From assembly GCA_041615815.1 (NCBI GenBank), contig JBFJCP010000011.1:32001-96000 (forward strand): 64,000 nt of DNA, given 5' to 3'. The notes under the pieces were generated by a model. The model was not told the DNA's origin and searched no databases. It saw only the letters and a list, made by a program, of their open reading frames with translations. This document shows positions 1-64,000 of the stretch, in pieces; the stretch's first letter is position 1, and every line of letters begins with the position of its first letter. Origin of the DNA: Gemmatimonadales bacterium (lineage in GTDB: Bacteria > Gemmatimonadota > Gemmatimonadetes > Gemmatimonadales > GWC2-71-9). A program made the position numbers and the translations under genes.

Positions 1-81
1 CCGAGACGCCTATCTCGCGTCGCGAGCCTCCATGTGGCGACGCTCCACTCCTTCCTCCCGGGTAGACCCCCACGCAATAGG

Positions 82-109
82 AAAATACCCGCCGAGCGAG
101 CTCGGCGGG
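82..109 (-). terminator. Probable intrinsic terminator of the OPT gene
   Basis: Perfect 10-bp inverted repeat CCCGCCGAGC(88-97)/GCTCGGCGGG(100-109), followed on the minus strand by TATTTT; about 30 nt past the stop codon. Confidence 0.6.
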
Positions 110-139
110 CGCCGTTCACGTGAAACGAACGGTGATTTC

Positions 140-2209
140 CTACCTGGCGCTGGCGTTGACCTGGCTCGCGACCCGATACAACCACATCACGAACAGCGCC
201 AGGCCCAGGATCCCCAGGATGTTTGCCACCGGCTCGAAGCCCGGCGGGGCGATGGTCAACACGTCTGTGCTTTGTGCCGCGGCGAACGGTATGGCCAGGA
301 GAATCCCCACCAGTGCCTCACCGGTGATCAGACCTGACGAGAACAAGAGGCCTCGCTGTGTGCCCAACGTCACCTGGGCATCCGAGGCGCCGCGCTGCCG
401 CAGGCCGCGGGCCGCCAACCACGCCACCATCCCACCGATGAAGATCGGCGTCGTGAGCTCCAGCGGAAGGTAGATCCCGACCGCGACGGCGAGCACGGGC
501 GTGCGGAACGTGCTGCCCCTCGACTTGAGAATCTGGTCCAACACGATGATCCCCGCGGCGATGATCGTGCCGATCCACACCATCGTCCACGGGAGATCGC
601 GCGTGAATACCCCATTCGCCACCGAGGCCATGAGGGTTGCCTGCGGGGCGGACAGCGCCTCCCCGGGATCCATCCCCACCCTCGGGAATACATCGCCCAG
701 ACCGTAGGCAGAAAACAGCAGTTGCAGGATGGGGGCAATCACCAAAGCAGCCGCTACGACTCCGAGGATCTGCATGATTTGTTGCTTGTACGGAGTGGCT
801 CCCACGATGCGTCCGGCCTTGAGGTCTTGCAGGTTGTCTCCCGCAATGGCCGCCGCACAGGCCACCACACCTCCCACCAAGATCGTCGTGGCCGCCGCCG
901 TCGTCGCCTTCGCGGTGTCCACCATGAAGTCGATCTGCCCTCCCAGGATCCAGAGCAGAACCAGAGAGATCGTGAGAATCGTCGCGATGGTGACGCCGGA
1001 AATGGGATTATTCGACGAACCCACGAGTCCCGCCATATAGCCGGCAACCGAAGAGAACAGAAAGCCGGCAATGAGGGCGAACACGACGCCCAACGTTACG
1101 ACCCCCGTGTACAACCCAGGCGAGATTCCCAACGCCTCTTGATCGATGACGAACAGAAATACCACGAAGATCGGGATCGCCAACGCGATCGTCCCAATCG
1201 CAACGAAATGGATGGGCGTGTCGACTTCCGTTCGCGGAACGTCCACGGCCCCGCCGGACCGGGCCGTCTTCACCGCCTGCAACGAGGAGCGGATGCCGTC
1301 ACGAATGGGACGTAGCAAAGACAAGAGCGCCCACAGTCCACCCGTGGCCATGGCACCCACACCCATGAAACGGATGCGCTGGCTCCAGACTTGCTCTGCC
1401 GCCTCGAACCCGCTCGCGTCACCCACGATCTGCTGCAGCTCCGCGGGCGGGACGATGGCTGTGTAGATCGGGATCCCGAACAGCCAGGAGATGAGCCCGC
1501 CCGCGAACACTAGGATGGCGATGCCGAGCCCGACGATGTATCCAACGCCCAGCAAGGCCACCCCCAGCTCGCTGCCGAATCCGAAGATCGACCCTCCACT
1601 GGTAGTGACGGCACCGCTGTATTTACCAGCCACGATCTTCAGGCCGGTCTGAGACAGCTTGAGGAGTGCGCCAGCGACTCCGGCCACGGCAATCAGCTTC
1701 GCGCCCTGTCCGCCTTCAGTCCCTGCCTTCAGGACCTCGCCCGTCGCGACGCCTTCGGGGAATTGCAGCTTGGCTTCGATGATCAACGCCCGCCGGAGCG
1801 GGATGGTAAACAGCACGCCCAGAATACCTCCACAGAGCGCGATGCCCAGGGTGGGGAGGAACTCGAACCCCTGCCAATGCTGGAGCATGATGAGCGCCGG
1901 CAACGTGAAGATGACGCCTGCCGCGAGCGACTCGCCTGCCGACGCGGACGTCTGGACGATGTTGTTCTCCAGGATGTTGTGCCGCTTGAAGAACCGCAGG
2001 ATGGCCATCGAGATCACCGCGGCCGGAATGGAGGCCGAGACAGTCAGGCCGACCTTCAGCCCCAAGTAGGCGTTCGCCCCGGCGAGCACCGCCGACAGGA
2101 TGAACCCCAGAACCAGGGCTTTGAAGGTGATCTCGGGCAACGATTGCGAGGCCGGAATGTAGGGAGTCTCGACCCCTTCGTCCCGCGCCGGAGCTGGGTG
2201 CGCGCTCAT
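140..2209 (-). CDS. OPT family oligopeptide transporter
   Basis: 689 aa polytopic membrane protein with OPT motifs YLGLKVGLTVSASIPAA, ENNIVQT, FPEG.AT, GSSNNPISG, LQDLKAG, APQATLM. Confidence 0.95.
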   Translation of the reverse strand: MSAHPAPARDEGVETPYIPASQSLPEITFKALVLGFILSAVLAGANAYLGLKVGLTVSASIPAAVISMAILRFFKRHNILENNIVQTSASAGESLAAGVIFTLPALIMLQHWQGFEFLPTLGIALCGGILGVLFTIPLRRALIIEAKLQFPEGVATGEVLKAGTEGGQGAKLIAVAGVAGALLKLSQTGLKIVAGKYSGAVTTSGGSIFGFGSELGVALLGVGYIVGLGIAILVFAGGLISWLFGIPIYTAIVPPAELQQIVGDASGFEAAEQVWSQRIRFMGVGAMATGGLWALLSLLRPIRDGIRSSLQAVKTARSGGAVDVPRTEVDTPIHFVAIGTIALAIPIFVVFLFVIDQEALGISPGLYTGVVTLGVVFALIAGFLFSSVAGYMAGLVGSSNNPISGVTIATILTISLVLLWILGGQIDFMVDTAKATTAAATTILVGGVVACAAAIAGDNLQDLKAGRIVGATPYKQQIMQILGVVAAALVIAPILQLLFSAYGLGDVFPRVGMDPGEALSAPQATLMASVANGVFTRDLPWTMVWIGTIIAAGIIVLDQILKSRGSTFRTPVLAVAVGIYLPLELTTPIFIGGMVAWLAARGLRQRGASDAQVTLGTQRGLLFSSGLITGEALVGILLAIPFAAAQSTDVLTIAPPGFEPVANILGILGLALFVMWLYRVASQVNASAR

Positions 2210-2294
2210 ACGGTTCCCCTAGGGTTGGCAGCCATGGGCCCGACTCTCGACCGTCGGAAGACCAGAGCGACGAGAACAGTCACGGATGGCGCTG

Positions 2295-2323
2295 AATGTT
2301 CCGCGTCCCCGGTGGGCTGTCAA
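2295..2323 (-). promoter_or_regulatory. Sigma70-type promoter for the OPT gene
   Basis: Minus strand TTGACA-N17-AACATT, about 85 nt upstream of the start codon. Confidence 0.55.
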
Positions 2324-2384
2324 GCGCTTGTGGCAGAAAACGTTGGGTTGCCCTCAGGCGCCGACCCATGTCTATTACCGGACC

Positions 2385-3452
2385 ATGAAAACGGCCTCGC
2401 TCGCGTTTCTCAAACGGCTACTCGACGCTCCGGGACCTTCCGGCTTTGAAACCCTTCCCGCCCGCATTTGGCGTGAGGAGGTCGCGGGGTTTGCAGATCG
2501 AGTGACGAGCGACGTCTCCGGCAACACCATTGGTTGCCTCAATCCCGACGCATCCCCTCGCGTAATGTTTGCTGGCCACATCGACGAGATCGGGCTGATG
2601 ATCGTGCACGTCGATGACAAGGGGTACCTGTACTTCGCCACGATCGGCGGTTGGGACGCCCAAGTGCTCGTGGGTCAACGTGTCCTCATCGTGACGAAGC
2701 GGGGTTCCATTCCTGGTGTCATCGGGCGCAAGCCAGTCCACCTCATGGAGTCGGATGAGCGAGACAAAGTCGCGAAGGTGTCAGACCTTTGGATCGATAT
2801 TGGAGCAACGTCACAGCGCGATGCGTTGAAGCGGGTCCGGGTGGGCGATCCCGCGGTCCTCGCGGCGACGGCTCTCGAACTCCCCGGCCATCACCTCATC
2901 TCGCGCAGCATCGACAACCGCATTGGCGCGTTTGTGGTGGCGGAAGCGCTGCGACTGCTCGTCCGTCCTCGAGCCAAAGCCGGCGTGCACGCCGTGGCCA
3001 CCACGCAGGAGGAGATTGGCTGGTCTGGCGGCGGCGCGCGCACGAGTGCCACGAGCATCGACCCCCGCGTGGCCATCGTCGTGGACGTGACCCATGCGAC
3101 GGATCACCCCGGCACGGAAAAGAAACAGCATGGGGATACCAAGCTCGGAGGTGGACCGGTGCTCGCCCGCGGATCTGCAGTCAACCCGTTGGTGTTCGAG
3201 ATGCTCGTGGAGACGGCGGAAAAAGAAGGAATTCCTTACTCGCTTCAGGCAGCGCCGCGCGACACAGGGACCGACGCCGACGCCATACACACGGCCCGAC
3301 AGGGGATCGCGACCGGTCTGGTGTCCGTCCCCAATCGATACATGCACAGCCCAAACGAAATGGTGGATATTCGCGATCTCGAGCGGGCGGCTCAGCTCCT
3401 CGCTGCGTTCGCGCGCCGCCTCACGACCAAGAGCGACTTCACTCCTCGCTAG
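2385..3452 (+). CDS. M42 family metallopeptidase (TET-like aminopeptidase)
   Basis: GPSGFE, GHIDEIG, IGGWD, WIDIGA, IDNR, QEEIG, GTDAD, YMHSPNE. Start moved to ATG 2385. Confidence 0.92.
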   Translation: MKTASLAFLKRLLDAPGPSGFETLPARIWREEVAGFADRVTSDVSGNTIGCLNPDASPRVMFAGHIDEIGLMIVHVDDKGYLYFATIGGWDAQVLVGQRVLIVTKRGSIPGVIGRKPVHLMESDERDKVAKVSDLWIDIGATSQRDALKRVRVGDPAVLAATALELPGHHLISRSIDNRIGAFVVAEALRLLVRPRAKAGVHAVATTQEEIGWSGGGARTSATSIDPRVAIVVDVTHATDHPGTEKKQHGDTKLGGGPVLARGSAVNPLVFEMLVETAEKEGIPYSLQAAPRDTGTDADAIHTARQGIATGLVSVPNRYMHSPNEMVDIRDLERAAQLLAAFARRLTTKSDFTPR

Positions 3453-5049
3453 CCGGCGTGCGTTCGGCACGGGCGAGCGCCTCATGAGCAGCTTCCCGTA
3501 CCTGCTTATCGCGATCGTTTGTCAGCTCGACGAGGACGGCACGGGCCGCGGCACCTCCGGAGAGCCCCAACGCCTCGATCGCCGCCAGACGCGGCGCGAT
3601 GGGCTTGCGCTTGAAGATGGACCCACCCGTTTCGGCGACTTTTGTGAGTACCTGGATCGCCTCCTGCGTCCCGATGCGGCCCATAGCCCGATAGTACTCG
3701 CAGAGGATCTCGGTATCCTCTTCGTTCTCGGCGGCAGCAACGAGCGGCATCACCAACGCCGCCATCCCGCGACCTAAGATCTCTCGGGACACGGCAAGGC
3801 GCACGTCGGGTTCGGGATCGCGAATCAGCGCACGAAGATGCGGGGCGGCGGCCCCGGTACCGATGCGCGCCAAGGCCACGCCGGCGGAGAGCCGAACACG
3901 GGCATCGGTGTGGCCGACCGCCTTGCCCAACGCTGGTACCGCCTCCTGCACCTCCAGCTCCCCTACGAGGTCGGCCATATTCCGCACGACGTACCATTGA
4001 TGGTGGGAGAACATGCTGATGATGACGTCCATCCCCATCTGCGATTCTCGCAGGGCCTTCAGGTAGGCCCGTCGCTCGGCGAAGGTGGGCGCCTCCACCA
4101 GCTTGTCCAGCAAGACCTGTGTACCGCGCTTGCCAACATACCGCATGAACGCGACGGCATCCGAGGCGTAGAGCTCATCGACCACTAGTGCCGCAAACTG
4201 CACGAGCGCCTCGTGCGTCCCGATTCGCTGCAGGGCAATCGTGTAGGCACGAATACTGTCCTCGTCCGGCGCTCGCTCCCGCTCCTTGAGCACGGCGGAC
4301 GCGGTCTCGAATGCCTCCTGACTCTTGCCCTCGACGATCATCGTGGCCACCCGCCGCACCGTGTCGTTCAGCTGACGCATGAGGTCGACGTCGCCTGCCC
4401 CTTCCAGCATCTCCTCTTCCGCTGGCTCCTCACGCGCTGGCTCCTCGGCCGGAAGCATCCCCGGCATCACCCCATCCTCCGTCATCACCACTTCGCGATG
4501 CACCCTCTGCGCGGGGGCCGCCCGTTTCTTGAGGGTCTCGGGCTGAGTCGCCTGCGGCTGAGTCATCTGTTCCAGCTCATCGAGCACGCCGGCGGCCTTG
4601 AGGGCATCGGTCACGCGGACGGCGGGAACCGATCCGCGTCCCTTCCGGGCCTGCGCAGCCGTGATGAGAGAGATCGTCAAGACATTCGCTTCGTGGAGCG
4701 TGCCCTCGACGCCGCCGGCCGTTTGGAGCTCCGCCGGAGGTCGGGAGAGGGTATACAGGAAGGTGAGAAGATCGAGCGCGGAGGCCTTGTGCGCGATGAA
4801 CACGGCAGCAATGCCGTGCTCGCGCATTTGTTGCGAGAAGGTGGTAGCGAACGGCGTCTCGGGTGGGACGGCAACCCCTTCAATCGTAAGGGTGCTCCCG
4901 TACCGCAGCCGAACGGTCGCACTGCGCTCCGTCGTCAGTTCCACCAGTGAGCGCAGCGCGGCCTTGTGATCGTCAACGGCGTCCGGGGAGCGACGCAGGA
5001 GGTCGACGCAGCGTCCCAGGAGGACGGCGTACTTGTGTTCAAAGCGCAT
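3439..5049 (-). CDS. HEAT-repeat protein (paralog 1)
   Basis: C-terminal HEAT/PBS-type repeats (WYVVRN, DARVRLSAGVALARIG, RLAAIEALG, DKQVREAA) plus an uncharacterised N-terminal domain. Confidence 0.85.
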   Translation of the reverse strand: MRFEHKYAVLLGRCVDLLRRSPDAVDDHKAALRSLVELTTERSATVRLRYGSTLTIEGVAVPPETPFATTFSQQMREHGIAAVFIAHKASALDLLTFLYTLSRPPAELQTAGGVEGTLHEANVLTISLITAAQARKGRGSVPAVRVTDALKAAGVLDELEQMTQPQATQPETLKKRAAPAQRVHREVVMTEDGVMPGMLPAEEPAREEPAEEEMLEGAGDVDLMRQLNDTVRRVATMIVEGKSQEAFETASAVLKERERAPDEDSIRAYTIALQRIGTHEALVQFAALVVDELYASDAVAFMRYVGKRGTQVLLDKLVEAPTFAERRAYLKALRESQMGMDVIISMFSHHQWYVVRNMADLVGELEVQEAVPALGKAVGHTDARVRLSAGVALARIGTGAAAPHLRALIRDPEPDVRLAVSREILGRGMAALVMPLVAAAENEEDTEILCEYYRAMGRIGTQEAIQVLTKVAETGGSIFKRKPIAPRLAAIEALGLSGGAAARAVLVELTNDRDKQVREAAHEALARAERTPASEE

Positions 5050-5060
5050 GGAATGGGCGT

Positions 5061-5089
5061 AAAGTACGAACCTAGAGGCACCTAGGCAA
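5061..5089 (-). promoter_or_regulatory. Putative internal sigma70 promoter for HEAT paralog 1
   Basis: Minus strand TTGCCT-N17-TACTTT, ending 11 nt before the ATG at 5049; no clear SD. Confidence 0.45.
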
Positions 5090-5106
5090 ACACCACTGGG
5101 GGGTCG

Positions 5107-6540
5107 CTACTGGGATGCCTCGCGCAGCTCGGCGAGGGCCTCCCGCGCCGCCTCTTGCACGTCCCTGTCGCGATCGCGCACGAGCTCCTCCAATGTCTCC
5201 AGCACCGCCGGGTACCGGCTCCGCCGGAGCGCGTCGATCGCGGCCAGGCGGACCGGTTTGGGGCGACGCCCAAACCACCGTCCCGAATGGGCCGTGCGCA
5301 TGAGGATGGCCACGGCATCCGGCGTTCGAATTCGTCCCAGCGCTTCCACGTATTCGGTTGCCAGTTTCGGATCCTTCTCGCGCTCGAGGATCGAGGCGAG
5401 CGGTCGGACGAGCGCCGTCGCTTCCGGCCCCTGCACCGCCGTGAGCACCAAGCGGCGGAGCCGGGGATCGCCCTCGGTGAGGAGCCGTGAGAGATGCCCG
5501 AGCGTCTCCGGTGTGCCCACTTTAGCGAGAGCGACCGCCGCGGCCTGCCGGACTCGGCCGTCGCGGTGCTCCAAGGCCATCGCGAGCTCGGGCACGACCT
5601 CTCGGATCCCCAGCTCTCCCACGAGCCACGCCGAGTTCCGGACCACGTACCAGTCCGGGTGCCGCAGCATAGAGACCATCAGGTGATAGCCCTCGTCTAC
5701 GTCTCGCAGCGATCCGAACGAGATGCGACGCTCCTGCATGGTGGGCTGGGAGTTGATCTGATCCACCAGAACCTTCGTCCCGTCGGCCCCGGCCCGCCGT
5801 AACACACGCGATGCAGCATCGCCGTACCGGGAGTCCTGCAACATCCCCGTCACCTTCTGGAGGATGCCTCGCGTGAGGCCGCGGCGCAGTGTGATTCCAT
5901 AACAGCGCCGAACATGATCGTTCGGGGCCTTTCCCTCGAGCCCGATCACGGCCGACAGCGCCTGGATCGCCTCCTCCAACCGGTCCGCTTCCAACGCATG
6001 CTGAACCTCCACACCCACCGCATTGAGCCGGTCCAGCACATCGTCACCGTGCGGGGAAGCCGCCAACCGGCGCATGGCGGCGGCGAGCGAGGTGAGGGGC
6101 GGCGCCCGTGTCACCGGCACCTCATGATCAAAGGCTTCGGCCGCGGAGGTTCCGGCCAGGGTGACGAAGACTCCGGTGCCGCGCCATTCAGCCGCGAGGT
6201 ACTCAGCAAGTTCTTCGACATTGTCGGTGTCGGGGTCAGCTGCCAATCGCTTCAGCAGGTTGAGCACCTCCGATGGGGGCGCGCCCTTAGAGAAGGAGAT
6301 GGTCGTGACGCCGTGGCGCTCGAGTTGCCCGATGAGTTCGGTGACCAACGGTAGGGCAGGAGCGATGGACTGGCCCTCGACCTCGATCGTTCCCTCGCGA
6401 ACGAGCACGGTGATCGAACCGAGCTTGGTCAGGGCAACCAACGCACGGAGAGCAGCCTTCTGCTGGGCGACGTCGGGGGATGTGCGTATGAGGTGCGCAG
6501 CACGCGCAAACGTCACCGCAAAGTGATCAGGATTGATCAT
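5107..6540 (-). CDS. HEAT-repeat protein (paralog 2)
   Basis: Start placed at MINPDHF (6540) because it aligns with the paralog 1 N-terminus; HEAT repeats WYVVRN, DGRVRQAAAVALAKVG, DRDVQEAA. Confidence 0.85.
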   Translation of the reverse strand: MINPDHFAVTFARAAHLIRTSPDVAQQKAALRALVALTKLGSITVLVREGTIEVEGQSIAPALPLVTELIGQLERHGVTTISFSKGAPPSEVLNLLKRLAADPDTDNVEELAEYLAAEWRGTGVFVTLAGTSAAEAFDHEVPVTRAPPLTSLAAAMRRLAASPHGDDVLDRLNAVGVEVQHALEADRLEEAIQALSAVIGLEGKAPNDHVRRCYGITLRRGLTRGILQKVTGMLQDSRYGDAASRVLRRAGADGTKVLVDQINSQPTMQERRISFGSLRDVDEGYHLMVSMLRHPDWYVVRNSAWLVGELGIREVVPELAMALEHRDGRVRQAAAVALAKVGTPETLGHLSRLLTEGDPRLRRLVLTAVQGPEATALVRPLASILEREKDPKLATEYVEALGRIRTPDAVAILMRTAHSGRWFGRRPKPVRLAAIDALRRSRYPAVLETLEELVRDRDRDVQEAAREALAELREASQ

Positions 6541-7378
6541 CAGCGAATCGCGAAGGTATCGGACCGCGGTCCTCGCGGCAACGCTCCTCGAGCGCCTCCA
6601 CGACCTCCTCGACCGCGACCGGACGCAACGGCATCCCCAAGGCACGAGCAACGTCCACGCTGGGGGGTGCCTCGAGATCCAGCCCTTCGAGACGGTCCGC
6701 GTCCCACAACAATGCCCGCGAATCACCGTCGTAGGCCAGGACACCATCGACGAGTACCAGGCTGCGTTCCAGCGCCTCCGCGACGAACGCGAGGTCCTGG
6801 CTCACCGCCAACACGGCCACACCCTCACTGGTCACCTCGCGAACGATGCGGCTCACTCGGTCGCGACCAGCTCGGTCGAGCCCCTGCGTCGGCTCGTCCA
6901 TGACGAGCACCCGGGCTCGCTGGGCCAGCGCCGCCGCCAGTGCCACGAGCTTCCGCTCGGCCGGAGCCAGGTCATATGGATGCGTGCCAACGACGGAAGA
7001 GAGCCCTACCCGCGCGAGTGCGTCAGCCGCCACCTCACGCGCCTCGGTGTCGCTCTGGCCGAGCTGCCGGGGAGCAAACGCCACCTCCTCCAGCACTGTC
7101 CGTGCGAACAATTGTTGGTCGGCATGCTGAAACAGGTACGCGGTCCAATTGGCCACGTCTTCGGGCTTCTTCCCCGACGTTGGTTGCTCGCCAAGCCACA
7201 CCGTGCCGCGAACCGGCTGGAGCAGCGCGACCACCAGCTTGGTGAGAGTCGTCTTACCCGCGCCGTTCCTGCCCAGCAACGCCACGGCTTCGCCAGCCCG
7301 GAGCGTCAGCGACGCGCCGCGAAGTACGGACTCGGCGCCATAGGAGAACCAGACATCGTCCAAACGAACGGCCGTCAC
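6527..7378 (-). CDS. ECF transporter ATP-binding protein (A component)
   Basis: Walker A GRNGAGKTT, FQHADQQLF, Walker B LVMDEPT; signature LAPAE and H-loop SQD are degenerate. Confidence 0.9.
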   Translation of the reverse strand: MTAVRLDDVWFSYGAESVLRGASLTLRAGEAVALLGRNGAGKTTLTKLVVALLQPVRGTVWLGEQPTSGKKPEDVANWTAYLFQHADQQLFARTVLEEVAFAPRQLGQSDTEAREVAADALARVGLSSVVGTHPYDLAPAERKLVALAAALAQRARVLVMDEPTQGLDRAGRDRVSRIVREVTSEGVAVLAVSQDLAFVAEALERSLVLVDGVLAYDGDSRALLWDADRLEGLDLEAPPSVDVARALGMPLRPVAVEEVVEALEERCREDRGPIPSRFADDQS

Positions 7379-8193
7379 CGCCGGTACCGGACTGCGAGAT
7401 CGTCGACGGTCACCGGGAATGGTGCCGGACAGCCGGCCCGGTACGCGATAGTGGCCGCCGTCGTGCTGGCCCCGGATTGAACGACCGGGAGCGTCGACAA
7501 GACGTCCGACGGGAGACCGTCGGATGCCAAATAGCCGCGGTCCATCACGAGGACCCGGTCGGATACGGACACGGCCCGATCGAGATCGGTGGTGGCGACG
7601 ACGACGGTATGACGCTGGGCGAGCGCGGGCAGGAGAGCGTACACCTCTCGAGCCGCTAGCGGATCGAGCTCTTGGGCCGGTTCGTCGAGCAGCAACACGT
7701 CCGGTTGCACGCTGACCACCGCTGCAAACATGACCCGCTGCAACTCCCCACCTGACAGCGTTCGTGGATCCCGCTGAGCGAGGTGTTCGACATCCAACAG
7801 GTGGAGGGCAGCCTCTACCGCGTCCGTAATCCGAGCGCGAGGCCAGCCCAAGTTTGCAGGGCCGAAGGCCACCTCCTCACGGACCGTGAACGCCATCCCG
7901 GATAGCTGGGTCCAGGGCATCGGCAGGAGGACCCCCACCCGTCCGGCTAGCGCCTTGTGCCCCTCCTCCGTGGCCGGATCGTGTCCCAGCACCGACACCC
8001 GACCCTCCCGTAACCCTCCCGTGGTGTGCGGGGCCAGGCCGGCCATGGTAAGCAGCAGCGTGCTACAACCGGAGCCCAGAGCGCCGGTGACGAGCGTCAC
8101 CTGACCCACGGCGAACTCCGCCCCGATCCGGCGCAGAACTGGGGCCGCACCGCTGGGATACGTGAAGCTGACCTGCTCGAGCTCGATGCTCAT
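7375..8193 (-). CDS. ECF transporter ATP-binding protein (degenerate A' component)
   Basis: TVREEVAFGPANLG, LSGGELQR, LLLDEP; Walker A reads GALGSGCST. Confidence 0.88.
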   Translation of the reverse strand: MSIELEQVSFTYPSGAAPVLRRIGAEFAVGQVTLVTGALGSGCSTLLLTMAGLAPHTTGGLREGRVSVLGHDPATEEGHKALAGRVGVLLPMPWTQLSGMAFTVREEVAFGPANLGWPRARITDAVEAALHLLDVEHLAQRDPRTLSGGELQRVMFAAVVSVQPDVLLLDEPAQELDPLAAREVYALLPALAQRHTVVVATTDLDRAVSVSDRVLVMDRGYLASDGLPSDVLSTLPVVQSGASTTAATIAYRAGCPAPFPVTVDDLAVRYRR

Positions 8194-8897
8194 CCGACGA
8201 TTCGAAACACGATGGCGAGCAAGGTGACCACCACCAGACCCCAGCGTACCACACGGTCGCGGGTCGTATCCAACGGCGGTGTAATTGCCGTGCGGGCTCG
8301 TCCGCCGGGACCCCGCGATTGGAGCGCGAAGGCCCGCGCATCCACTTCGGCCAGCGCCGCCAAGACGAGCGGCACGGCGAGAGGCACGATGGCTCTGACC
8401 CGTCGCGCAAGCGAGCCTCGGACTCTCAGCCCGCGACAGCGCTGCGCATCGAGGATGGCTCGGCCCTGTGCCTGAAGCCGGGGCACCGCCTGCAGCGTGG
8501 CCGCCAGGAGATAGCCCACCGCGAAGGGGACACCCCGATCCACCAGCGCATCGACCAGGCGGCCGGGGTGAATCGTGGCCAAAAGCATGAGAAACGCGAC
8601 AACCATCGTCGTGATACGAGCACCGAAGACGAGGGCCCGACCCGGATCATCACCGATGACCGCGTGGATCAAGACCAGGAACAACCAGACGGGAGCCACG
8701 ATGATGGCCGCCGGAAGGAGCACTCTCGGAATCCCGGCCAACACGGCGAGAGCCACATATACCCCGACGAGGGCGAGGGTGCCCTCGGGACTCGGGAGGG
8801 TAAACGTCAACACCATCGCGACCCCCACCACCGTGGTCGTCGTGAAGGGGTGTGCCCGATGGAGCACCCCCGTGCCGGGCTGGTACCCGACGATCAC
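8190..8897 (-). CDS. ECF transporter transmembrane T component (EcfT/CbiQ family)
   Basis: N-terminal HP motif, TM helices, coupling-helix Arg motifs AQRCRG and LQSRG; 4-nt overlaps with both neighbours. Confidence 0.9.
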   Translation of the reverse strand: MIVGYQPGTGVLHRAHPFTTTTVVGVAMVLTFTLPSPEGTLALVGVYVALAVLAGIPRVLLPAAIIVAPVWLFLVLIHAVIGDDPGRALVFGARITTMVVAFLMLLATIHPGRLVDALVDRGVPFAVGYLLAATLQAVPRLQAQGRAILDAQRCRGLRVRGSLARRVRAIVPLAVPLVLAALAEVDARAFALQSRGPGGRARTAITPPLDTTRDRVVRWGLVVVTLLAIVFRIVG

Positions 8898-9469
8898 GCC
8901 CGACCGAGCGCCCGTGTCACGACGGGGAAGCGCGCCTTCATGCGGTCGGGGAGCGACGTCAAGACCGTTCGAACGAGGAGGAAGGTCACGGTCTTGTCGA
9001 TGACGTCACTCACGAGGCCTCCCAAGAGGACAGACCATCCGAGGGAAACGCCAGCACCGCGAAGCGCCGTGATCACGGCAGAGACCCCGCCACCGGTGAC
9101 ACCCCCGAATATGTAGAAGGAAATGGGCCATGACAGCACGGCCGCCACGATCCCGAGCCCGATCCCTCCCGCCAGCGTCGTCGGAACGCTGCGAAAAACG
9201 CCCAGCCGGGCACTCATACCGGCGTAAATCGCAACGGCCAGCTGCACGGGTAGAAACCACAGCCACGTGAAGTTGCCGCTCACCACCGTGAACACGAGCT
9301 GTGAGAGAAAGCCTGTGGCCAACGCCACCCACGTTCCGCTCAAACCTGCGACGAGCACCGTGCCGACGGTGTCGAGGAATATCGGGAGGTGGATGACAGC
9401 AGTAATCTGTCCGAGCGCAAGATTGATTCCCACCGCAAGAGGAATCAGGGCAAGTGACTGAGGAGACAC
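8894..9469 (-). CDS. ECF transporter substrate-specific S component
   Basis: 191 aa hydrophobic protein with LPIFLDTVGT, GGVTGGG and DVIDK; first gene of an S-T-A'-A operon. Confidence 0.85.
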   Translation of the reverse strand: MSPQSLALIPLAVGINLALGQITAVIHLPIFLDTVGTVLVAGLSGTWVALATGFLSQLVFTVVSGNFTWLWFLPVQLAVAIYAGMSARLGVFRSVPTTLAGGIGLGIVAAVLSWPISFYIFGGVTGGGVSAVITALRGAGVSLGWSVLLGGLVSDVIDKTVTFLLVRTVLTSLPDRMKARFPVVTRALGRA

Positions 9470-9535
9470 CGTTCTGCCGTCATGGTTAGATTTCGCGATC
9501 GATTCCCGTTACACCGACAGTCAAAGATAGACGAT

Positions 9536-10813
9536 ATGAGACGCGTTCCTAGCGCATTGATCGTGGGGTTAGCCCTAGCTCTTCACGCCTCGCTCCCGAC
9601 TCCTGGCACCGCCCAGCGGACGGCTGATCCGACCCAGCTCGCCGCCCATCTCTCGTATCTGTCCGCTGATGCGCGAGAGGGACGGGGCATCGGGACGGTG
9701 GGTCTCGATTCTGCGGCGTCCTATCTCGCGCAGACATTCGCTTCGCTCGGACTACAAATGCCAGGTTCGGGGGGCTTCTTCCAGACCTTCACCATCGACC
9801 CGTCCGCCACGATGGCCGCTCACAGCGACATCGGCAACGAGACCGTGCGAAATGTGGTGGGCATCCTCCCCGGCAGCGGGGCGCTCGCCGAGCAGGCGAT
9901 CGTGATCGGAGCCCATTACGACCACCTGGGCTATGGCGGCTCCGGGAGCCTCGATCCGGACAGCGCCGGCGTGATCCACAACGGTGCGGACGATAATGCC
10001 TCGGGCACGGCGGCCCTGCTCGAGGTAGCCCGACTCCTCGCGCAGCGCGAGGCCGGGCATCGCCGAACCCTGATCTTCGTTGCGTTCACCGCCGAGGAAC
10101 TGGGTTTGATCGGGTCCGCTCACTATGTCAAGAACCCTCCGGTGCCGCTCTCCTCGACCTACGCCATGATCAATTTCGACATGGTGGGTCGGTTGCGGGA
10201 CGGTAGACTGCTCGCGATTGGAACGGGGTCGGCACGAGAGCTGCCACAGCTCTTGGAGGCCGTGAACGGGACCCACGGCCTTACCCTCCGGCCGGTCGAG
10301 GACCCCTGGGGCCGAAGCGACCATTCCTCGTTCTATGGCGAGTCCGTTCCCGTTCTGCATTTCTTTACGGACACACACGAGGACTACCACCGCACCACGG
10401 ACGACTGGCCCAAGCTCAACATCGATGGCCTCGCTCGGATCGCGGAATTCGCCGCCGATCTCGTGTGGACGTTGGCGACGCGTGACGAGTCGCTGACCTT
10501 CGTGAATGTGCCACGGCCACCTCCGGCAACTGGCGGTGGTGGGTACGGAACCTACCTGGGCACCATTCCCGATATGAGCGAGTCTCCCGGCGGTGTCCGC
10601 CTGACGGGAGTGCGGGCAGGCAGTCCGGCCGAAGCCGCGGGTCTTCGCAAGGGCGACATTCTCATTCAGCTTGGCGAGCACACGATTGGCAATCTCTACG
10701 ACATGGTGGAGGCGCTGCGGGCGTATAAACCCGGCGAGGTGGTCACCCTGGTAGTGCTCCGAGACGGCGAGCGGATCGAAGCCACCGCGACCCTGGATCG
10801 GCGAGGTGGCTGA
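9536..10813 (+). CDS. Exported M28 family peptidase with C-terminal PDZ domain
   Basis: Signal peptide; GAHYDHLG, NGADDNASG, AEELGL, NFDMVG, SDH, DYH; PDZ segment YLGTIP...GSPAEAAGLRKGD. Confidence 0.92.
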   Translation: MRRVPSALIVGLALALHASLPTPGTAQRTADPTQLAAHLSYLSADAREGRGIGTVGLDSAASYLAQTFASLGLQMPGSGGFFQTFTIDPSATMAAHSDIGNETVRNVVGILPGSGALAEQAIVIGAHYDHLGYGGSGSLDPDSAGVIHNGADDNASGTAALLEVARLLAQREAGHRRTLIFVAFTAEELGLIGSAHYVKNPPVPLSSTYAMINFDMVGRLRDGRLLAIGTGSARELPQLLEAVNGTHGLTLRPVEDPWGRSDHSSFYGESVPVLHFFTDTHEDYHRTTDDWPKLNIDGLARIAEFAADLVWTLATRDESLTFVNVPRPPPATGGGGYGTYLGTIPDMSESPGGVRLTGVRAGSPAEAAGLRKGDILIQLGEHTIGNLYDMVEALRAYKPGEVVTLVVLRDGERIEATATLDRRGG

Positions 10814-11267
10814 GGCGGTCCTCAAGGCGGATCCCGTGGTCCGAGCCTTACATGCTGCGTTCTGCCGTGACGTCTCTCGCCAAGAGCTGCTCCAGCTGGC
10901 GGCGACCCGAATGCAGGCGTCCGGACCTCCGTACACCGGTGTCTACCTTTACATGCTCCACGAGCACGAGCTCGTGCTCGAAGCCTTCGCGGGACGGCCC
11001 ACGGACCTCACGCGCATCCCCGTGGGCACCGGGATCTGCGGACAGGCGATAACCGAGAAGCAAGACCTCAACATCCCCGACGTTCGACAAGCGGACGGGT
11101 ACCTCGCGTGCAGCATCGAGACCCGTTCCGAGCTCGTCGTCCTCATCCGACGCCACGAGGAAATCCTCGGCGAGATCGACATCGACAGCGACCTCCTCGA
11201 CGGGTTCTCCGAAGTTGAGGTGCGGTCGGTCCGCGAGGTGGCGAACGCCATCGCCACGCTCCTCTGA
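10806..11267 (+). CDS. Stand-alone GAF protein, free methionine-R-sulfoxide reductase-like
   Basis: RIPVGTGICG, YLACS..TRSELVV and GEIDIDS resemble MsrC/fRMsr. Confidence 0.75.
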   Translation: MAEAVLKADPVVRALHAAFCRDVSRQELLQLAATRMQASGPPYTGVYLYMLHEHELVLEAFAGRPTDLTRIPVGTGICGQAITEKQDLNIPDVRQADGYLACSIETRSELVVLIRRHEEILGEIDIDSDLLDGFSEVEVRSVREVANAIATLL

Positions 11268-11280
11268 GGTCCCGAAGCCG

Positions 11281-12123
11281 TTGATCCCCACTGAGCAAAC
11301 GATCCGCGTCCGTGGCGTTGAGATCTTCACGCGTCTCGTGGGGAGCGGTCCGGATGTAATCGTGCTGCATGGGGGCCCGGGCGCACACCACGATTATCTA
11401 CTCCCGCAATACGACGCACTGGCACGCCGTCGCTGTCTTCGGTATTACGACCAGCGGGGCGGCGGGCGCTCTCCCGTGTCGAGGGAGACGCCGGTGGGAT
11501 GGCGTGAGCACGTCGCGGATTTGGACGCCCTCCTCGACCACTGGGCGCTTGCATCGGCAACCCTGCTGGGATACTCCTGGGGCGGCCTACTGGCTTTGCT
11601 GTACGCCACGACCCACCCCGAGCGAGTGACGCGCCTGGCCTTGGTGTCTCCGGCCCCGATTGTGGTCGGCGACCGACACGAGTTCGAACGACGGTTCGCC
11701 GCGCGGTCCAATGCACCGCTCATTCAAGAGCGTAGAGCCGCACTCCGATCGTCAGGGCTCAGAGAACGAGATCCCGCGACCTACCGCCGGCGTCTCTTCG
11801 AGCTTTCCGTGGCGGGATATTTTGCGGACCCGGATCGCGTGCAGGAGCTCACCCCTTTCCGCGTCACAGAACGTACTCAACGCGCCGTGTGGCAGAGTCT
11901 CGGGGAGTACGACTTGCGCGCACAGGTTGCAGACCTCGCCGTGCCCGCGTTGGTGATGCACGGTCGGCACGACCCGATCCCATTCGACTCGGCCCAACGC
12001 ACGGCAACCCTCTTGCAGGCGCAGTTCGTGCCCATGGAGCACTCTGGCCATGCACCGCACGTGGAGGAACGCGCGCGTTTCGTCGAACAGCTCGACGCAT
12101 TCCTGCCTGCTACCGGTGAGTAG
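11281..12123 (+). CDS. Alpha/beta hydrolase, proline iminopeptidase-like
   Basis: LHGGPG, YDQRGGG, nucleophile elbow GYSWGG, HGRHDP, SGHAPH; TTG start inferred. Confidence 0.88.
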   Translation: MIPTEQTIRVRGVEIFTRLVGSGPDVIVLHGGPGAHHDYLLPQYDALARRRCLRYYDQRGGGRSPVSRETPVGWREHVADLDALLDHWALASATLLGYSWGGLLALLYATTHPERVTRLALVSPAPIVVGDRHEFERRFAARSNAPLIQERRAALRSSGLRERDPATYRRRLFELSVAGYFADPDRVQELTPFRVTERTQRAVWQSLGEYDLRAQVADLAVPALVMHGRHDPIPFDSAQRTATLLQAQFVPMEHSGHAPHVEERARFVEQLDAFLPATGE

Positions 12124-12781
12124 AACCACCCCCTTCGCTGTCGCCTTCGCAGGGTTGGTGGAACGTTTCGAGACCATCCAGCGTGAGGCGAAGACGGCGG
12201 GGGGGGACCTGACCGACCGGGTCCAATTTGCCAAGCTGCCAACGGTCCAACGTCTGCTCTCCGATGTCGCACAACCCGAGCTGCTCGAAGCTCATCCGGA
12301 TGCCGCGGACGAGTATCTCACCAGTATCTTTATCGGCTTCCGCTTCTGGGAAGCCGGTCAACCGATTGTCGCGATCGACAAACAGCGGTTCGAGCAGCAA
12401 CTGCACACCTCCGCGCCGGCAGACGTGCCCACGGTTCCGGGCGATGTGTGCTACCTACAATGGCCGCAACGGTGGTTTTGGGCACAGATTGCCCCCGATG
12501 CTCCACACGAGCCCCTCGACGGGGTGTTTGTGGCGGGGTCCGGCCCACGAGGCGAGCGAACCGTGATGGCGGTCCTCGGACTGCGCCCCGAGCGCCACGG
12601 CTTCAGCCAGCTCGTCGTTCGGGCAACCCCGCATGACTTTCTCGCGGCGCATCGAGAGCTTCGCTCGCCTCCGTTCAGCCCTACACTAGAGGGGGGGAAC
12701 GCCGCGGGCCTTCGCTCGCTGGTTTCCGTCGCCGAACTCCTTCACCTCGTCCTTCTCGCGCTCACTCACGCCACTGAGTAG
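12116..12781 (+). CDS. Hypothetical protein
   Basis: Fills the gap between the hydrolase and polX with an overlapping GTG start and protein-like composition; no family recognised. Confidence 0.7.
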   Translation: MSRTTPFAVAFAGLVERFETIQREAKTAGGDLTDRVQFAKLPTVQRLLSDVAQPELLEAHPDAADEYLTSIFIGFRFWEAGQPIVAIDKQRFEQQLHTSAPADVPTVPGDVCYLQWPQRWFWAQIAPDAPHEPLDGVFVAGSGPRGERTVMAVLGLRPERHGFSQLVVRATPHDFLAAHRELRSPPFSPTLEGGNAAGLRSLVSVAELLHLVLLALTHATE

Positions 12782-12797
12782 GTTCTTCGTAGCGGCC

Positions 12798-14525
12798 ATG
12801 GACAAGAAAGAAGTCGCCAGCACGCTGGAAGAAATCGCAGCGTATCTGGAGTTGAAAGGAGAGGACCAGTTCCGCGTGCGGGCGTACCAAACGGCCGCAC
12901 GTGCCATCGCCGCCTTCCAGGGAGACCTCCGAGAGGCCCTTACCACCGGTCAGCTCGCCGAGCTCAAAGGGGTCGGTCCCACGACGCTCGACATCGTCAC
13001 CCATGTGCTTTCCACGGGTACCAGCCCCGTTCTCGAGCAGCTGCGCGATCGGATTCCCCATGGGCTCGTCGAGATGCTCCGCATCCCGGGGCTCGGTGTG
13101 AACAAGATCCGGCAGATTCACGACACTCTCGCGATCGACTCCCTCGGAGAGTTGGAGACGGCAGCGCTCGACGGCCGTCTGGCCAAGTTGCCGCGGTTTG
13201 GGCCCAGGACCGCCGAGAAGGTCCTCCGGGGAATCCAATTCGTCCGCCAGGTCAGCGAGTTTCGGCTGCTCCACCACGCGCGTCAGGAGGCAGCGGCGCT
13301 GGCCGCCGCGCTCGCGGAGATGCCCGGCGTCGTCCAGGCCACGGTCGCCGGGAGTGTCCGGCGATGGCGGGAGTTGATTCGGGATCTGGATTTCGTGGTG
13401 GAGACCGACGGCCCGGCGTCAGGCCTCGTTGATCGACTCGGCATGGCGCCGGGCGTTCGTGAATTCGTGCTCCAGCACGACCGGGCGGTCACCCTCCGAT
13501 TCTCCAGCGGCACGGTGGCGGATGTGTACTTCGCCTCGGCGGCCGACCGGGGATTCCAACTGCTGCGCGCCACCGGCTCCGGCGAGCACCTCGTGGCGCT
13601 CAAGGCCCGCGCCGAGGCTCTTGGACTCCAATGGAGCGATCAGGGACTCATGCGCGGCCGCACGCTCCTCGTCACACGCAGCGAGCACGATGTCTATGAC
13701 CTCCTGGGACTACGGTACATCCCCCCCGAGCTGCGAGAAGGAAACGGAGAGGTGGAGGCCGCGGAGAAGGATCACCTTCCGGCGTTGATCGACGTCGACG
13801 ACTTGCTGGGGTTTCTCCACTGCCATTCCAACTATTCGGACGGCGGGAGTACGGTGGCGGAATGGGCGGACGCCTGTCGAGCAGCGGGATACGCGTACAT
13901 GGGGATCACCGATCACAGCGAAGCCGCCGCCTACGCCGGTGGGTTGGCTGCAGACCGGGTCGCCGCCCAGCATGCCGAAATCGATCAGGTCAATCGTCGA
14001 TACACGGACTTTCGCGTCCTGAAAGGCGTTGAAGTCGACATTCTGGCGGATGGCTCCCTGGATTACACAGCGGAAATCCGGGCGACCTTCGATTTCATCA
14101 TCGCGTCAATTCACACCCGTTTCGGGATGGGGAAGCGGGAGATGACCGATCGTATACTCACCGCCATGGACGATCCCTCCATGAGCATCCTGGGACATCC
14201 CACTGGCCGTTTACTGTTGTCCCGAGAACCGTATCCCATCGACTTGGACGCAATCTTCGAAAAGGCGGCCGCGGTGGGTGTTGCGATCGAGATCAATGCG
14301 GACCCACAGCGCCTCGATCTGGATTGGCGAGTGGCGCGCCGGGCGGCAGCGAAAGGTGTCACGATCTCCATCGGGGCGGATGCCCACAGCGTCACTGGCA
14401 TGGAACACATGGATCTCGGCATCGGCATTGCCCGCAAAGGCTGGCTCGCCCCGAACCAAGTGCTCAACGCCCTTCCCGTCGACGCCTTTCTCGAGCGTGT
14501 GGCCCGCCGGAGAGCAGCTCGATGA
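12798..14525 (+). CDS. polX: DNA polymerase X / PHP 3'-5' exonuclease
   Basis: FRVRAY, HhH motifs, AGSVRR..DLD, YIPPELRE; PHP ligands HCHS.YSDG, TDHS, GVEVD, GHPTGR, EINA, ADAH. Confidence 0.95.
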   Translation: MDKKEVASTLEEIAAYLELKGEDQFRVRAYQTAARAIAAFQGDLREALTTGQLAELKGVGPTTLDIVTHVLSTGTSPVLEQLRDRIPHGLVEMLRIPGLGVNKIRQIHDTLAIDSLGELETAALDGRLAKLPRFGPRTAEKVLRGIQFVRQVSEFRLLHHARQEAAALAAALAEMPGVVQATVAGSVRRWRELIRDLDFVVETDGPASGLVDRLGMAPGVREFVLQHDRAVTLRFSSGTVADVYFASAADRGFQLLRATGSGEHLVALKARAEALGLQWSDQGLMRGRTLLVTRSEHDVYDLLGLRYIPPELREGNGEVEAAEKDHLPALIDVDDLLGFLHCHSNYSDGGSTVAEWADACRAAGYAYMGITDHSEAAAYAGGLAADRVAAQHAEIDQVNRRYTDFRVLKGVEVDILADGSLDYTAEIRATFDFIIASIHTRFGMGKREMTDRILTAMDDPSMSILGHPTGRLLLSREPYPIDLDAIFEKAAAVGVAIEINADPQRLDLDWRVARRAAAKGVTISIGADAHSVTGMEHMDLGIGIARKGWLAPNQVLNALPVDAFLERVARRRAAR

Positions 14526-15175
14526 CGATGCGGCCCAATCTGCGAAACGCGCCGAAACGGATCGGACCGATCATCCGGAAACTCAAGAAGCAGTATCCGG
14601 ACGCGAGATGTGCCCTCCATCATGAAGACGCACTGGAACTCCTCGTCGCCACGATCCTCAGTGCGCAGTGCACCGATGTGCGGGTGAACCTGGTGACGAA
14701 GCATGTTTTCCAGAAGTACCGATCGGCGTCCGATTACGCCGAAGCGAACCCAGCGGAGCTCGAGGAGGAGATCAAGTCAACCGGGTTCTACCGCAACAAG
14801 ACGAAATCCATCCTGGGAATGGCCCAAGCCCTGGTGAAAGAGCACGCCGGCAGGGTGCCGCGCACCATGGAAGACCTGGTAAAGCTCCCCGGTGTGGGAC
14901 GAAAGACCGCAAACGTGGTGCTCGGCAATGCGTTCGGCATCAACGAGGGGATCGTCGTCGATACACACGTCAAACGGATCGCCAACCGTCTCAAGCTCAC
15001 AAAACAGAGCGACCCCGTGAAGATCGAGCCGGATCTCATGAAGCTCGTCCCCCGAAAGGAGTGGGCCCTGTTCTCACACCTCGTGATCTTTCACGGGCGG
15101 CAGATATGCAGCGCCCGGAAGCCCAAGTGCGAGATCTGTCCAGTCAACACGCTTTGTCCCACTTCCTCCGTGTAA
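14522..15175 (+). CDS. nth: Endonuclease III
   Basis: LLVATILSAQCTD, LPGVGRKTANV, VDTHV and a C-x6-C-x2-C-x5-C Fe-S loop; ATGA overlap with polX. Confidence 0.96.
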   Translation: MTMRPNLRNAPKRIGPIIRKLKKQYPDARCALHHEDALELLVATILSAQCTDVRVNLVTKHVFQKYRSASDYAEANPAELEEEIKSTGFYRNKTKSILGMAQALVKEHAGRVPRTMEDLVKLPGVGRKTANVVLGNAFGINEGIVVDTHVKRIANRLKLTKQSDPVKIEPDLMKLVPRKEWALFSHLVIFHGRQICSARKPKCEICPVNTLCPTSSV

Positions 15176-15197
15176 CGACGGCGCCGGTGATCAAATC

Positions 15198-15614
15198 ATG
15201 AAGATCGAGTTCGCCGTCGCCTGTGACTACGCGCTCGTCGATCAGCATGGGAAGCTCTCGGTGCTCGGCATCTTCCAGCATATCTGGGTGGCCCAGTTTC
15301 CTGCGGTCCATCGCCGCTTGTATCTCGTCATCCGCCTCAAGGGAACCCGCACCGAAGTGGGCGAGCACCCAGTGTCCATCTGCTTTCGTGACGAGGATGA
15401 CCACGACGTGTTGACGGGCCGAGGCACCGTCAATTTCTCCGAGCCTCCGGCCGGCGTTCTGGAGATCGAGGCCGGTGCCGTGCTCGTGTTCGACGTGCCG
15501 TTCGCGAAGGCGGGCCGTTATCGGTTCGAGATCACCGTGGACGAGGACGTGCGAACCGAGGTCCCCATCACGGTCGGCCATCGGCCTAGTTCACGCGCGC
15601 CTGAAGTCGCCTGA
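15198..15614 (+). CDS. DUF6941-like beta-rich hypothetical protein
   Basis: N-terminus ACDYA.VD..GKLSVLGIF and C-terminal F...GRYRFEI.VD pattern. Confidence 0.7.
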   Translation: MKIEFAVACDYALVDQHGKLSVLGIFQHIWVAQFPAVHRRLYLVIRLKGTRTEVGEHPVSICFRDEDDHDVLTGRGTVNFSEPPAGVLEIEAGAVLVFDVPFAKAGRYRFEITVDEDVRTEVPITVGHRPSSRAPEVA

Positions 15615-16062
15615 TGGCGGTCATCACGGGCAGATGACCCGGCATCTTGTCCGATGCTCGAGTCAGCTCCGCAAGCGCCTCGAGCAGCTCCCCACGACGT
15701 TCGTAGATGCGTGCGAGATTGACGTGCGGAAAGTGCGGGGCTTCGTATCGCGGGGCCTCGGTGGCTTGCTGCAGCCAGGCAATCGCTTCATCGTCGCGCC
15801 CCAACTGCATCAGGTACGCGCCAATGTCGTTGTACGGATTGCCAAACGTGGGGTCGACGACAATGGCACGCTTGCACTCGGCAATGGCCTCTTCATAGCG
15901 CCGCTGCATACTGTAGACCCATCCGAGGAACGTATGCGCTTCCGCGGTGGGCCGCGCGGCAATCGACGCTTGGTAAAGCCGGATGGCGTCGCCAAGATTG
16001 CCGGCTCGCTGGCACTCGTAGGCGCGCTGGAATAGCTTGAGCGCCTGCTCCGGGTCATTCAT
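15586..16062 (-). CDS. Small TPR protein
   Basis: TPR repeats AEAHTFLGW, AIAECKRAI.VDP.FGNPYNDIGAYL, PHVNLARIY. Confidence 0.88.
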   Translation of the reverse strand: MNDPEQALKLFQRAYECQRAGNLGDAIRLYQASIAARPTAEAHTFLGWVYSMQRRYEEAIAECKRAIVVDPTFGNPYNDIGAYLMQLGRDDEAIAWLQQATEAPRYEAPHFPHVNLARIYERRGELLEALAELTRASDKMPGHLPVMTAIRRLQARVN

Positions 16063-16098
16063 ACACTAACTAGAGAAACTACCCTTCGCGCACGCCCC

Positions 16099-17877
16099 GT
16101 GAAGTCCCGCAACCTTTCTTGGGTCATCCTCGCGGCCGCAATCGCGCTGCTGGCGGTGGCGTACGATCTGGACGGCTATCCGCTGCTGGACCCCGATGAG
16201 GGGCGAAACGCAGAGGTTGCCCGCGAGATGGCCGCCGGCAACGACTATGTCCTGCCTCGTCTCAATGGTCTCCCATATCTCGACAAACCAGCACTGTTCT
16301 TCGCCGTGGAAGCCGCGCTGATGGAGGTCATGGGACCGACGGTGCTCGCCGCGCGTCTCCCCTCCCTCATCTTCACGCTGGCCACCCTCATCGTCGTAGC
16401 CTGGTTCGGGAAGCGACATATTGGTCTCGACGGCGGCCTGGTAGCGGCCGTCGCGACGGCCACCACTCCATTTACGCTCGCGTACGCCCGCACGGTCATC
16501 TTCGACAGCACCCTGACGTTTTTCATGACGGTGGCGATCGTTGGCTTCTATGAAGCCGTCGGACGGATGGAAGGGCAGAAAGACGGAGAGCTGAAAGTGG
16601 GACGCGACGACCCTTCTGTCCCTCCCACCTTCCAACCGTCACCCGGAAATGAGGCGGGGAGTCGGGGAACCTACTGGTCCGCCATCGCCTGGGCCGCGGT
16701 GGCGCTTGGCGTTCTGACCAAGGGTCCCGTGGCCCTGGCGTTACCTCTGATGATCGGATTGCCATTCGCGATCTCACGACGGGCGTCCCGAGCCGTCGCC
16801 GACCCCATCGGCATCCTGCTGTTCGCCGTCATCCTGATGCCATGGCTCATCGCCATGTCCCGGCGCATCCCTGAATTTCTCGAGTATGCCCTCGTCACGG
16901 AAACGTTGGTGCGTCTCACGACACCCGCACTCGGGCGAAGTGAGCCGTGGTGGTATTTCCTCCTGATTCTTCCCGCCGCCGCGCTTCCATGGACCGTAGT
17001 CGTGCTGAGCGGATGGCGAGCGATCCGCGATCGCATAAAGCAACGGGATGCCCTCGTCACACTGCTCACGATCTGGATCGCGGTACCCCTGATCTTTTTC
17101 TCTCTGTCGAATTCGAAACGCCCGCAGTACATCCTGCCGCTGATTCCAGCCATCGGGTTGCTGGTTGGGCTCCTCGCTGCCAAACACAAGGGCCGTTTCC
17201 CGGGGGCGCGTGCCGCCGGAGCCTTCTTGTGCGTGCTCGGCGCCGGACTGATTGGCGCGCACCGGTGGATCCCCGCAATGGTCGCGGCTACCCCCGCAAT
17301 CGCCACCACCATCCCGCAGACGGCCGTAGCGCTCGGACTCATCTGCGTGGCCTGTGGGACGGGGGCGTGGTGGTTCGCAGCCGAGCGCATGCGAGTAGTC
17401 CTCATCCTGTGTCTTCCCGTAGCGTGCATTCCTTTTATCAGTCGCGCCTTGATGGACGAAATCGGTGTGGAGCGATCAGCGCAGCCAGTGGCCGAGGCCG
17501 TCGGTCCACTCGTCACACCCGCCAGCGAAATCGTCGCGATCGAAGCCTTTCCTCTCTCTCTCCCCTTTTATCTGCGCCGCACACTCACCGTGGCCACTCA
17601 CGATGCCCGTGTCATGACGAGTAATTACCTCATGCGCCATCACGAGCGGTGGAGACGCGAGTCCGGCACGACCCTGCGCCCGGGAGACTGGTGGTTGGAG
17701 GCGCTCGCTGAGTGCCCCCGACCCACACTCTTCATCGTTCAGAGTGCTGACCGCCGAGCCCGGCCCTTGCTGGACAGTCGGCTCGAGCTGCTGATCGACA
17801 CGGGCCGATACGCCGCCTACGGACCGTGCGGGTCCAGCGGCCTCGCGTCTCGACCGCCGCTCCCTGGAATCGAGTAA
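16099..17877 (+). CDS. ArnT/PMT-like (GT-C) membrane glycosyltransferase
   Basis: DPDEGRNAEVAREM, YLDKPALF, ARLPS, LTKGPV, PWWYF, FFSLS.SKRPQYILP. Confidence 0.9.
   Translation: MKSRNLSWVILAAAIALLAVAYDLDGYPLLDPDEGRNAEVAREMAAGNDYVLPRLNGLPYLDKPALFFAVEAALMEVMGPTVLAARLPSLIFTLATLIVVAWFGKRHIGLDGGLVAAVATATTPFTLAYARTVIFDSTLTFFMTVAIVGFYEAVGRMEGQKDGELKVGRDDPSVPPTFQPSPGNEAGSRGTYWSAIAWAAVALGVLTKGPVALALPLMIGLPFAISRRASRAVADPIGILLFAVILMPWLIAMSRRIPEFLEYALVTETLVRLTTPALGRSEPWWYFLLILPAAALPWTVVVLSGWRAIRDRIKQRDALVTLLTIWIAVPLIFFSLSNSKRPQYILPLIPAIGLLVGLLAAKHKGRFPGARAAGAFLCVLGAGLIGAHRWIPAMVAATPAIATTIPQTAVALGLICVACGTGAWWFAAERMRVVLILCLPVACIPFISRALMDEIGVERSAQPVAEAVGPLVTPASEIVAIEAFPLSLPFYLRRTLTVATHDARVMTSNYLMRHHERWRRESGTTLRPGDWWLEALAECPRPTLFIVQSADRRARPLLDSRLELLIDTGRYAAYGPCGSSGLASRPPLPGIE
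16562..16640. repeat. Imperfect inverted repeat with 8-nt period inside the ArnT-like CDS
   Basis: Left arm GACGGATG GAAGGGCA GAAAGACG GAGAG; reverse complement of right arm GACGGTTG GAAGGTGG GAGGGACA GAAGGG. Confidence 0.65.
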
Positions 17878-19730
17878 TGTGCGGAATCTTTGGCGCCGTT
17901 CGGGTCGACTCCCACCCGCTCTGCGATCCCACGCTGGTCTCTCAGATGGGTGTCACCGTCAAGCATCGGGGCCCCGATGGGCAGGGTCTGTTCGAGAGTC
18001 AAACGGCGATCCTCGGCGCCACGCGACTGCGGGTCCGCGACCTGAGGGCAGCGGGAGACCAGCCATTCTCGGATCCGACGGGACGGTATTGGCTCGCGTG
18101 TAACGGAGAGATCTACGACGCGGCCCGCTGGCGAGCTCGGTATCCCGACTACCCGTATCGTACACGATCGGATATCGAGCCCCTGCTCGCGGCGATCCAC
18201 CATCGGGGCCTGAGAGTCCTGACGGACATCGACGGCATGTTCGCCATCGCCCTTTGGGATCGGCACGAGGAACGCCTCACGCTCGTCCGAGACCGAGCCG
18301 GCGAGAAGCCTCTCTTCTACGCGCAGCTTGGAGGCGAAGTCTGGTTCGCCTCCGAGATCCAGGCACTCCTCCGGCACCCCCGAGTCTCGCACGAGCTCGA
18401 TCCGGCGGGCCTCGATGACTTGTTCACCATCGGGTACATCCTCGAGCCCCGCTCACCCTTCACCGCCATCCGGAGAATCCCCGCGGGTACCATCGTCAAC
18501 TTCGCTGCTGCGGGAATCGAAGAAATCCGGTTCTGGAATCCGGTGGCTCAGGCAAAGGCTCCGGAGCGAAGGCGAGACCCGATACGGCAGCTCGACCGTC
18601 TGCTCCAGCGAGCCGTCGCCCGACAGCTCGTGGCGGACGTCCCGATGGGGGTATTCGTCAGCGGTGGGGTCGACTCGTCGCTGTTGGCAGCCATGGCGGT
18701 GAAGACCCTGGGTCCTTCGCGAGTCGCCATGTTTTCGGTGGGATTCTCCGCAAAATCGTTTGACGAAAGTGCGCATGCCCAGCGGCTCAGCCGGCATCTC
18801 GGCACGACGTGCCACGTGGTGCGGGCCGATGAAGACGACCTCCGCACCGCGTTGGACGCGGTGACGGCATCGGTGGCGGAGCCCATCACCGATCCTGCCG
18901 TCCTGCCAACGTTTCTCTTGGCGCGAATGGCGCGCCACCACGTGACTACCGTGCTCAGCGGTGAGGGAGCGGATGAGCTATTCGGAGGCTATCCCACCTA
19001 TTTGGGACATCGCTACGGCGCGCGGTACGCCGCGGCGCCTCCCCTCTTGCGGCAAGCACTCACACAGGTGAGCAAACTCTTGCCGGTGTCGCACGGCAAG
19101 GTACCGGTCAGTTGGATGTTACGACGCTTTCTCGCCGCTGACGCCCAACCCTGGCACGAGCGGCACGTCACCTGGTTCGGAACCGGGCTCCGGACCAGTC
19201 AGGAGATCGGGCTCTGGCTTCAGCGGCGCGCCCGATTCTGGGAAGGGCTGCCCGACGACCCCGTCTCGGCGGCCACGCTCTTCGACTACCAGACGTACCT
19301 TCGGGATGGTTTACTGGTGAAATTGGATCGAGCGACCATGCTCAATTCGCTCGAGGCTCGAGCTCCATATCTGGATCGGTCGGTCACGCGGTTCGCGCTG
19401 GGATTGCCGTCGGAGCTCAAGGTCCGGAGCCTGACAACCAAGTGGCTTCTCAAGCAGGTTGCCAGTCGGTGGTTACCGGCTCGCCATGTACACCGGCGGA
19501 AGCGGGGATTGAGTGTTCCCATAAGCAGTTGGTTGAACGGAGGCCTCCGTGGAGAGGTCGATCGATTGCTGGCGCCAACGCAGCTCCCGGAAGCAAGTGG
19601 CTTGCGGCCGGAGCGGATCGCCGCCCTGGTGAGCCAGCACCGGCGCGCCGAGGCCGATCACGGCCGTGCCCTGTGGACCCTTTTGATCTTTCAACGCTGG
19701 TGCGAACGGTGGCTGGGAGGCCAACCATGA
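17877..19730 (+). CDS. asnB: Asparagine synthetase B-like glutamine-dependent amidotransferase
   Basis: MCGIFG N-terminal Cys, HRGPDG, NGEIY, RDRAGEKPLFY, SGGVDSS, SGEGADELFGGY; TAATG overlap with the GT gene. Confidence 0.9.
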   Translation: MCGIFGAVRVDSHPLCDPTLVSQMGVTVKHRGPDGQGLFESQTAILGATRLRVRDLRAAGDQPFSDPTGRYWLACNGEIYDAARWRARYPDYPYRTRSDIEPLLAAIHHRGLRVLTDIDGMFAIALWDRHEERLTLVRDRAGEKPLFYAQLGGEVWFASEIQALLRHPRVSHELDPAGLDDLFTIGYILEPRSPFTAIRRIPAGTIVNFAAAGIEEIRFWNPVAQAKAPERRRDPIRQLDRLLQRAVARQLVADVPMGVFVSGGVDSSLLAAMAVKTLGPSRVAMFSVGFSAKSFDESAHAQRLSRHLGTTCHVVRADEDDLRTALDAVTASVAEPITDPAVLPTFLLARMARHHVTTVLSGEGADELFGGYPTYLGHRYGARYAAAPPLLRQALTQVSKLLPVSHGKVPVSWMLRRFLAADAQPWHERHVTWFGTGLRTSQEIGLWLQRRARFWEGLPDDPVSAATLFDYQTYLRDGLLVKLDRATMLNSLEARAPYLDRSVTRFALGLPSELKVRSLTTKWLLKQVASRWLPARHVHRRKRGLSVPISSWLNGGLRGEVDRLLAPTQLPEASGLRPERIAALVSQHRRAEADHGRALWTLLIFQRWCERWLGGQP

Positions 19731-20296
19731 ATCGCGACGAAGCTCTGACGCTCATGCACGAGTACACCGAATCCGACGCGCTGCGAAAACACATGTACGC
19801 GGTGGAAGCGGCCATGCGCGCGTATGCGGAGAAGTACGAGCAGGACGAAGAGACGTGGGGCGTGGTAGGTCTGCTGCACGACTTCGATTACGAGCGGTAT
19901 CCCAATCAGGAGCATGACCCGACGGAGGGCCATCCGTCGTTTGGTGTCCGCCTGCTCCGAGAACGGGGAGTACCCGAGCCAATGTGCGAAGCGATTCTGG
20001 GACATGCCAGCTACACCGGGATACCACGGGAATCGCTCCTGGCCAAAACGCTGTTTGCCGTAGACGAGCTGTGCGGTTTCCTGGTAGCCTGCGCACTCGT
20101 CCGCCCATCCAAGAGTCTGCAAGACCTCGGGGTCAAAAGCGTAAAAAAGAAACTCAAGGACAAGGCCTTCGCGCGCGGTGTCAATCGCCAGGAGGTGCTC
20201 GAAGGAGCCGAGGAACTAGGCGTGCCGCTGGACCAGCACATTCAGTTTGTCATCCAGGCCTTGCGACCGGTGGAAGGGGAGCTCGGGCTGGGCTGA
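19727..20296 (+). CDS. HD-domain metal-dependent phosphohydrolase
   Basis: LRKH..AVE, GLLHDFDYE, AILGHA, LFAVDELCG, KDKAFARGVNR; ATGA overlap. Confidence 0.9.
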   Translation: MNRDEALTLMHEYTESDALRKHMYAVEAAMRAYAEKYEQDEETWGVVGLLHDFDYERYPNQEHDPTEGHPSFGVRLLRERGVPEPMCEAILGHASYTGIPRESLLAKTLFAVDELCGFLVACALVRPSKSLQDLGVKSVKKKLKDKAFARGVNRQEVLEGAEELGVPLDQHIQFVIQALRPVEGELGLG

Positions 20297-20298
20297 TC

Positions 20299-21708
20299 GT
20301 GCATAACAACGCGGGGACGAGTCTACCGGGCGACCGCGGGCCGGTTCAGCGAGCGCTCGATCGTACCTCCGGGGGCCGCAACATCCCCGGGAATCGAATC
20401 ACGCACCTCGCCGACGGGCCCGAGACGTTGGCGCAGATGGTACAGTTCATCGAGAGCGCCAGCCGGTGGGTTCACTTTGAGAATTACATCATCCGCAGTG
20501 ATCGCACTGGACACACATTCGGGGATGCGTTTATCGACGCTGCCAATCGGGGTGTGGCGGTTCATGTCTTGTACGACCCCCTGGGATCACGGGGGACGAG
20601 CCGCGGATTCTGGAAGCGCCTGCGCAAGGCAGGCGTGAAGGTCCGACCGTTCAACCGTCTCAATCCGTTCCGTCCGATCCGCTCGGTCCGGCGAAATCAC
20701 CGAAAACTCGTGTCGGTGGACGGACAACGAGCCGTGGTGGGCGGTCTTTGTATCGGTGACGAATGGGCCGGCCGTCCCACCCGCGGGATCCCGCCGTGGC
20801 GGGATACCGCGGTGGCGCTCGAGGGTCCCGTGGTGCCGGCCCTCGACGCCACGTTCGCCCGGCGGTGGGGGCAGACAGGCGGCCCGCTCCCCGAGGGAGC
20901 GGGCACCGGCGCCGGTCCATGCGGGCCCGCCGCCGCTCGAGTTGTCGACGGCATTCCGGGGAAACTGCGCCTGTTTCGCACGCTCGAGCTGTTGATCGCC
21001 GGTGTCGCGGACCGCCTTTGGATCACGGACGCTTATCTTGTTGCTCCCAGCCCGCTCTACGCTGGCCTTCTGGCCGCTGCGCGCGACGGCGTGGACGTAC
21101 GACTGTTGGTTCCGGGCCGCACCGACATCCCCGCCATCCGCGCCCTGACACGCGTGGGATACCGCGAGCTGCTCGAAGGCGGGGTGCGGATCTGGGAATC
21201 CCACGGACCGATGCTGCATGCCAAGACCGTCGTCGTGGATGGCACGTGGTTCAAGGTGGGGTCCACCAATCTCAATCCATCCAGTTTCCTGAGCAATCAC
21301 GAGCTCGATCTGCTGATCGAAGACTCGGAAGTCACCACCGCCGCGGCCCAGCAATTCCGACGGGATCTGGCCGACGCCGCAGAGATCGTTTTGCGAATGC
21401 GCCGCGGACCCGCGCGCATCACTCACCGCCTACCACCCACCCTGGAGCCGGCGGACGACGCGCCGCCGGTCCGCGGACCTGCTACTGGCCGAGAGCTCAC
21501 CCGTCGGGCCGTCATGACCCTGGGCCAGGTCGCCGATGGCGCCCGGCGCTCCATCGGGGGGGCGTTGGTCTTCGCCTCGGTGGGGACCGGCGTACTGTTC
21601 GCTGCGCTGCCGCGCGTGATGGGCTACGCCATCGCGGTGATCTCTTTTGCGCTGGGGGCCGGAGCGGCGTGGAATTTTTTCCGGCGTCGGGCGTATCGTC
21701 GCAGCTGA
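20299..21708 (+). CDS. Phospholipase D / cardiolipin synthase-like (ClsB-type)
   Basis: Two HKD motifs NHRKLVSVDG and LHAKTVVVDG, WRDT, GSTNL; C-terminal TM hairpin. Confidence 0.9.
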   Translation: MHNNAGTSLPGDRGPVQRALDRTSGGRNIPGNRITHLADGPETLAQMVQFIESASRWVHFENYIIRSDRTGHTFGDAFIDAANRGVAVHVLYDPLGSRGTSRGFWKRLRKAGVKVRPFNRLNPFRPIRSVRRNHRKLVSVDGQRAVVGGLCIGDEWAGRPTRGIPPWRDTAVALEGPVVPALDATFARRWGQTGGPLPEGAGTGAGPCGPAAARVVDGIPGKLRLFRTLELLIAGVADRLWITDAYLVAPSPLYAGLLAAARDGVDVRLLVPGRTDIPAIRALTRVGYRELLEGGVRIWESHGPMLHAKTVVVDGTWFKVGSTNLNPSSFLSNHELDLLIEDSEVTTAAAQQFRRDLADAAEIVLRMRRGPARITHRLPPTLEPADDAPPVRGPATGRELTRRAVMTLGQVADGARRSIGGALVFASVGTGVLFAALPRVMGYAIAVISFALGAGAAWNFFRRRAYRRS

Positions 21709-21729
21709 TCTCAACGTTTCCTGGAGCCC

Positions 21730-22296
21730 GTGCGTAAGAATCGTATGGAGGATGGGGAGCTCGCCGCGCTGGCCCAGGCGGGCGACCGAGAGGCATTCGG
21801 TGAGTTGGTGCACCGGTATGCCGCCCCCGCCCGCCGTCTGACGCGCGCGGTCCTCCGGAACGACGCGGATGCGGACGACGCGGCGCAAGACGGGTTTCTC
21901 GCAGCACTCCGGACGATCGGCCGCTACGATCCCACGCGCCCATTCGGACCGTGGCTCATGCGAATCGTCGCCAACGCGGCGGCGGATCGCCGTCGGCGGC
22001 GACGAGTGCGCGAAACCGAGGCGCTGACCCCGAGCCTCGCCTCGCCGGCTGCGTCGCCGGACGAAGAGGCTCACCGGGAGGGGCTGAGGAGCGCGCTGCG
22101 GGAGGCCCTGGCCACGCTGCCGGAGCGTCAGCGGCTCGCGATCGTGTTCTTCGACGTCGAGGGGTACAGCCATGCGGAGATCGCAGAAGTGCTTGGTGTA
22201 CCGGCCGGGACCGTGCGATCCGACGTGTTTCATGCCCGCCGAGCGTTACGACCGGCGCTCGAAGCGTGGCGAAATCGGACCGAGGAGGCCACATGA
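21730..22296 (+). CDS. ECF RNA polymerase sigma factor
   Basis: Region 2 AGDREAFGELV..DADDAAQDGF..F..WL.RI; region 4 LPERQR..EGYSHAEIAEVLG.P.GTVRS. Start may be 21745. Confidence 0.92.
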   Translation: MRKNRMEDGELAALAQAGDREAFGELVHRYAAPARRLTRAVLRNDADADDAAQDGFLAALRTIGRYDPTRPFGPWLMRIVANAAADRRRRRRVRETEALTPSLASPAASPDEEAHREGLRSALREALATLPERQRLAIVFFDVEGYSHAEIAEVLGVPAGTVRSDVFHARRALRPALEAWRNRTEEAT

Positions 22297-22655
22297 ATGA
22301 TCGGTCTGCATTCGATCATCGGCCCGACCCTGAGTTGGGGCCTGCGCTTCGGGCGCTGCTGACCGCCGAGGACGACGCGGCCTTCGTGTCGAGGGTCGTA
22401 GAGGCGGCCGCGCTCCAGGAGAGCGGCCGCTGGTGGGAAGTCCTCGGGTCCTGGGCTGCACCGGGCTTCGCCGCCGCCCTTGTCCTGGCGGCCGTCTCCG
22501 CCTGGTTTGCCGTCACGGCTGGTGCCAACGGTGACTCGCCTTTGGGTGATCCCTTGGCCGCCGCCAGTGAGGCCGCGGCCGTCCCGGCGTACCTCATATC
22601 GGCTGACGTCCCCGATGTCGACGCCGTGATGACCGCCCTCTTCGAAGATCAGTAA
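22293..22655 (+). CDS. Single-TM protein, putative anti-sigma factor
   Basis: ATGA-coupled to the sigma gene, SD GAGGAGG, one central hydrophobic helix. Confidence 0.6.
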   Translation: MNDRSAFDHRPDPELGPALRALLTAEDDAAFVSRVVEAAALQESGRWWEVLGSWAAPGFAAALVLAAVSAWFAVTAGANGDSPLGDPLAAASEAAAVPAYLISADVPDVDAVMTALFEDQ

Positions 22656-22692
22656 AAAAACCGAATAGCAACGCTGGAAGGGAAGCGATAGC

Positions 22693-23091
22693 ATGTTGAA
22701 TCGATCCAAGCTGTGGGCTGCCGCGCTGCTCTTCGCCGTATTCGCGGCGGGAATCGCCGTCGGCGGGGCCGCATCGGCTGCGTGGGGAGACCCCCGAGGC
22801 AGTGAGGCCACCGATGGCCGGCGGGGGCGCTACGCGGAGCGGTTGCAGCAAGAGCTGGCACTGAGCCAGGAGCAGCGCGACTCGGTGGATGCCATTCTCG
22901 CGCGGCGCAAGGCCGCCATGCGCGCACTCTGGAGCGAGATGGAGCCTCGCTTCGACTCCCTCCGCACCGCCATTCGCGCCGAGATCGCGACGCTGCTCGA
23001 TGCCGAGCAGACCGAAGCATACCGGGCCCTCATCGCCCGAAGCGACAGCGCGCATGCCCATCGGCATCACCGGGGGCGCAATGGTCGCTAG
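22693..23091 (+). CDS. Periplasmic helical protein, Spy/CpxP-like
   Basis: N-terminal TM/signal; two LTxxQ-like motifs LALSQEQR and LLDAEQ. Confidence 0.65.
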   Translation: MLNRSKLWAAALLFAVFAAGIAVGGAASAAWGDPRGSEATDGRRGRYAERLQQELALSQEQRDSVDAILARRKAAMRALWSEMEPRFDSLRTAIRAEIATLLDAEQTEAYRALIARSDSAHAHRHHRGRNGR

Positions 23092-24373
23092 GCAATGGCT
23101 CGCAGCCGTGCTGTGCGCTGGAGCGCTCGCCGTCGCATCGGAGACGCTTCACGCTCAAGCGGAGACCGTGAGCCTCGACGATGCTGTAACAGCGGCCCTC
23201 CGTGCGCACCCGCAGGTGGTGCAGGCACGTGGCCAGCTGGACATTGCGGCCGCCTCTCGCCGATCTGCGGTGGGCGCCTGGCTGCCCACGATCAACGGGA
23301 CCTCCGGGTGGAGCCGCAACTCATCCAGCCGGTTCGACCCCAACACGCAACGGACCGTCAGCAGCGGGGCGGGTTCGACCTATTCCGCGGGATTCGACGC
23401 CCGGATGGAGCTGTTCGACGGGCTTCGACGAGTGGCCGACAATCGTGCCGCCAATGCCGATGTGGCCAGCGCCGACGCGGGGCTGATCAATCAGGAGTTT
23501 CAGGTCACACTGCAAACGAAGCAGGCCTTTTTCACCGCGCTCGCCGCCGATGAGCTGGTCCGAGTGGCCGAGACGCGCATCCAACGGGCGGAGGAGCAAC
23601 TCAAGATCTCCATGGACAAGTTGGCGGCCGGGAGCGCCACCCGGTCCGATACGCTCCGCGGCCGGGTCGAGCTGGGAAACGCACAGCTGCAACTCCTCAA
23701 TGCTCAGACGCAGCGGGCCACCGCGGAAGCCGACCTCGCCCGGTTGATGGGCAGGGACGGCCCCGTCCGCGCGGCGAGCGACCCCACGTTGTTCGACCGG
23801 GTATCGTTGGACACCGCTCAGCTGCGAGAAGAGGCGCTGGTCCAATCGCCCTCGATCGGTCAGGCGCTCGCCGACGCCCGGGCCGCAGACGCTCAGGTAG
23901 CGGCCTCCCGAGCGCAGTACTTCCCATCGGTCTCGGCATCGTTCTCGAACTCCTGGACAGGTGCAGCTCTCGACCAGCTCGGCAACACCTGGTCCGTTCG
24001 GGTGAACCTCTCGTGGCCGCTGTTCAACGGGTTCACACGGGAGACGAATCTCGCCCGCGCCTCGGCGAGTCAGGATGCCGCTCGTGCGCAAGCGGAGGAC
24101 GCACGCCGGCAGGTGAATGCGGACCTCACCCAGTACCTTTCCGCCGTGGCTTCGGCCCAGGCGCGAGTCGAGATCGCCCAGGCCAGCCGCGCCGCTGCCG
24201 ACGAAGATCTTCGGGTTCTCAGAGAGCGGTACCGTCTCGGCGCCGCCACGATCCTCGACGTCCTTACCTCACAGGTCAACCTGGATCAGGCAGAGGTCGA
24301 CATGGTCCAAGCGCGCCTCGATTATCTGGTAGCAAAGGCACAGATCGAGGCCTTGGTCGGGAGAGAGTTATGA
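23081..24373 (+). CDS. TolC family outer membrane efflux protein
   Basis: Signal peptide, two OEP repeats ([33 protein letters not shown]). Confidence 0.92.
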
Positions 24374-25116
24374 CGAGCGCCGCCGAAATGGATTTTCGAA
24401 CCGGTGATATCCCAACGCCGGACATCATCATCCTCACCCATAAGCTCTCACGGGATTACGAGCTCGGGGCGGAGGTGGTGCACGCGCTGCGTGACGTGGA
24501 CCTCCAGATCCGGAGGAACGAGTTCGTGGCCATCATGGGGCCATCCGGATCCGGCAAGTCGACACTCATGAATTTGCTCGGCTGCCTCGATACCCCTACG
24601 GGTGGTGAGTACTGGCTCAACAGTCAAAAGGTCAGCGAACTCGATGACGATGAATTGGCCCGTATCCGAAACAAGGAAATCGGATTTGTATTCCAGACAT
24701 TCAATCTCCTCCCCCGCGCCACGGCGCTCCACAATGTGGAATTACCGTTGATCTATGCGGGGATCCCCGCCAAACAGCGGCGAGAGCGGGCCGCCGATGC
24801 CCTGAACCGGGTTGGGCTTGGCGACCGAATGGAGCACCGCCCCAACGAACTGTCCGGCGGTCAGCGGCAACGGGTCGCCATTGCCCGGGCGCTGGTGAAC
24901 AACCCCAGCATCCTCCTGGCAGACGAACCCACTGGAAACTTGGACAGCGTCACCAGCCAAGAGATCATGGAGGTGTTCGAGGCGCTCCACGGTCACGGAC
25001 ACACGATCATTCTGATCACGCACGAGCACGACATTGCTACCCACTCCCAACGCCAGGTTCACCTGCTGGACGGCAGGATCGAACGAGACATCTCTACTGC
25101 GAGCATCCAGGCATGA
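24370..25116 (+). CDS. MacB-type ABC transporter ATP-binding protein
   Basis: [41 protein letters not shown]. Confidence 0.95.
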
Positions 25117-26618
25117 TTCATCGATATACGTACCGCGTCGCGTTTCCGGCCTTCGCCGTTGCCCTTGTGGCGTGTTCTGAACCACCGCCGCCACCCGTGT
25201 ATCAAGCGGTTCCCGTTGCCAGCCGCGACATCATCGTCTCGGTGAGCGCTGCCGGAACCGTAGAGCCGGTTACCACCGTCGACGTGAAGTCCAAGGCGTC
25301 CGGTGAGATCGTGGCTACCGCGGTCGAAACCGGCGACGTCGTGGATGCAGGAACGGTGTTGGTTCGGGTCGATCCCCGAACCCCGCGCAACGCCCTCGAC
25401 GAGGCGGAGGCCGACCTCGAGGTGGCGCAGGCACAATTGACCAATGCCGAGTCGCAGCTCCGCAGAGCGCAGGAGCTGTACGGGACGCAGTCGATTACCG
25501 AACAGGAGTTCGAGGCGGCGAATCTCCAAGCTGCCACGGCCAAGGCGCAGTTGGTTCGCGCCCAACGCTCCCTGGAAGACGCCCGGATCGCTTTCGAGGA
25601 CACCGAGGTGCGGGCCCCCATCCATGGCGTCGTCATCCAGAAGAGTGTCGAGGTGGGGACGGTCATCTCGTCCGCGACGCGGGAAGTGGGGGGTGGCACG
25701 GTGCTGCTCCAGATGGCGAACCTCGATACGGTCCAGGTCCGCACCCTGGTCGACGAAACCGATATCGGAAAGATCCAGCCAGGCCTCGACGTCACCATCA
25801 CTGTCGATGCGTACCCCAACCAGCCGTTCCGCGGCGCCGTGTTGAAAATCGAACCCCAGGCCACAGTGCAGCAAAACGTGACCATGTTCGCCGTGCTCAT
25901 TCGCATCGCAAACCGCCAGGGACTTCTGCGACCGGGGATGAACGCCGAAGTGGAAGTGCACGTCGGTTCTCGGCAAGATGTTCTCGCCATTCCGAACGCG
26001 GCGCTGCGCACGCAGCGTGACGTCGCGTCCGGCGCGCAGGTGCTGGGTCTCGATCCGGAAGTCGTCGATCAACAGATTGCGGCGGCCCGGGAGGGCGCCG
26101 GTGCGGCGTCTCTCGCCGGCTCGATGGCAGGGTCCGAGGAAGCCGGTCCGGAAACCATCACGTTCGGTGGTCGTACCGTTGAACTGCCGGAGGGCGTGAC
26201 CGCCGAGCAGGTCCAGAGCATCTTCGGCAAAATGCGCTCCGGTGGCGGCCCGCAGGCGCTGTCGCAAGAGGAGCGAGCCATCATGGCCCAGGTTCGCAAC
26301 GCCATGGGCGGAGGGAACGCGGGCCGAGGTGCGCGGCGTGCCCAGGGCGGCGGCAGCGACTACCTGTTTGGCGGCAATTACATCGTCTTCGTTCTGCGAA
26401 ACGGCGAACCGCAGGCGGTGCCCATTCGTACTGGCCTTACGGACCTCGACTATTCCGAGGTCGTCTCAGGCCTCTCCGAGAGTGATACCGTGTTGATTCT
26501 CCCCTCCGCCAGCCTCGTCGCGAGCCAGGCGGAATGGCAGGAGCGTATCCAACGGGTCCGCGGCGGTGGTCTTCCGGGCGTGCAGCGACAATCGTCGGGA
26601 TCCCAAGGAGGTCGGTGA
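25113..26618 (+). CDS. MacA-like periplasmic adaptor lipoprotein
   Basis: Lipobox LVAC, lipoyl/hairpin MFP pattern, VDETDIG, LRPGMNA, Gly-rich insertion. Confidence 0.9.
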
Positions 26619-27832
26619 TGCTTTTCGGCGAGATCATCGGGGTGGCCCTTGGCGCGATTCGGGCCAACAAGCTGCGATCGTTTCTCACCGCGCTCGGCAT
26701 CGTGATCGGCGTGGGCGCCGTCATCACCATGGTTTCCTTGGGGAACGGCGCGCAGAAGGCCGTGCAAGAACAGATCGAATCCCTCGGAACCAACCTTCTG
26801 TCGATCTACCCCGGTCAGCGGTTTCGGGGAGGAGTGGCGAGTCAGGACCGTGAAAGCCTCACGTCAGACGACGCCGCCGCGCTCGAGCGCGATGCACGGG
26901 GCCTCTCCTCGGTGGTCCCGGAGCTTCGCGCCAACAAGCAGGTCAAGTACGGCAATCAGAACCTCAACGTGAGCGTCACCGGCACGGTCACAGCCTACGC
27001 TCCGGTGAACAAATACGAGGTAGCCGTGGGATCGATGTTCACGGCTGGCGACGAAGCCGCGCGGAAGCGGGTGGCGGTGCTGGGCTACGCCATACCCATC
27101 ATGTTGAACATCCGGCCTGAGATGCTCGTCGGCAAACAGGTGGACATCGGTGGCGTTCCTTTCGACATCATCGGGGTGCTGGCAGAAAAGGGCGCCCAGG
27201 GAAGCTGGCGCAACCCCGATGAGATCATTCTCGTTCCGCTCCAGACCGCACAGTTCCGGCTCATGGGAACGGACAGGCTGGGGTCGATTACGGTGGAAGT
27301 GGCCTACAGCGACTCGATCGCCACGGCAATGCTGGAGATCGAGCGCGTCATGCGGCGCGAGCATGCCATCCCCCCCGGTGGCGACAACGACTTTCAGATT
27401 CTCAGGCGCTCGCAGTTCCTCGCGACCCTCGAGGATACGACCCAAACGTTCACCATCCTCCTCGCAAGCATCGCGGCGGTGAGCTTGCTGGTGGGTGGGA
27501 TCGGCATCATGAACATCATGCTCGTGTCGGTGACGGAGCGCACCCGCGAGATCGGGGTGCGTAAGGCCCTGGGCGCCACGCGAAAGAACATTCTGCTCCA
27601 GTTCCTCGTCGAGGCGCTCGTTCTCTGCATGCTCGGCGGCGTACTGGGCATCATGTTCGGCTCTGGCGGAGCCATCGCGCTGTCACGATTGGCCAACTGG
27701 AACACGTTGCTCTCGCCGGGCGCCATCGTCCTCGCCTTCTTCTTCAGCGCGGCCGTGGGCATCTTCTTCGGACTTTGGCCGGCCAAACGCGCAGCGGCGT
27801 TGGATCCGATAGAAGCGTTGCGATACGAATGA
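26618..27832 (+). CDS. MacB/FtsX-type ABC permease
   Basis: NKLRSFLT.LGIVIGV, SLLVGGIGIMNIMLVSVTERTREIG, LDPIEALRYE. Confidence 0.95.
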   Translation: MLFGEIIGVALGAIRANKLRSFLTALGIVIGVGAVITMVSLGNGAQKAVQEQIESLGTNLLSIYPGQRFRGGVASQDRESLTSDDAAALERDARGLSSVVPELRANKQVKYGNQNLNVSVTGTVTAYAPVNKYEVAVGSMFTAGDEAARKRVAVLGYAIPIMLNIRPEMLVGKQVDIGGVPFDIIGVLAEKGAQGSWRNPDEIILVPLQTAQFRLMGTDRLGSITVEVAYSDSIATAMLEIERVMRREHAIPPGGDNDFQILRRSQFLATLEDTTQTFTILLASIAAVSLLVGGIGIMNIMLVSVTERTREIGVRKALGATRKNILLQFLVEALVLCMLGGVLGIMFGSGGAIALSRLANWNTLLSPGAIVLAFFFSAAVGIFFGLWPAKRAAALDPIEALRYE

Positions 27833-27836
27833 CGAC

Positions 27837-27911
27837 GCGGGGTGGGCAGCCGGGAGCCAGGAGCGGTGACCGATGAATCCCGCTTCCGGCTCCCCACTCC
27901 CCGCTCCCCGC
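27837..27911. repeat. Heptamer-based imperfect palindrome spanning the thrB start
   Basis: Left GGCAGCC GGGAGCC AGGAGCGG; right CCGCTTCC GGCTCCC CACTCCC CGCTCCC. Confidence 0.7.
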
Positions 27912-28769
27912 TTTCACGTCCGCGTCCCGGCCTCCACGTCCAACCTCGGCGCCGGGTTCGACTGCCTCGGCCTGGCGTTGGATCTATGGTTAGACGCCCG
28001 AGTCGTGCCTGGGGGCGGACCACCGGTCTACCGAGCCGCGCTCGCCGAATTGGCACCAGAGTCGGACATTGTCACCGGTCTCATCCGTGATCACCTTCCC
28101 ACCGATCACCACCTCGAGCTGACATCGGACATTCCAGTCGGACGCGGGCTCGGCTCGTCGGCCGCCGCGATCGTTGCCGGAATTGCACTCAAACATCTCT
28201 TGGAGGGCCAGCACGTGGATGAGGATCGCCTGTTCGAAGAGGCCAACACCCTCGAGGGACACCCCGATAACGTCGGACCGGCCGTCTACGGCGGGCTCGT
28301 CTGGTACACAAATCGGCCCAACCCGCTCACCATCCACCCGAGCCTCGCCATCGCGCTCGCGATTCCTCGGATCGCCGTCGACACGAAGCAGGCGCGGGCG
28401 ATGCTTCCCAAAGCCGTGAGTCGAGAGATCGCAGTTCGACAGGCCCGTGGTGCCGGTGCGTTGGTCCAGGGCTTGGTCACCGCCGATCCAGCGCTCATCG
28501 CTTTTGGCATGCAGGATCAGTTGGCGGTTCCCCACCGCCGCAAGCTCATACCCGGCTTCGACGCCGCGGTCGCGGCAGGTGAAGGGGCGGGAGCACACGG
28601 CGTGACCATTTCGGGTGCCGGCTCTACCGCGGTGGCGGTATGCCCCAACGCCCGTGCACGACCCGTGGCCGCCGCCATGGCCGCCGCGCTCACGAGCGCC
28701 GGCAACGATGCCCGTGCTCACCTTCCTCAGGTGTGTCCCACGGGATACGAGATCGCCACCACCCGCTGA
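27873..28769 (+). CDS. thrB: Homoserine kinase
   Basis: VPASTSNLGAGFDCLGLAL, GHMP motif IPVGRGLGSSAAA, EGHPDN, ISGAGST. Confidence 0.93.
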   Translation: MNPASGSPLPAPRFHVRVPASTSNLGAGFDCLGLALDLWLDARVVPGGGPPVYRAALAELAPESDIVTGLIRDHLPTDHHLELTSDIPVGRGLGSSAAAIVAGIALKHLLEGQHVDEDRLFEEANTLEGHPDNVGPAVYGGLVWYTNRPNPLTIHPSLAIALAIPRIAVDTKQARAMLPKAVSREIAVRQARGAGALVQGLVTADPALIAFGMQDQLAVPHRRKLIPGFDAAVAAGEGAGAHGVTISGAGSTAVAVCPNARARPVAAAMAAALTSAGNDARAHLPQVCPTGYEIATTR

Positions 28770-28850
28770 GCACCATGGCGAATCCACTCACATGCTCCTG
28801 ACAAAGCTCGAACACGCCTCGGATCGTCAGCCGGCCTCCGAGGATTAGTT

Positions 28851-29876
28851 TTGCACCTGTCATCGCGGGAGAGCCGATTGCACCGAACCCTTCTCGCCCT
28901 CGTGGCGTTCGCAACGGTCCTCGGCTGCCGCCAGGATGAGCGTTCGGCGTCCACCACCCAACACGAGGACGGCGATCGTGCGACCGTGGAGACCACCCCT
29001 TCCCCCCGAAGCGGCTTTGCACTCGCCTACAACGCACAGCGTGGTCGGCTGGTGTTGTTTGGGGGATCCGACTCCGCGAACCAACGTCTTGGCGACACGT
29101 GGGAGTGGGACGGGCGGCGATGGTCTCAACGGGAGGTGCCCGGGCCAGACCCACGCAGCGACGCACAGATGACGTACGACAGTCGGCGGCATCGCGTCGT
29201 ACTCTTCGGCGGGCTCACACCCGATGGCCGAATGGGCGATACGTGGGAGTATGATGGCTCTGCCTGGGCCCAAGTCGCGCACAGCGGCCCCAAGCCGCGC
29301 AACCTTGGCGCGATGGCGTTTGACGAGCAGCGCGGGCGCTCCGTGCTCTTTGGAGGCACCGGCCCGCAGCGGGAGCGTCTCGGTGGCACGTGGGAATGGG
29401 ATGGCGAGCACTGGTCGCAGCAAAGCGATTCCGGCCCAGAGCCACGGGGCGCACACGCCATGGCATACCACGCGACCCGGGCCGCCGTCATGCTGTTCGG
29501 CGGCTACGACGGGAGTGCCACCCGTAAGGACTTGTGGGCGTGGGACGGGACGGCGTGGACGGCGGTGATGGGAGCCGATGCGCCGGTGCGGCTGCACCAC
29601 GCTCTCGGCTATGACGCCGCCCGTGACCGGCTCGTGGTGTTCGGGGGGTTCGACGACGCGGGGCGGGTGGGTGATACGTGGGAATGGGATGGCGTGCGCT
29701 GGACGCAAGCTTCCAAGGATGGCCCACCGGCGCGGGCCGAGCATGATGGAGTGTTCGTCCCGGGTATGGGACTTCTCGTGTTCGGTGGGGTCGTTGGTCA
29801 GGGAATGGCGCTTGCCGAGCGCGTCAAGGTGGCAGACCTCTGGTTGTGGAATGGCATGACCTGGGAGAAGCGATAG
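28851..29876 (+). CDS. Kelch-like beta-propeller lipoprotein
   Basis: Lipobox VLGC; six repeats of YD..R...VLFGG....DTWEWDG..W. Start uncertain. Confidence 0.8.
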   Translation: MHLSSRESRLHRTLLALVAFATVLGCRQDERSASTTQHEDGDRATVETTPSPRSGFALAYNAQRGRLVLFGGSDSANQRLGDTWEWDGRRWSQREVPGPDPRSDAQMTYDSRRHRVVLFGGLTPDGRMGDTWEYDGSAWAQVAHSGPKPRNLGAMAFDEQRGRSVLFGGTGPQRERLGGTWEWDGEHWSQQSDSGPEPRGAHAMAYHATRAAVMLFGGYDGSATRKDLWAWDGTAWTAVMGADAPVRLHHALGYDAARDRLVVFGGFDDAGRVGDTWEWDGVRWTQASKDGPPARAEHDGVFVPGMGLLVFGGVVGQGMALAERVKVADLWLWNGMTWEKR

Positions 29877-29900
29877 CCTCCGATACGTCCCTTCCGGCCG

Positions 29901-30428
29901 CTACTGCCCTCTTTGCCTCCCATTCAACCACTCCAACCTCGCGCCGATCTGCTTGGCGTGATGCCGGCAATGCACGTAATGAAAACGCACCCATTCGGGG
30001 AGATTGAGGTCCCCCACGATGGGGTGCCGCACGAACCGTTCGAGCTGGCGACTCTCAGGCCATGTCTCGGACAGGACCGCCAGACGTTCTACTCCCATCC
30101 GGAACTGGGCCATCACCTGTTCGGGATCTGGCTCCTCATGGGGCTTGACGCGCTCGGGGGATTGAGCCCCGCTGGGGATCTTGCCGACTCCTAGCAACAA
30201 GTGACGGAGAATCGTCTGGTGCGGGGTTGCGCGCCGCTTCATGAGCGGCTTGTCCGCCCGTTGCTCGAACGCGGTGGCGACGAGATCGACGCCCATGGCA
30301 AGGTGCTGGAGAATTTGACAGACACTCCACTTTCCGTTGGGGGCCCGATGCCAGTCGGCTCCGGTCACCCCGTTCAGGGGCTCCAACACCAACGTGTCCA
30401 GACGCTCCAACTGATGACGTACTTTCAT
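29901..30428 (-). CDS. DinB family protein
   Basis: GKWSVCQILQHL, HPIVG.L...EW..F...H..HH metal-ligand pattern; 4-nt overlap with ridA. Confidence 0.85.
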   Translation of the reverse strand: MKVRHQLERLDTLVLEPLNGVTGADWHRAPNGKWSVCQILQHLAMGVDLVATAFEQRADKPLMKRRATPHQTILRHLLLGVGKIPSGAQSPERVKPHEEPDPEQVMAQFRMGVERLAVLSETWPESRQLERFVRHPIVGDLNLPEWVRFHYVHCRHHAKQIGARLEWLNGRQRGQ

Positions 30429-30871
30429 GGGGCACCACCTGTCATCGCGATGCATTCGATTTCGACCCGAGCGTCGAGAGCGAGGCCGCTCCCCGCTACC
30501 GTCGAGCGGGCCGGTGGATCCTTCATAAAGAACGTTCGATACACATCGTTCATGGCGGTGAATTCACCGATGTCTCGCAGGAACACCGTACACTTGACTA
30601 CCCGGTCCATAGAACTCCCCATTGCCTCCAACGCGGCCTTGATGTTCTCGAGCGTCTGACGCGTCTCCGGACCAATCCCTCCCGGAATGAGCTCCACCGT
30701 CCCCGGCAGCCTTCCTATCTCACCGGAGAGGAACAAGAGGTTACCAACACGCACCGCCGACGAAAACGGGAGCCCTGCAGGAGCACCGGGAAGCTGAATG
30801 ACTTCCTTCTCTTGAGCGTGTAGCGGTCCGGCAATCATCAACACGAATAGGATCCTCAGGAATCTCGGCAT
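30425..30871 (-). CDS. RidA/YjgF family protein with predicted signal peptide
   Basis: PFSSAVRVGNLLFLSGEIG, VVKCTVFL, MNDVY, PARSTV, VEIECIA; N-terminus MPRFLRILFVLMIAGPLHA. Confidence 0.9.
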   Translation of the reverse strand: MPRFLRILFVLMIAGPLHAQEKEVIQLPGAPAGLPFSSAVRVGNLLFLSGEIGRLPGTVELIPGGIGPETRQTLENIKAALEAMGSSMDRVVKCTVFLRDIGEFTAMNDVYRTFFMKDPPARSTVAGSGLALDARVEIECIAMTGGAP

Positions 30872-31019
30872 GTCTGTCTCACGGGTTCGACGGGTTTTCG
30901 GATCGGCGTCTCGTTTGCTTGGTCTTGCCTCATTCGCTACCCATGCTGCATCTACCAGCCCTGTATTCGGCAATCGGCACTCTCGTGGGTGCCCGTCCGC
31001 GCTTCACCTCTCAGCCTCG

Positions 31020-31274
31020 CTACATCTGTGCATCATCGATCGCCTTTACGATCGCATCGAAGAGCGCGGACTTGGGAGGCATGGCGCCCGTCTTGTCACG
31101 ATGGATGTACCACTGGCACATCTCCGCCATCGCCATCGCCTCATCGTCGGAGAGGGTGACCGAGTACCTGTCGGCGTCCTTTCGGGCATGGTCCACGCGT
31201 CGCCGGAGATTGTCGGGGATTTCCGGTGTGTTGCGGAGGGCGTCGAGCATCTCGGTGGTCATCTGCACTTCCAT
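31020..31274 (-). CDS. Small hypothetical protein (84 aa)
   Basis: SD AGGAG before MEVQMTT; natural protein-like composition; lies within a co-oriented run. Confidence 0.7.
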   Translation of the reverse strand: MEVQMTTEMLDALRNTPEIPDNLRRRVDHARKDADRYSVTLSDDEAMAMAEMCQWYIHRDKTGAMPPKSALFDAIVKAIDDAQM

Positions 31275-31293
31275 GCGTAGCAACTCCTCTTGC

Positions 31294-31770
31294 TCATCGC
31301 TCCATCGAGCCCGTGACGGCGATTTTCCACCCTTGCCGCGTCCTGACGAACACCCGCTCCGAGATCCCCCTAGTCGTGTCTCCTTCGAGCACCGCGATGT
31401 ACTCGAACGCCGCCCAAACGACACCTGGCGCTATCCAGACCAGTGTGGGATCGCCGGCAATCAGCGTGTCCGGCCAGTCCGCGCTCGCTCTACGCGCTTC
31501 GGCAAACAGCAGATAGCCCCGGCGAATCCCTTCCGCGGTGGCGACCGCGAGGTCCGGCGAGTCCACGTAGTGCGCAAGATAGGTTTCCGCATCACGCTGA
31601 TGAATCGCCCCCAAGTTGCTTTCCAGAACCGCTGCCGCACCCGTCAGATCCTGCGCCCGCATGGCTTCGAGATTCGGACGGTTGCACGCCGCGGACACCA
31701 AGATCATGCCCATCGCGACACCGAATCGCCAGTGGGTGAGGGACGCCAGCCTCGTCCCGGAAACGGCCAC
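31294..31770 (-). CDS. NTF2/SnoaL-like lipoprotein
   Basis: Lipobox-like SAAC; AIHQRDAETYLAHY and ERVFVRTRQGWKIA typical of the NTF2-like fold. Start uncertain (31713-31803). Confidence 0.7.
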   Translation of the reverse strand: MAVSGTRLASLTHWRFGVAMGMILVSAACNRPNLEAMRAQDLTGAAAVLESNLGAIHQRDAETYLAHYVDSPDLAVATAEGIRRGYLLFAEARRASADWPDTLIAGDPTLVWIAPGVVWAAFEYIAVLEGDTTRGISERVFVRTRQGWKIAVTGSMER

Positions 31771-31775
31771 GCCGC

Positions 31776-33080
31776 TCAATGCCGAGCCGTGGGAGCATCC
31801 CATGAGGGGTCGATTCCCCAGGCGTCGAGCATCTCGATTTGCGCGTTGCTCGGTGCTCGTTCTTGTTCGAGGCGCGCCGCCACCGCTTCGACGTCGCGCA
31901 TGACCCGAAGGGCATTGAGCCCGATCACCTTCTTGGCATCCTCGTCGCTCCATCCTCGGCGGAGCAGCTCGGCGATGAGCGCCGGAAAAGTCGAGACGTC
32001 CTCGAGTCCGATCGGCGGGACGTCAATGCCGTCGAGATCAGACCCCAGACCCACATGATCGACACCCGCTACGTCCCGGACGTGTTCGATGAGATCGGCC
32101 ACCACTTTGATATCGGGACGCGGCATGGGGTGCGTTCTCGTCCAGGCTCGGACAGAATCTTGGGCGGCGACACTGTCACCCGTCGTTTCGAACACGCGCG
32201 TACGGAGGGCATTTCGCTCGAGTCCCCATTGCCGCGCTGGCTCGTGAATGAAGGAGGCAACGTAGTTCACCATCATGATGCCGCCATTATCCCGCAGAGC
32301 GCGGGTGACGTCGTCGGGTACGTTACGTTTGTGCGGCGTGAGGACGCGGGGCGATGAATGGGAGAAGATGACGGGGGCTTCGGTCACCCCGAGGACGTCC
32401 CACATGGTCGAATCCGAAACGTGCGAGATGTCGACGAGCATGCCGAGACGATTCATCTCCCGTACGACCTCTTCTCCAAAAGCCGTGAGGCCGCCGTGCA
32501 CGAGCGTGTCGGTGGACGCGTCCGCCCAGTCCGTATTTCGAGAGTGGGTGAGCGTGAGATACCGGATGCCGAGACGGTGGAAGCCACGGAGGAGGGCAAG
32601 CGAGTTCTCGATCATGTGTCCGCCCTCGAGCCCGAGGAGCGATGCCACTTTCCCGGACCGGTGGATCCGCGTGATGTCGTCTGCCGTCAACGCTATCTCG
32701 AAGGCCTGGGGATAACGGGCCACCATACGGTACACGACATCCGTCTGCTCCATGCCGGCGCGAGCGGCGTTGTGCTTGTCGAACGCGACCGGCGTGTAGA
32801 TGGACCAGAACTGGCCTCCCACCAACCCGTCACGAAGCCGCGGAATGTCGGTCATGATTTGAGGCTGTGGGCGCGAGATATCCAGCGAATCGAAGCTCAG
32901 TCCATAATTGACCCGGAGCTCCCACGGCAGATCGTTGTGCCCGTCGATCAGCGGCACCTCGCGCATGAGGGCGCGAGCGCGCTCGAGATACGGATCACCG
33001 GCTTGGGCTGACGCACTGCAGCCGGCTACGGAAACGGTGAACGCCCACACCAACGCGATGACGAGAGTTGGACGAGTCAT
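31776..33080 (-). CDS. Membrane dipeptidase (M19) lipoprotein
   Basis: Lipobox VAGC; IDGHNDLPW, GGQFWS, LEGGH, YLTLTH, VDISH, FSHS, GLGSDLDG. Confidence 0.94.
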   Translation of the reverse strand: MTRPTLVIALVWAFTVSVAGCSASAQAGDPYLERARALMREVPLIDGHNDLPWELRVNYGLSFDSLDISRPQPQIMTDIPRLRDGLVGGQFWSIYTPVAFDKHNAARAGMEQTDVVYRMVARYPQAFEIALTADDITRIHRSGKVASLLGLEGGHMIENSLALLRGFHRLGIRYLTLTHSRNTDWADASTDTLVHGGLTAFGEEVVREMNRLGMLVDISHVSDSTMWDVLGVTEAPVIFSHSSPRVLTPHKRNVPDDVTRALRDNGGIMMVNYVASFIHEPARQWGLERNALRTRVFETTGDSVAAQDSVRAWTRTHPMPRPDIKVVADLIEHVRDVAGVDHVGLGSDLDGIDVPPIGLEDVSTFPALIAELLRRGWSDEDAKKVIGLNALRVMRDVEAVAARLEQERAPSNAQIEMLDAWGIDPSWDAPTARH

Positions 33081-33310
33081 GAGCCTCCTTCTTCGCTGCG
33101 AGTCTCACCCAAATCGGGGGTGTAGCCGCTGCACTGCAGGACCGGCAACCGGGGGTACTTCGCAAATCGCCGATCGAGCTCGGATCGCTTGCAGTACCAG
33201 AATGTCGAGCCACGGTTGTTTCGTATCATCCGACGGTACCGGCAAGTTGCGCATAGTCCTGCCCGGGTCTCGTCGTCAGTCGTGGTTTGGAGTCGCATCC
33301 GTTCCTGCAC
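33077..33310 (-). CDS. Small 4-Cys hypothetical protein
   Basis: GLCATC...RGSTFWYC...FAKYPRLPVLQCSGY; 4-nt overlap with the dipeptidase and supplies its SD (AAGGAGG). Confidence 0.75.
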   Translation of the reverse strand: MQERMRLQTTTDDETRAGLCATCRYRRMIRNNRGSTFWYCKRSELDRRFAKYPRLPVLQCSGYTPDLGETRSEEGGS

Positions 33311-33312
33311 AC

Positions 33313-33325
33313 GGTTAAATTAACC
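33313..33325. promoter_or_regulatory. Palindromic AT core, putative bidirectional -10 element
   Basis: GGTTAA-A-TTAACC in the 19-nt gap between divergent start codons. Confidence 0.5.
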
Positions 33326-33329
33326 CGTC

Positions 33330-33581
33330 ATGAGCGACGTCAACTGCGTACGCTGTGGGCAACCCGGCGCAAGATTGGCCGCACCACCCCTTCCGAACGA
33401 GCTCGGCGGACGGATCTACGACTCGATCTGTCAGCGGTGTTGGGGCGAGTGGCTGCAGCATCAGACCGCGATGATCAACCACTATGGCCTCGATCTGCGA
33501 GAGGCTGAGGCCCGGAAGTTCCTGACCGAACAGACGGAGCAGTATCTCTTTGGCCAACCGAAAGCCCCCTCCTCGGGCTAA
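33330..33581 (+). CDS. yggX: YggX-family Fe(II)-trafficking / oxidative damage protection protein
   Basis: V.C....L..PP.P.ELG.RIY..I...CW.EW..HQT..IN...L......ARKFL.EQ...YLF pattern. Confidence 0.85.
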   Translation: MSDVNCVRCGQPGARLAAPPLPNELGGRIYDSICQRCWGEWLQHQTAMINHYGLDLREAEARKFLTEQTEQYLFGQPKAPSSG

Positions 33582-34089
33582 GGCCCACGTCGGCCTCGTC
33601 GTGAATGGCGAGCCGACGGAGGTTTCGTTCGCCCCCCACAAAACGCTCCTCGAAGTTCTTCGAGAAGATCTTGACCTCACCGGCACGAAGCATGGGTGCG
33701 AGCTTGGTGAATGCGGCACCTGCGCGGTCTTGGTGGACGGGCAACCGGTGCTCTCGTGCCTCGTGTTGGGGCTGGCCTGCGAGGGCCACGAAGTCCGTAC
33801 CGTCGAGGGGATGCGGGATGGACCAGACCTCCATCCATTGCAGCAGGCTTTCGCGGAACTCGGTGCTGCCCAATGTGGCTACTGCACACCGGGGTTCCTG
33901 CTGACCGCCGAAGCGCTACTGCGCCACAACCCATCGCCTTCCCGAGAAGAGATCAAGCACGCGCTCGCTGGAAATCTCTGCCGCTGCACCGGATACATCA
34001 AAATCTACGAGGCGGTGGAGCTGGCCGCTGCCCGCATTCGCGGCGAGCACGCCGAGCCAGCGCGAGAGGCCGTGTATGGACGGGAGTAA
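33550..34089 (+). CDS. 2x[2Fe-2S] small subunit of a xanthine dehydrogenase-family enzyme (HcrC/CoxS-like)
   Basis: GTKHGCELGECGTCAV..SCL, AQCGYCTPG, GNLCRCTGY. Confidence 0.95.
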   Translation: MANRKPPPRAKAHVGLVVNGEPTEVSFAPHKTLLEVLREDLDLTGTKHGCELGECGTCAVLVDGQPVLSCLVLGLACEGHEVRTVEGMRDGPDLHPLQQAFAELGAAQCGYCTPGFLLTAEALLRHNPSPSREEIKHALAGNLCRCTGYIKIYEAVELAAARIRGEHAEPAREAVYGRE

Positions 34090-36616
34090 GGGTCGGAAGG
34101 ACGGAAAGTTGGCAGGGAGGAAGGGTTCCGACCAACCTTCCCGCGAGGCCGGTTTTCGCGTCGTCGGCACGCCCCGCTGGAAGGTCGATGCCGCGGCCAA
34201 GGTCACCGGTGAAACCCTGTTTGCCGACGACCTCTTCCTTCCCCGGATGCTCTACGCACGAATCCTCCGGAGCACAGAGCCGCACGCGCGGATTCGATCC
34301 GTCGATACGTCGCGGGCCGAGGCCATCCCCGGGGTGAAGGCCGTCCTCACCGGGGCGGCGCTGCCCATACCGTTTGGCATTCTTCCCGTGAGCCAAGACG
34401 AGCATGCGCTCGTACCAGACAAGGTCCGCTTCGTTGGTGATCCCGTGGCCGCTGTCGCCGCGATCAGCGAAGAGATCGCCACGTCTGCGGTGGACGCCAT
34501 TCACGTCGAGTACGAGCCTCTCGATACCATCGGCTCCATCGAGGAGGCCGTGGACACGATCGAGCCGCGAATCCACGATTACGGCCCGCTCGGCAATTTC
34601 CACAAGCTCATCGACCTCGAATTCGGGGACGTGGACGAAGCCCTGGCCGCCGCGGAGCATGTCCGCGAGGATCTGTACTTCTACGAGGGCAACACGCACC
34701 TCGCCATGGAGCAGCACGCTGCCCTCGCCGAGTGGTCGGCGGACGAGAAGCTCACGCTGTGGAGCGCCACCCAGACACCGCACTATGTGCATCGGGCGCT
34801 GTCGAAGGTACTGGCGATCCCGGCGGCGCATATCCGGGTGATCGCCTGCCCCAACGGCGGTGGCTTTGGCGGTAAGAGCGATCCATTCAGCCATGAGATC
34901 GTCGTGGCGAAGCTTGCCATGCTCACCGGCCGTCCCGTCAAGATCACACTGACCCGCGAGGAGGTGTTCTACTGCCATCGCGGGCGTCATCCCACCCTGA
35001 TGTGGGTGAAGACCGGCGTGTCGCATGATGGCACGATCCGCGGGATGCATTTCCGCACCTTGTTGGACGGCGGCGCTTACGGGTCCTACGGTGTAGCAAG
35101 CACCTATTACACAGGTGCGTTGCAGACGGTCACCTACCAGGTAGACCGCTATCGCTTTCAGGGAGCGCGGGTTTTCACCAACAAGGCCCCGTGTGGCCCC
35201 AAGCGGGGCCACGGTACGCCGCAACCGCGGTTCGCTCTCGAGATCCACATGGACAAGATCGCAGAGGACCTCGGCATGGACCCCGCCGACCTTCGCCTTC
35301 AGCACCTGGCGCCAGCGGGCTCGCTCACCGCCAACTACCTGTCCATCGGATCCATGGGATTACGCGCGTGCATCCACAAAGTGACCGAAGGCGCCCGTTG
35401 GAAGGATCGCTTCCGTAAGCTGCCGCACGGTAAGGGCATCGGACTCGCCTGCTCCAGCTACATCAGCGGTGCGGGCGTGGCGATCTATTGGAACAACATG
35501 CCGCATTCCGGCGTGCAGCTGAAATGCGACCGCAGTGGGGGCGTGACAGTGTTCTGTGGTTCGACGGATATCGGGCAGGGTTCGGATTCGATCCTGGCAT
35601 ACATCGCTGCTGAAGTGCTGGGGATCGAACCGCTCGACATCCGAGTGGTCACGGCAGACACAGACCTGACTCCGGTAGACCTCGGGAGCTATTCGAGCCG
35701 GGTCACCCTCATGACGGGGAATGCAGCGCTCCAAGCCGCCGAACGTGCCCGCGACCTCATTGCCCGCGCGGCGTCCAAGAAGCTCAACGTGAGCCGCGAC
35801 CGACTCGTATTCGCAGATCGCCGCGTGTTCGACGCTGAGGACCCGGAGCGCGGGTCGAGCTTTGCGGAAGCGGTGCAGCTGGCCGAAGCGGAGTTCGGAA
35901 CCGTGGGGACCGTCGGATCCTACACGCCGCCCAACAGCGCTGGGCGGTACCGGGGCGCCGGAGTTGGCCCGTCACCGGCGTACTCGTACAGCGCCGCCGT
36001 CGTGGAAGTGGAAGTGGATCCCGACACGGGGACCGTGCTCGTCCCCAAAATCTGGATCGCGCACGACGTGGGCCGCTCCATCAATCCCATCAACGTGATA
36101 GGACAGGTAGAGGGCAGCGTGTATATGGGCCTCGGCGAAGCCCTCATGGAGGAGATGGCGTACCGTAGCAATCGGAACCTGGTGCACAAGATCCCGAGTC
36201 TCCTGGAATACAAGAGCCCCACGACGCTCGAGATGTCGGACGTGGTGACGTATCTCATCGAGGATCCCGATCCCAACGGCCCGTTTGGTGCCAAGGAGGT
36301 GGGTCAAGGTCCACTGCTTCCCATTCCTCCCGCGATCGCCAATGCGGTCTACGACGCCGTGGGTGTCCGTATCGACGAGGTTCCGATCACACCTGAGAAG
36401 GTACTGAAGGCCCTGAAGCAAAAAGCCGCTGGGCTCGAGCCACGGTTCGGACCAAAGAGCTTCCCCGTAATCCCGTGGCCCGAACCGATTCGGATACCGC
36501 CCCCATGGGAAGGTGGTGATGGGAGAGCAGCAGCGGCAGAGGCAGCAGGTAGCGGAGGGAGAGCGGGTCGTGCTGCCGCCGCTGCCAGCCCATTCCTCGA
36601 GGAGCGCCAACACTAG
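34076..36616 (+). CDS. Molybdopterin-binding large subunit, 4-hydroxybenzoyl-CoA reductase alpha (HcrA)-like
   Basis: KVTG, VRFVGDPVAAV, TQTPH, GGGFGGK, PCGPKRGHG, DIGQGS, GSYSSRVT, GQVEG, GPFGAKEVGQG. Confidence 0.9.
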   Translation: MDGSKGRKDGKLAGRKGSDQPSREAGFRVVGTPRWKVDAAAKVTGETLFADDLFLPRMLYARILRSTEPHARIRSVDTSRAEAIPGVKAVLTGAALPIPFGILPVSQDEHALVPDKVRFVGDPVAAVAAISEEIATSAVDAIHVEYEPLDTIGSIEEAVDTIEPRIHDYGPLGNFHKLIDLEFGDVDEALAAAEHVREDLYFYEGNTHLAMEQHAALAEWSADEKLTLWSATQTPHYVHRALSKVLAIPAAHIRVIACPNGGGFGGKSDPFSHEIVVAKLAMLTGRPVKITLTREEVFYCHRGRHPTLMWVKTGVSHDGTIRGMHFRTLLDGGAYGSYGVASTYYTGALQTVTYQVDRYRFQGARVFTNKAPCGPKRGHGTPQPRFALEIHMDKIAEDLGMDPADLRLQHLAPAGSLTANYLSIGSMGLRACIHKVTEGARWKDRFRKLPHGKGIGLACSSYISGAGVAIYWNNMPHSGVQLKCDRSGGVTVFCGSTDIGQGSDSILAYIAAEVLGIEPLDIRVVTADTDLTPVDLGSYSSRVTLMTGNAALQAAERARDLIARAASKKLNVSRDRLVFADRRVFDAEDPERGSSFAEAVQLAEAEFGTVGTVGSYTPPNSAGRYRGAGVGPSPAYSYSAAVVEVEVDPDTGTVLVPKIWIAHDVGRSINPINVIGQVEGSVYMGLGEALMEEMAYRSNRNLVHKIPSLLEYKSPTTLEMSDVVTYLIEDPDPNGPFGAKEVGQGPLLPIPPAIANAVYDAVGVRIDEVPITPEKVLKALKQKAAGLEPRFGPKSFPVIPWPEPIRIPPPWEGGDGRAAAAEAAGSGGRAGRAAAAASPFLEERQH

Positions 36617-36618
36617 CC

Positions 36619-37629
36619 ATGCTCCGCCTGCCGTCGTTCGACTACCTCCAGCCCAAAACGCTCCGGGAAGCGCTCAAGATGAAACAGGAGGCCGGGGCGG
36701 TGGGGATGTATGTGGCCGGCGGCACCGATCTCTATCCCAACATGAAGCGCCGTCACCAGGAGCCAAAGGTGGTGATCTCGCTGGCGGCGATCCGTGCGCT
36801 GCGGCGCATCACCGGGGGAACGAGAGGGTCTGCACTCTCCGTGGGAGCGGGTGTCACGCTCACCGAGCTGCGCCGGCACCGGAGAATCCGTTCGCGTTAC
36901 GCCGCCGTCGCCAAGTCGGCCGAGCTGATCAGCACACCCATCCTACAGAACATGGGCACGCTCGGTGGCAACCTCTGTCTCGATACACGATGCAACTACT
37001 ACAACCAGGGATACGAGTGGCGGAAGTCCATCAACTTTTGCATGAAGAAGGACGGCGACATTTGCTGGGTGGCTCCGTCGAGCCCGCGCTGCTGGGCAAT
37101 ATGCTCGAGCGACCTCGCGCCGGTGGCGGTGGCGATGGGGGCCGACTTCACCCTTGTGGGGCCACAAGGCGAACGGGTGGTACCGGCCAGCCGGTTTTAC
37201 CACGACGACGGCATCAATTACCTGACGAAGCAGCCTGACGAGATCCTCACCGACATGAGGCTACCCGCCACCAACGGGTGGGATGCCGTGTATTGGAAAC
37301 TGCGTCGGCGAGGCTCGTTCGATTTTCCGGTCCTTGGAGTCGCCGCGTGGATTCGATGGGAAGGTTCGCGCGCGGCCGAGGCACGTATCGTCCTTGGCGC
37401 CGTGGCGAGCCATCCATTGGAGGTGGCCACTGCGGCGGATGCCATCGTGGGCACGGAACTGGACGATGACGCGATCGGGGCCGCAGCCGATGCTGCGTAC
37501 AAGCCCTCGAAGCCAATGGACAACACGGACTTCGGTCTGGCGTGGCGAAAGCACATGACGCGGGAGTACGTAAAGGGCGCGTTGAAGGAACTGCGCGAAC
37601 GTGTTCGTCGCGCCGGGATGGGCCGCTAG
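36619..37629 (+). CDS. FAD subunit with [4Fe-4S] insertion (HcrB-like)
   Basis: AGGTDL, NMGTLGGNLC, Cys insert C-x15-C-x7-C-x8-C, KLRRRGSFDFP. Confidence 0.92.
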   Translation: MLRLPSFDYLQPKTLREALKMKQEAGAVGMYVAGGTDLYPNMKRRHQEPKVVISLAAIRALRRITGGTRGSALSVGAGVTLTELRRHRRIRSRYAAVAKSAELISTPILQNMGTLGGNLCLDTRCNYYNQGYEWRKSINFCMKKDGDICWVAPSSPRCWAICSSDLAPVAVAMGADFTLVGPQGERVVPASRFYHDDGINYLTKQPDEILTDMRLPATNGWDAVYWKLRRRGSFDFPVLGVAAWIRWEGSRAAEARIVLGAVASHPLEVATAADAIVGTELDDDAIGAAADAAYKPSKPMDNTDFGLAWRKHMTREYVKGALKELRERVRRAGMGR

Positions 37630-37819
37630 GTTCTCGTGCCGAGATCGTGATCAATCTCGAAGAGACCTTCCTATTCAGATCCCAAAACGATGCCGCTGAG
37701 CGCATGATCACACCTCGCTGCGTCGTGGACTATGTCATAGGGAGGAATCCCAACCGGTCACCGCAGTCGCTGCCTCATCCAGGGAACCTTCTGCGGAGAT
37801 TCACGCTCATATCGACTCG

Positions 37820-38182
37820 ATGTCCGTAGGGCAGATCGGTATCACCGCGGTGCATGCCTTTGTAGGGTGGGGGCTCTGCGGCGCAACGATGGGCATCGGC
37901 CTGGCCAAGACGTCGCTCGCGCGCGCGCTGCTCATTCACGCCGTGGCGGCTCCGGTCATTTTCGGCCTCATATCCTTCATCTATTTCACCCATTTTGGCT
38001 ACTCAACTCCGTTGGCAATCGCCGTTGGATTCGTTACGGTCGTGATTGCGATGGACTTTCTGGTCGTCGCCCTCCTGATACAGCGCGAACTCACCATGTT
38101 CCGGAGCGTCCTCGGAACCTGGCTTCCGTTTGCGTTGATCTTTGCATCCACCTACCTCGTCGGGCGTGTCACGCTGCCGTAG
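37820..38182 (+). CDS. Small 4-TM hypothetical membrane protein
   Basis: Four hydrophobic segments; HAFVGWGLCGATM, MF.S.LGTWLPF. Confidence 0.75.
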   Translation: MSVGQIGITAVHAFVGWGLCGATMGIGLAKTSLARALLIHAVAAPVIFGLISFIYFTHFGYSTPLAIAVGFVTVVIAMDFLVVALLIQRELTMFRSVLGTWLPFALIFASTYLVGRVTLP

Positions 38183-38270
38183 GTACGAAACCGAGCAATC
38201 TGACTGCACCGAGTCTCGCCGCACACCCAGCCCCAAGCCAGATTATGGAGCCTCCATAAAGGAGACAGAG

Positions 38271-39518
38271 GTGAACAGATCATTGGCGAGCGGTCATGTC
38301 CTGCATTGGCGGTGTGGACTCTGGATCGCTCTGGTCACGGTGCCGCTTGGTCTTAGCGGATGGCGCCCGATCGCGCCTCCACCGTCGGCGATCACCGGTG
38401 TCGTATTCGTCGATCACAACAGTAATGGCCAGCGGGATGCGCAAGAGCCGGGAGTCGCGGAAGTCGCGGTTTCGGATCAGGTGAACGTCGTCACCACCGA
38501 TCCGGCCGGCCGGTACGAGTTGACCCGCAGGAGCACCGGGGGACTGGTTTTCGTGAGCGTTCCCAACGGATACAAGGCCACGCACGGTCAATGGCGCGCG
38601 CTGAAACCGGGCCACGAGACCCACCACGTCGATTTCCCACTCCGGATCGACCCGCCCCGTCGTTCGTTCAGGTTCATGCACGCCTCGGATACTCACGTGA
38701 GTGAATCGAGCGTCGAACGGATGCGGCTGCTCCGCGAGCTGGTAGACTCACTGCGGCCGGCCTTTCTCCTGATGACTGGAGATCTCGTGCGGGACGCGCT
38801 GAGAGTGGGCGAGGAGGAGGCCAGACGATACTACGAGCTCTACCTCTCCGAGATCGAGCGGTTCAGCGCACCAGTGTGGAACGTACCCGGAAATCACGAG
38901 AACTTTGGGATCGAGCGACACCAATCATTGGTCAGTCGCGAACATCCCCTCTACGGCAAGGGAATGTTCCGCCATTACCTGGGTCCCAATTACTACTCCT
39001 TCACCTACAGCGGTGTGCATTTCGTGGGACTCGACTCGGTGGATTATGACGATCTGTGGTACTACGGACATATCGATTCCACCCAGGTAGCATGGCTGAA
39101 GCGCGATCTGTCCACGGTGCCGGCAGGCACGCCGATTGTGACGTTCAACCATATTCCGTTTTTCAGCGGTATCCTGTCCGTCTCCGGCTACAACGACACG
39201 TCTGTAGCGCCAACGCTGATTCGGATCGGTGGTGTCACGCAGTTTCGGCATACCGTTTCCAACGCATATGAGCTGATCAGTCTCTTGACTGCGCGGCACG
39301 ACTATACCCTTGCGCTCGGCGGTCATGTGCACGCTCGGGAAAAGCTGGTGTATGACGTCGATGGGACCAACGTGCGGTACTACCAGTCAGCGGCGGTGAT
39401 CGGTCCGAGTGGGCGTCCCGGCATGCGGATGACCTCCGGCGTGACCCTCTATCGCGTGGAGGACGGCCAAATTGACGATGGCGAGTTCATCCCGTTAGAT
39501 ACGCCGATGCAGCATTGA
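38271..39518 (+). CDS. Exported calcineurin-like metallophosphoesterase with N-terminal beta domain
   Basis: SD AAGGAG plus GTG; GVVFVDHNSNGQRD; SDTH, TGDLV, PGNHE, NHIP, GHVH. Confidence 0.9.
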   Translation: MNRSLASGHVLHWRCGLWIALVTVPLGLSGWRPIAPPPSAITGVVFVDHNSNGQRDAQEPGVAEVAVSDQVNVVTTDPAGRYELTRRSTGGLVFVSVPNGYKATHGQWRALKPGHETHHVDFPLRIDPPRRSFRFMHASDTHVSESSVERMRLLRELVDSLRPAFLLMTGDLVRDALRVGEEEARRYYELYLSEIERFSAPVWNVPGNHENFGIERHQSLVSREHPLYGKGMFRHYLGPNYYSFTYSGVHFVGLDSVDYDDLWYYGHIDSTQVAWLKRDLSTVPAGTPIVTFNHIPFFSGILSVSGYNDTSVAPTLIRIGGVTQFRHTVSNAYELISLLTARHDYTLALGGHVHAREKLVYDVDGTNVRYYQSAAVIGPSGRPGMRMTSGVTLYRVEDGQIDDGEFIPLDTPMQH

Positions 39519-39717
39519 GCGGCATCCCGCTCGGGTACGGAATTCACGCGACCGTGCCACCCTGTCTTGCCGTGCACGGTTCTAACGCGCAAGCTCGTGT
39601 AGCAGGACTCCCACCACGAGATCATCGTGGTTGCGCCCTGCACAACACCCACGCACGGCAGCGGCACTCGATGACTGGATGGCGGTATCAGTGTTACTGC
39701 GATCTGGAGGTGAGACC

Positions 39718-40089
39718 ATGATCAAGGGCGTCCACACCATGTTCTACTCTTCGGAGCCGGAAAAACTCCGAGCCTTTCTGCGAGACAGACTCGGTTTTCC
39801 GTATACGGATGTCGGGGACGGCTGGTTGATCTTCGACCTGCCCGAGGCTGATATGGGGTGTCACCCGGCGGATGAACGGGGGGAGGACGGAGCCCCAGCT
39901 GGGACTCACGACATCTCGTTTTACTGCGATGATATCGAGAAGACCGTCGCCGCACTCACCGATCGCGGAGTGGAGTTCACCGGCGGTATCGAGGATGCGG
40001 GCTACGGGATCAGAACGTACTTCCGGATGCCGGGGAACATACGCGTCCAGCTCTACGAGCCTCGCTACACCAAGCGCCCGGACTCTTGA
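39718..40089 (+). CDS. VOC/glyoxalase family protein
   Basis: SD GGAGGT; DVGDGWLIF.LP, ISFYCDDI, QLYEPRY. Confidence 0.85.
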   Translation: MIKGVHTMFYSSEPEKLRAFLRDRLGFPYTDVGDGWLIFDLPEADMGCHPADERGEDGAPAGTHDISFYCDDIEKTVAALTDRGVEFTGGIEDAGYGIRTYFRMPGNIRVQLYEPRYTKRPDS

Positions 40090-40125
40090 TTTGGCGATTG
40101 GGATCAAATCCATGCCGAAACCTCC

Positions 40126-40506
40126 ATGAGTGTGAAGCAACGATTCACCGACGACATTCTCGACGCCATCGACAGCAGTAAGATCTTAGGCATCCGAGCC
40201 GGAACCGAGCCTCACCGTTTCATTGGGATCTGGAGCGTAGTGGTGGAGAAACGCGTATTCGTCCGTTCGTGGAGCATCAAACCGCGAAGCTGGTACCGCA
40301 CGTTTCTCGAGGATCCGCGCGGCACGATCAACATCGCCGGTCGCGAGGTCCCTGTCCGCGCCGTGCGCACGAGAAGTGAACGGGTGAAGGATGCGGTTAG
40401 TCGAGCCTACCTGGAGAAATACGACACCCCCGGGTCCGTCAGGTATGCGCGGGATCTGGGACGCGCCAGATCCAAAGCCACGACGACCGAGCTAGTGCCA
40501 CGGTAG
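40126..40506 (+). CDS. DUF2255-like protein
   Basis: IWSVVVE.RVFVRS...SWYR, AY.EKY, TTELVP. Confidence 0.75.
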   Translation: MSVKQRFTDDILDAIDSSKILGIRAGTEPHRFIGIWSVVVEKRVFVRSWSIKPRSWYRTFLEDPRGTINIAGREVPVRAVRTRSERVKDAVSRAYLEKYDTPGSVRYARDLGRARSKATTTELVPR

Positions 40507-40829
40507 AACGACAGAAGCTCGGCGTTCCCAGGACCGTCGCCGCCCAGGCTCTCCTTCGCGTACCAGCCCTGGTATTCTCTCGCCGATGGCTCGGTCAGCC
40601 CCTCGGCGCGCTCATGATTGACGGGCGCCGGACGCCGCACGCGACGATATGCCTTCACCCCACCGATATGGCAAACCATGACCGAATCTTGCTGCTCGCT
40701 CACGCACGGTCACTGAACGCCAGAGACCCCTGAATCGAGTCACATCACCCTCCGTCTCAGTGCATTCTCGTCCCGCCGGTGACTGCTGTCTTAGATTGAT
40801 ATGAGGGCCATCCTGACTGTGGGGTCACC

Positions 40830-41873
40830 ATGCTGCTGCTCGCCGTATCGATCGCCGTCGTACTCACTGTCTCGGCGTTCTGCTCGCTCTCGGAAGCCGG
40901 GTTGTATGCCGTTCGGCTCCCGTATATCCGCAAGCTCGTGGACCGAGGGAGTAAGGCCGGACCGCTCCTGCTAAAGTTCAAGCAGGACATTCAGCAGCCC
41001 ATTGCCGCAATTCTCATCCTCAATACGATCGCCAACACCGCTGGGGCCACCGTGGCGGGCGCGCAGGCCCGGGAGCTTTTTGGCGAAGGTGTCCTCATCT
41101 GGTTCACCATTGCCTTTACCCTTAGCGTGTTGTTCCTATCGGAGATCCTCCCCAAGGTCATCGGTGTCACCTTCAATAAGATCGTGGCCCCGGCGGTAAG
41201 CGTGCCGCTCCAAGCCGTGCTAGTGCTGTTGTTTCCGATGGTGTGGCTGACTGAGACAGTAACCCGCGCCATTCGCGGACAACCGCAACCGATGGCGCCG
41301 GAGGACGAAGTCCAGCAGATGGCCAAGATCAGCGCCGAGGAAGGAAGCATCCTCCCGATGGAGGCGGACCTCGTCCACAATGTGCTGCGCCTCAACGACG
41401 TCCGTGCCAGAGAGATCTTGACCCCGCGAAACGTCGTGTTCAAACTGCCCGGCGACGTGACCGTTGCCGAAGTGCGGGATCAGGTGCTCCACCTTCCGTT
41501 TACTCGCATTCCGGTGCATGCAGAGGGAGATCCCGAACATTGGGAAGGGGTGGTGCTGCTGCGAGACATCCTGAGATGCATCGCCAACGACGAGTTCTCG
41601 ACAACGCTCGGCTCACTCGCCAAACCTCTACACTTCGTGCCGGAATCGACCAGTGGGCACACACTGCTCGCGGAGTTTCTTCGTGAACGGGCGCACTTGT
41701 TCGGCGTCCTCGACGAGTTTGGAAGCGTGATGGGCGTCGTGAGCTTGGAGGACGTCCTGGAGTCGCTCTTGGGCACGGAAATCGTCGATGAGACCGATAC
41801 GACGGTCGATTTGCGGGACGCTGCCCGACAGCGGCACAAGAAGCGCTTCAAGAAAGAGGAAGAGAAACCGTGA
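40830..41873 (+). CDS. CNNM (DUF21) plus CBS-pair membrane protein
   Basis: SAFCSLSEA, AILILNTIANT.GA, SEILPK, TPR, FTRIPV, VLDEFG..G.VSLEDVLE. Confidence 0.92.
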   Translation: MLLLAVSIAVVLTVSAFCSLSEAGLYAVRLPYIRKLVDRGSKAGPLLLKFKQDIQQPIAAILILNTIANTAGATVAGAQARELFGEGVLIWFTIAFTLSVLFLSEILPKVIGVTFNKIVAPAVSVPLQAVLVLLFPMVWLTETVTRAIRGQPQPMAPEDEVQQMAKISAEEGSILPMEADLVHNVLRLNDVRAREILTPRNVVFKLPGDVTVAEVRDQVLHLPFTRIPVHAEGDPEHWEGVVLLRDILRCIANDEFSTTLGSLAKPLHFVPESTSGHTLLAEFLRERAHLFGVLDEFGSVMGVVSLEDVLESLLGTEIVDETDTTVDLRDAARQRHKKRFKKEEEKP

Positions 41874-41926
41874 GCGTGACAATTCCGCAGTGAACGTCAC
41901 GTTACATGTTGAGCGAGGCACAAGTA

Positions 41927-42784
41927 ATGAGCGACTCGACCAATAGGGTCTGTATCGTCACCGGGGGAAGCACCGGAGTTGGTTACGCATCGGCGCTGGC
42001 CCTGGCGCGTGAAGCGGCTACCGTCGTTGTGGTTTGCCGGAACCGAAAGCGCGGAGAGACGGCGATTCGGAAGATCCATGCCAAGGTACCCAACGCTCGA
42101 GTGCGGCTGAACCTGTGTAACCTCGCCAGTCTCACGCAGGTTCGCGAGCTCGGTTCCCAGCTTGCCTCCGAGTACTCCCAAATCGATCTCCTGGTCAATA
42201 ACGCGGGGGTGTACCGTGCGAGTCGTGAGATTACCGAAGATGGTTTCGAAAAGACGTTCGCCGTCAATCACCTCGCACACTTTCTTTTGACGCATTACCT
42301 GATCCCTTCGCTCCGACAAACAAAGGGACGGGTGATCACCGTGAGCTCGGAGGCTCATCGCGGGGCGAAGGTGGATCGAGCGTCGCTGGAGGATACCATC
42401 AGGGGCCGGCGTCGGTACGGCGGGATGCGAGCCTACAGCGACTCGAAGCTCGCCAACGTGTTATTTACCGTCGAGCTCGCCCGCCGACACCCGGTGAACG
42501 AACTCGCCACCGCGGCCCTCCACCCCGGCGTCCTCGCCACGCGGATCTGGAATCAGAACCACAACGCACTGAGCTTGCTCATGCGGGTCTTCAAGCCGTT
42601 TCTTGGGCGCCCGATGATCGGAGGTGGGGCGGTCCTGTTTCTCGCAACCGCCGCCCGTGAGGAGATTCACGGTCGGTATTACGACAAGCAACGTCCGGTG
42701 GACCCATCGCCCAAGGCCCTAGATCCGGAGCTGGGACACGATCTTTGGCAATTGAGTGCCGCGCTCGTGGGGATTTCCGACTGA
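41927..42784 (+). CDS. SDR family oxidoreductase (retinol dehydrogenase-like)
   Basis: TGGSTGVG, NNAG, FAVNHLAHF, YSDSK, LHPG. Confidence 0.92.
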   Translation: MSDSTNRVCIVTGGSTGVGYASALALAREAATVVVVCRNRKRGETAIRKIHAKVPNARVRLNLCNLASLTQVRELGSQLASEYSQIDLLVNNAGVYRASREITEDGFEKTFAVNHLAHFLLTHYLIPSLRQTKGRVITVSSEAHRGAKVDRASLEDTIRGRRRYGGMRAYSDSKLANVLFTVELARRHPVNELATAALHPGVLATRIWNQNHNALSLLMRVFKPFLGRPMIGGGAVLFLATAAREEIHGRYYDKQRPVDPSPKALDPELGHDLWQLSAALVGISD

Positions 42785-42923
42785 ACGAGCGGGCCACAAA
42801 CTGAACTGCTCACGACCCCAGGCAGAGGTGAATTTTCCAGAGACGGGACAAAGAGGTCTCATAGCATACGCAGGAAGGGATGGCGCACGACACACAGCCG
42901 GAATCCACAGAAGGGAGCGACCA

Positions 42924-43397
42924 ATGGCCCCCCTGCCTATTCCGCACGGCTTTCACACGGCCACCCCCTATCTCATCGTCCGACATGCGGAGGAGGCGGT
43001 GGCGTTCTATGAGAAGGCATTCGGCGCAACGCCAATGATGGCTCCACTCAGAGACCCGACCAGTGGCAGCATCGTCCACGGGGAGCTCAAGATTGGGAAT
43101 TCGCCGATCATGATCACCGAGGAAAACCCGGATTGGGGCAACCGGAGCCCACAAGCGCTGGGCGGCGCGTCGTCCGCGGTACATCTCTATGTCGACGACG
43201 TGGATGCGCTGACGAGCCGGGCCGTCAAGGCCGGCGCCAAGATCTTGATCCCCGTCGACGATCAGTTCTACGGCGACCGATCCGGACGTCTCGAGGACCC
43301 CTTCGGCCATATCTGGATCGTCGCCACCCACATGGAGGACGTGAACCCGGAAGAGATGCAGCGACGGATGGAGACTTTCATGAAGCAACAGGGATAG
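42924..43397 (+). CDS. VOC family (PhnB-like) protein
   Basis: IPHGFHTATPYL, FYEKAFGA, LYVDDVD, DQFYGDR.G...DPFGHIW. Confidence 0.92.
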   Translation: MAPLPIPHGFHTATPYLIVRHAEEAVAFYEKAFGATPMMAPLRDPTSGSIVHGELKIGNSPIMITEENPDWGNRSPQALGGASSAVHLYVDDVDALTSRAVKAGAKILIPVDDQFYGDRSGRLEDPFGHIWIVATHMEDVNPEEMQRRMETFMKQQG

Positions 43398-43465
43398 ACG
43401 GGAGAGTACTAGGCCCTCACCCGGCAGGTCTCGAACCAGCTCAGCAAATCAGCGGAGGGAATACC

Positions 43466-43906
43466 GCGGCAGTAAAGCCCATTCCTGACGGGTATCACAC
43501 GATTACGCCGTACCTTTTAGTGAATGAGGTCGGTGAGCTGGTCCGATTCGTGACTCGAGCCTTCGGCGCCTCCGAAACCCATCGCCTCGATCGTCCCGAT
43601 GGCTCGATCATGCACGTCGAGGTACGGATCGGTGATTCGGTCGTGATGATGGGAGAGCCCATGGGCGACTTTGGTCCCATGCCGACGTCACTTTATCTCT
43701 ATGTAGAGGATTGCGACAGCGTTTACGAGCGCGCGATCGGCGCGAACGGGATTTCGGTCATGGAGCCGACGAACATGTATCACGCCGGCGAGCGTTGCGG
43801 CGGCGTTCGAGACCCGTCGGGAAACATTTGGTGGATTGCGACCCACGTCGAGGACGTGTCGCCGGAAGAACAAGCTCGACGCGCCGCGCAACTCGGGAAC
43901 GAATAA
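43466..43906 (+). pseudogene. Second PhnB-like VOC gene lacking a canonical start codon
   Basis: Frame intact (AVKPIPDGYHTITPYL...DPSGNIWWIATH), but the codon 7 nt after SD GGAGG is GCG. Confidence 0.55.
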
Positions 43907-43926
43907 TCCTGACCAGGAAGGATATC

Positions 43927-44400
43927 GTGAGCAAACGAAAGACGTTTCGCGAGAAGCTTGCCGACAACAAGGATCTCCCGCGCGTCGAATCCATCTCTCC
44001 CGGCATGGAAAAACAGTGGGGCTCCGGAACGATCGTGATCCCAGCTCCGCGCGAGGTGGACGAGATCATGCGCAACGTTCCCAAAGGCAAGCTGATTACG
44101 ATCAACCAGATTCGGGACATTGTCGCGAAACGACACGGCGCCACCATTGGATGTCCCATCACGACCGGGATCCTGCCGCGGATTGCCGCGGGGGCGGCCG
44201 GGGAAGACGAGGCGCAAGGCAAGACATCGGTCACCCCGTATTGGCGCACCCTCAAGGCCGGGGGCGAACTGAACCCGAAATACCCTGGCGGCCTCGGCGG
44301 TCAACGGATTCGTCTCGAGAACGAAGGTCACGAAGTCATGGCGAAGGGAAAGCGCCTGTTCGTGCGGGACTTCGAACGCTCGCTCGTGGGTTCGCCGTGA
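43927..44400 (+). CDS. MGMT/ATL-like DNA-binding protein
   Basis: VPKGKLIT HTH start, CPITTG, TPYWRTLK..GELNPKYPGG...Q..RLE.EG. Confidence 0.75.
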   Translation: MSKRKTFREKLADNKDLPRVESISPGMEKQWGSGTIVIPAPREVDEIMRNVPKGKLITINQIRDIVAKRHGATIGCPITTGILPRIAAGAAGEDEAQGKTSVTPYWRTLKAGGELNPKYPGGLGGQRIRLENEGHEVMAKGKRLFVRDFERSLVGSP

Positions 44401-44673
44401 GGCGCCGGGAAACGCGCTCGGTCTCTACCCGATAAGCGGCTTCCGGAACGACGTCGCCTTCCACCTACAGTATCTACAGCAGAGCTTTGCAAACGCTGCA
44501 ATGTTCCTCCTGGGTCGGACGTCGGCATGGCACCAAGATCCGGACGGGAATACGCCCTGGGACCATCCCTTGACATGGAGACGTCACGCTCCACCATTGG
44601 CTCGGCAGTATATTCGCCGGTGTCGGGACGCCTGCGCGAAAGTCTCACATTGAATCTCAAACCAGAGGAACCA

Positions 44674-45603
44674 ATGCGAATCCCCTCGATGCTGCGTATC
44701 GTCGTCCTTGCCTTGCTCCCACTCGGCTGTGAGCAAAGTGAGCGGGGCGCCTCCTCACAGGGCGGCGAAGCCGCGCCTCCCGTCTCGTGGGGTGTTCCCC
44801 AGGACTCGACAAGCCGCGTGGCAATCGTCTCCGGTTTTGCCGGGCCGGAAGCCGTACGGTACGACCCGGACCAGGACGTCTACTTCGTGGCCAACTTCAA
44901 CGGCGGCGGTGGCGAGCGCGACAGCAATGGATTCATCAGCCGAGTTACGGCGGGCGGGGTGCTCGAATCGCTCGAGTTTGCAAGCGGAACGGCCGAACGA
45001 CCGCTTCACGCGCCACGGGGCATGTTCATCGTCGCAGACACGCTGTGGGCGGCCGATGCCGACGGTGTTCACGGGTTCAACCGGCGAACGGGACAGCAGG
45101 TAGCCTTCATCGATTTTCGCACCTTCGAGCCCGGATTCCTCAACGACATCGCGCGCGGGCCGGACGGGGCATTATACGTCACGGATACCGGACGGTCGCG
45201 GATCTATCGTGCGAGAGGAAGGACCGTGACTGTTGCCATCGAAGACTCCGTCCTCGGTCCCCCCAACGGGATCACATGGGATCCGGTGGCGGAGCGGTTC
45301 CTGCTCGCACCGTGGGGTGGGAACCAGCAATTCGCCGCCTGGCAACCCGGTAGTGCCAGCGCCGAGATCTTTGCCGAGAGCCCTGGTGGACGATTCGATG
45401 GCATCGAAATCGTCGGCAACCGAGTACTGGTGGCGAGTCAAGTTGATTCCAGCTTACACGTGCTGGAAGCAGGTTTGGGACAGCCGTACATTCGAGTCGC
45501 TGGTCGTCCCGCAGACATCGGGATCGATACCCGGCGGATGCGCGTTGCCGTGCCATACATCTCACTCGATCGCATCGATATTTGGCAGCTACCAACAAGG
45601 TGA
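44674..45603 (+). CDS. SMP-30/gluconolactonase-like beta-propeller lipoprotein
   Basis: Lipobox PLGC; GPEAV, NGFISR, APRGM, FLNDI, PNGI, FDGI, PADIG. Confidence 0.8.
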   Translation: MRIPSMLRIVVLALLPLGCEQSERGASSQGGEAAPPVSWGVPQDSTSRVAIVSGFAGPEAVRYDPDQDVYFVANFNGGGGERDSNGFISRVTAGGVLESLEFASGTAERPLHAPRGMFIVADTLWAADADGVHGFNRRTGQQVAFIDFRTFEPGFLNDIARGPDGALYVTDTGRSRIYRARGRTVTVAIEDSVLGPPNGITWDPVAERFLLAPWGGNQQFAAWQPGSASAEIFAESPGGRFDGIEIVGNRVLVASQVDSSLHVLEAGLGQPYIRVAGRPADIGIDTRRMRVAVPYISLDRIDIWQLPTR

Positions 45604-45711
45604 TCTCAGCCCGTGCGCTGCCGATCTCGGCTCGTCCGGTCGGCAGCCTTGCGAGTCGGGATCTCCACCGGGTGGCTCCTATGATACACGTTCCGAGGTC
45701 TCGAGACATTT

Positions 45712-46041
45712 ATGGCATATGATGAAGAACTGGCGCACCGCGTCAGGGCGCTCTTGAAGGACGAGAACGCCGTCACGGAGCGCCGGATGTTCGGTGGCCT
45801 CGCGTTTCTCGTTCGAGGAAACATGTCCTGTGGCATCGTGCGCAATGAGCTCATGGTGCGCGTCGGTCCTGAAGACTATGACGCCGCCTTGCAGGATCAG
45901 AGCGCTCGTCCCATGGATTTCACGGGCAAGCCTATGCGTGGCTTCGTGTACGTCCGCTCGGCCGGTATTGCTTCCGACGCGGACCTGCAACGCTGGGTGC
46001 ACCGCGGATTCCAGTACGCGGCATCCCTGCTCGCCAAGTGA
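45712..46041 (+). CDS. TfoX/Sxy N-terminal domain protein
   Basis: MAYDEELA.RVR, RRMFGGLAFL..GNM.CG, MDFTGKPM.GFVYV. Confidence 0.9.
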   Translation: MAYDEELAHRVRALLKDENAVTERRMFGGLAFLVRGNMSCGIVRNELMVRVGPEDYDAALQDQSARPMDFTGKPMRGFVYVRSAGIASDADLQRWVHRGFQYAASLLAK

Positions 46042-46742
46042 AGGACCCTACCGCCTTCGATTTCGATGGAGACTACGGCGCGGGTTACGAAGACCTCGCC
46101 CGAACGGTCATACCCGGATACGATCAGGTTTTCCAAAGCGTGCTTGCAATCTTTCGGCGCCAGCTCGAGCCCCTGGCACAGATTCTGATCGCTGGCTGCG
46201 GGACCGGAAGAGAACTCGCCACGCTGGGACCGGCACATTCCGGATGGAGGTTCGTGGCGGTCGATCCATCCATCGAGATGGTGAGAGTCACGGCCGATCT
46301 CGTACAAAGACAGCAACTGCAAACCCGCGTTCGCCTGCACCACGGGTATGTCCACGACCTTCCCCCTAATGACAGGTATGACGCGGCGACGATCATCAAC
46401 GTGCTGCACTTCCTCCAGGACGATGGGGAAAAGCAAGCGTTGGTGAATAGCGTCTCTACCCGACTTCGTATAGGCGCACCGCTCGTCCTCTTCGATCTCC
46501 ACGGGGATCCCATGAGCGTGGAGTTTCGAACGCTTCGCGACGCCTGGTACGAGTTCATCGAGCTTCGCGGTCTCACTGCCGACAGCAAAGCCCGGTTCAT
46601 CGATCGACTCGACCGCGGAATTGCCTACGTGCCCGAGACGAGGATTCTGGACATCTGTCGCGACGCGGGGCTGGAGTTGCGAGCGCGGTTCTACGGGGGA
46701 TTTCTGTATGGCGGCTGGCTCCTTGCGCGCGGTGCCACGTAG
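46038..46742 (+). CDS. Class I SAM-dependent methyltransferase
   Basis: IPGYD, LIAGCGTGRE, VDPS.EM, VLHFL.DDG.K; GTGA overlap. Confidence 0.9.
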   Translation: MKDPTAFDFDGDYGAGYEDLARTVIPGYDQVFQSVLAIFRRQLEPLAQILIAGCGTGRELATLGPAHSGWRFVAVDPSIEMVRVTADLVQRQQLQTRVRLHHGYVHDLPPNDRYDAATIINVLHFLQDDGEKQALVNSVSTRLRIGAPLVLFDLHGDPMSVEFRTLRDAWYEFIELRGLTADSKARFIDRLDRGIAYVPETRILDICRDAGLELRARFYGGFLYGGWLLARGAT

Positions 46743-46874
46743 ACCTAAGGCGCGCCATCCGAAATGGCCTAGCGACCGGCTCGGCTGGCGGTGCTTCCGT
46801 GAGACAGATAGCTTCTCTCGCGCCGAGCTCGTGACGCGTATGTCATAGGCAAGAGACCGCACGCGGAGAGAGGG

Positions 46875-47144
46875 GTGAAGCGACTCAAGGGTGTGACGCT
46901 GACCTTACTGATCCTCGGGGTGATCCTATTTCCCCTGGGGATCTACTTGTTTACGGCGGGTGCGCCGGTTCGGGCCGTAGCGACGCTTCTCATCGGCCTG
47001 GGGCTATTGCTCATCGGAATGGCATATGGACGCAGGCATCCGACGACGCAAGTGCCGGACAAACGCGCACAACTCATCGGTAGCGTGGCACTCCTCGTGG
47101 GCGCCATCCTCCAGTTGGCGGCAGCATTCGGGCTCTTTGAATAG
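46875..47144 (+). CDS. Small 3-TM hypothetical protein
   Basis: Purine-rich SD, three hydrophobic segments. Confidence 0.6.
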   Translation: MKRLKGVTLTLLILGVILFPLGIYLFTAGAPVRAVATLLIGLGLLLIGMAYGRRHPTTQVPDKRAQLIGSVALLVGAILQLAAAFGLFE

Positions 47145-47163
47145 GTTCTAGAGGGCAGACCGG

Positions 47164-48651
47164 TCAGGAGCGCTGCAGAGCCTCCCGGCCGGCGTGTGTT
47201 CCGGCGATCCGACCAAAGACGGCTCCGGACATCAGACCACTCCCCCCGGGGTAGTTCTCATAAAACAAACCGCCCACCAACTCGCCGGCGGCGTAGAGGC
47301 CGGGAATCGGCATGTCCGTTCGGTCCAGCACACGGGCGGACGTGTCGATGCGAAGGCCTCCGTAGGTAAACGTGATCCCGCACTTCACCGGGAATGCGAC
47401 AAACGGCGGCCGTTCCAATCGCAACGCCCAATTCGATTTTTGGGGATCGATACCGCGGGTCTGTTTGCCATCCCGTACGTGCGGATCGAACGGTCCGTCT
47501 TGCACGGCCGTATTGTAGGTCGTGACCGTCTCGAGAAACGCAGTTCGATCGATTTCGATTTGCGCCGCAAGATTCTCGATCATGTCGGCTTCGAATCGCG
47601 TGCACTCCTCGTGAAAGTACTCGGACCTGAGCAGGTGCCGAACCTGCCCGTCGAAGACCTGGAAGGCGACGCCCCCCGGCTGTCGCAGAATCTCTCGCCC
47701 GTAACGCGCATAGGTGTAGTTTCGAAAATCCGCCCCTTCGTCAACGAATCGGTGGCCGTCTCGGTTGACGATAATGCCAAACGGATAAGAGTGTTTCTTG
47801 AAGACGTCGCCCGGCTTCGTGAAGTCCCCCACCGGTGGCGCGTTCACGTCCGTCGCCACCGCATGACATCCTCGCCAGTCTCCACAGGGTTGAGCGCCCA
47901 CGGCGAACGCCATACGAAGCCCGGCGCCCTGGTTGAACGGACTGCCGCGAACGATTGCTCCGCGCCACCCGGACCCCAAATGGCGCTCGCGTTGGTCTGG
48001 GTTCGCTTCAAAGCCGCCGCACGCCAGGACAACACAGCGGGCGCCGACCGTCACCGGTCCCCGGGGCGGCCCCACGTGGACCCCGGTGACCTTCCCGTCG
48101 AACATCTCGAGGCCTACCGCCGGGGCCGTGTCCCAGACCTCGATGCCAAGTGACTCCACTCGAGACAGGAGCGCGCCGATCAGCCCCGTGCCCCTCCCTG
48201 CCGTTCTGAGCATCAAGCCACCCCAGAAGCGATGCTTGCCCGCGATCTCGAATGCCTGATTGTCGAGTATCAACTCGAATCGGACTCCCTGCTCGGACAG
48301 CCACCGGATGGTTGGGTACGAGCGGTTTGCCAAGAGTCGCGCGAGACGGCGATCGGTTTTTCCGTCAGAGACCCGGACGAGATCGTTTTCATACTGTTCC
48401 GCCGTGTACGGAGCCGCGTCCACTCTCCCAGCCAATTCACTCGTCAATGCGGGAACGAGCTGCTCAAGATCTGCGAGATGGCGGAAGGCTACGCGAACGG
48501 CACCATCCGTAAAGTAGGAATTGCCACCCAATTGGTTTCTGGGTGCGGCCTCGAGCACGAGCACGCTGGCTCCTTGTTCACGAGCCGACAGCGCAGTGCA
48601 CAACGCCGCATTGCCGGCACCAACAACGATTACGTCCAGGCCCCGCTTCAT
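47164..48651 (-). CDS. tcuA: FAD-dependent tricarballylate dehydrogenase TcuA-like flavoenzyme
   Basis: VIVVGAGNAAL, GGNSYFT.G, LACGGFEAN, RFVDEGADFRNYTYA, GITFTYGGL, GGLFYENYPGGSGL..GAVFGR. Confidence 0.85.
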   Translation of the reverse strand: MKRGLDVIVVGAGNAALCTALSAREQGASVLVLEAAPRNQLGGNSYFTDGAVRVAFRHLADLEQLVPALTSELAGRVDAAPYTAEQYENDLVRVSDGKTDRRLARLLANRSYPTIRWLSEQGVRFELILDNQAFEIAGKHRFWGGLMLRTAGRGTGLIGALLSRVESLGIEVWDTAPAVGLEMFDGKVTGVHVGPPRGPVTVGARCVVLACGGFEANPDQRERHLGSGWRGAIVRGSPFNQGAGLRMAFAVGAQPCGDWRGCHAVATDVNAPPVGDFTKPGDVFKKHSYPFGIIVNRDGHRFVDEGADFRNYTYARYGREILRQPGGVAFQVFDGQVRHLLRSEYFHEECTRFEADMIENLAAQIEIDRTAFLETVTTYNTAVQDGPFDPHVRDGKQTRGIDPQKSNWALRLERPPFVAFPVKCGITFTYGGLRIDTSARVLDRTDMPIPGLYAAGELVGGLFYENYPGGSGLMSGAVFGRIAGTHAGREALQRS

Positions 48652-48697
48652 GCCACACGACCTCGACGCGAAAGGATGAAGAGCATCGGCGTTTCGA

Positions 48698-49201
48698 TCA
48701 GAGAAGGCCAAGCAGCTGAAATGGGGCAATCGCGCTGGCCGGCCACCTGAGTCCCAGAACGTTCCCCAAGACCACCAATAGGATGATTATCCCCGCACCG
48801 GCAAGAACGGCGGTGTGCCATCGCACTCGACCTTCCCGAGACAGAAATACCCCGACGAACAAACCGCTTGCCACCACGAGACCCGCAACCCAGACCGCGA
48901 CCAGATAACCCCCGATCCAGATCAGGAACGGCAGCACTCGAGGGAACTGTTCGCCTATCGTGGCTGGCCGCATCACCTCTCGGTCTCCGGGCAACGATGG
49001 TTGGACCGGCCCGCTCCGAGCCCTCGAATGAAAAGCCAACAGCTCCCAGGCAGTAATCAGCACCCCCACCACGCCGACGACCAGCGGATAGGTCCGCGCT
49101 CGTGGTGGGAACCCCAAAGAGGCCACCGCCGCTCCCCCGAACACGAGCAAGAGAATACCCAATGCGACGATCTGCTCGCGGTCTGCGGGCGACAGCCTCA
49201 T
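48698..49201 (-). CDS. TTT transporter small membrane subunit (TctB-like)
   Basis: About four TM helices; 4-nt overlap with tctA; position in operon. Confidence 0.75.
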   Translation of the reverse strand: MRLSPADREQIVALGILLLVFGGAAVASLGFPPRARTYPLVVGVVGVLITAWELLAFHSRARSGPVQPSLPGDREVMRPATIGEQFPRVLPFLIWIGGYLVAVWVAGLVVASGLFVGVFLSREGRVRWHTAVLAGAGIIILLVVLGNVLGLRWPASAIAPFQLLGLL

Positions 49202-50670
49202 GAAGACACCCTGCCTCGGTTCAATCGGATGCCAGTGACGGTCAGCGCCGCCGTTACGATGCCGATTCCAACGACCGCTGGGTGGAGCAGCCACTCCCAT
49301 CCGTACCGAGTCGTCGAGATCCACAAGGTCCGCTCGACCGTCATGGCCAACACGAATCCGATCAGCAACGGGGGTAGCGGAAATTCCAGACGCCGTAGTG
49401 CCCACCCAGCGAGCCCGATCACGACGAACGCGACGAGGTCCCCCCAGCTGCGGGTGCTTTGATAGGCACCCGTGAGCATGATCACGAGTAGAAATGGCGC
49501 CAAGCGAGCAGCGCGGACTCGGGCAAGCTTCGCAACGGCGCCCGACATGGCCATGCACGCCGTAGCGCCAAGCACATTGGCCAGCGCCAGTGTCCAGACG
49601 ATGAGCAAGGTGACGTTGAGGTCGCTTCGCAACATACGCGGACCCGGTTGCAAGCCCAGTAATACAAACCCACCGAGGAGCACCGCCGTCGTTCCACTCC
49701 CCGGGATACCGAACAGCAGGGTGGGAATGAGTGCGCCTCCCTCTTTGGCGTTGTTGGAGCTCTCGGGCGCAATGACTCCGCGGATGTCGCCTTGTCCGAA
49801 CTCGCTCCCACGTACGGTCTGCGCGGCGACCCCATAACTGATCCAGTCGACAACACTCCCGCCGAGGCCGGGGATGAATCCAACGACTACGCCCAGAATC
49901 GCGGAGCGTAGGACCAGCAACTTTTCTCGAATGACATCACGCACGCCCATGAGCCACCCACCGCCGATGCGTTGGATCTGCGAACCGGCGATGCTGGTTC
50001 CGGATGCGAGAAGATCCAATAGCTCGGGGAGGGCGAACAGGCCTAGCGCGAGGACCGCCAGCGAGACGCCGTCCCACAGATACATCTGACCGAAGGTGAA
50101 TCGATAAAACGGTGTCGTCGGTGCAGCGCCAACGGCTCCCAGCAGAAGTCCCAGCGTGGCCATCACCATGCCACGGAGGGGCCGTTTGGCCGCAAGGATC
50201 CCGACCATGGATAAGCCGAGCACCGCGAGCATTAGAAGCTCGGGCGACCGGAAGGCGAGCACAATGGGGCGCGCGACCGGTAGGATGAGGAAAAGCGTTA
50301 TGGCACCGACCAAGCCACCGATCATCGAGGCAAAGAATGCGGCGCCGAGCGCGCGTGCCGCTTCGCCGCGGCGCGCGAGCGGATACCCGTCCATGATCGT
50401 CGCCTGTGACCCGGACGACCCGGGCACACCCAGCAAGACAGAGGGAAAGGTGTCGGCGGTGTGCACGACGGCCGCCATGCCAATGAGCAGCGCGATGGCC
50501 GGTCCGGTCTCCATGCCGAACACGAACGGCAACAGAAGTGACAGGCCAACAGTTCCCCCGAGACCCGGAAGGATTCCCACGAGGATACCGACCGAAACCC
50601 CGAGTACCATAAAACCAAGACTCGTGGGCTGCAGTAATGCTACGAGCGTCTCGAGTGCGAGCTGCAACAT
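49198..50670 (-). CDS. tctA: TTT transporter large permease TctA
   Basis: GILPGLGG, LLGVPG, DGYPLA, GVIAPESSNNAKEGG.LIPTL.FGIPGS, GLQPGP. Confidence 0.93.
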   Translation of the reverse strand: MLQLALETLVALLQPTSLGFMVLGVSVGILVGILPGLGGTVGLSLLLPFVFGMETGPAIALLIGMAAVVHTADTFPSVLLGVPGSSGSQATIMDGYPLARRGEAARALGAAFFASMIGGLVGAITLFLILPVARPIVLAFRSPELLMLAVLGLSMVGILAAKRPLRGMVMATLGLLLGAVGAAPTTPFYRFTFGQMYLWDGVSLAVLALGLFALPELLDLLASGTSIAGSQIQRIGGGWLMGVRDVIREKLLVLRSAILGVVVGFIPGLGGSVVDWISYGVAAQTVRGSEFGQGDIRGVIAPESSNNAKEGGALIPTLLFGIPGSGTTAVLLGGFVLLGLQPGPRMLRSDLNVTLLIVWTLALANVLGATACMAMSGAVAKLARVRAARLAPFLLVIMLTGAYQSTRSWGDLVAFVVIGLAGWALRRLEFPLPPLLIGFVLAMTVERTLWISTTRYGWEWLLHPAVVGIGIVTAALTVTGIRLNRGRVSS

Positions 50671-50674
50671 CGCC

Positions 50675-51733
50675 TCAAAACCTCACGTCGTGTTTCTCAC
50701 GTAAAAACGTCATGAGCCACTCACGCGCAGTCGGGGATAGCTGCGATGTGACGGAAAAGATGGCTTCGACGTCACTGCCCGCGTAGAACTCGTAGCCGCC
50801 GAGGAGCCTGGTGGCGAGCTGCTGAAACGAAGGATCGGCTATCGTTGCGCGAGCCGTCGCGATGAGGGCATCGATACGCTCTGGTGGCGCATCGTCATGG
50901 GTCCAGAGATTCTTCTGCGCAGTAAATCCGGCAACCAGCGCAGCTCGATATGCATCCCACGCAGCGCCCGCAGGCGCTCGGCCGCGGCAGAGCTCATAGG
51001 CTTCCGCCATGCTCGGGAGTTTGTTGAAAACGGGATCGCGGACGACTCGCCCCTGGGCATCGAGCATGCCGAATGAAAAGAGAGGAATCGCCGAACCCTC
51101 GTCCACAAGCGGCTGGACATTGGACAAGTAGGCGGGGGATGTCTGATAGTCGAGGTTCGTCTCGCGTTGCTCGAAGGCCACTCGCGCCGCGCCTTTGCCC
51201 TCATAGCCGAGGATGGTAAGGACGTCGAGCCCCAGAAACTCGAACGCGATTAGTGGTACCATGTCCAGGCCAGTCGGCGAGATCCCTCCATAGATCAACC
51301 GCTGATTCGTGCCACAGAGATCGTTTACGTTCGCGATGCCAAGCTCCGAGGAGACATAGACCACGCCACCGACGGGTGAGCCCATGATCCCTCGCATCTC
51401 CTTGAAGTCGTACTGGACGGCACGGAGGCCAAGCAGCGCTGGGAAAACGTTCGAACCGCTGGAGATAAAGAGACTGCGCCCATCGTGAGGGCGGCGCACG
51501 GCGAACTCGTTTCCTCCCTGGACCCCGGAGGCTCCTGGGATGTTGAACACCTGAATACGCACGGGCTCGGAGAAATGTCTTTGAAAGAACGGTGCGACGG
51601 CACGAGCCCATTGATCCGACCCACCACCTTCACGGAACGGAACGATGAACTCGACGGTGGGGAGGCGGTCGCCAACGCAACCCCACACGATCAACACAAC
51701 CAAGAGCGCCAAGCGCGGACCGACGCGTGCCAA
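50675..51733 (-). CDS. TTT substrate-binding protein (TctC/Bug-like)
   Basis: Signal peptide; FIVPF..GGGSD.WAR, NIPGASG..G, GY.G...AR.AFE..E. Confidence 0.85.
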   Translation of the reverse strand: MARVGPRLALLVVLIVWGCVGDRLPTVEFIVPFREGGGSDQWARAVAPFFQRHFSEPVRIQVFNIPGASGVQGGNEFAVRRPHDGRSLFISSGSNVFPALLGLRAVQYDFKEMRGIMGSPVGGVVYVSSELGIANVNDLCGTNQRLIYGGISPTGLDMVPLIAFEFLGLDVLTILGYEGKGAARVAFEQRETNLDYQTSPAYLSNVQPLVDEGSAIPLFSFGMLDAQGRVVRDPVFNKLPSMAEAYELCRGRAPAGAAWDAYRAALVAGFTAQKNLWTHDDAPPERIDALIATARATIADPSFQQLATRLLGGYEFYAGSDVEAIFSVTSQLSPTAREWLMTFLREKHDVRF

Positions 51734-51770
51734 TTCTTCTCCTGCAAATGGAGGATCAGGGGGGCGGGCG

Positions 51771-51800
51771 ATAGTAGAGGGATACCCGACCCTCCGTCAA
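51771..51800 (-). promoter_or_regulatory. Sigma70-type promoter of the TTT-tcuA operon
   Basis: Minus strand TTGACG-N18-TACTAT upstream of SD AGGAG and the start at 51733. Confidence 0.6.
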
Positions 51801-51862
51801 GCTACACATTCCCTTCTCACGCACGACTCCACATCATTCACCGCGGAGCAGGGACGCGAACG

Positions 51863-52339
51863 ATGACTCCGGATTTAGCGGCGTGGCCGCCCTCACGTGA
51901 GGGCATCGAACAGGCACTGCTGGCGCTCAACCGGTTGCGGATGGCGGAGCCGCTTGTTGCTCGCTCGCTGGATCACGCCTTGGAGCCCTTGTTCCGGGCC
52001 TCCACGCATCTCATCGTCTACGGCAGTCTCGCACCAGGGCGGCCGAATCACGGTCAGCTGAGCGCCCTCCAGGGCCATTGGACGGCAGGGTGGGTGACGG
52101 GCGCCCTGATGCAACACGGGTGGGGCGCGGCACGTGGCTACCCGGCCCTCCGGTGGTCGCCGGGCGGCGATCGCGTCCCAGCCAGTCTCTTCGTCTCGCT
52201 CGACCTCCCGCATGCGTGGCCGCGGCTGGACGAGTTCGAGGGTAGCGACTACCGGCGTATCCTCGTTCCCTTCTTTCGTGGTGAGCGGCTTGTCGCCGTG
52301 GGGAATCTCTATGCCGCCGCCGAGCTGGGTAGCCGATGA
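51863..52339 (+). CDS. Gamma-glutamylcyclotransferase family protein
   Basis: VYGSLAPG.PNH, GWGA..GYP, LDEFEG..YRR. Confidence 0.85.
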   Translation: MTPDLAAWPPSREGIEQALLALNRLRMAEPLVARSLDHALEPLFRASTHLIVYGSLAPGRPNHGQLSALQGHWTAGWVTGALMQHGWGAARGYPALRWSPGGDRVPASLFVSLDLPHAWPRLDEFEGSDYRRILVPFFRGERLVAVGNLYAAAELGSR

Positions 52340-52415
52340 CGAGCGGTCTGTGAATCCCGAACGGCGGGACATATTGATTACGTTATCGGTAGGCTCCTGG
52401 AGAAAGGACTGCGGC

Positions 52416-52736
52416 ATGCCGTTTACCGAGCTCGACAATCTGCCAGAGAAGGAGCCCGTTCGCGGATACCACGGGCGTTTCATCCATACCGACTCCATGA
52501 CGCTGGCCTATTGGCGTATCGACGCCGAGGCGGAGATTCCCGAGCATTCGCACCCTCAGGAGCAGGTGGCGTCGGTGATCGAAGGGCAATTCGAGTTGGT
52601 CCTGGATGGCGCGTCTCGCATCATGGGGCCAGGCTCCATCGCTGTCATTCCTTCCAACGCCCCACATTCGGGTAGGGCGGTGACGAATTGCCGCATCATC
52701 GACGTGTGGCACCCTGCCCGTGACGACTATCGCTGA
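52416..52736 (+). CDS. Cupin domain protein
   Basis: PEHSHPQEQ...V.EG and IPSNAPH cupin motifs; SD AAAGGA. Confidence 0.9.
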   Translation: MPFTELDNLPEKEPVRGYHGRFIHTDSMTLAYWRIDAEAEIPEHSHPQEQVASVIEGQFELVLDGASRIMGPGSIAVIPSNAPHSGRAVTNCRIIDVWHPARDDYR

Positions 52737-52745
52737 GGTGATGTC

Positions 52746-53315
52746 ATGAGCGCCCGAGCCCACTCACCCTACTGGTACAGCCTTCTTACCGCTGTTTTCT
52801 TCCTGGGCGTCCTACCGAAACCCGACGCAGCTGCGCAGGAGCCACTCGAAGCCCGCGTCGCGCGCCTGGAAGCGCGCGTTCAGGCTCTCGAGAACGCCTT
52901 GGCCCGTCTGACCGGTACGGCAGGAGCAGCCCAGCCAACGGCGGGCCAGCCGGATCGGTCTCCGATCATGGTGACGTTGACCGGCAAGGAATTCTACAGC
53001 GGGTCGCCGCAAGACCAGATCCTGCTCCGGCTCCAATTCCGAAACGGTCTGGCGAAAGCGGTTCGCGCTTTCACCGGTCACGTCGTGTTCGAAGACCTCT
53101 TTGGACGGGAAATTCTCAGAGTCTCCGTGACCGTGGAAGAGCAGGTGAACTCCGGTGGCGTCGTTGGTTGGAGCGGCGGGATCGATTATCGGTCTTCGGT
53201 TCCGGAGCACGAGCGGTTACGCACCATCGAGGCGAACGCCCTTACCACTCGGTTCATCGTCGACATGGTCGTGTATCCCGACGGGACGCGAGAACGGTTT
53301 CGGGGCCGTCAGTAG
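52746..53315 (+). CDS. Exported hypothetical protein with coiled coil
   Basis: Signal peptide ending AAA-QE, LEARVARLEARVQALE, beta-rich C-terminal domain. Confidence 0.75.
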   Translation: MSARAHSPYWYSLLTAVFFLGVLPKPDAAAQEPLEARVARLEARVQALENALARLTGTAGAAQPTAGQPDRSPIMVTLTGKEFYSGSPQDQILLRLQFRNGLAKAVRAFTGHVVFEDLFGREILRVSVTVEEQVNSGGVVGWSGGIDYRSSVPEHERLRTIEANALTTRFIVDMVVYPDGTRERFRGRQ

Positions 53316-53585
53316 GCCCTTCAAGGGCATACGGTGGTTGGAACTCGTCTTGCGTGACGACGTGCGCCCGACCACCTCGCGTAACGGCCCACTGGGTCTC
53401 GCCGCTGCCACGCGACATTCTATTGGTGTCACTCAATGACATGTCCCCATGATCCCCGCCGGTCAGCGCCTCGGGTGTTGCCACTCCCGCTGTAGAAGTT
53501 GCCAAGCGTCGCCATGCCGGAGATCCATGACAGATTCCGCATCTCGGCAGTGGGTGGCAGTGGGTGGTAGGATCCTGCAGCGGTC

Positions 53586-54536
53586 ATGAAGACGACACTG
53601 GGATCGACCGGAGTGGCTCGCGTACTTGTCGTGCTGGGCCTTTCGATAGGCGGGTGTTCTGAGAAGCCCGAATCGGTGAAGCTCTCCCGCACTGGGTTCG
53701 TCGAGCGGGACGGCGCTCGGCTCCGTTATACCGTCGCCGGGAATGGGGTACCCCTGATCGTGATTCCGGGGGGACCGGGCTTCGGCTACACCTATTTGTA
53801 CGACGACCTCACGCGTCTCCTCGCCGACCGGTACCAGCTCGTGTTCTATGACCAACGGGGCAGCGGGGGTTCGAGCGGCGGCGAGGATTCCCTACGACTG
53901 ACGATGGCAGCCTACGTAGCAGATCTCGACGCCCTGAGAGCCGCCGCAGGAATCCAGCGCGTCAACCTCCTCGGTCACTCGTTTGGTGGGCTGCTCGCGA
54001 TGCACTATGCCATGGCGCACCCGAATCGGGTGGCATCGTTGATTCTGATGGACTCCGACCCCGGGAGCTGGACGCTGTGGAGGCAGTTTTCAACCGTGAT
54101 CGAGTCGCGTCGCGTCGATACCGATACTCGCGCGCTCCGAGCCATCCAAGCGGTCTCCGGCTGGGAACGTCGTCCTCAGGACGTGGAGCGTTATTTTCGA
54201 GTGCTCTTGCGACCCTACTTTGTGGACGGATCACACGCCGAACGGCTTCGGTTTGGGTTTGATGAAAGATCGGTGCTGCAGCGAGAGCTAACCTATCGTC
54301 ACATCCGTGACGATCTGGGACAGTGGGATATCCACAGCGACCTAAAGAGTATTTCCAGCCCCACGTTGGTGGTGTATGGTGCGGAAACAATCTTCCCTCG
54401 AGAAGCGGGCGAGAGACTTCGCGCGGGTATCCCCAAGGCTCGGCTCGTGGTCATCGACGCCGCCGGACACTTCCCTCACATGGAAGCACCCGATACGTTC
54501 ACCGCGGCCGTCCGGCAATTCCTACGGCCGCGGTAG
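53586..54536 (+). CDS. Alpha/beta hydrolase lipoprotein, proline iminopeptidase-like
   Basis: Lipobox-like IGGC; PGGPG, YDQRGSG, GHSFGG, AGHFPH. Confidence 0.88.
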   Translation: MKTTLGSTGVARVLVVLGLSIGGCSEKPESVKLSRTGFVERDGARLRYTVAGNGVPLIVIPGGPGFGYTYLYDDLTRLLADRYQLVFYDQRGSGGSSGGEDSLRLTMAAYVADLDALRAAAGIQRVNLLGHSFGGLLAMHYAMAHPNRVASLILMDSDPGSWTLWRQFSTVIESRRVDTDTRALRAIQAVSGWERRPQDVERYFRVLLRPYFVDGSHAERLRFGFDERSVLQRELTYRHIRDDLGQWDIHSDLKSISSPTLVVYGAETIFPREAGERLRAGIPKARLVVIDAAGHFPHMEAPDTFTAAVRQFLRPR

Positions 54537-54537
54537 G

Positions 54538-55536
54538 TCAGTCCTCGTCGTCCTCCAATTCTGCGGGCGCCGGGTGCTCCGACCCATGGAGATCGAGAGC
54601 TTTGGCGCCAGCCAAGCCCACGATACCCGGCAGGTTCAACGAGTCCGCTAGCCCGGAAGGCACCACCATCAACGACCCCCGCTTTACGATGCTCTCATAG
54701 AGCATGTTCATGGCGCGCAGATTGAGCGCCACGGGATTCTTCCCGTAGCTTTCCGCCGCTTCGATGAACTTGGACGCGATCTCTGTCTCCGCGGTACCGA
54801 GAATGATCCGTGCCTGCCGCTCGCGCTCGGCCTGCGCCTGGCGGGACATCGCTTCCTCGAGGGCCTTGGGAATGATCACGTCTCGGATCTCCACGGACTG
54901 CACCTGTATGCCCCAGTCGTGCATCTTGCGATCCAGCGTCTCCTGCAACCCACGGCCTAACTCTTTCCGTGACTGAATCAATTCGGCAAGGTCGTGCTTG
55001 CCGATGGCGTCCCGGAGCGCGGTCTGGGCCGCCAGGATGACCGCCTGTTCGTAGTCCTGGACTTCGAGGGCGGCACGTTCGGCATCGTAGACGATCCAAA
55101 AAGCGATCGCGTCCACGTTCACGGGCACGGTGTCTTTCGTGAGACACGACTCGGCTCCGAAGTCTGTGGTGCGAATCCGCTGGTCGATGTGATAGGAGAT
55201 CCGGTCCACCACCGGCACGATGTAAAAGAAGCCTGGACCGCGCAGGCCCTGGTACTTCCCCAACCGAAGGACCACCGCTTTCTCCCACTGATCCGAGTAC
55301 TTGATGGAGGATCCAACGAACAATCCCGTGAGGGCCGACACAATGGGTGTCACCAGCACTCGAAACGGCTCCCAATCGATCGGAAGTAGCAGCATCACCC
55401 CAGCCATGGCCGCCGCGGCCACCAAGCCAGAGAGGGCGGCCACCACAGGATATCGAGTGTCATTCGGCGAGCTGTGCCCTCCAGTTCGCTGAATGCCTTT
55501 GGTCGTAATCACGCTTGGTAAGAAAGTCTCCGCCAT
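54538..55536 (-). CDS. SPFH/stomatin (slipin) family protein
   Basis: QWEKAVVLRLG, GPG.F.I.P..D, LTKDTVPVNVDA, AQTALR, AMSRQAQAERERQAR. Confidence 0.93.
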   Translation of the reverse strand: MAETFLPSVITTKGIQRTGGHSSPNDTRYPVVAALSGLVAAAAMAGVMLLLPIDWEPFRVLVTPIVSALTGLFVGSSIKYSDQWEKAVVLRLGKYQGLRGPGFFYIVPVVDRISYHIDQRIRTTDFGAESCLTKDTVPVNVDAIAFWIVYDAERAALEVQDYEQAVILAAQTALRDAIGKHDLAELIQSRKELGRGLQETLDRKMHDWGIQVQSVEIRDVIIPKALEEAMSRQAQAERERQARIILGTAETEIASKFIEAAESYGKNPVALNLRAMNMLYESIVKRGSLMVVPSGLADSLNLPGIVGLAGAKALDLHGSEHPAPAELEDDED

Positions 55537-55538
55537 GG

Positions 55539-55973
55539 TCAGCCGCCTCCAGCTCCGGTATCGCGTCGAGATGTGCGTAGATCCCCGAGCATCTCGATGA
55601 GCTCGTCAACAGTGAAGTCGAGGGCCTCAGCGTGCCCGATGAGATCTCGACAGAGTCGTTCGAGCTGCGATCGGCGCTCGAGCTCCGAACGATTGGGCTG
55701 GGAGAGACTGACGAATGTCCCCCGGCCCTGTTTGGACGTGAGGACGCCGAGAAGTTCGAGCTCCTCGTACGCCCGCTCAACGGTCTTGGGACTGATACTC
55801 AGGTCAATCGCGAGTTGACGCACGGTGGGCAGGCGAGCTCCCGTCTCCAACACACCGGTGATCACCTCGTGCCACAGCTGGCTGGCGATCTGACGGTAGA
55901 GGGGCTCCCGACCCGCCATATCCAGATAGATCGCCAAGCGTTGAGCCAGATCCGCACGAACCCTGTCGGCCAT
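55539..55973 (-). CDS. GntR family regulator, YtrA-like
   Basis: PLYRQI, LPTVRQLA..L.ISP.TV.RAY.EL, QGRGTFV, short C-terminal helix. Confidence 0.92.
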   Translation of the reverse strand: MADRVRADLAQRLAIYLDMAGREPLYRQIASQLWHEVITGVLETGARLPTVRQLAIDLSISPKTVERAYEELELLGVLTSKQGRGTFVSLSQPNRSELERRSQLERLCRDLIGHAEALDFTVDELIEMLGDLRTSRRDTGAGGG

Positions 55974-56095
55974 CGCTCTCCCCCTGCGTCCCTCCTAGAA
56001 TAGCGTAGGCGAGACCCCGACACCACGGTCCGGCATTGCCCGGCCGCTGCTGGCGACGCAACTTCCGGCCGGCGCTCATGAAGGGTGGGACACAT

Positions 56096-56557
56096 ATGAC
56101 GGTGCACATTGGACACGCGCATCTGAAGGTGCGGAACCTCGAGCGCTCGATCGACTTCTACACACAGTTTCTCGATCTCACCATCCGAGAGCAGGTGGAT
56201 AATCGTTGGGCCTTTCTCTCGGGCACGGATGTCCATCACGAGCTGGCGTTGCAAGAGGTGGGTGCCGACGCCCCCCTCCCCAGCCGGTGGCATGTAGGCC
56301 TCTTTCACATTGCGTTCGAAGTGCCAACCCGCATGGCATTAGCGAGGTACTTCCATCGGCTTGTCGAGCGGGACGTCCCCGTGGTTGCGGTCGACCATCG
56401 CATCAGCTGGGCCGTGTACTTCGGCGATCCGGATGGGAACGGATTGGAACTCTATTGCGACACCCGTGGGGACGAGGACGGTGCCGAGCGATGGGAGGGC
56501 GTAGACCGACCATTGCCTGCAGAGCGGCTCCTGGCGGCTCTGGGAACGGCCTCTTGA
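56096..56557 (+). CDS. VOC family protein (single-domain, extradiolase-like ligands)
   Basis: IGHAHLKV, HHELAL, GLFHIAF, DH.ISWAVYF.DPDGNGLELY. Confidence 0.9.
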   Translation: MTVHIGHAHLKVRNLERSIDFYTQFLDLTIREQVDNRWAFLSGTDVHHELALQEVGADAPLPSRWHVGLFHIAFEVPTRMALARYFHRLVERDVPVVAVDHRISWAVYFGDPDGNGLELYCDTRGDEDGAERWEGVDRPLPAERLLAALGTAS

Positions 56558-56604
56558 ATACGGGCGCCGTGTCGATACCCCATTGGCCAGTCAGCGGATA
56601 CGGC

Positions 56605-57177
56605 ATGCGTGTTGCGCTCACCGTGTGGTTCATGACGGGTCTTGGATGGTCGTTCCAGGGCTCCTCGCTGTTCGCGCAGCAAGAGACGCCGGAAGACGTC
56701 GCCCAGCGTTACGTCAGCGCGATGCAAGCCGCCGATTGGGACACGATGGCCGGGCTCATGGACCAGAGCGCGCTAAAATCCATGCGGGACCTGCTGAGCC
56801 CGCTCTTCGACTTACCCGAGGCGGCCGAACTCCGCCAGCGATTTCTGGGCGTCGAGACCGTCGATGAGGCAGCAGCGCTCTCGGATACAGCCGTGTTTGC
56901 GCGATTCATGCAATTCGTCGGCTCCCAAGAACCATCACTGCAGGAGGCCCTCAAGACGTCTCGCATGCGAGTGATCGGGCACATTCCCGAGGGGGGCGAT
57001 ACCGTTCATGTGGTCTATCGCATGACCATGACCGTGGAAGGAATCACGATGACGCGGCTCGACGTGTTCAGCCTCCGACAACATGGAGAGACGTGGCGGG
57101 GGTTGTTGGCCGGGGACGTGTCGGCATTGGCGGCAGCACTACGGGCGGCACTGGAGCCGTATCCAGATCCACGATGA
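56605..57177 (+). CDS. Exported hypothetical protein
   Basis: Signal peptide ending LFA-QQ; TPEDVAQRY..AM...DW start. Confidence 0.7.
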   Translation: MRVALTVWFMTGLGWSFQGSSLFAQQETPEDVAQRYVSAMQAADWDTMAGLMDQSALKSMRDLLSPLFDLPEAAELRQRFLGVETVDEAAALSDTAVFARFMQFVGSQEPSLQEALKTSRMRVIGHIPEGGDTVHVVYRMTMTVEGITMTRLDVFSLRQHGETWRGLLAGDVSALAAALRAALEPYPDPR

Positions 57178-57196
57178 CTCAAAGGACGCCGATCGC

Positions 57197-57550
57197 ATGA
57201 GCGATACCCATCACGAGAGCACGGTAGAGTTCACCGGCCTGATTGCGGGGTTGGCCGCAACGGCAGCTGCAACGCTGCAAAAGGTCGAAGCCCTGGCGAA
57301 CGTGGGCACGGATACGGCAAGCGCATCTTCGCCACAAGACGACGAGCCCTCTCCCGCGGAGCGCGGCAAGCAAATCAGGGACGCCTTGAGCACGGCTCGG
57401 CAGCTCATCGACACCATTGCGATGCTGGAGACCAAGACCAAAGGCAACGTCACGAGCGGCGAGCAGCAATTCTTGGAACGAGCGCTCTCCGAACTCCGCA
57501 TTACCTTCGTGCGCGTCGCCGATCGCGTGAAACCGCTCACCCGAACATGA
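57197..57550 (+). CDS. DUF1844-like protein
   Basis: ARQLID.IAML..KTKGN.T..E..FL...L.ELR..FV; SD AAAGGA. Confidence 0.8.
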   Translation: MSDTHHESTVEFTGLIAGLAATAAATLQKVEALANVGTDTASASSPQDDEPSPAERGKQIRDALSTARQLIDTIAMLETKTKGNVTSGEQQFLERALSELRITFVRVADRVKPLTRT

Positions 57551-57554
57551 GGAA

Positions 57555-57884
57555 TTGTCCGTGGCCGTTGCATTACTCGTCCTCCTCGTGCTCGCCGTAT
57601 TGGTTGTCACCTTGCTCAACCGCCCGGTAGGCGCTCGCTACCCCAATCGGTTGGAGATTGGCTCTATCGTGATCGAGTTCTCGAAGATCGACCGATTGTG
57701 CTACGCGGTGGCCGCCGCAGCGGTGCTGATCGGGGTGGTGGCCGGTCTGCTTCTCATTTGGGGTCCGCGCAATCAGGATATGGTTGGGAAGGTCCTGGCG
57801 ACCGCTGCGGTCGGTTTCCTCGGGGCGGTGTTCATCCTGGTGCTCAATCGGCTGATGCGTGGTCCGCGCGGAGCTGCCTCGTGA
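57555..57884 (+). CDS. Small membrane hypothetical protein
   Basis: SD GAGGA; three hydrophobic segments; GTGA overlap with the next gene. Confidence 0.65.
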
Positions 57885-59218
57885 CCGACGCGACCTCGTC
57901 GCCAGGAAGGGGGCGGGATCGCCAGATCGGCATCTTCATTCCCGGGCTCGCAGGCCAGCGCCCGTCGGTACCGGTATGCATCCGCGAGCTCGAGCGACGT
58001 GCGCGAGCGCGCCTGTCCCCCGAGGCTGATGCGTATGTCGCCGGCGGTGCCGGTGCCGAGCGTACCATGGCGGCAAACCGCGCGGCGTTCGACCGGTGGC
58101 GCATCGTCCCCCGTATGCTTCGCGACGTGACCCGGCGGGATCTCACCGTCGAGCTTTTCGGTGCGCGCCTCCCCACCCCACTGCTGCTCGCACCGATTGG
58201 CGTGTTGGAATTAGTCCACCCACAGGCGGATCTCGCCGTGGCCCGCGCCGCCGCCCAACGCGGGGTACCCATGGTGTTTTCCAACCAAGCCTCCCACGCC
58301 ATGGAGGCCTGCGCGGGCGTCATGGGTGATGCCCCTCGTTGGTTCCAGCTCTATTGGAGCGAATCGGACGAGCTGGTTCGCAGCTTTGTGGCCCGCGCCG
58401 AGCGCTGCGGATGCCAAGCCATCGTGCTGACCCTCGACACGACGATGCTGGGATGGCGGCCTCGGGACCTCGACCTCGCGTACCTCCCCTTTCTTCGGGG
58501 AATGGGCATCGCGCAGTACACGAGCGATCCGACGTTTCGCGATGCCTTACGTCAAACCGAAACGAGGCGTACCAGTCCGCGGCCATCGATCAACCTCAAA
58601 ACGTTGCTGGCGATCCGACAGCAGTTCCGAAACTACCCCGGCGCATTTCTCGCCAAGCTCAAGAGCGGTGCGCCGCGGGCAGCCGTGCAGAGGTTCATCG
58701 CCACATATTCTCGCCCGTCGCTGACGTGGAGCGACCTGCACACCCTTCGGGCACTCACCGAGCTTCCCATCCTCCTCAAAGGCATTCTCCACCCCGACGA
58801 TGCCCGCGCCGCCGTCGAGGCCGGTATGAACGGGATCGTGGTCTCGAACCATGGTGGTCGTCAGGTCGATGGCGCCATTGGGGCCTTGGATGCTCTGCCA
58901 CCCATCGTGGAGGCCGTCGCCGGGCGCCTCCCCATCTTGCTCGACAGCGGTGTTCGGTCCGGTGCGGATGTGTTCAAGGCCATTGCGCTCGGTGCCACCG
59001 CGGTGTTGATCGGTCGTCCGTACGTCTACGGGCTCGCACTCGATGGGGAACGTGGTGTTGGAGAGGTGATCGACAATGTGCTCGCCGAGCTCGACCTCAC
59101 CATGGGCCTCGCCGGGTGTCGCAGCGTGAGGGAGATTGCAGATGGCCGGCTCGCTCGGTCGTCACCGAACTCGAGCGATGGGGCCGAAGCCGGCCGGCCG
59201 AGCAGAGCGTTCTCTTAG
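57881..59218 (+). CDS. FMN-dependent alpha-hydroxy acid oxidase, lactate 2-monooxygenase-like
   Basis: [49 protein letters not shown]; long loop typical of LMO. Confidence 0.9.
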
Positions 59219-60696
59219 TTCGCGATACGCGACTTGAGCGTGAGCGTTGGTCCGTAGCGACCGATCGTGCGGCGAACCCACCACGCTGCGGTTTCGCGTC
59301 GCTCCTTCCAATCCGAGAATCGGTAGTCATACCACACGGCGCGTACGAATCGCGGTGGGTGGTCGCTGAATGGGGAGGGCGCGAGAAGACGGCGGACCGG
59401 TCCGGAACCCTCCAACAGTCGTGACAGCAGCGATTCCAGCCACGGAGAATCTTCATACCTCCGGAGGGCGGCGAACCACATTTGCCAGTCGAGCCTTGGC
59501 TGGTGGGGGGCGCAGAAACGGGGGCGCCGAAGGGGATCACCGGGCTTATATCGGAACGCGAATGGTACCCACGCCCTTCCGTCCTCGCTTCCTTGCAGGC
59601 TGATCTCGAGCCGCCGAGTGGTCATCACTCGGAAGAGGCCGTAGCCATTGATCACACGAAACGGATCGAGCAGCGCGAGCACACGCTGCAACGGACCGGG
59701 CAACCGAGCGTTGGGGGAAAAGGTGCGAGCCAGCTTCAAGCCGCTCACGCCAACGATCACCAGCGCCAGAGCGATCATGCCGGGGCCCGGGAGCGCGGCG
59801 CCCTGTGGCTCCGCCAGCGTCGGTGCGAGCGATGCCGGTAGCACCGCAACCCAGACCCCATCATCCAGCAAGAGCAACGCGAGGGCCATGGTGAGGAGAT
59901 TGAAAAAGTTGTAGTTGCCCGTCATCACGATCAGTATTTGCAGTCCAACGAGCCCCACGAAAGCGACGAGTCGCATGTTTCGCGTCCCAAAGATCAGTAA
60001 CGGCACCGCGATTTCGAGAACGAGAGTCGCGATAACGGATATTTTGTGAAACCAGGTAGGGAGCTGATGAGCAAGCCACGCGGGACTCGTGGGTAGTGGC
60101 TGAGTGAAATAGTGATACTCTAGAGCCGTGAGATTCCGCCAGGTGGTGTCACCGCTCGTCAGCTTGCCGACACCGGACTGAAACACGAGTCGGAACAGAA
60201 GCCACCAAAGAAGAAACAGCCCGAGCTGCGGTACCGGGTGGCCAGAATGCGGCCAGAGATGCCAGGGCGCCAGTAGCGCTGCCAACACGCTCGTCTCGAC
60301 TAGGAGGGCATCCCATTGAAAGGCCATGAACTCCTGGCCCACCACGATGAACGACAGGTAGAGGCCGGCGAGCACGAGCAGTATCGGGGCAGGCAGGATA
60401 TCCAACACGACGAGGATCGATCCCACCGTGCCGATGCCACAGCCTAGATGTAAGCTCAGGTCCGAGCTGGACATCCAGAACAGCGTTGGCGCCTGAACGA
60501 ACCGTTTGTGTCCGAAGTGAGCGCGCAGCGCCGATAGGAAGCTGGTGGCTGGAACGATTCCACGAGATCCGAACAGTCCGGTCACCTGCACCCAAAGCGA
60601 CACGAACGCGATGAGATGCACGATGCCCAGGAGACGGAGGAACAACCAGCTGGAGACGGCGTATGGAACCACGCCGTCCGCAATCGAGTAACCCAT
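59215..60696 (-). CDS. Lipase maturation factor (LMF) family membrane protein
   Basis: FLRLLG....[53 protein letters not shown]. Confidence 0.92.
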
Positions 60697-60828
60697 CAGA
60701 GGAACCCGCCAGGGACGGCTTGCACCCAAAGGTACGTCGGGCGTGCCATGTCGCCCAACGGAAGCTGGGTGGACCCTCCATCCCTCGCTCGGGGACCGTC
60801 CTGACAGCCTGTCACACGGAGATTGTCC

Positions 60829-61380
60829 ATGCAGACTCGTCTCGTGCTCTCAGGGACTTTCACGGCGGCGTTGTTTCTCCTCTGCTCGGCTGACGCAGCG
60901 GCACAGCGCGTGCGGCGATCTCAGCCCGGATCCGTTTCCCAGACCATCGCCCGCACCGAGATCAGCGTGACGTACAATCGACCCGTGGCCCGGGGCAGGA
61001 CCCTGTTTGGGCCGGGAGCCGTCGTTCCGTACGGTCGCCCGTGGAATCCGGGAGCCGACCAGGCCACCACGATCGAGATCACAAGCGATGTCGCGATCGA
61101 GGGACGGCCCCTCTCCGCTGGCCGTTACACGGTGTGGGCCATTCCCGGTGTCGATGAGTGGACCATAATCTTCAGTGAAGCCGTCGATATCTGGCACACG
61201 CCGTACCCGGGGACCGAGCGGGACGCTTTGCGCGTAGACGTCGTGCCAGTCGAGGGCCACCACATGGAGGTGTTGGCGTTTTATTTCCCCGAAGTTGGGC
61301 GCGATTCGGCGACGTTGGTTTTGCACTGGGGCCCCACCGTCGTTCCCCTTTCGATTCGCTTGCCAACCACACCGTCCTGA
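60829..61380 (+). CDS. DUF2911 family exported protein
   Basis: Signal peptide; VSQTI...I.V.Y.RP..RGR.LFG, VPYG.PW..GA, AG.Y..W.IP...EWTIIF. Confidence 0.88.
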   Translation: MQTRLVLSGTFTAALFLLCSADAAAQRVRRSQPGSVSQTIARTEISVTYNRPVARGRTLFGPGAVVPYGRPWNPGADQATTIEITSDVAIEGRPLSAGRYTVWAIPGVDEWTIIFSEAVDIWHTPYPGTERDALRVDVVPVEGHHMEVLAFYFPEVGRDSATLVLHWGPTVVPLSIRLPTTPS

Positions 61381-61415
61381 GACCCAGGGCCCGGGAACGG
61401 ATGGGAGGGCGCGAC

Positions 61416-62810
61416 ATGATATTTTTCTCACGCTTACTCCGGCTGACTGTGCCGGCGCTGGCCCTCCAGGTCGGGGCGCTAGTCGCCCAAGTACCCACCA
61501 ACGCGAGCACTCCCGAACAACCCTTCTTCGAATGGACGGAGCTCCGCTTCGCGTCCGACGTCTATGCTGGGAGACGAGATCGCCTCAAGCCCCTGTTGTG
61601 GGACAACGGCGGTGGAGTCTTCCTTGCTCCGAGCGCTGAAGGGACTTCACACGGTGAAACGTTCCGACAGCTCGACGATTTCCTCTACTTCACCGGTCTC
61701 GAGCTGCCGCACTCAGTCCTGGCGATCGATGCCGATGCGGGGCGAACGCTGCTCTTCGTTCCGTCACGGGATCCACGATTCGAAAACGGCACACGTCCAA
61801 ACGATTTCCCAGGCCGACGTCTCGCTTCGGACCCCGAGTTGGTCAGGCGTTCCGGCATTGCCGAGATCAGACCCTACGATGAGTTGGCCGGCGTCGTCCG
61901 TGCCTGGGTTCGGCAGGGGCGGCTCATTTGGATGAACCTCGGCCGTGATGTGGATGTGGAGGAGATCGAGTCGGACTTCGTGACGGACCTCGACCCGGTT
62001 CATGCCATGTTGGCGCACCTTCAACGCCAACATGCAACGGTTCGCATAGGAAACGCATACTCTGCAATCGCCCGGCTCCGTATGATCAAAGGACCGGAGG
62101 AGGTCGAGGCAATCCGGCGAGCGTGCGCGGTCACCATAGGTGGTATCCGAGCCACTGCGCCTCACGTCGTGGACGGTACCGATGAACGGACGCTTGCCGG
62201 TATTCTCGAAGGCGCCTTCAAGCGCGCCGGGGCGCACGGTCCCGCATTTGCCTCCATTATCAAATCTGGGCCGAACTCTCTGTGGCCGTGGAGGATTCTC
62301 GCGGCGCACTACGATCGCCGGAACCGGCCGATACGAGATGGCGAACTCGTGATTTTCGACGTGGGAGCCGAGCGCGACTATTACGTCTGTGATGTGGGAC
62401 GGACCTTCCCAGTCTCCGGCAGGTTCAGTGCATCCCAACGAGAAAAGCTCACAATGGTTACTGCCGTCGCCGACGAGATCATCGCAGCCATCCGACCTGG
62501 TGTCACCTTTGCCCAGCTCCGAGAGGTTGCGTATCACCACATTCCGCCCGAGGAGCAACCCCGGATGCAGACCGGGAGTTTCTTTGGGCATCACATCGGC
62601 CTATCCCCCGGCGATCCCAGCATCCTGCGCACGCCACTCCAACCGGGAATGATCTTCACTGTCGAGCCATGGTACTACAATCACGACGCGGGGATTGCCG
62701 TGTTCGTGGAAGACGTGGTATTGGTCACGGAGCAAGGCGCTGAGAATCTGACCGGCCGGTTACCCCGGCGGGCATTGGAACTCGAGGCACTCATGGTAAC
62801 AGCTCGGTAA
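61416..62810 (+). CDS. Exported M24B (Xaa-Pro aminopeptidase-like) metallopeptidase
   Basis: AMP_N-like FRQ..DF.YFTG, R.IK...E, metal ligands D.G, D..RTFP, GH, EP, ED; SD GGAGG. Confidence 0.88.
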   Translation: MIFFSRLLRLTVPALALQVGALVAQVPTNASTPEQPFFEWTELRFASDVYAGRRDRLKPLLWDNGGGVFLAPSAEGTSHGETFRQLDDFLYFTGLELPHSVLAIDADAGRTLLFVPSRDPRFENGTRPNDFPGRRLASDPELVRRSGIAEIRPYDELAGVVRAWVRQGRLIWMNLGRDVDVEEIESDFVTDLDPVHAMLAHLQRQHATVRIGNAYSAIARLRMIKGPEEVEAIRRACAVTIGGIRATAPHVVDGTDERTLAGILEGAFKRAGAHGPAFASIIKSGPNSLWPWRILAAHYDRRNRPIRDGELVIFDVGAERDYYVCDVGRTFPVSGRFSASQREKLTMVTAVADEIIAAIRPGVTFAQLREVAYHHIPPEEQPRMQTGSFFGHHIGLSPGDPSILRTPLQPGMIFTVEPWYYNHDAGIAVFVEDVVLVTEQGAENLTGRLPRRALELEALMVTAR

Positions 62811-62827
62811 TCTGCCGATACGAGAGG

Positions 62828-63868
62828 TTACGTCGAGGCCACTCCACCAACCAGCGTTATTCCGGCAGCAATCAGGGTCGCCTGCAGATCCATCTGATCC
62901 GCAATCGGCATGGCCGAAAGGCCGGCCCCGATGGCGTCTGCACGGATGCTGTCTGGCGCGGCACCCTCCGCGAGACGACGCCGCCATCCAGCGATTCGTG
63001 TCTTCCATACTTCCGCCACCGGGTCGGGCGGCCCGAGTGTCTCGCCCACACGCGGCGTGAGAAATAACGGCATCTCCGAAACCAGGGTGAGGGGATCACC
63101 ACCGAACGAGCGGATCGTCTCCATCGAACTCGGGCGAAAATGCGCTGCTGTCTCGGGGTCGTGGCGCTCGAGGAAGAAGTCTCGCATGCTGCGTGAGTTC
63201 GGTCTCGTGCAGAAGCCTCTCGCGAGCCGGACGAATCCCTTTTCTCCATTCCGCTCCACGTCGTGGAGCTCGTACCCAAGGGCCTTCACCCGCGCGACAC
63301 ACCGCTGCCTCAGCGGCTCCATGCGGTCTTTCCACCCCGGCTCCACCAGGAACCATGGGCCGGCGGCAAACCCCATTCCATGAAGCGTGACGTGAAGGTG
63401 GAACGGACCAGGAGCCTCGTGCCACCACCTGTAGACCGCTTGGCTTTCTGGCCGGGCGCCACGGTCGCCGGCGTTTCGTGGAAAGCCAAATTCAAGATCG
63501 TCTCCCGGAGCTTCGCGCACGACATTGCGCAGATAGGCGGCGATATCGTAGATCGGATCATGCTCGCCGTACCATGCCTGGTTCTTGGCCTCCCCATCGG
63601 GATTGATATGAGGCACGATCCACCACTCGCAGTGTGTGAGAAGGGGATCATCCGGTGGCCTTTCCGACAGATACGCCACCAGCTGCCGCAGCAGACGTGG
63701 CCCCACTGGTTCATCGGCGTGACAGCCCCCAATCACACTCACGCGGATCCTGCCGTGGCCCAGTCGATAGGCAACGATCGGTCTCGCCTCGCGGGACGCA
63801 CCGATTTCCTCCCCTGAAGTTGGCAGCGTCGGCTCGGTGGCGAGGATATCCGCAATTGGCAGTTCCAT
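62828..63868 (-). CDS. M14 family zinc carboxypeptidase-like protein
   Basis: GGCHADEP (HxxE), NPDG, RPE, TLHG, LVSEMP. Confidence 0.82.
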   Translation of the reverse strand: MELPIADILATEPTLPTSGEEIGASREARPIVAYRLGHGRIRVSVIGGCHADEPVGPRLLRQLVAYLSERPPDDPLLTHCEWWIVPHINPDGEAKNQAWYGEHDPIYDIAAYLRNVVREAPGDDLEFGFPRNAGDRGARPESQAVYRWWHEAPGPFHLHVTLHGMGFAAGPWFLVEPGWKDRMEPLRQRCVARVKALGYELHDVERNGEKGFVRLARGFCTRPNSRSMRDFFLERHDPETAAHFRPSSMETIRSFGGDPLTLVSEMPLFLTPRVGETLGPPDPVAEVWKTRIAGWRRRLAEGAAPDSIRADAIGAGLSAMPIADQMDLQATLIAAGITLVGGVAST

Positions 63869-64000
63869 GACAACACGATAGTGAGGCCAGGACGTTCGCG
63901 GCAACGGTCGTGGTGCTCCGTCTCAGTGATCCGTGCGGCACCGCCCCACTCGCAGTGTTCGCGGCAGGCACATCGTGGCAGCGAGGGACGAGTGGGGCCT

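Follow-up and report, generated by a model that had tools for sequence, protein, structure and literature searches.

An operon in the 64,000-nucleotide stretch of Gemmatimonadales DNA analysed here (the window) encodes a molybdenum subunit with a glutamine, Gln744, where the xanthine oxidase family has its catalytic glutamate (the equivalent of bovine Glu1261). On the sequence comparisons given below, this is a fixed, selected replacement of that glutamate, carried by a large branch of enzymes that spans several phyla. The operon appears to specify a complete Mo-flavin-Fe-S enzyme of the 4-HBCR (4-hydroxybenzoyl-CoA reductase) type, and the reading we put first, to which we commit ourselves a little less than halfway, is that the enzyme is likely to be working, with a Mo site that lacks the usual carboxylate base. 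Given that Gln is fixed under strong selection throughout a large multi-phylum branch, the enzyme likely works unlike its textbook relatives, and the label that it usually receives is probably wrong.

A glutamine at the catalytic-glutamate position

Nucleotides 36290-36310 read GCC AAG GAG GTG GGT CAA GGT, which in the alpha reading frame (Table 1) gives A739 K740 E741 V742 G743 Q744 G745. In phmmer alignments of alpha with known structures, the residue facing Q744 is the Glu of GAKEASEG in the 4-HBCR alpha subunit (1rm6_A, E 1.4e-180), and likewise that of GAKGIGES (8uem_A) and of GAKGLGEI (7dqx_A), these being the three alignments examined. Thus where 4-HBCR has GAKEASEG the window's alpha has GAKEVGQG, and the replacement of the catalytic Glu claimed in the earlier note is confirmed by translation and by alignment. 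Chance is not an issue here, since the claim concerns a single residue at a defined homologous position. A 2026 review describes this glutamate as essential, the base that activates Mo-OH in the xanthine oxidase family. Of the nearest relatives, represented by 129 full-length sequences at 50% identity, 113 have E in this column, 4 have Q and 12 have some other residue.

Table 1. Features of the operon, in positions of the window
Feature	Positions	Strand	Basis
YggX-like Fe(2+)-trafficking gene, 83 aa, directly upstream of gamma	33330..33581	+	Pfam PF04362 Iron_traffic, 83.2 bits vs cut-off 27
Gamma subunit, predicted two [2Fe-2S]	33550..34089	+	Pfam Fer2_2 and Fer2; best PDB match 1rm6_C, E 1.5e-46
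Alpha subunit, molybdopterin (Mo-MCD) catalytic, 846 aa (P0001)	34076..36616	+	Pfam PF01315, PF02738, PF20256; 1rm6_A
Segment A341-T353 (ASTYYTGALQTVT), differs between Gln clade and Glu-bearing sisters	35096..35134	+	column comparison
Gln744 codon CAA, position of the family's catalytic Glu	36305..36307	+	translation; phmmer alignments; Gln in relatives (counts in text)
C-terminal extension, residues 786-816 (...RFGPKSFPVIPWPEPIRIPPPWEGGDG), Gln-clade-specific	36431..36523	+	alignment
Beta subunit, FAD-binding, 336 aa	36619..37629	+	Pfam FAD_binding_5 and CO_deh_flav_C; 1rm6_B, E 4.4e-58
Beta Cys-rich insertion C125-x15-C141-x7-C149-x8-C158, matching the 4-HBCR beta [4Fe-4S] loop	36991..37092	+	alignment to 1rm6_B

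Conservation of the glutamine is complete in each set of close relatives that we assembled. Gln occupies the position in 120/120 of the closest database proteins (clusters), with no sign of the uniform Glu expected had the observation been wrong; it is present in 30/30 Gemmatimonadota genomes (codon CAG in 25, CAA in 5), and in all 72 of the readable loci (those whose contig includes the motif), which come from at least six phyla (Gemmatimonadota, Acidobacteriota, Planctomycetota, Methylomirabilota, Myxococcota and others). The earlier note had also allowed for an error or a private mutation, given that CAA is a single base away from GAA. This explanation, whether as a sequencing or assembly error or as a mutation peculiar to one organism, is one to which we attach practically no weight, and it is already refuted: more than 200 relatives were examined and all have Gln, both of its codons are in use, and an independent soil run, the only informative one of four, gave a contig that keeps CAA.

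In the tree, the Gln rows (12/12) form one branch with an SH-aLRT of 100, whose sister is the Glu-bearing P0123 (support 99). Glu is retained in 16/16 other HCR-like loci of Gemmatimonadota, and in three paralogues within the same genome. All Gln-bearing rows taken together would imply at least three changes, as read from two trees. The Gln-type enzyme is mostly present in single copy, adjoining housekeeping genes.

With the sole residue held essential for catalysis missing, the Mo subunit might be thought to have lost catalysis altogether, the complex persisting either with no catalytic function or purely for the transfer of electrons. We consider such a pseudoenzyme improbable. Inside the Gln clade, dN/dS over the whole alpha subunit is 0.028-0.102 (14 pairs), which indicates strong purifying selection, and identity between its phyla, six or more in number, is 65-79%. 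The Mo-cofactor motifs are retained, as is a conserved, clade-specific pocket segment (see below). Furthermore, a gene for a MocA-like cytidylyltransferase, which would serve in cofactor maturation, is linked to the operon in 26/85 loci, downstream and on the same strand. In the window's own genome, TIGR03310 (MocA) gives no match, and PF12804 gives a candidate NTP_transf_3 gene, located elsewhere in the genome. That Mo-MCD with a terminal sulfido ligand may be bound is indicated, indirectly, by the linked MocA-like gene and this candidate only.

Relation to 4-hydroxybenzoyl-CoA reductase

Our reference for comparison was the Thauera aromatica enzyme HcrCAB (PDB 1RM6/1SB3; NCBIfam equivalogs TIGR03193-TIGR03195). 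Like HcrCAB, the window operon has three subunits in the gene order gamma-alpha-beta, and 4-HBCR is the top match of every one of them in both PDB and NCBIfam. The alpha subunit has the a/b hammerhead and the two MoCo-binding domains, all far over their cut-offs, and apart from the Glu it keeps the expected motifs, namely Q233, G262-K267 (GGGFGGK), R377 and Q501-G502 (GSTDIGQG), in columns that show a conservation of 90% or more across 76 relatives. Its AF2 model (pLDDT 90.7) has a predicted fold like that of 4-HBCR; in Foldseek, it superposes on 1rm6_D with a target-normalised TM of 0.97 and an rmsd of 1.6 A over 766 columns, at 40-41% identity. In gamma, Cys 50, 55, 58 and 70 (Cx4Cx2Cx11C) and Cys 109, 112, 144 and 146 (Cx2Cx31CxC) are all present, so that, by motifs and domains, the two [2Fe-2S] clusters and the FAD subunit of the family are represented. 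The four cysteines of the beta insertion (Cx15Cx7Cx8C) pair one-to-one, at the same spacing, with those of TRC...GYC...DKC...DRC in 1rm6_B, and Unciuleac et al. are said to have found in 2004 that these bind the [4Fe-4S] cluster of 4-HBCR. The statement in the earlier note that the remaining cofactor motifs are intact therefore stands for all three subunits.

Top matches for three subunits, the shared gene order and the [4Fe-4S] loop, together with the fact that many sources give the relatives this name, speak for the automatic annotation being right, with the enzyme a true 4-hydroxybenzoyl-CoA reductase in which a Glu-to-Gln exchange is tolerated. We nevertheless find this highly improbable. 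All three subunits fall below the equivalog cut-offs (alpha, TIGR03194, 811 vs 994.55 bits; gamma, TIGR03193, 186.1 vs 257.8; beta, TIGR03195, 285.8 vs 404.55), and the identity of alpha to that of 1RM6 is no higher than 40-41%. Besides having Gln in place of the catalytic Glu, the window's alpha differs from that of 4-HBCR in the pocket segment (ASTYYTGALQ vs IITILYTGALM), which is also unlike that of P0140, in reading PKRGHG where 4-HBCR reads AMRGHG, and in its added, conserved C-terminal extension.

The genomic setting differs as well. In the window's own genome, which is 95.7% complete, none of the three models that made up our search for the benzoyl-CoA pathway scored above its cut-off: BoxB (187.7 vs 499.1), benzoate-CoA ligase (241.8 vs 375.25) and BcrB (197.9 vs 486.55), class II benzoyl-CoA reductase lying outside this search. 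Nor was any aromatic-CoA gene (Box gene, benzoate-CoA ligase or BcrB) found among the recurrent neighbours of 85 loci, in a scan that covered 36 of 41 clusters, five having been omitted as likely shadow ORFs. Our conclusion from the sequence evidence is that the window enzyme is probably something other than 4-hydroxybenzoyl-CoA reductase, and that the usual label is probably wrong.

Nothing in the gene neighbourhoods of the 85 loci points to a substrate, a partner pathway or an electron donor. By tblastn, 13 further, distinct Gln-type loci of Gemmatimonadota also carry the YggX-like gene immediately upstream of the operon. Genes for an M19 dipeptidase (divergent), RidA, DinB and an M14 peptidase recur beside the operon only within Gemmatimonadales, and of the 85 loci, 20 have panC upstream, 18 panB and 13 folK; we considered both groups as a clue to the substrate, and read them as lineage synteny.

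Substrate pocket, electron flow and possible chemistry

The nearest relatives of the Gln clade, at 47-56% identity, are Glu-bearing HCR-like enzymes, all uncharacterised: P0123, from Ignavibacteriales, in which gamma and alpha are fused, and those of the P0125/P0128 type in other Gemmatimonadota families. The motifs CGPKRGHG and GAKE.G.GPL are common to both groups, whereas these relatives keep the Glu, have (I/V)TTYY(S/A)GQLL in the pocket, and are without the C-terminal extension. The difference in the pocket is sharp: A341, S342, T346, A348, Q350 and T353 each occur in 95% or more of the 121 sequences of the Gln clade, and in no more than 1/16 Glu-bearing relatives. We take the segment A341-T353 to correspond to the Leu873/Ser876 region of bovine xanthine oxidase, which would place it at the substrate pocket, and by this analogy it probably lines that pocket. 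The polar pocket residues S342, T346, Q350, S461 and Y638 make up a set particular to the Gln clade. Similarly, the C-terminal extension is conserved in at least 95% of the 121 sequences, and the 16 Glu-bearing relatives mostly have a gap in its place; it is modelled at a pLDDT of 97 (residues 791-800), 92 (801-810) and 76 (811-820). The pocket segment and the extension, both specific to the clade, suggest a different substrate.

Altered chemistry at the Mo centre, as proposed in the earlier note, seems to us the most reasonable interpretation of these sequences, and the enzyme is probably both functional and reductive. The extra [4Fe-4S] cluster of beta would take up electrons from a low-potential donor, and these would travel by way of FAD and then both [2Fe-2S] clusters of gamma to the Mo-MCD in alpha, this being the 'inverted' flow of 4-HBCR. 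The reduced Mo would then take an oxygen function off a substrate, by reductive dehydroxylation or deoxygenation, with the neutral Gln744 forming a hydrogen bond to the Mo-bound oxygen and with protons supplied from elsewhere. The direction of flow is inferred from the [4Fe-4S] loop only, a feature that the Glu-bearing relatives also seem to have.

There is precedent for a reductive member of the family beyond 4-HBCR. One report describes the urolithin C 9-dehydroxylase of Enterocloster bolteae (UcdCFO/Ucdh) as a reductive xanthine-oxidase-family enzyme that carries out phenol dehydroxylation, and its authors call it the second reductive case after 4-HBCR (PMC12771579). Ucdh shares no more than about 33% identity with 4-HBCR, and we liken it to the window enzyme by its description. 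Counting against the explanation that we favour is that both characterised reductive dehydroxylases of the family, 4-HBCR and UcdO, keep the Glu, which in UcdO is E741 (PMC11760930); a reductive direction alone thus fails to explain the loss of Glu.

A competing explanation, unlikely in our judgement yet one to be taken seriously, is that the enzyme is a usual oxidative hydroxylase or dehydrogenase in which the missing base is replaced by Glu741, by another pocket residue or by the substrate itself. Oxidative action is the norm for most family members, as stated in PMC12771579; Glu741, three residues ahead of Gln744, is invariant in the Gln clade; and the clade's own set of polar pocket residues might offer a replacement. 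Substitution by Glu741 or by the Lys of PKRGHG (Lys376) had likewise been suggested in the earlier note. However, neither is special to the Gln clade: the Glu-bearing sisters P0123, P0125, P0127 and P0128 read CGPKRGHG and GAKEAGEG, and so have both. Nothing new has arisen to compensate and these are not compensating changes, although both residues could still participate in catalysis. Leimkuhler et al. are also said to have reported in 2004 that exchanges at this position, Glu to Gln among them, abolished the activity of Rhodobacter capsulatus XDH. Finally, a [4Fe-4S] loop in beta characterises the only member of the family that has inverted electron flow. The classical Mo hydroxylases (bovine XO/XDH, R. 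capsulatus XDH, CO dehydrogenase, quinoline 2-oxidoreductase and PaoABC) share the domain set and cofactor motifs of the window enzyme, with E values of 1e-53 to 1e-83 to solved structures, but all have Glu as the general base and a flavin subunit without the [4Fe-4S] loop, and in them electrons leave Mo outwards.

A bolder reading, which we offer as speculative, is that in this highly conserved enzyme the active site has been rebuilt around a neutral glutamine, with a type of reaction new to the family, neither base-catalysed hydroxylation nor the phenol dehydroxylation in which Glu is retained. The substrate might then be a common metabolite of the cell or its environment, and not an aromatic CoA ester, with the activity found across phyla in soil and marine bacteria. 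Our literature searches found no description of a natural Gln variant or of a Gln-type enzyme.

Implications for the xanthine oxidase family

In the xanthine oxidase family the glutamate is regarded as the single catalytic residue that cannot be spared, yet an entire branch lacks it. Should the enzyme prove active, it would represent either a second way to run a Mo-MCD site or a new class of reaction, and the Gln branch is a natural test of the role of the glutamate in reductive family members. There is also a consequence for how genomes are read: thousands of genes in metagenomes from soil, sediment and the sea are called "4-hydroxybenzoyl-CoA reductase" and are taken as evidence of anaerobic aromatic degradation. 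For the Gln branch, what is concluded from that label is probably wrong.

Gln744 at the catalytic glutamate position

The segment at 36290–36310 translates as A739-K-E-V-G-Q744-G, Gln744 being encoded by CAA at 36305–36307. When the alpha (molybdenum) subunit, P0001, is searched against all PDB chains with phmmer, the best match is 1rm6_A, the alpha subunit of 4-hydroxybenzoyl-CoA reductase (hereafter 4-HBCR; E 1.4e-180, residues 30–785), and in that alignment the Glu of GAKEASEG faces Gln744. A Glu is likewise opposite Gln744 in the next two alignments, to 8uem_A (CO dehydrogenase) and 7dqx_A (6-hydroxypseudooxynicotine dehydrogenase). The earlier note was thus correct in placing a Gln where the xanthine oxidase family has its catalytic Glu.

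That note also allowed for a sequencing error or a private mutation, and proposed a homologue alignment and a read-level check. GAKE.GQG occurs in all 120 of the closest 90%-identity clusters listed (the window's own included, the others 74–82% identical), 113 being found with a first pattern and the remaining 7 with a second. We searched 301 Gemmatimonadota genomes, 151 of which gave a match at E ≤ 1e-150 (a tally that includes G157, flagged as unpublished, on which nothing else here depends), and Gln is present in 30 of 30 distinct genomes with returned loci, again counting the window's own. Of these genomes, 25 use the codon CAG and 5 use CAA, so the amino acid has persisted while its codon changed synonymously. 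A contig from X7, an independent soil-metagenome run of a different study and the one of four runs on which this comparison rests, covers 36212–36399 and reads CAA, not GAA; its sole difference is T>C at 36304, synonymous in Gly743. These results exclude both error and private mutation. Across the conserved core, dN/dS (Nei-Gojobori) is 0.028–0.102 in the 14 pairs computed.

Spread of the Gln type and its Glu-bearing relatives

When one genome per species was scanned, 80 best loci were obtained; these are 65–79% identical to P0001 and carry the labels Gemmatimonadota, Acidobacteriota (Blastocatellia, Pyrinomonadaceae, Thermoanaerobaculia, Terriglobia, Vicinamibacterales), Planctomycetota, Methylomirabilota, Myxococcota, Acidimicrobiia and others. 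All 72 loci with the motif on the contig have Gln; the contigs of the other 8 end before it. In an IQ-TREE phylogeny of 37 rows, the 12 rows of the Gln type drawn from these phyla group in a single branch (SH-aLRT 100), with the Glu-bearing P0123 (Ignavibacteriales) as its sister (support 99). The phyla are intermixed within the branch, which suggests horizontal transfer. Two further Gln-bearing relatives, P0124 and P0156, are placed elsewhere, so that the tree requires at least three changes; P0124 may group functionally with the main clade, given that the two share the pocket segment ASTYYTGALQ. The Glu-bearing sisters P0123, P0127, P0131 and P0133 are ~930–950 aa long and the query match starts near residue 170, features that would fit a fused gamma-alpha protein.

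Among the 129 nearest full-length 50%-identity representatives, the Gln744 column holds Glu in 113, Gln in 4 and another residue in 12 (Asp 3, Met 3, Ser 2, and Arg, Ile, Leu and Asn one each), at least one of the two Ser rows being an alignment slip (the motif of P0229 reads GAKGGGES). Glu is retained in all 12 of the ~50%-identical HCR-like loci of Gemmatimonadota (families f4–f8), in 4 of 4 at 43–46% identity, and in three other xanthine-oxidase-family paralogues of the window's own genome. Among the Gemmatimonadota rows listed, the Gln type and the ~50% type never occur in one genome, and one genome, G280, combines the Gln type with a Glu type at 46% identity. Glu is also absent from the uncharacterised P0198, P0228 and P0238, from P0163, from P0188, P0240 and P0270, and from P0268; in one small well-supported clade the position is occupied by Ile, Met or Leu, and individual rows carry Arg, Asp or Asn. 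The 'invariant' Glu therefore holds less strictly among uncharacterised relatives than in the enzymes that have been studied.

Defining a clade-specific position as a residue found in ≥95% of 121 Gln-clade sequences and in at most 1 of 16 Glu-bearing relatives, we obtained 55 positions, Gln744 among them. They include L209 and Q213 (Pro in 15 of the 16 relatives), the segment A341, S342, T346, A348, Q350 and T353, and further S461, S496/T497 and Y638. We take alpha 341–353 to correspond to the Leu873/Ser876/Arg880 stretch of bovine xanthine oxidase, and by this homology it should line the substrate pocket. A C-terminal extension (RFGP..FP..WP...W.EGGDG) is likewise specific to the clade and gapped in most of the 16 relatives; its residues 791–810 are modelled at pLDDT 92–97 (AlphaFold2). 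The model packs this extension onto the protein with good confidence; its conserved motif, rich in Trp and Pro, ends in EGGDG. Glu741 and the Lys of PKRGHG, put forward earlier as substitutes for the missing Glu, are both present in the Glu-bearing sisters P0123, P0125, P0127 and P0128, and so are not compensating novelties.

The operon and its neighbourhoods

The operon encodes the complete xanthine-oxidase-family domain set (Pfam). In NCBIfam each subunit matches its 4-HBCR equivalog model best, yet every score lies under the curated cut-off (alpha 811 vs 994.55, gamma 186.1 vs 257.8, beta 285.8 vs 404.55). Both four-Cys [2Fe-2S] motifs are present in gamma, while beta has a Cys-rich insertion, C125-x15-C141-x7-C149-x8-C158, each Cys of which matches one in the 1rm6_B loop; that loop reportedly binds the extra [4Fe-4S] cluster of 4-HBCR. 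Alpha keeps Q233, GGGFGGK, R377 and DIGQG, in columns ≥90% conserved among 76 relatives, and its AlphaFold2 model (pLDDT 90.7, pTM 0.91) superimposes on 1RM6 alpha with TM 0.97 and rmsd 1.6 Å at 41% identity.

Features of the operon and its surroundings (window positions; occurrence among the 85 loci compared)
Feature	Position	Strand	Occurrence	Remarks
M19 membrane dipeptidase	31776–33080	-		divergently adjacent to operon
YggX-like Fe(2+)-trafficking protein, 83 aa	33330–33581	+		PF04362, 83.2 bits; overlaps gamma's predicted TTG start
Gamma, [2Fe-2S] subunit	33550–34089	+		operon of three genes; predicted TTG start
Alpha, molybdenum subunit, 846 aa (P0001)	34076–36616	+		
C-terminal extension, alpha 786–816	36431–36523	+		
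Beta, FAD subunit	36619–37629	+		
MocA-like molybdenum-cofactor cytidylyltransferase	downstream	same strand	26/85	
panC	upstream	same strand	20/85	
panB	upstream	same strand	18/85	
folK	upstream	same strand	13/85	
Thioredoxin/AhpC-like protein			14/85	
Enoyl-CoA hydratase			13/85	

Gamma is also preceded by the yggX-like gene in another 13 distinct Gln-type loci of Gemmatimonadota, an arrangement absent from all 16 Glu-type loci retrieved. By analogy with E. coli YggX, the gene's product may safeguard the Fe-S clusters of the enzyme in an aerobe, or supply them.

For the wider neighbourhoods we clustered neighbour ORFs from the 80 best loci, the window and four longer Gemmatimonadota loci, and scanned 36 of the 41 clusters found in at least 6 loci, leaving out five as likely shadow ORFs. 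In many loci (L062, L069, L073–L076, L082–L088 and others) a pantothenate/folate block, folK/panB/panC, stands directly 5' of gamma; those sampled bear Acidobacteriota labels. The divergent M19 dipeptidase recurs in three of the four longer Gemmatimonadota loci (L054, L055, L056). RidA, DinB-like and M14 carboxypeptidase genes are often near it. The pairing is probably lineage synteny; less probably, it is tied to the degradation of peptides or amino acids.

None of the 36 clusters is an aryl-CoA ligase, Box or benzoyl-CoA reductase gene, and in the window's own genome (95.7% complete) BoxB (187.7 vs 499.1), benzoate-CoA ligase (241.8 vs 375.25) and BcrB (197.9 vs 486.55) all score under cut-off. 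That genome has at least five xanthine-oxidase-family genes and gives no match to the MocA equivalog TIGR03310 at E ≤ 0.001; the more general NTP_transf_3 matches at C19:28344–28784. The neighbourhoods of the 85 loci name no substrate: they indicate a cofactor-dependent enzyme, often among housekeeping genes, and nothing beyond.

Chemistry at the molybdenum site

The retention of all cluster, FAD and Mo-MCD motifs, together with the linked MocA, points to a working enzyme. A Gln cannot take the proton that a Glu base accepts, and the [4Fe-4S] loop of 4-HBCR feeds low-potential electrons towards Mo. From this loop and the retained machinery we infer that the Gln-type enzyme is reductive. Electrons would pass from a donor to [4Fe-4S], FAD, the two [2Fe-2S] clusters and Mo; the reduced Mo would then strip an oxygen function from the substrate, and Gln744, being neutral, would hydrogen-bond to the Mo-bound oxygen.

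A review assigns the Glu the role of general base, activating Mo-OH so that it can attack the substrate, and calls it essential (PMC13653126). Urolithin C dehydroxylase, Ucdh, has been presented as no more than the second member of the family to dehydroxylate reductively (PMC12771579). The main weakness of a reductive reading is that both characterised reductive members keep Glu where this enzyme has Gln744: 4-HBCR does, as does UcdO of Ucdh at E741 (PMC11760930). The Gln type therefore differs from the known reductases also, and a new kind of Mo-site chemistry is possible.

In build the enzyme resembles 4-HBCR, and it would work in a similar way. It departs from 4-HBCR in its equivalog scores and catalytic Glu, and from the xanthine oxidase family as a whole in one respect, the catalytic Glu. 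Searches of openly available full texts turned up no account of a naturally occurring Gln here. Within a known enzyme architecture, the Gln type is a genuine variant, both conserved and under selection, and it merits experimental work.
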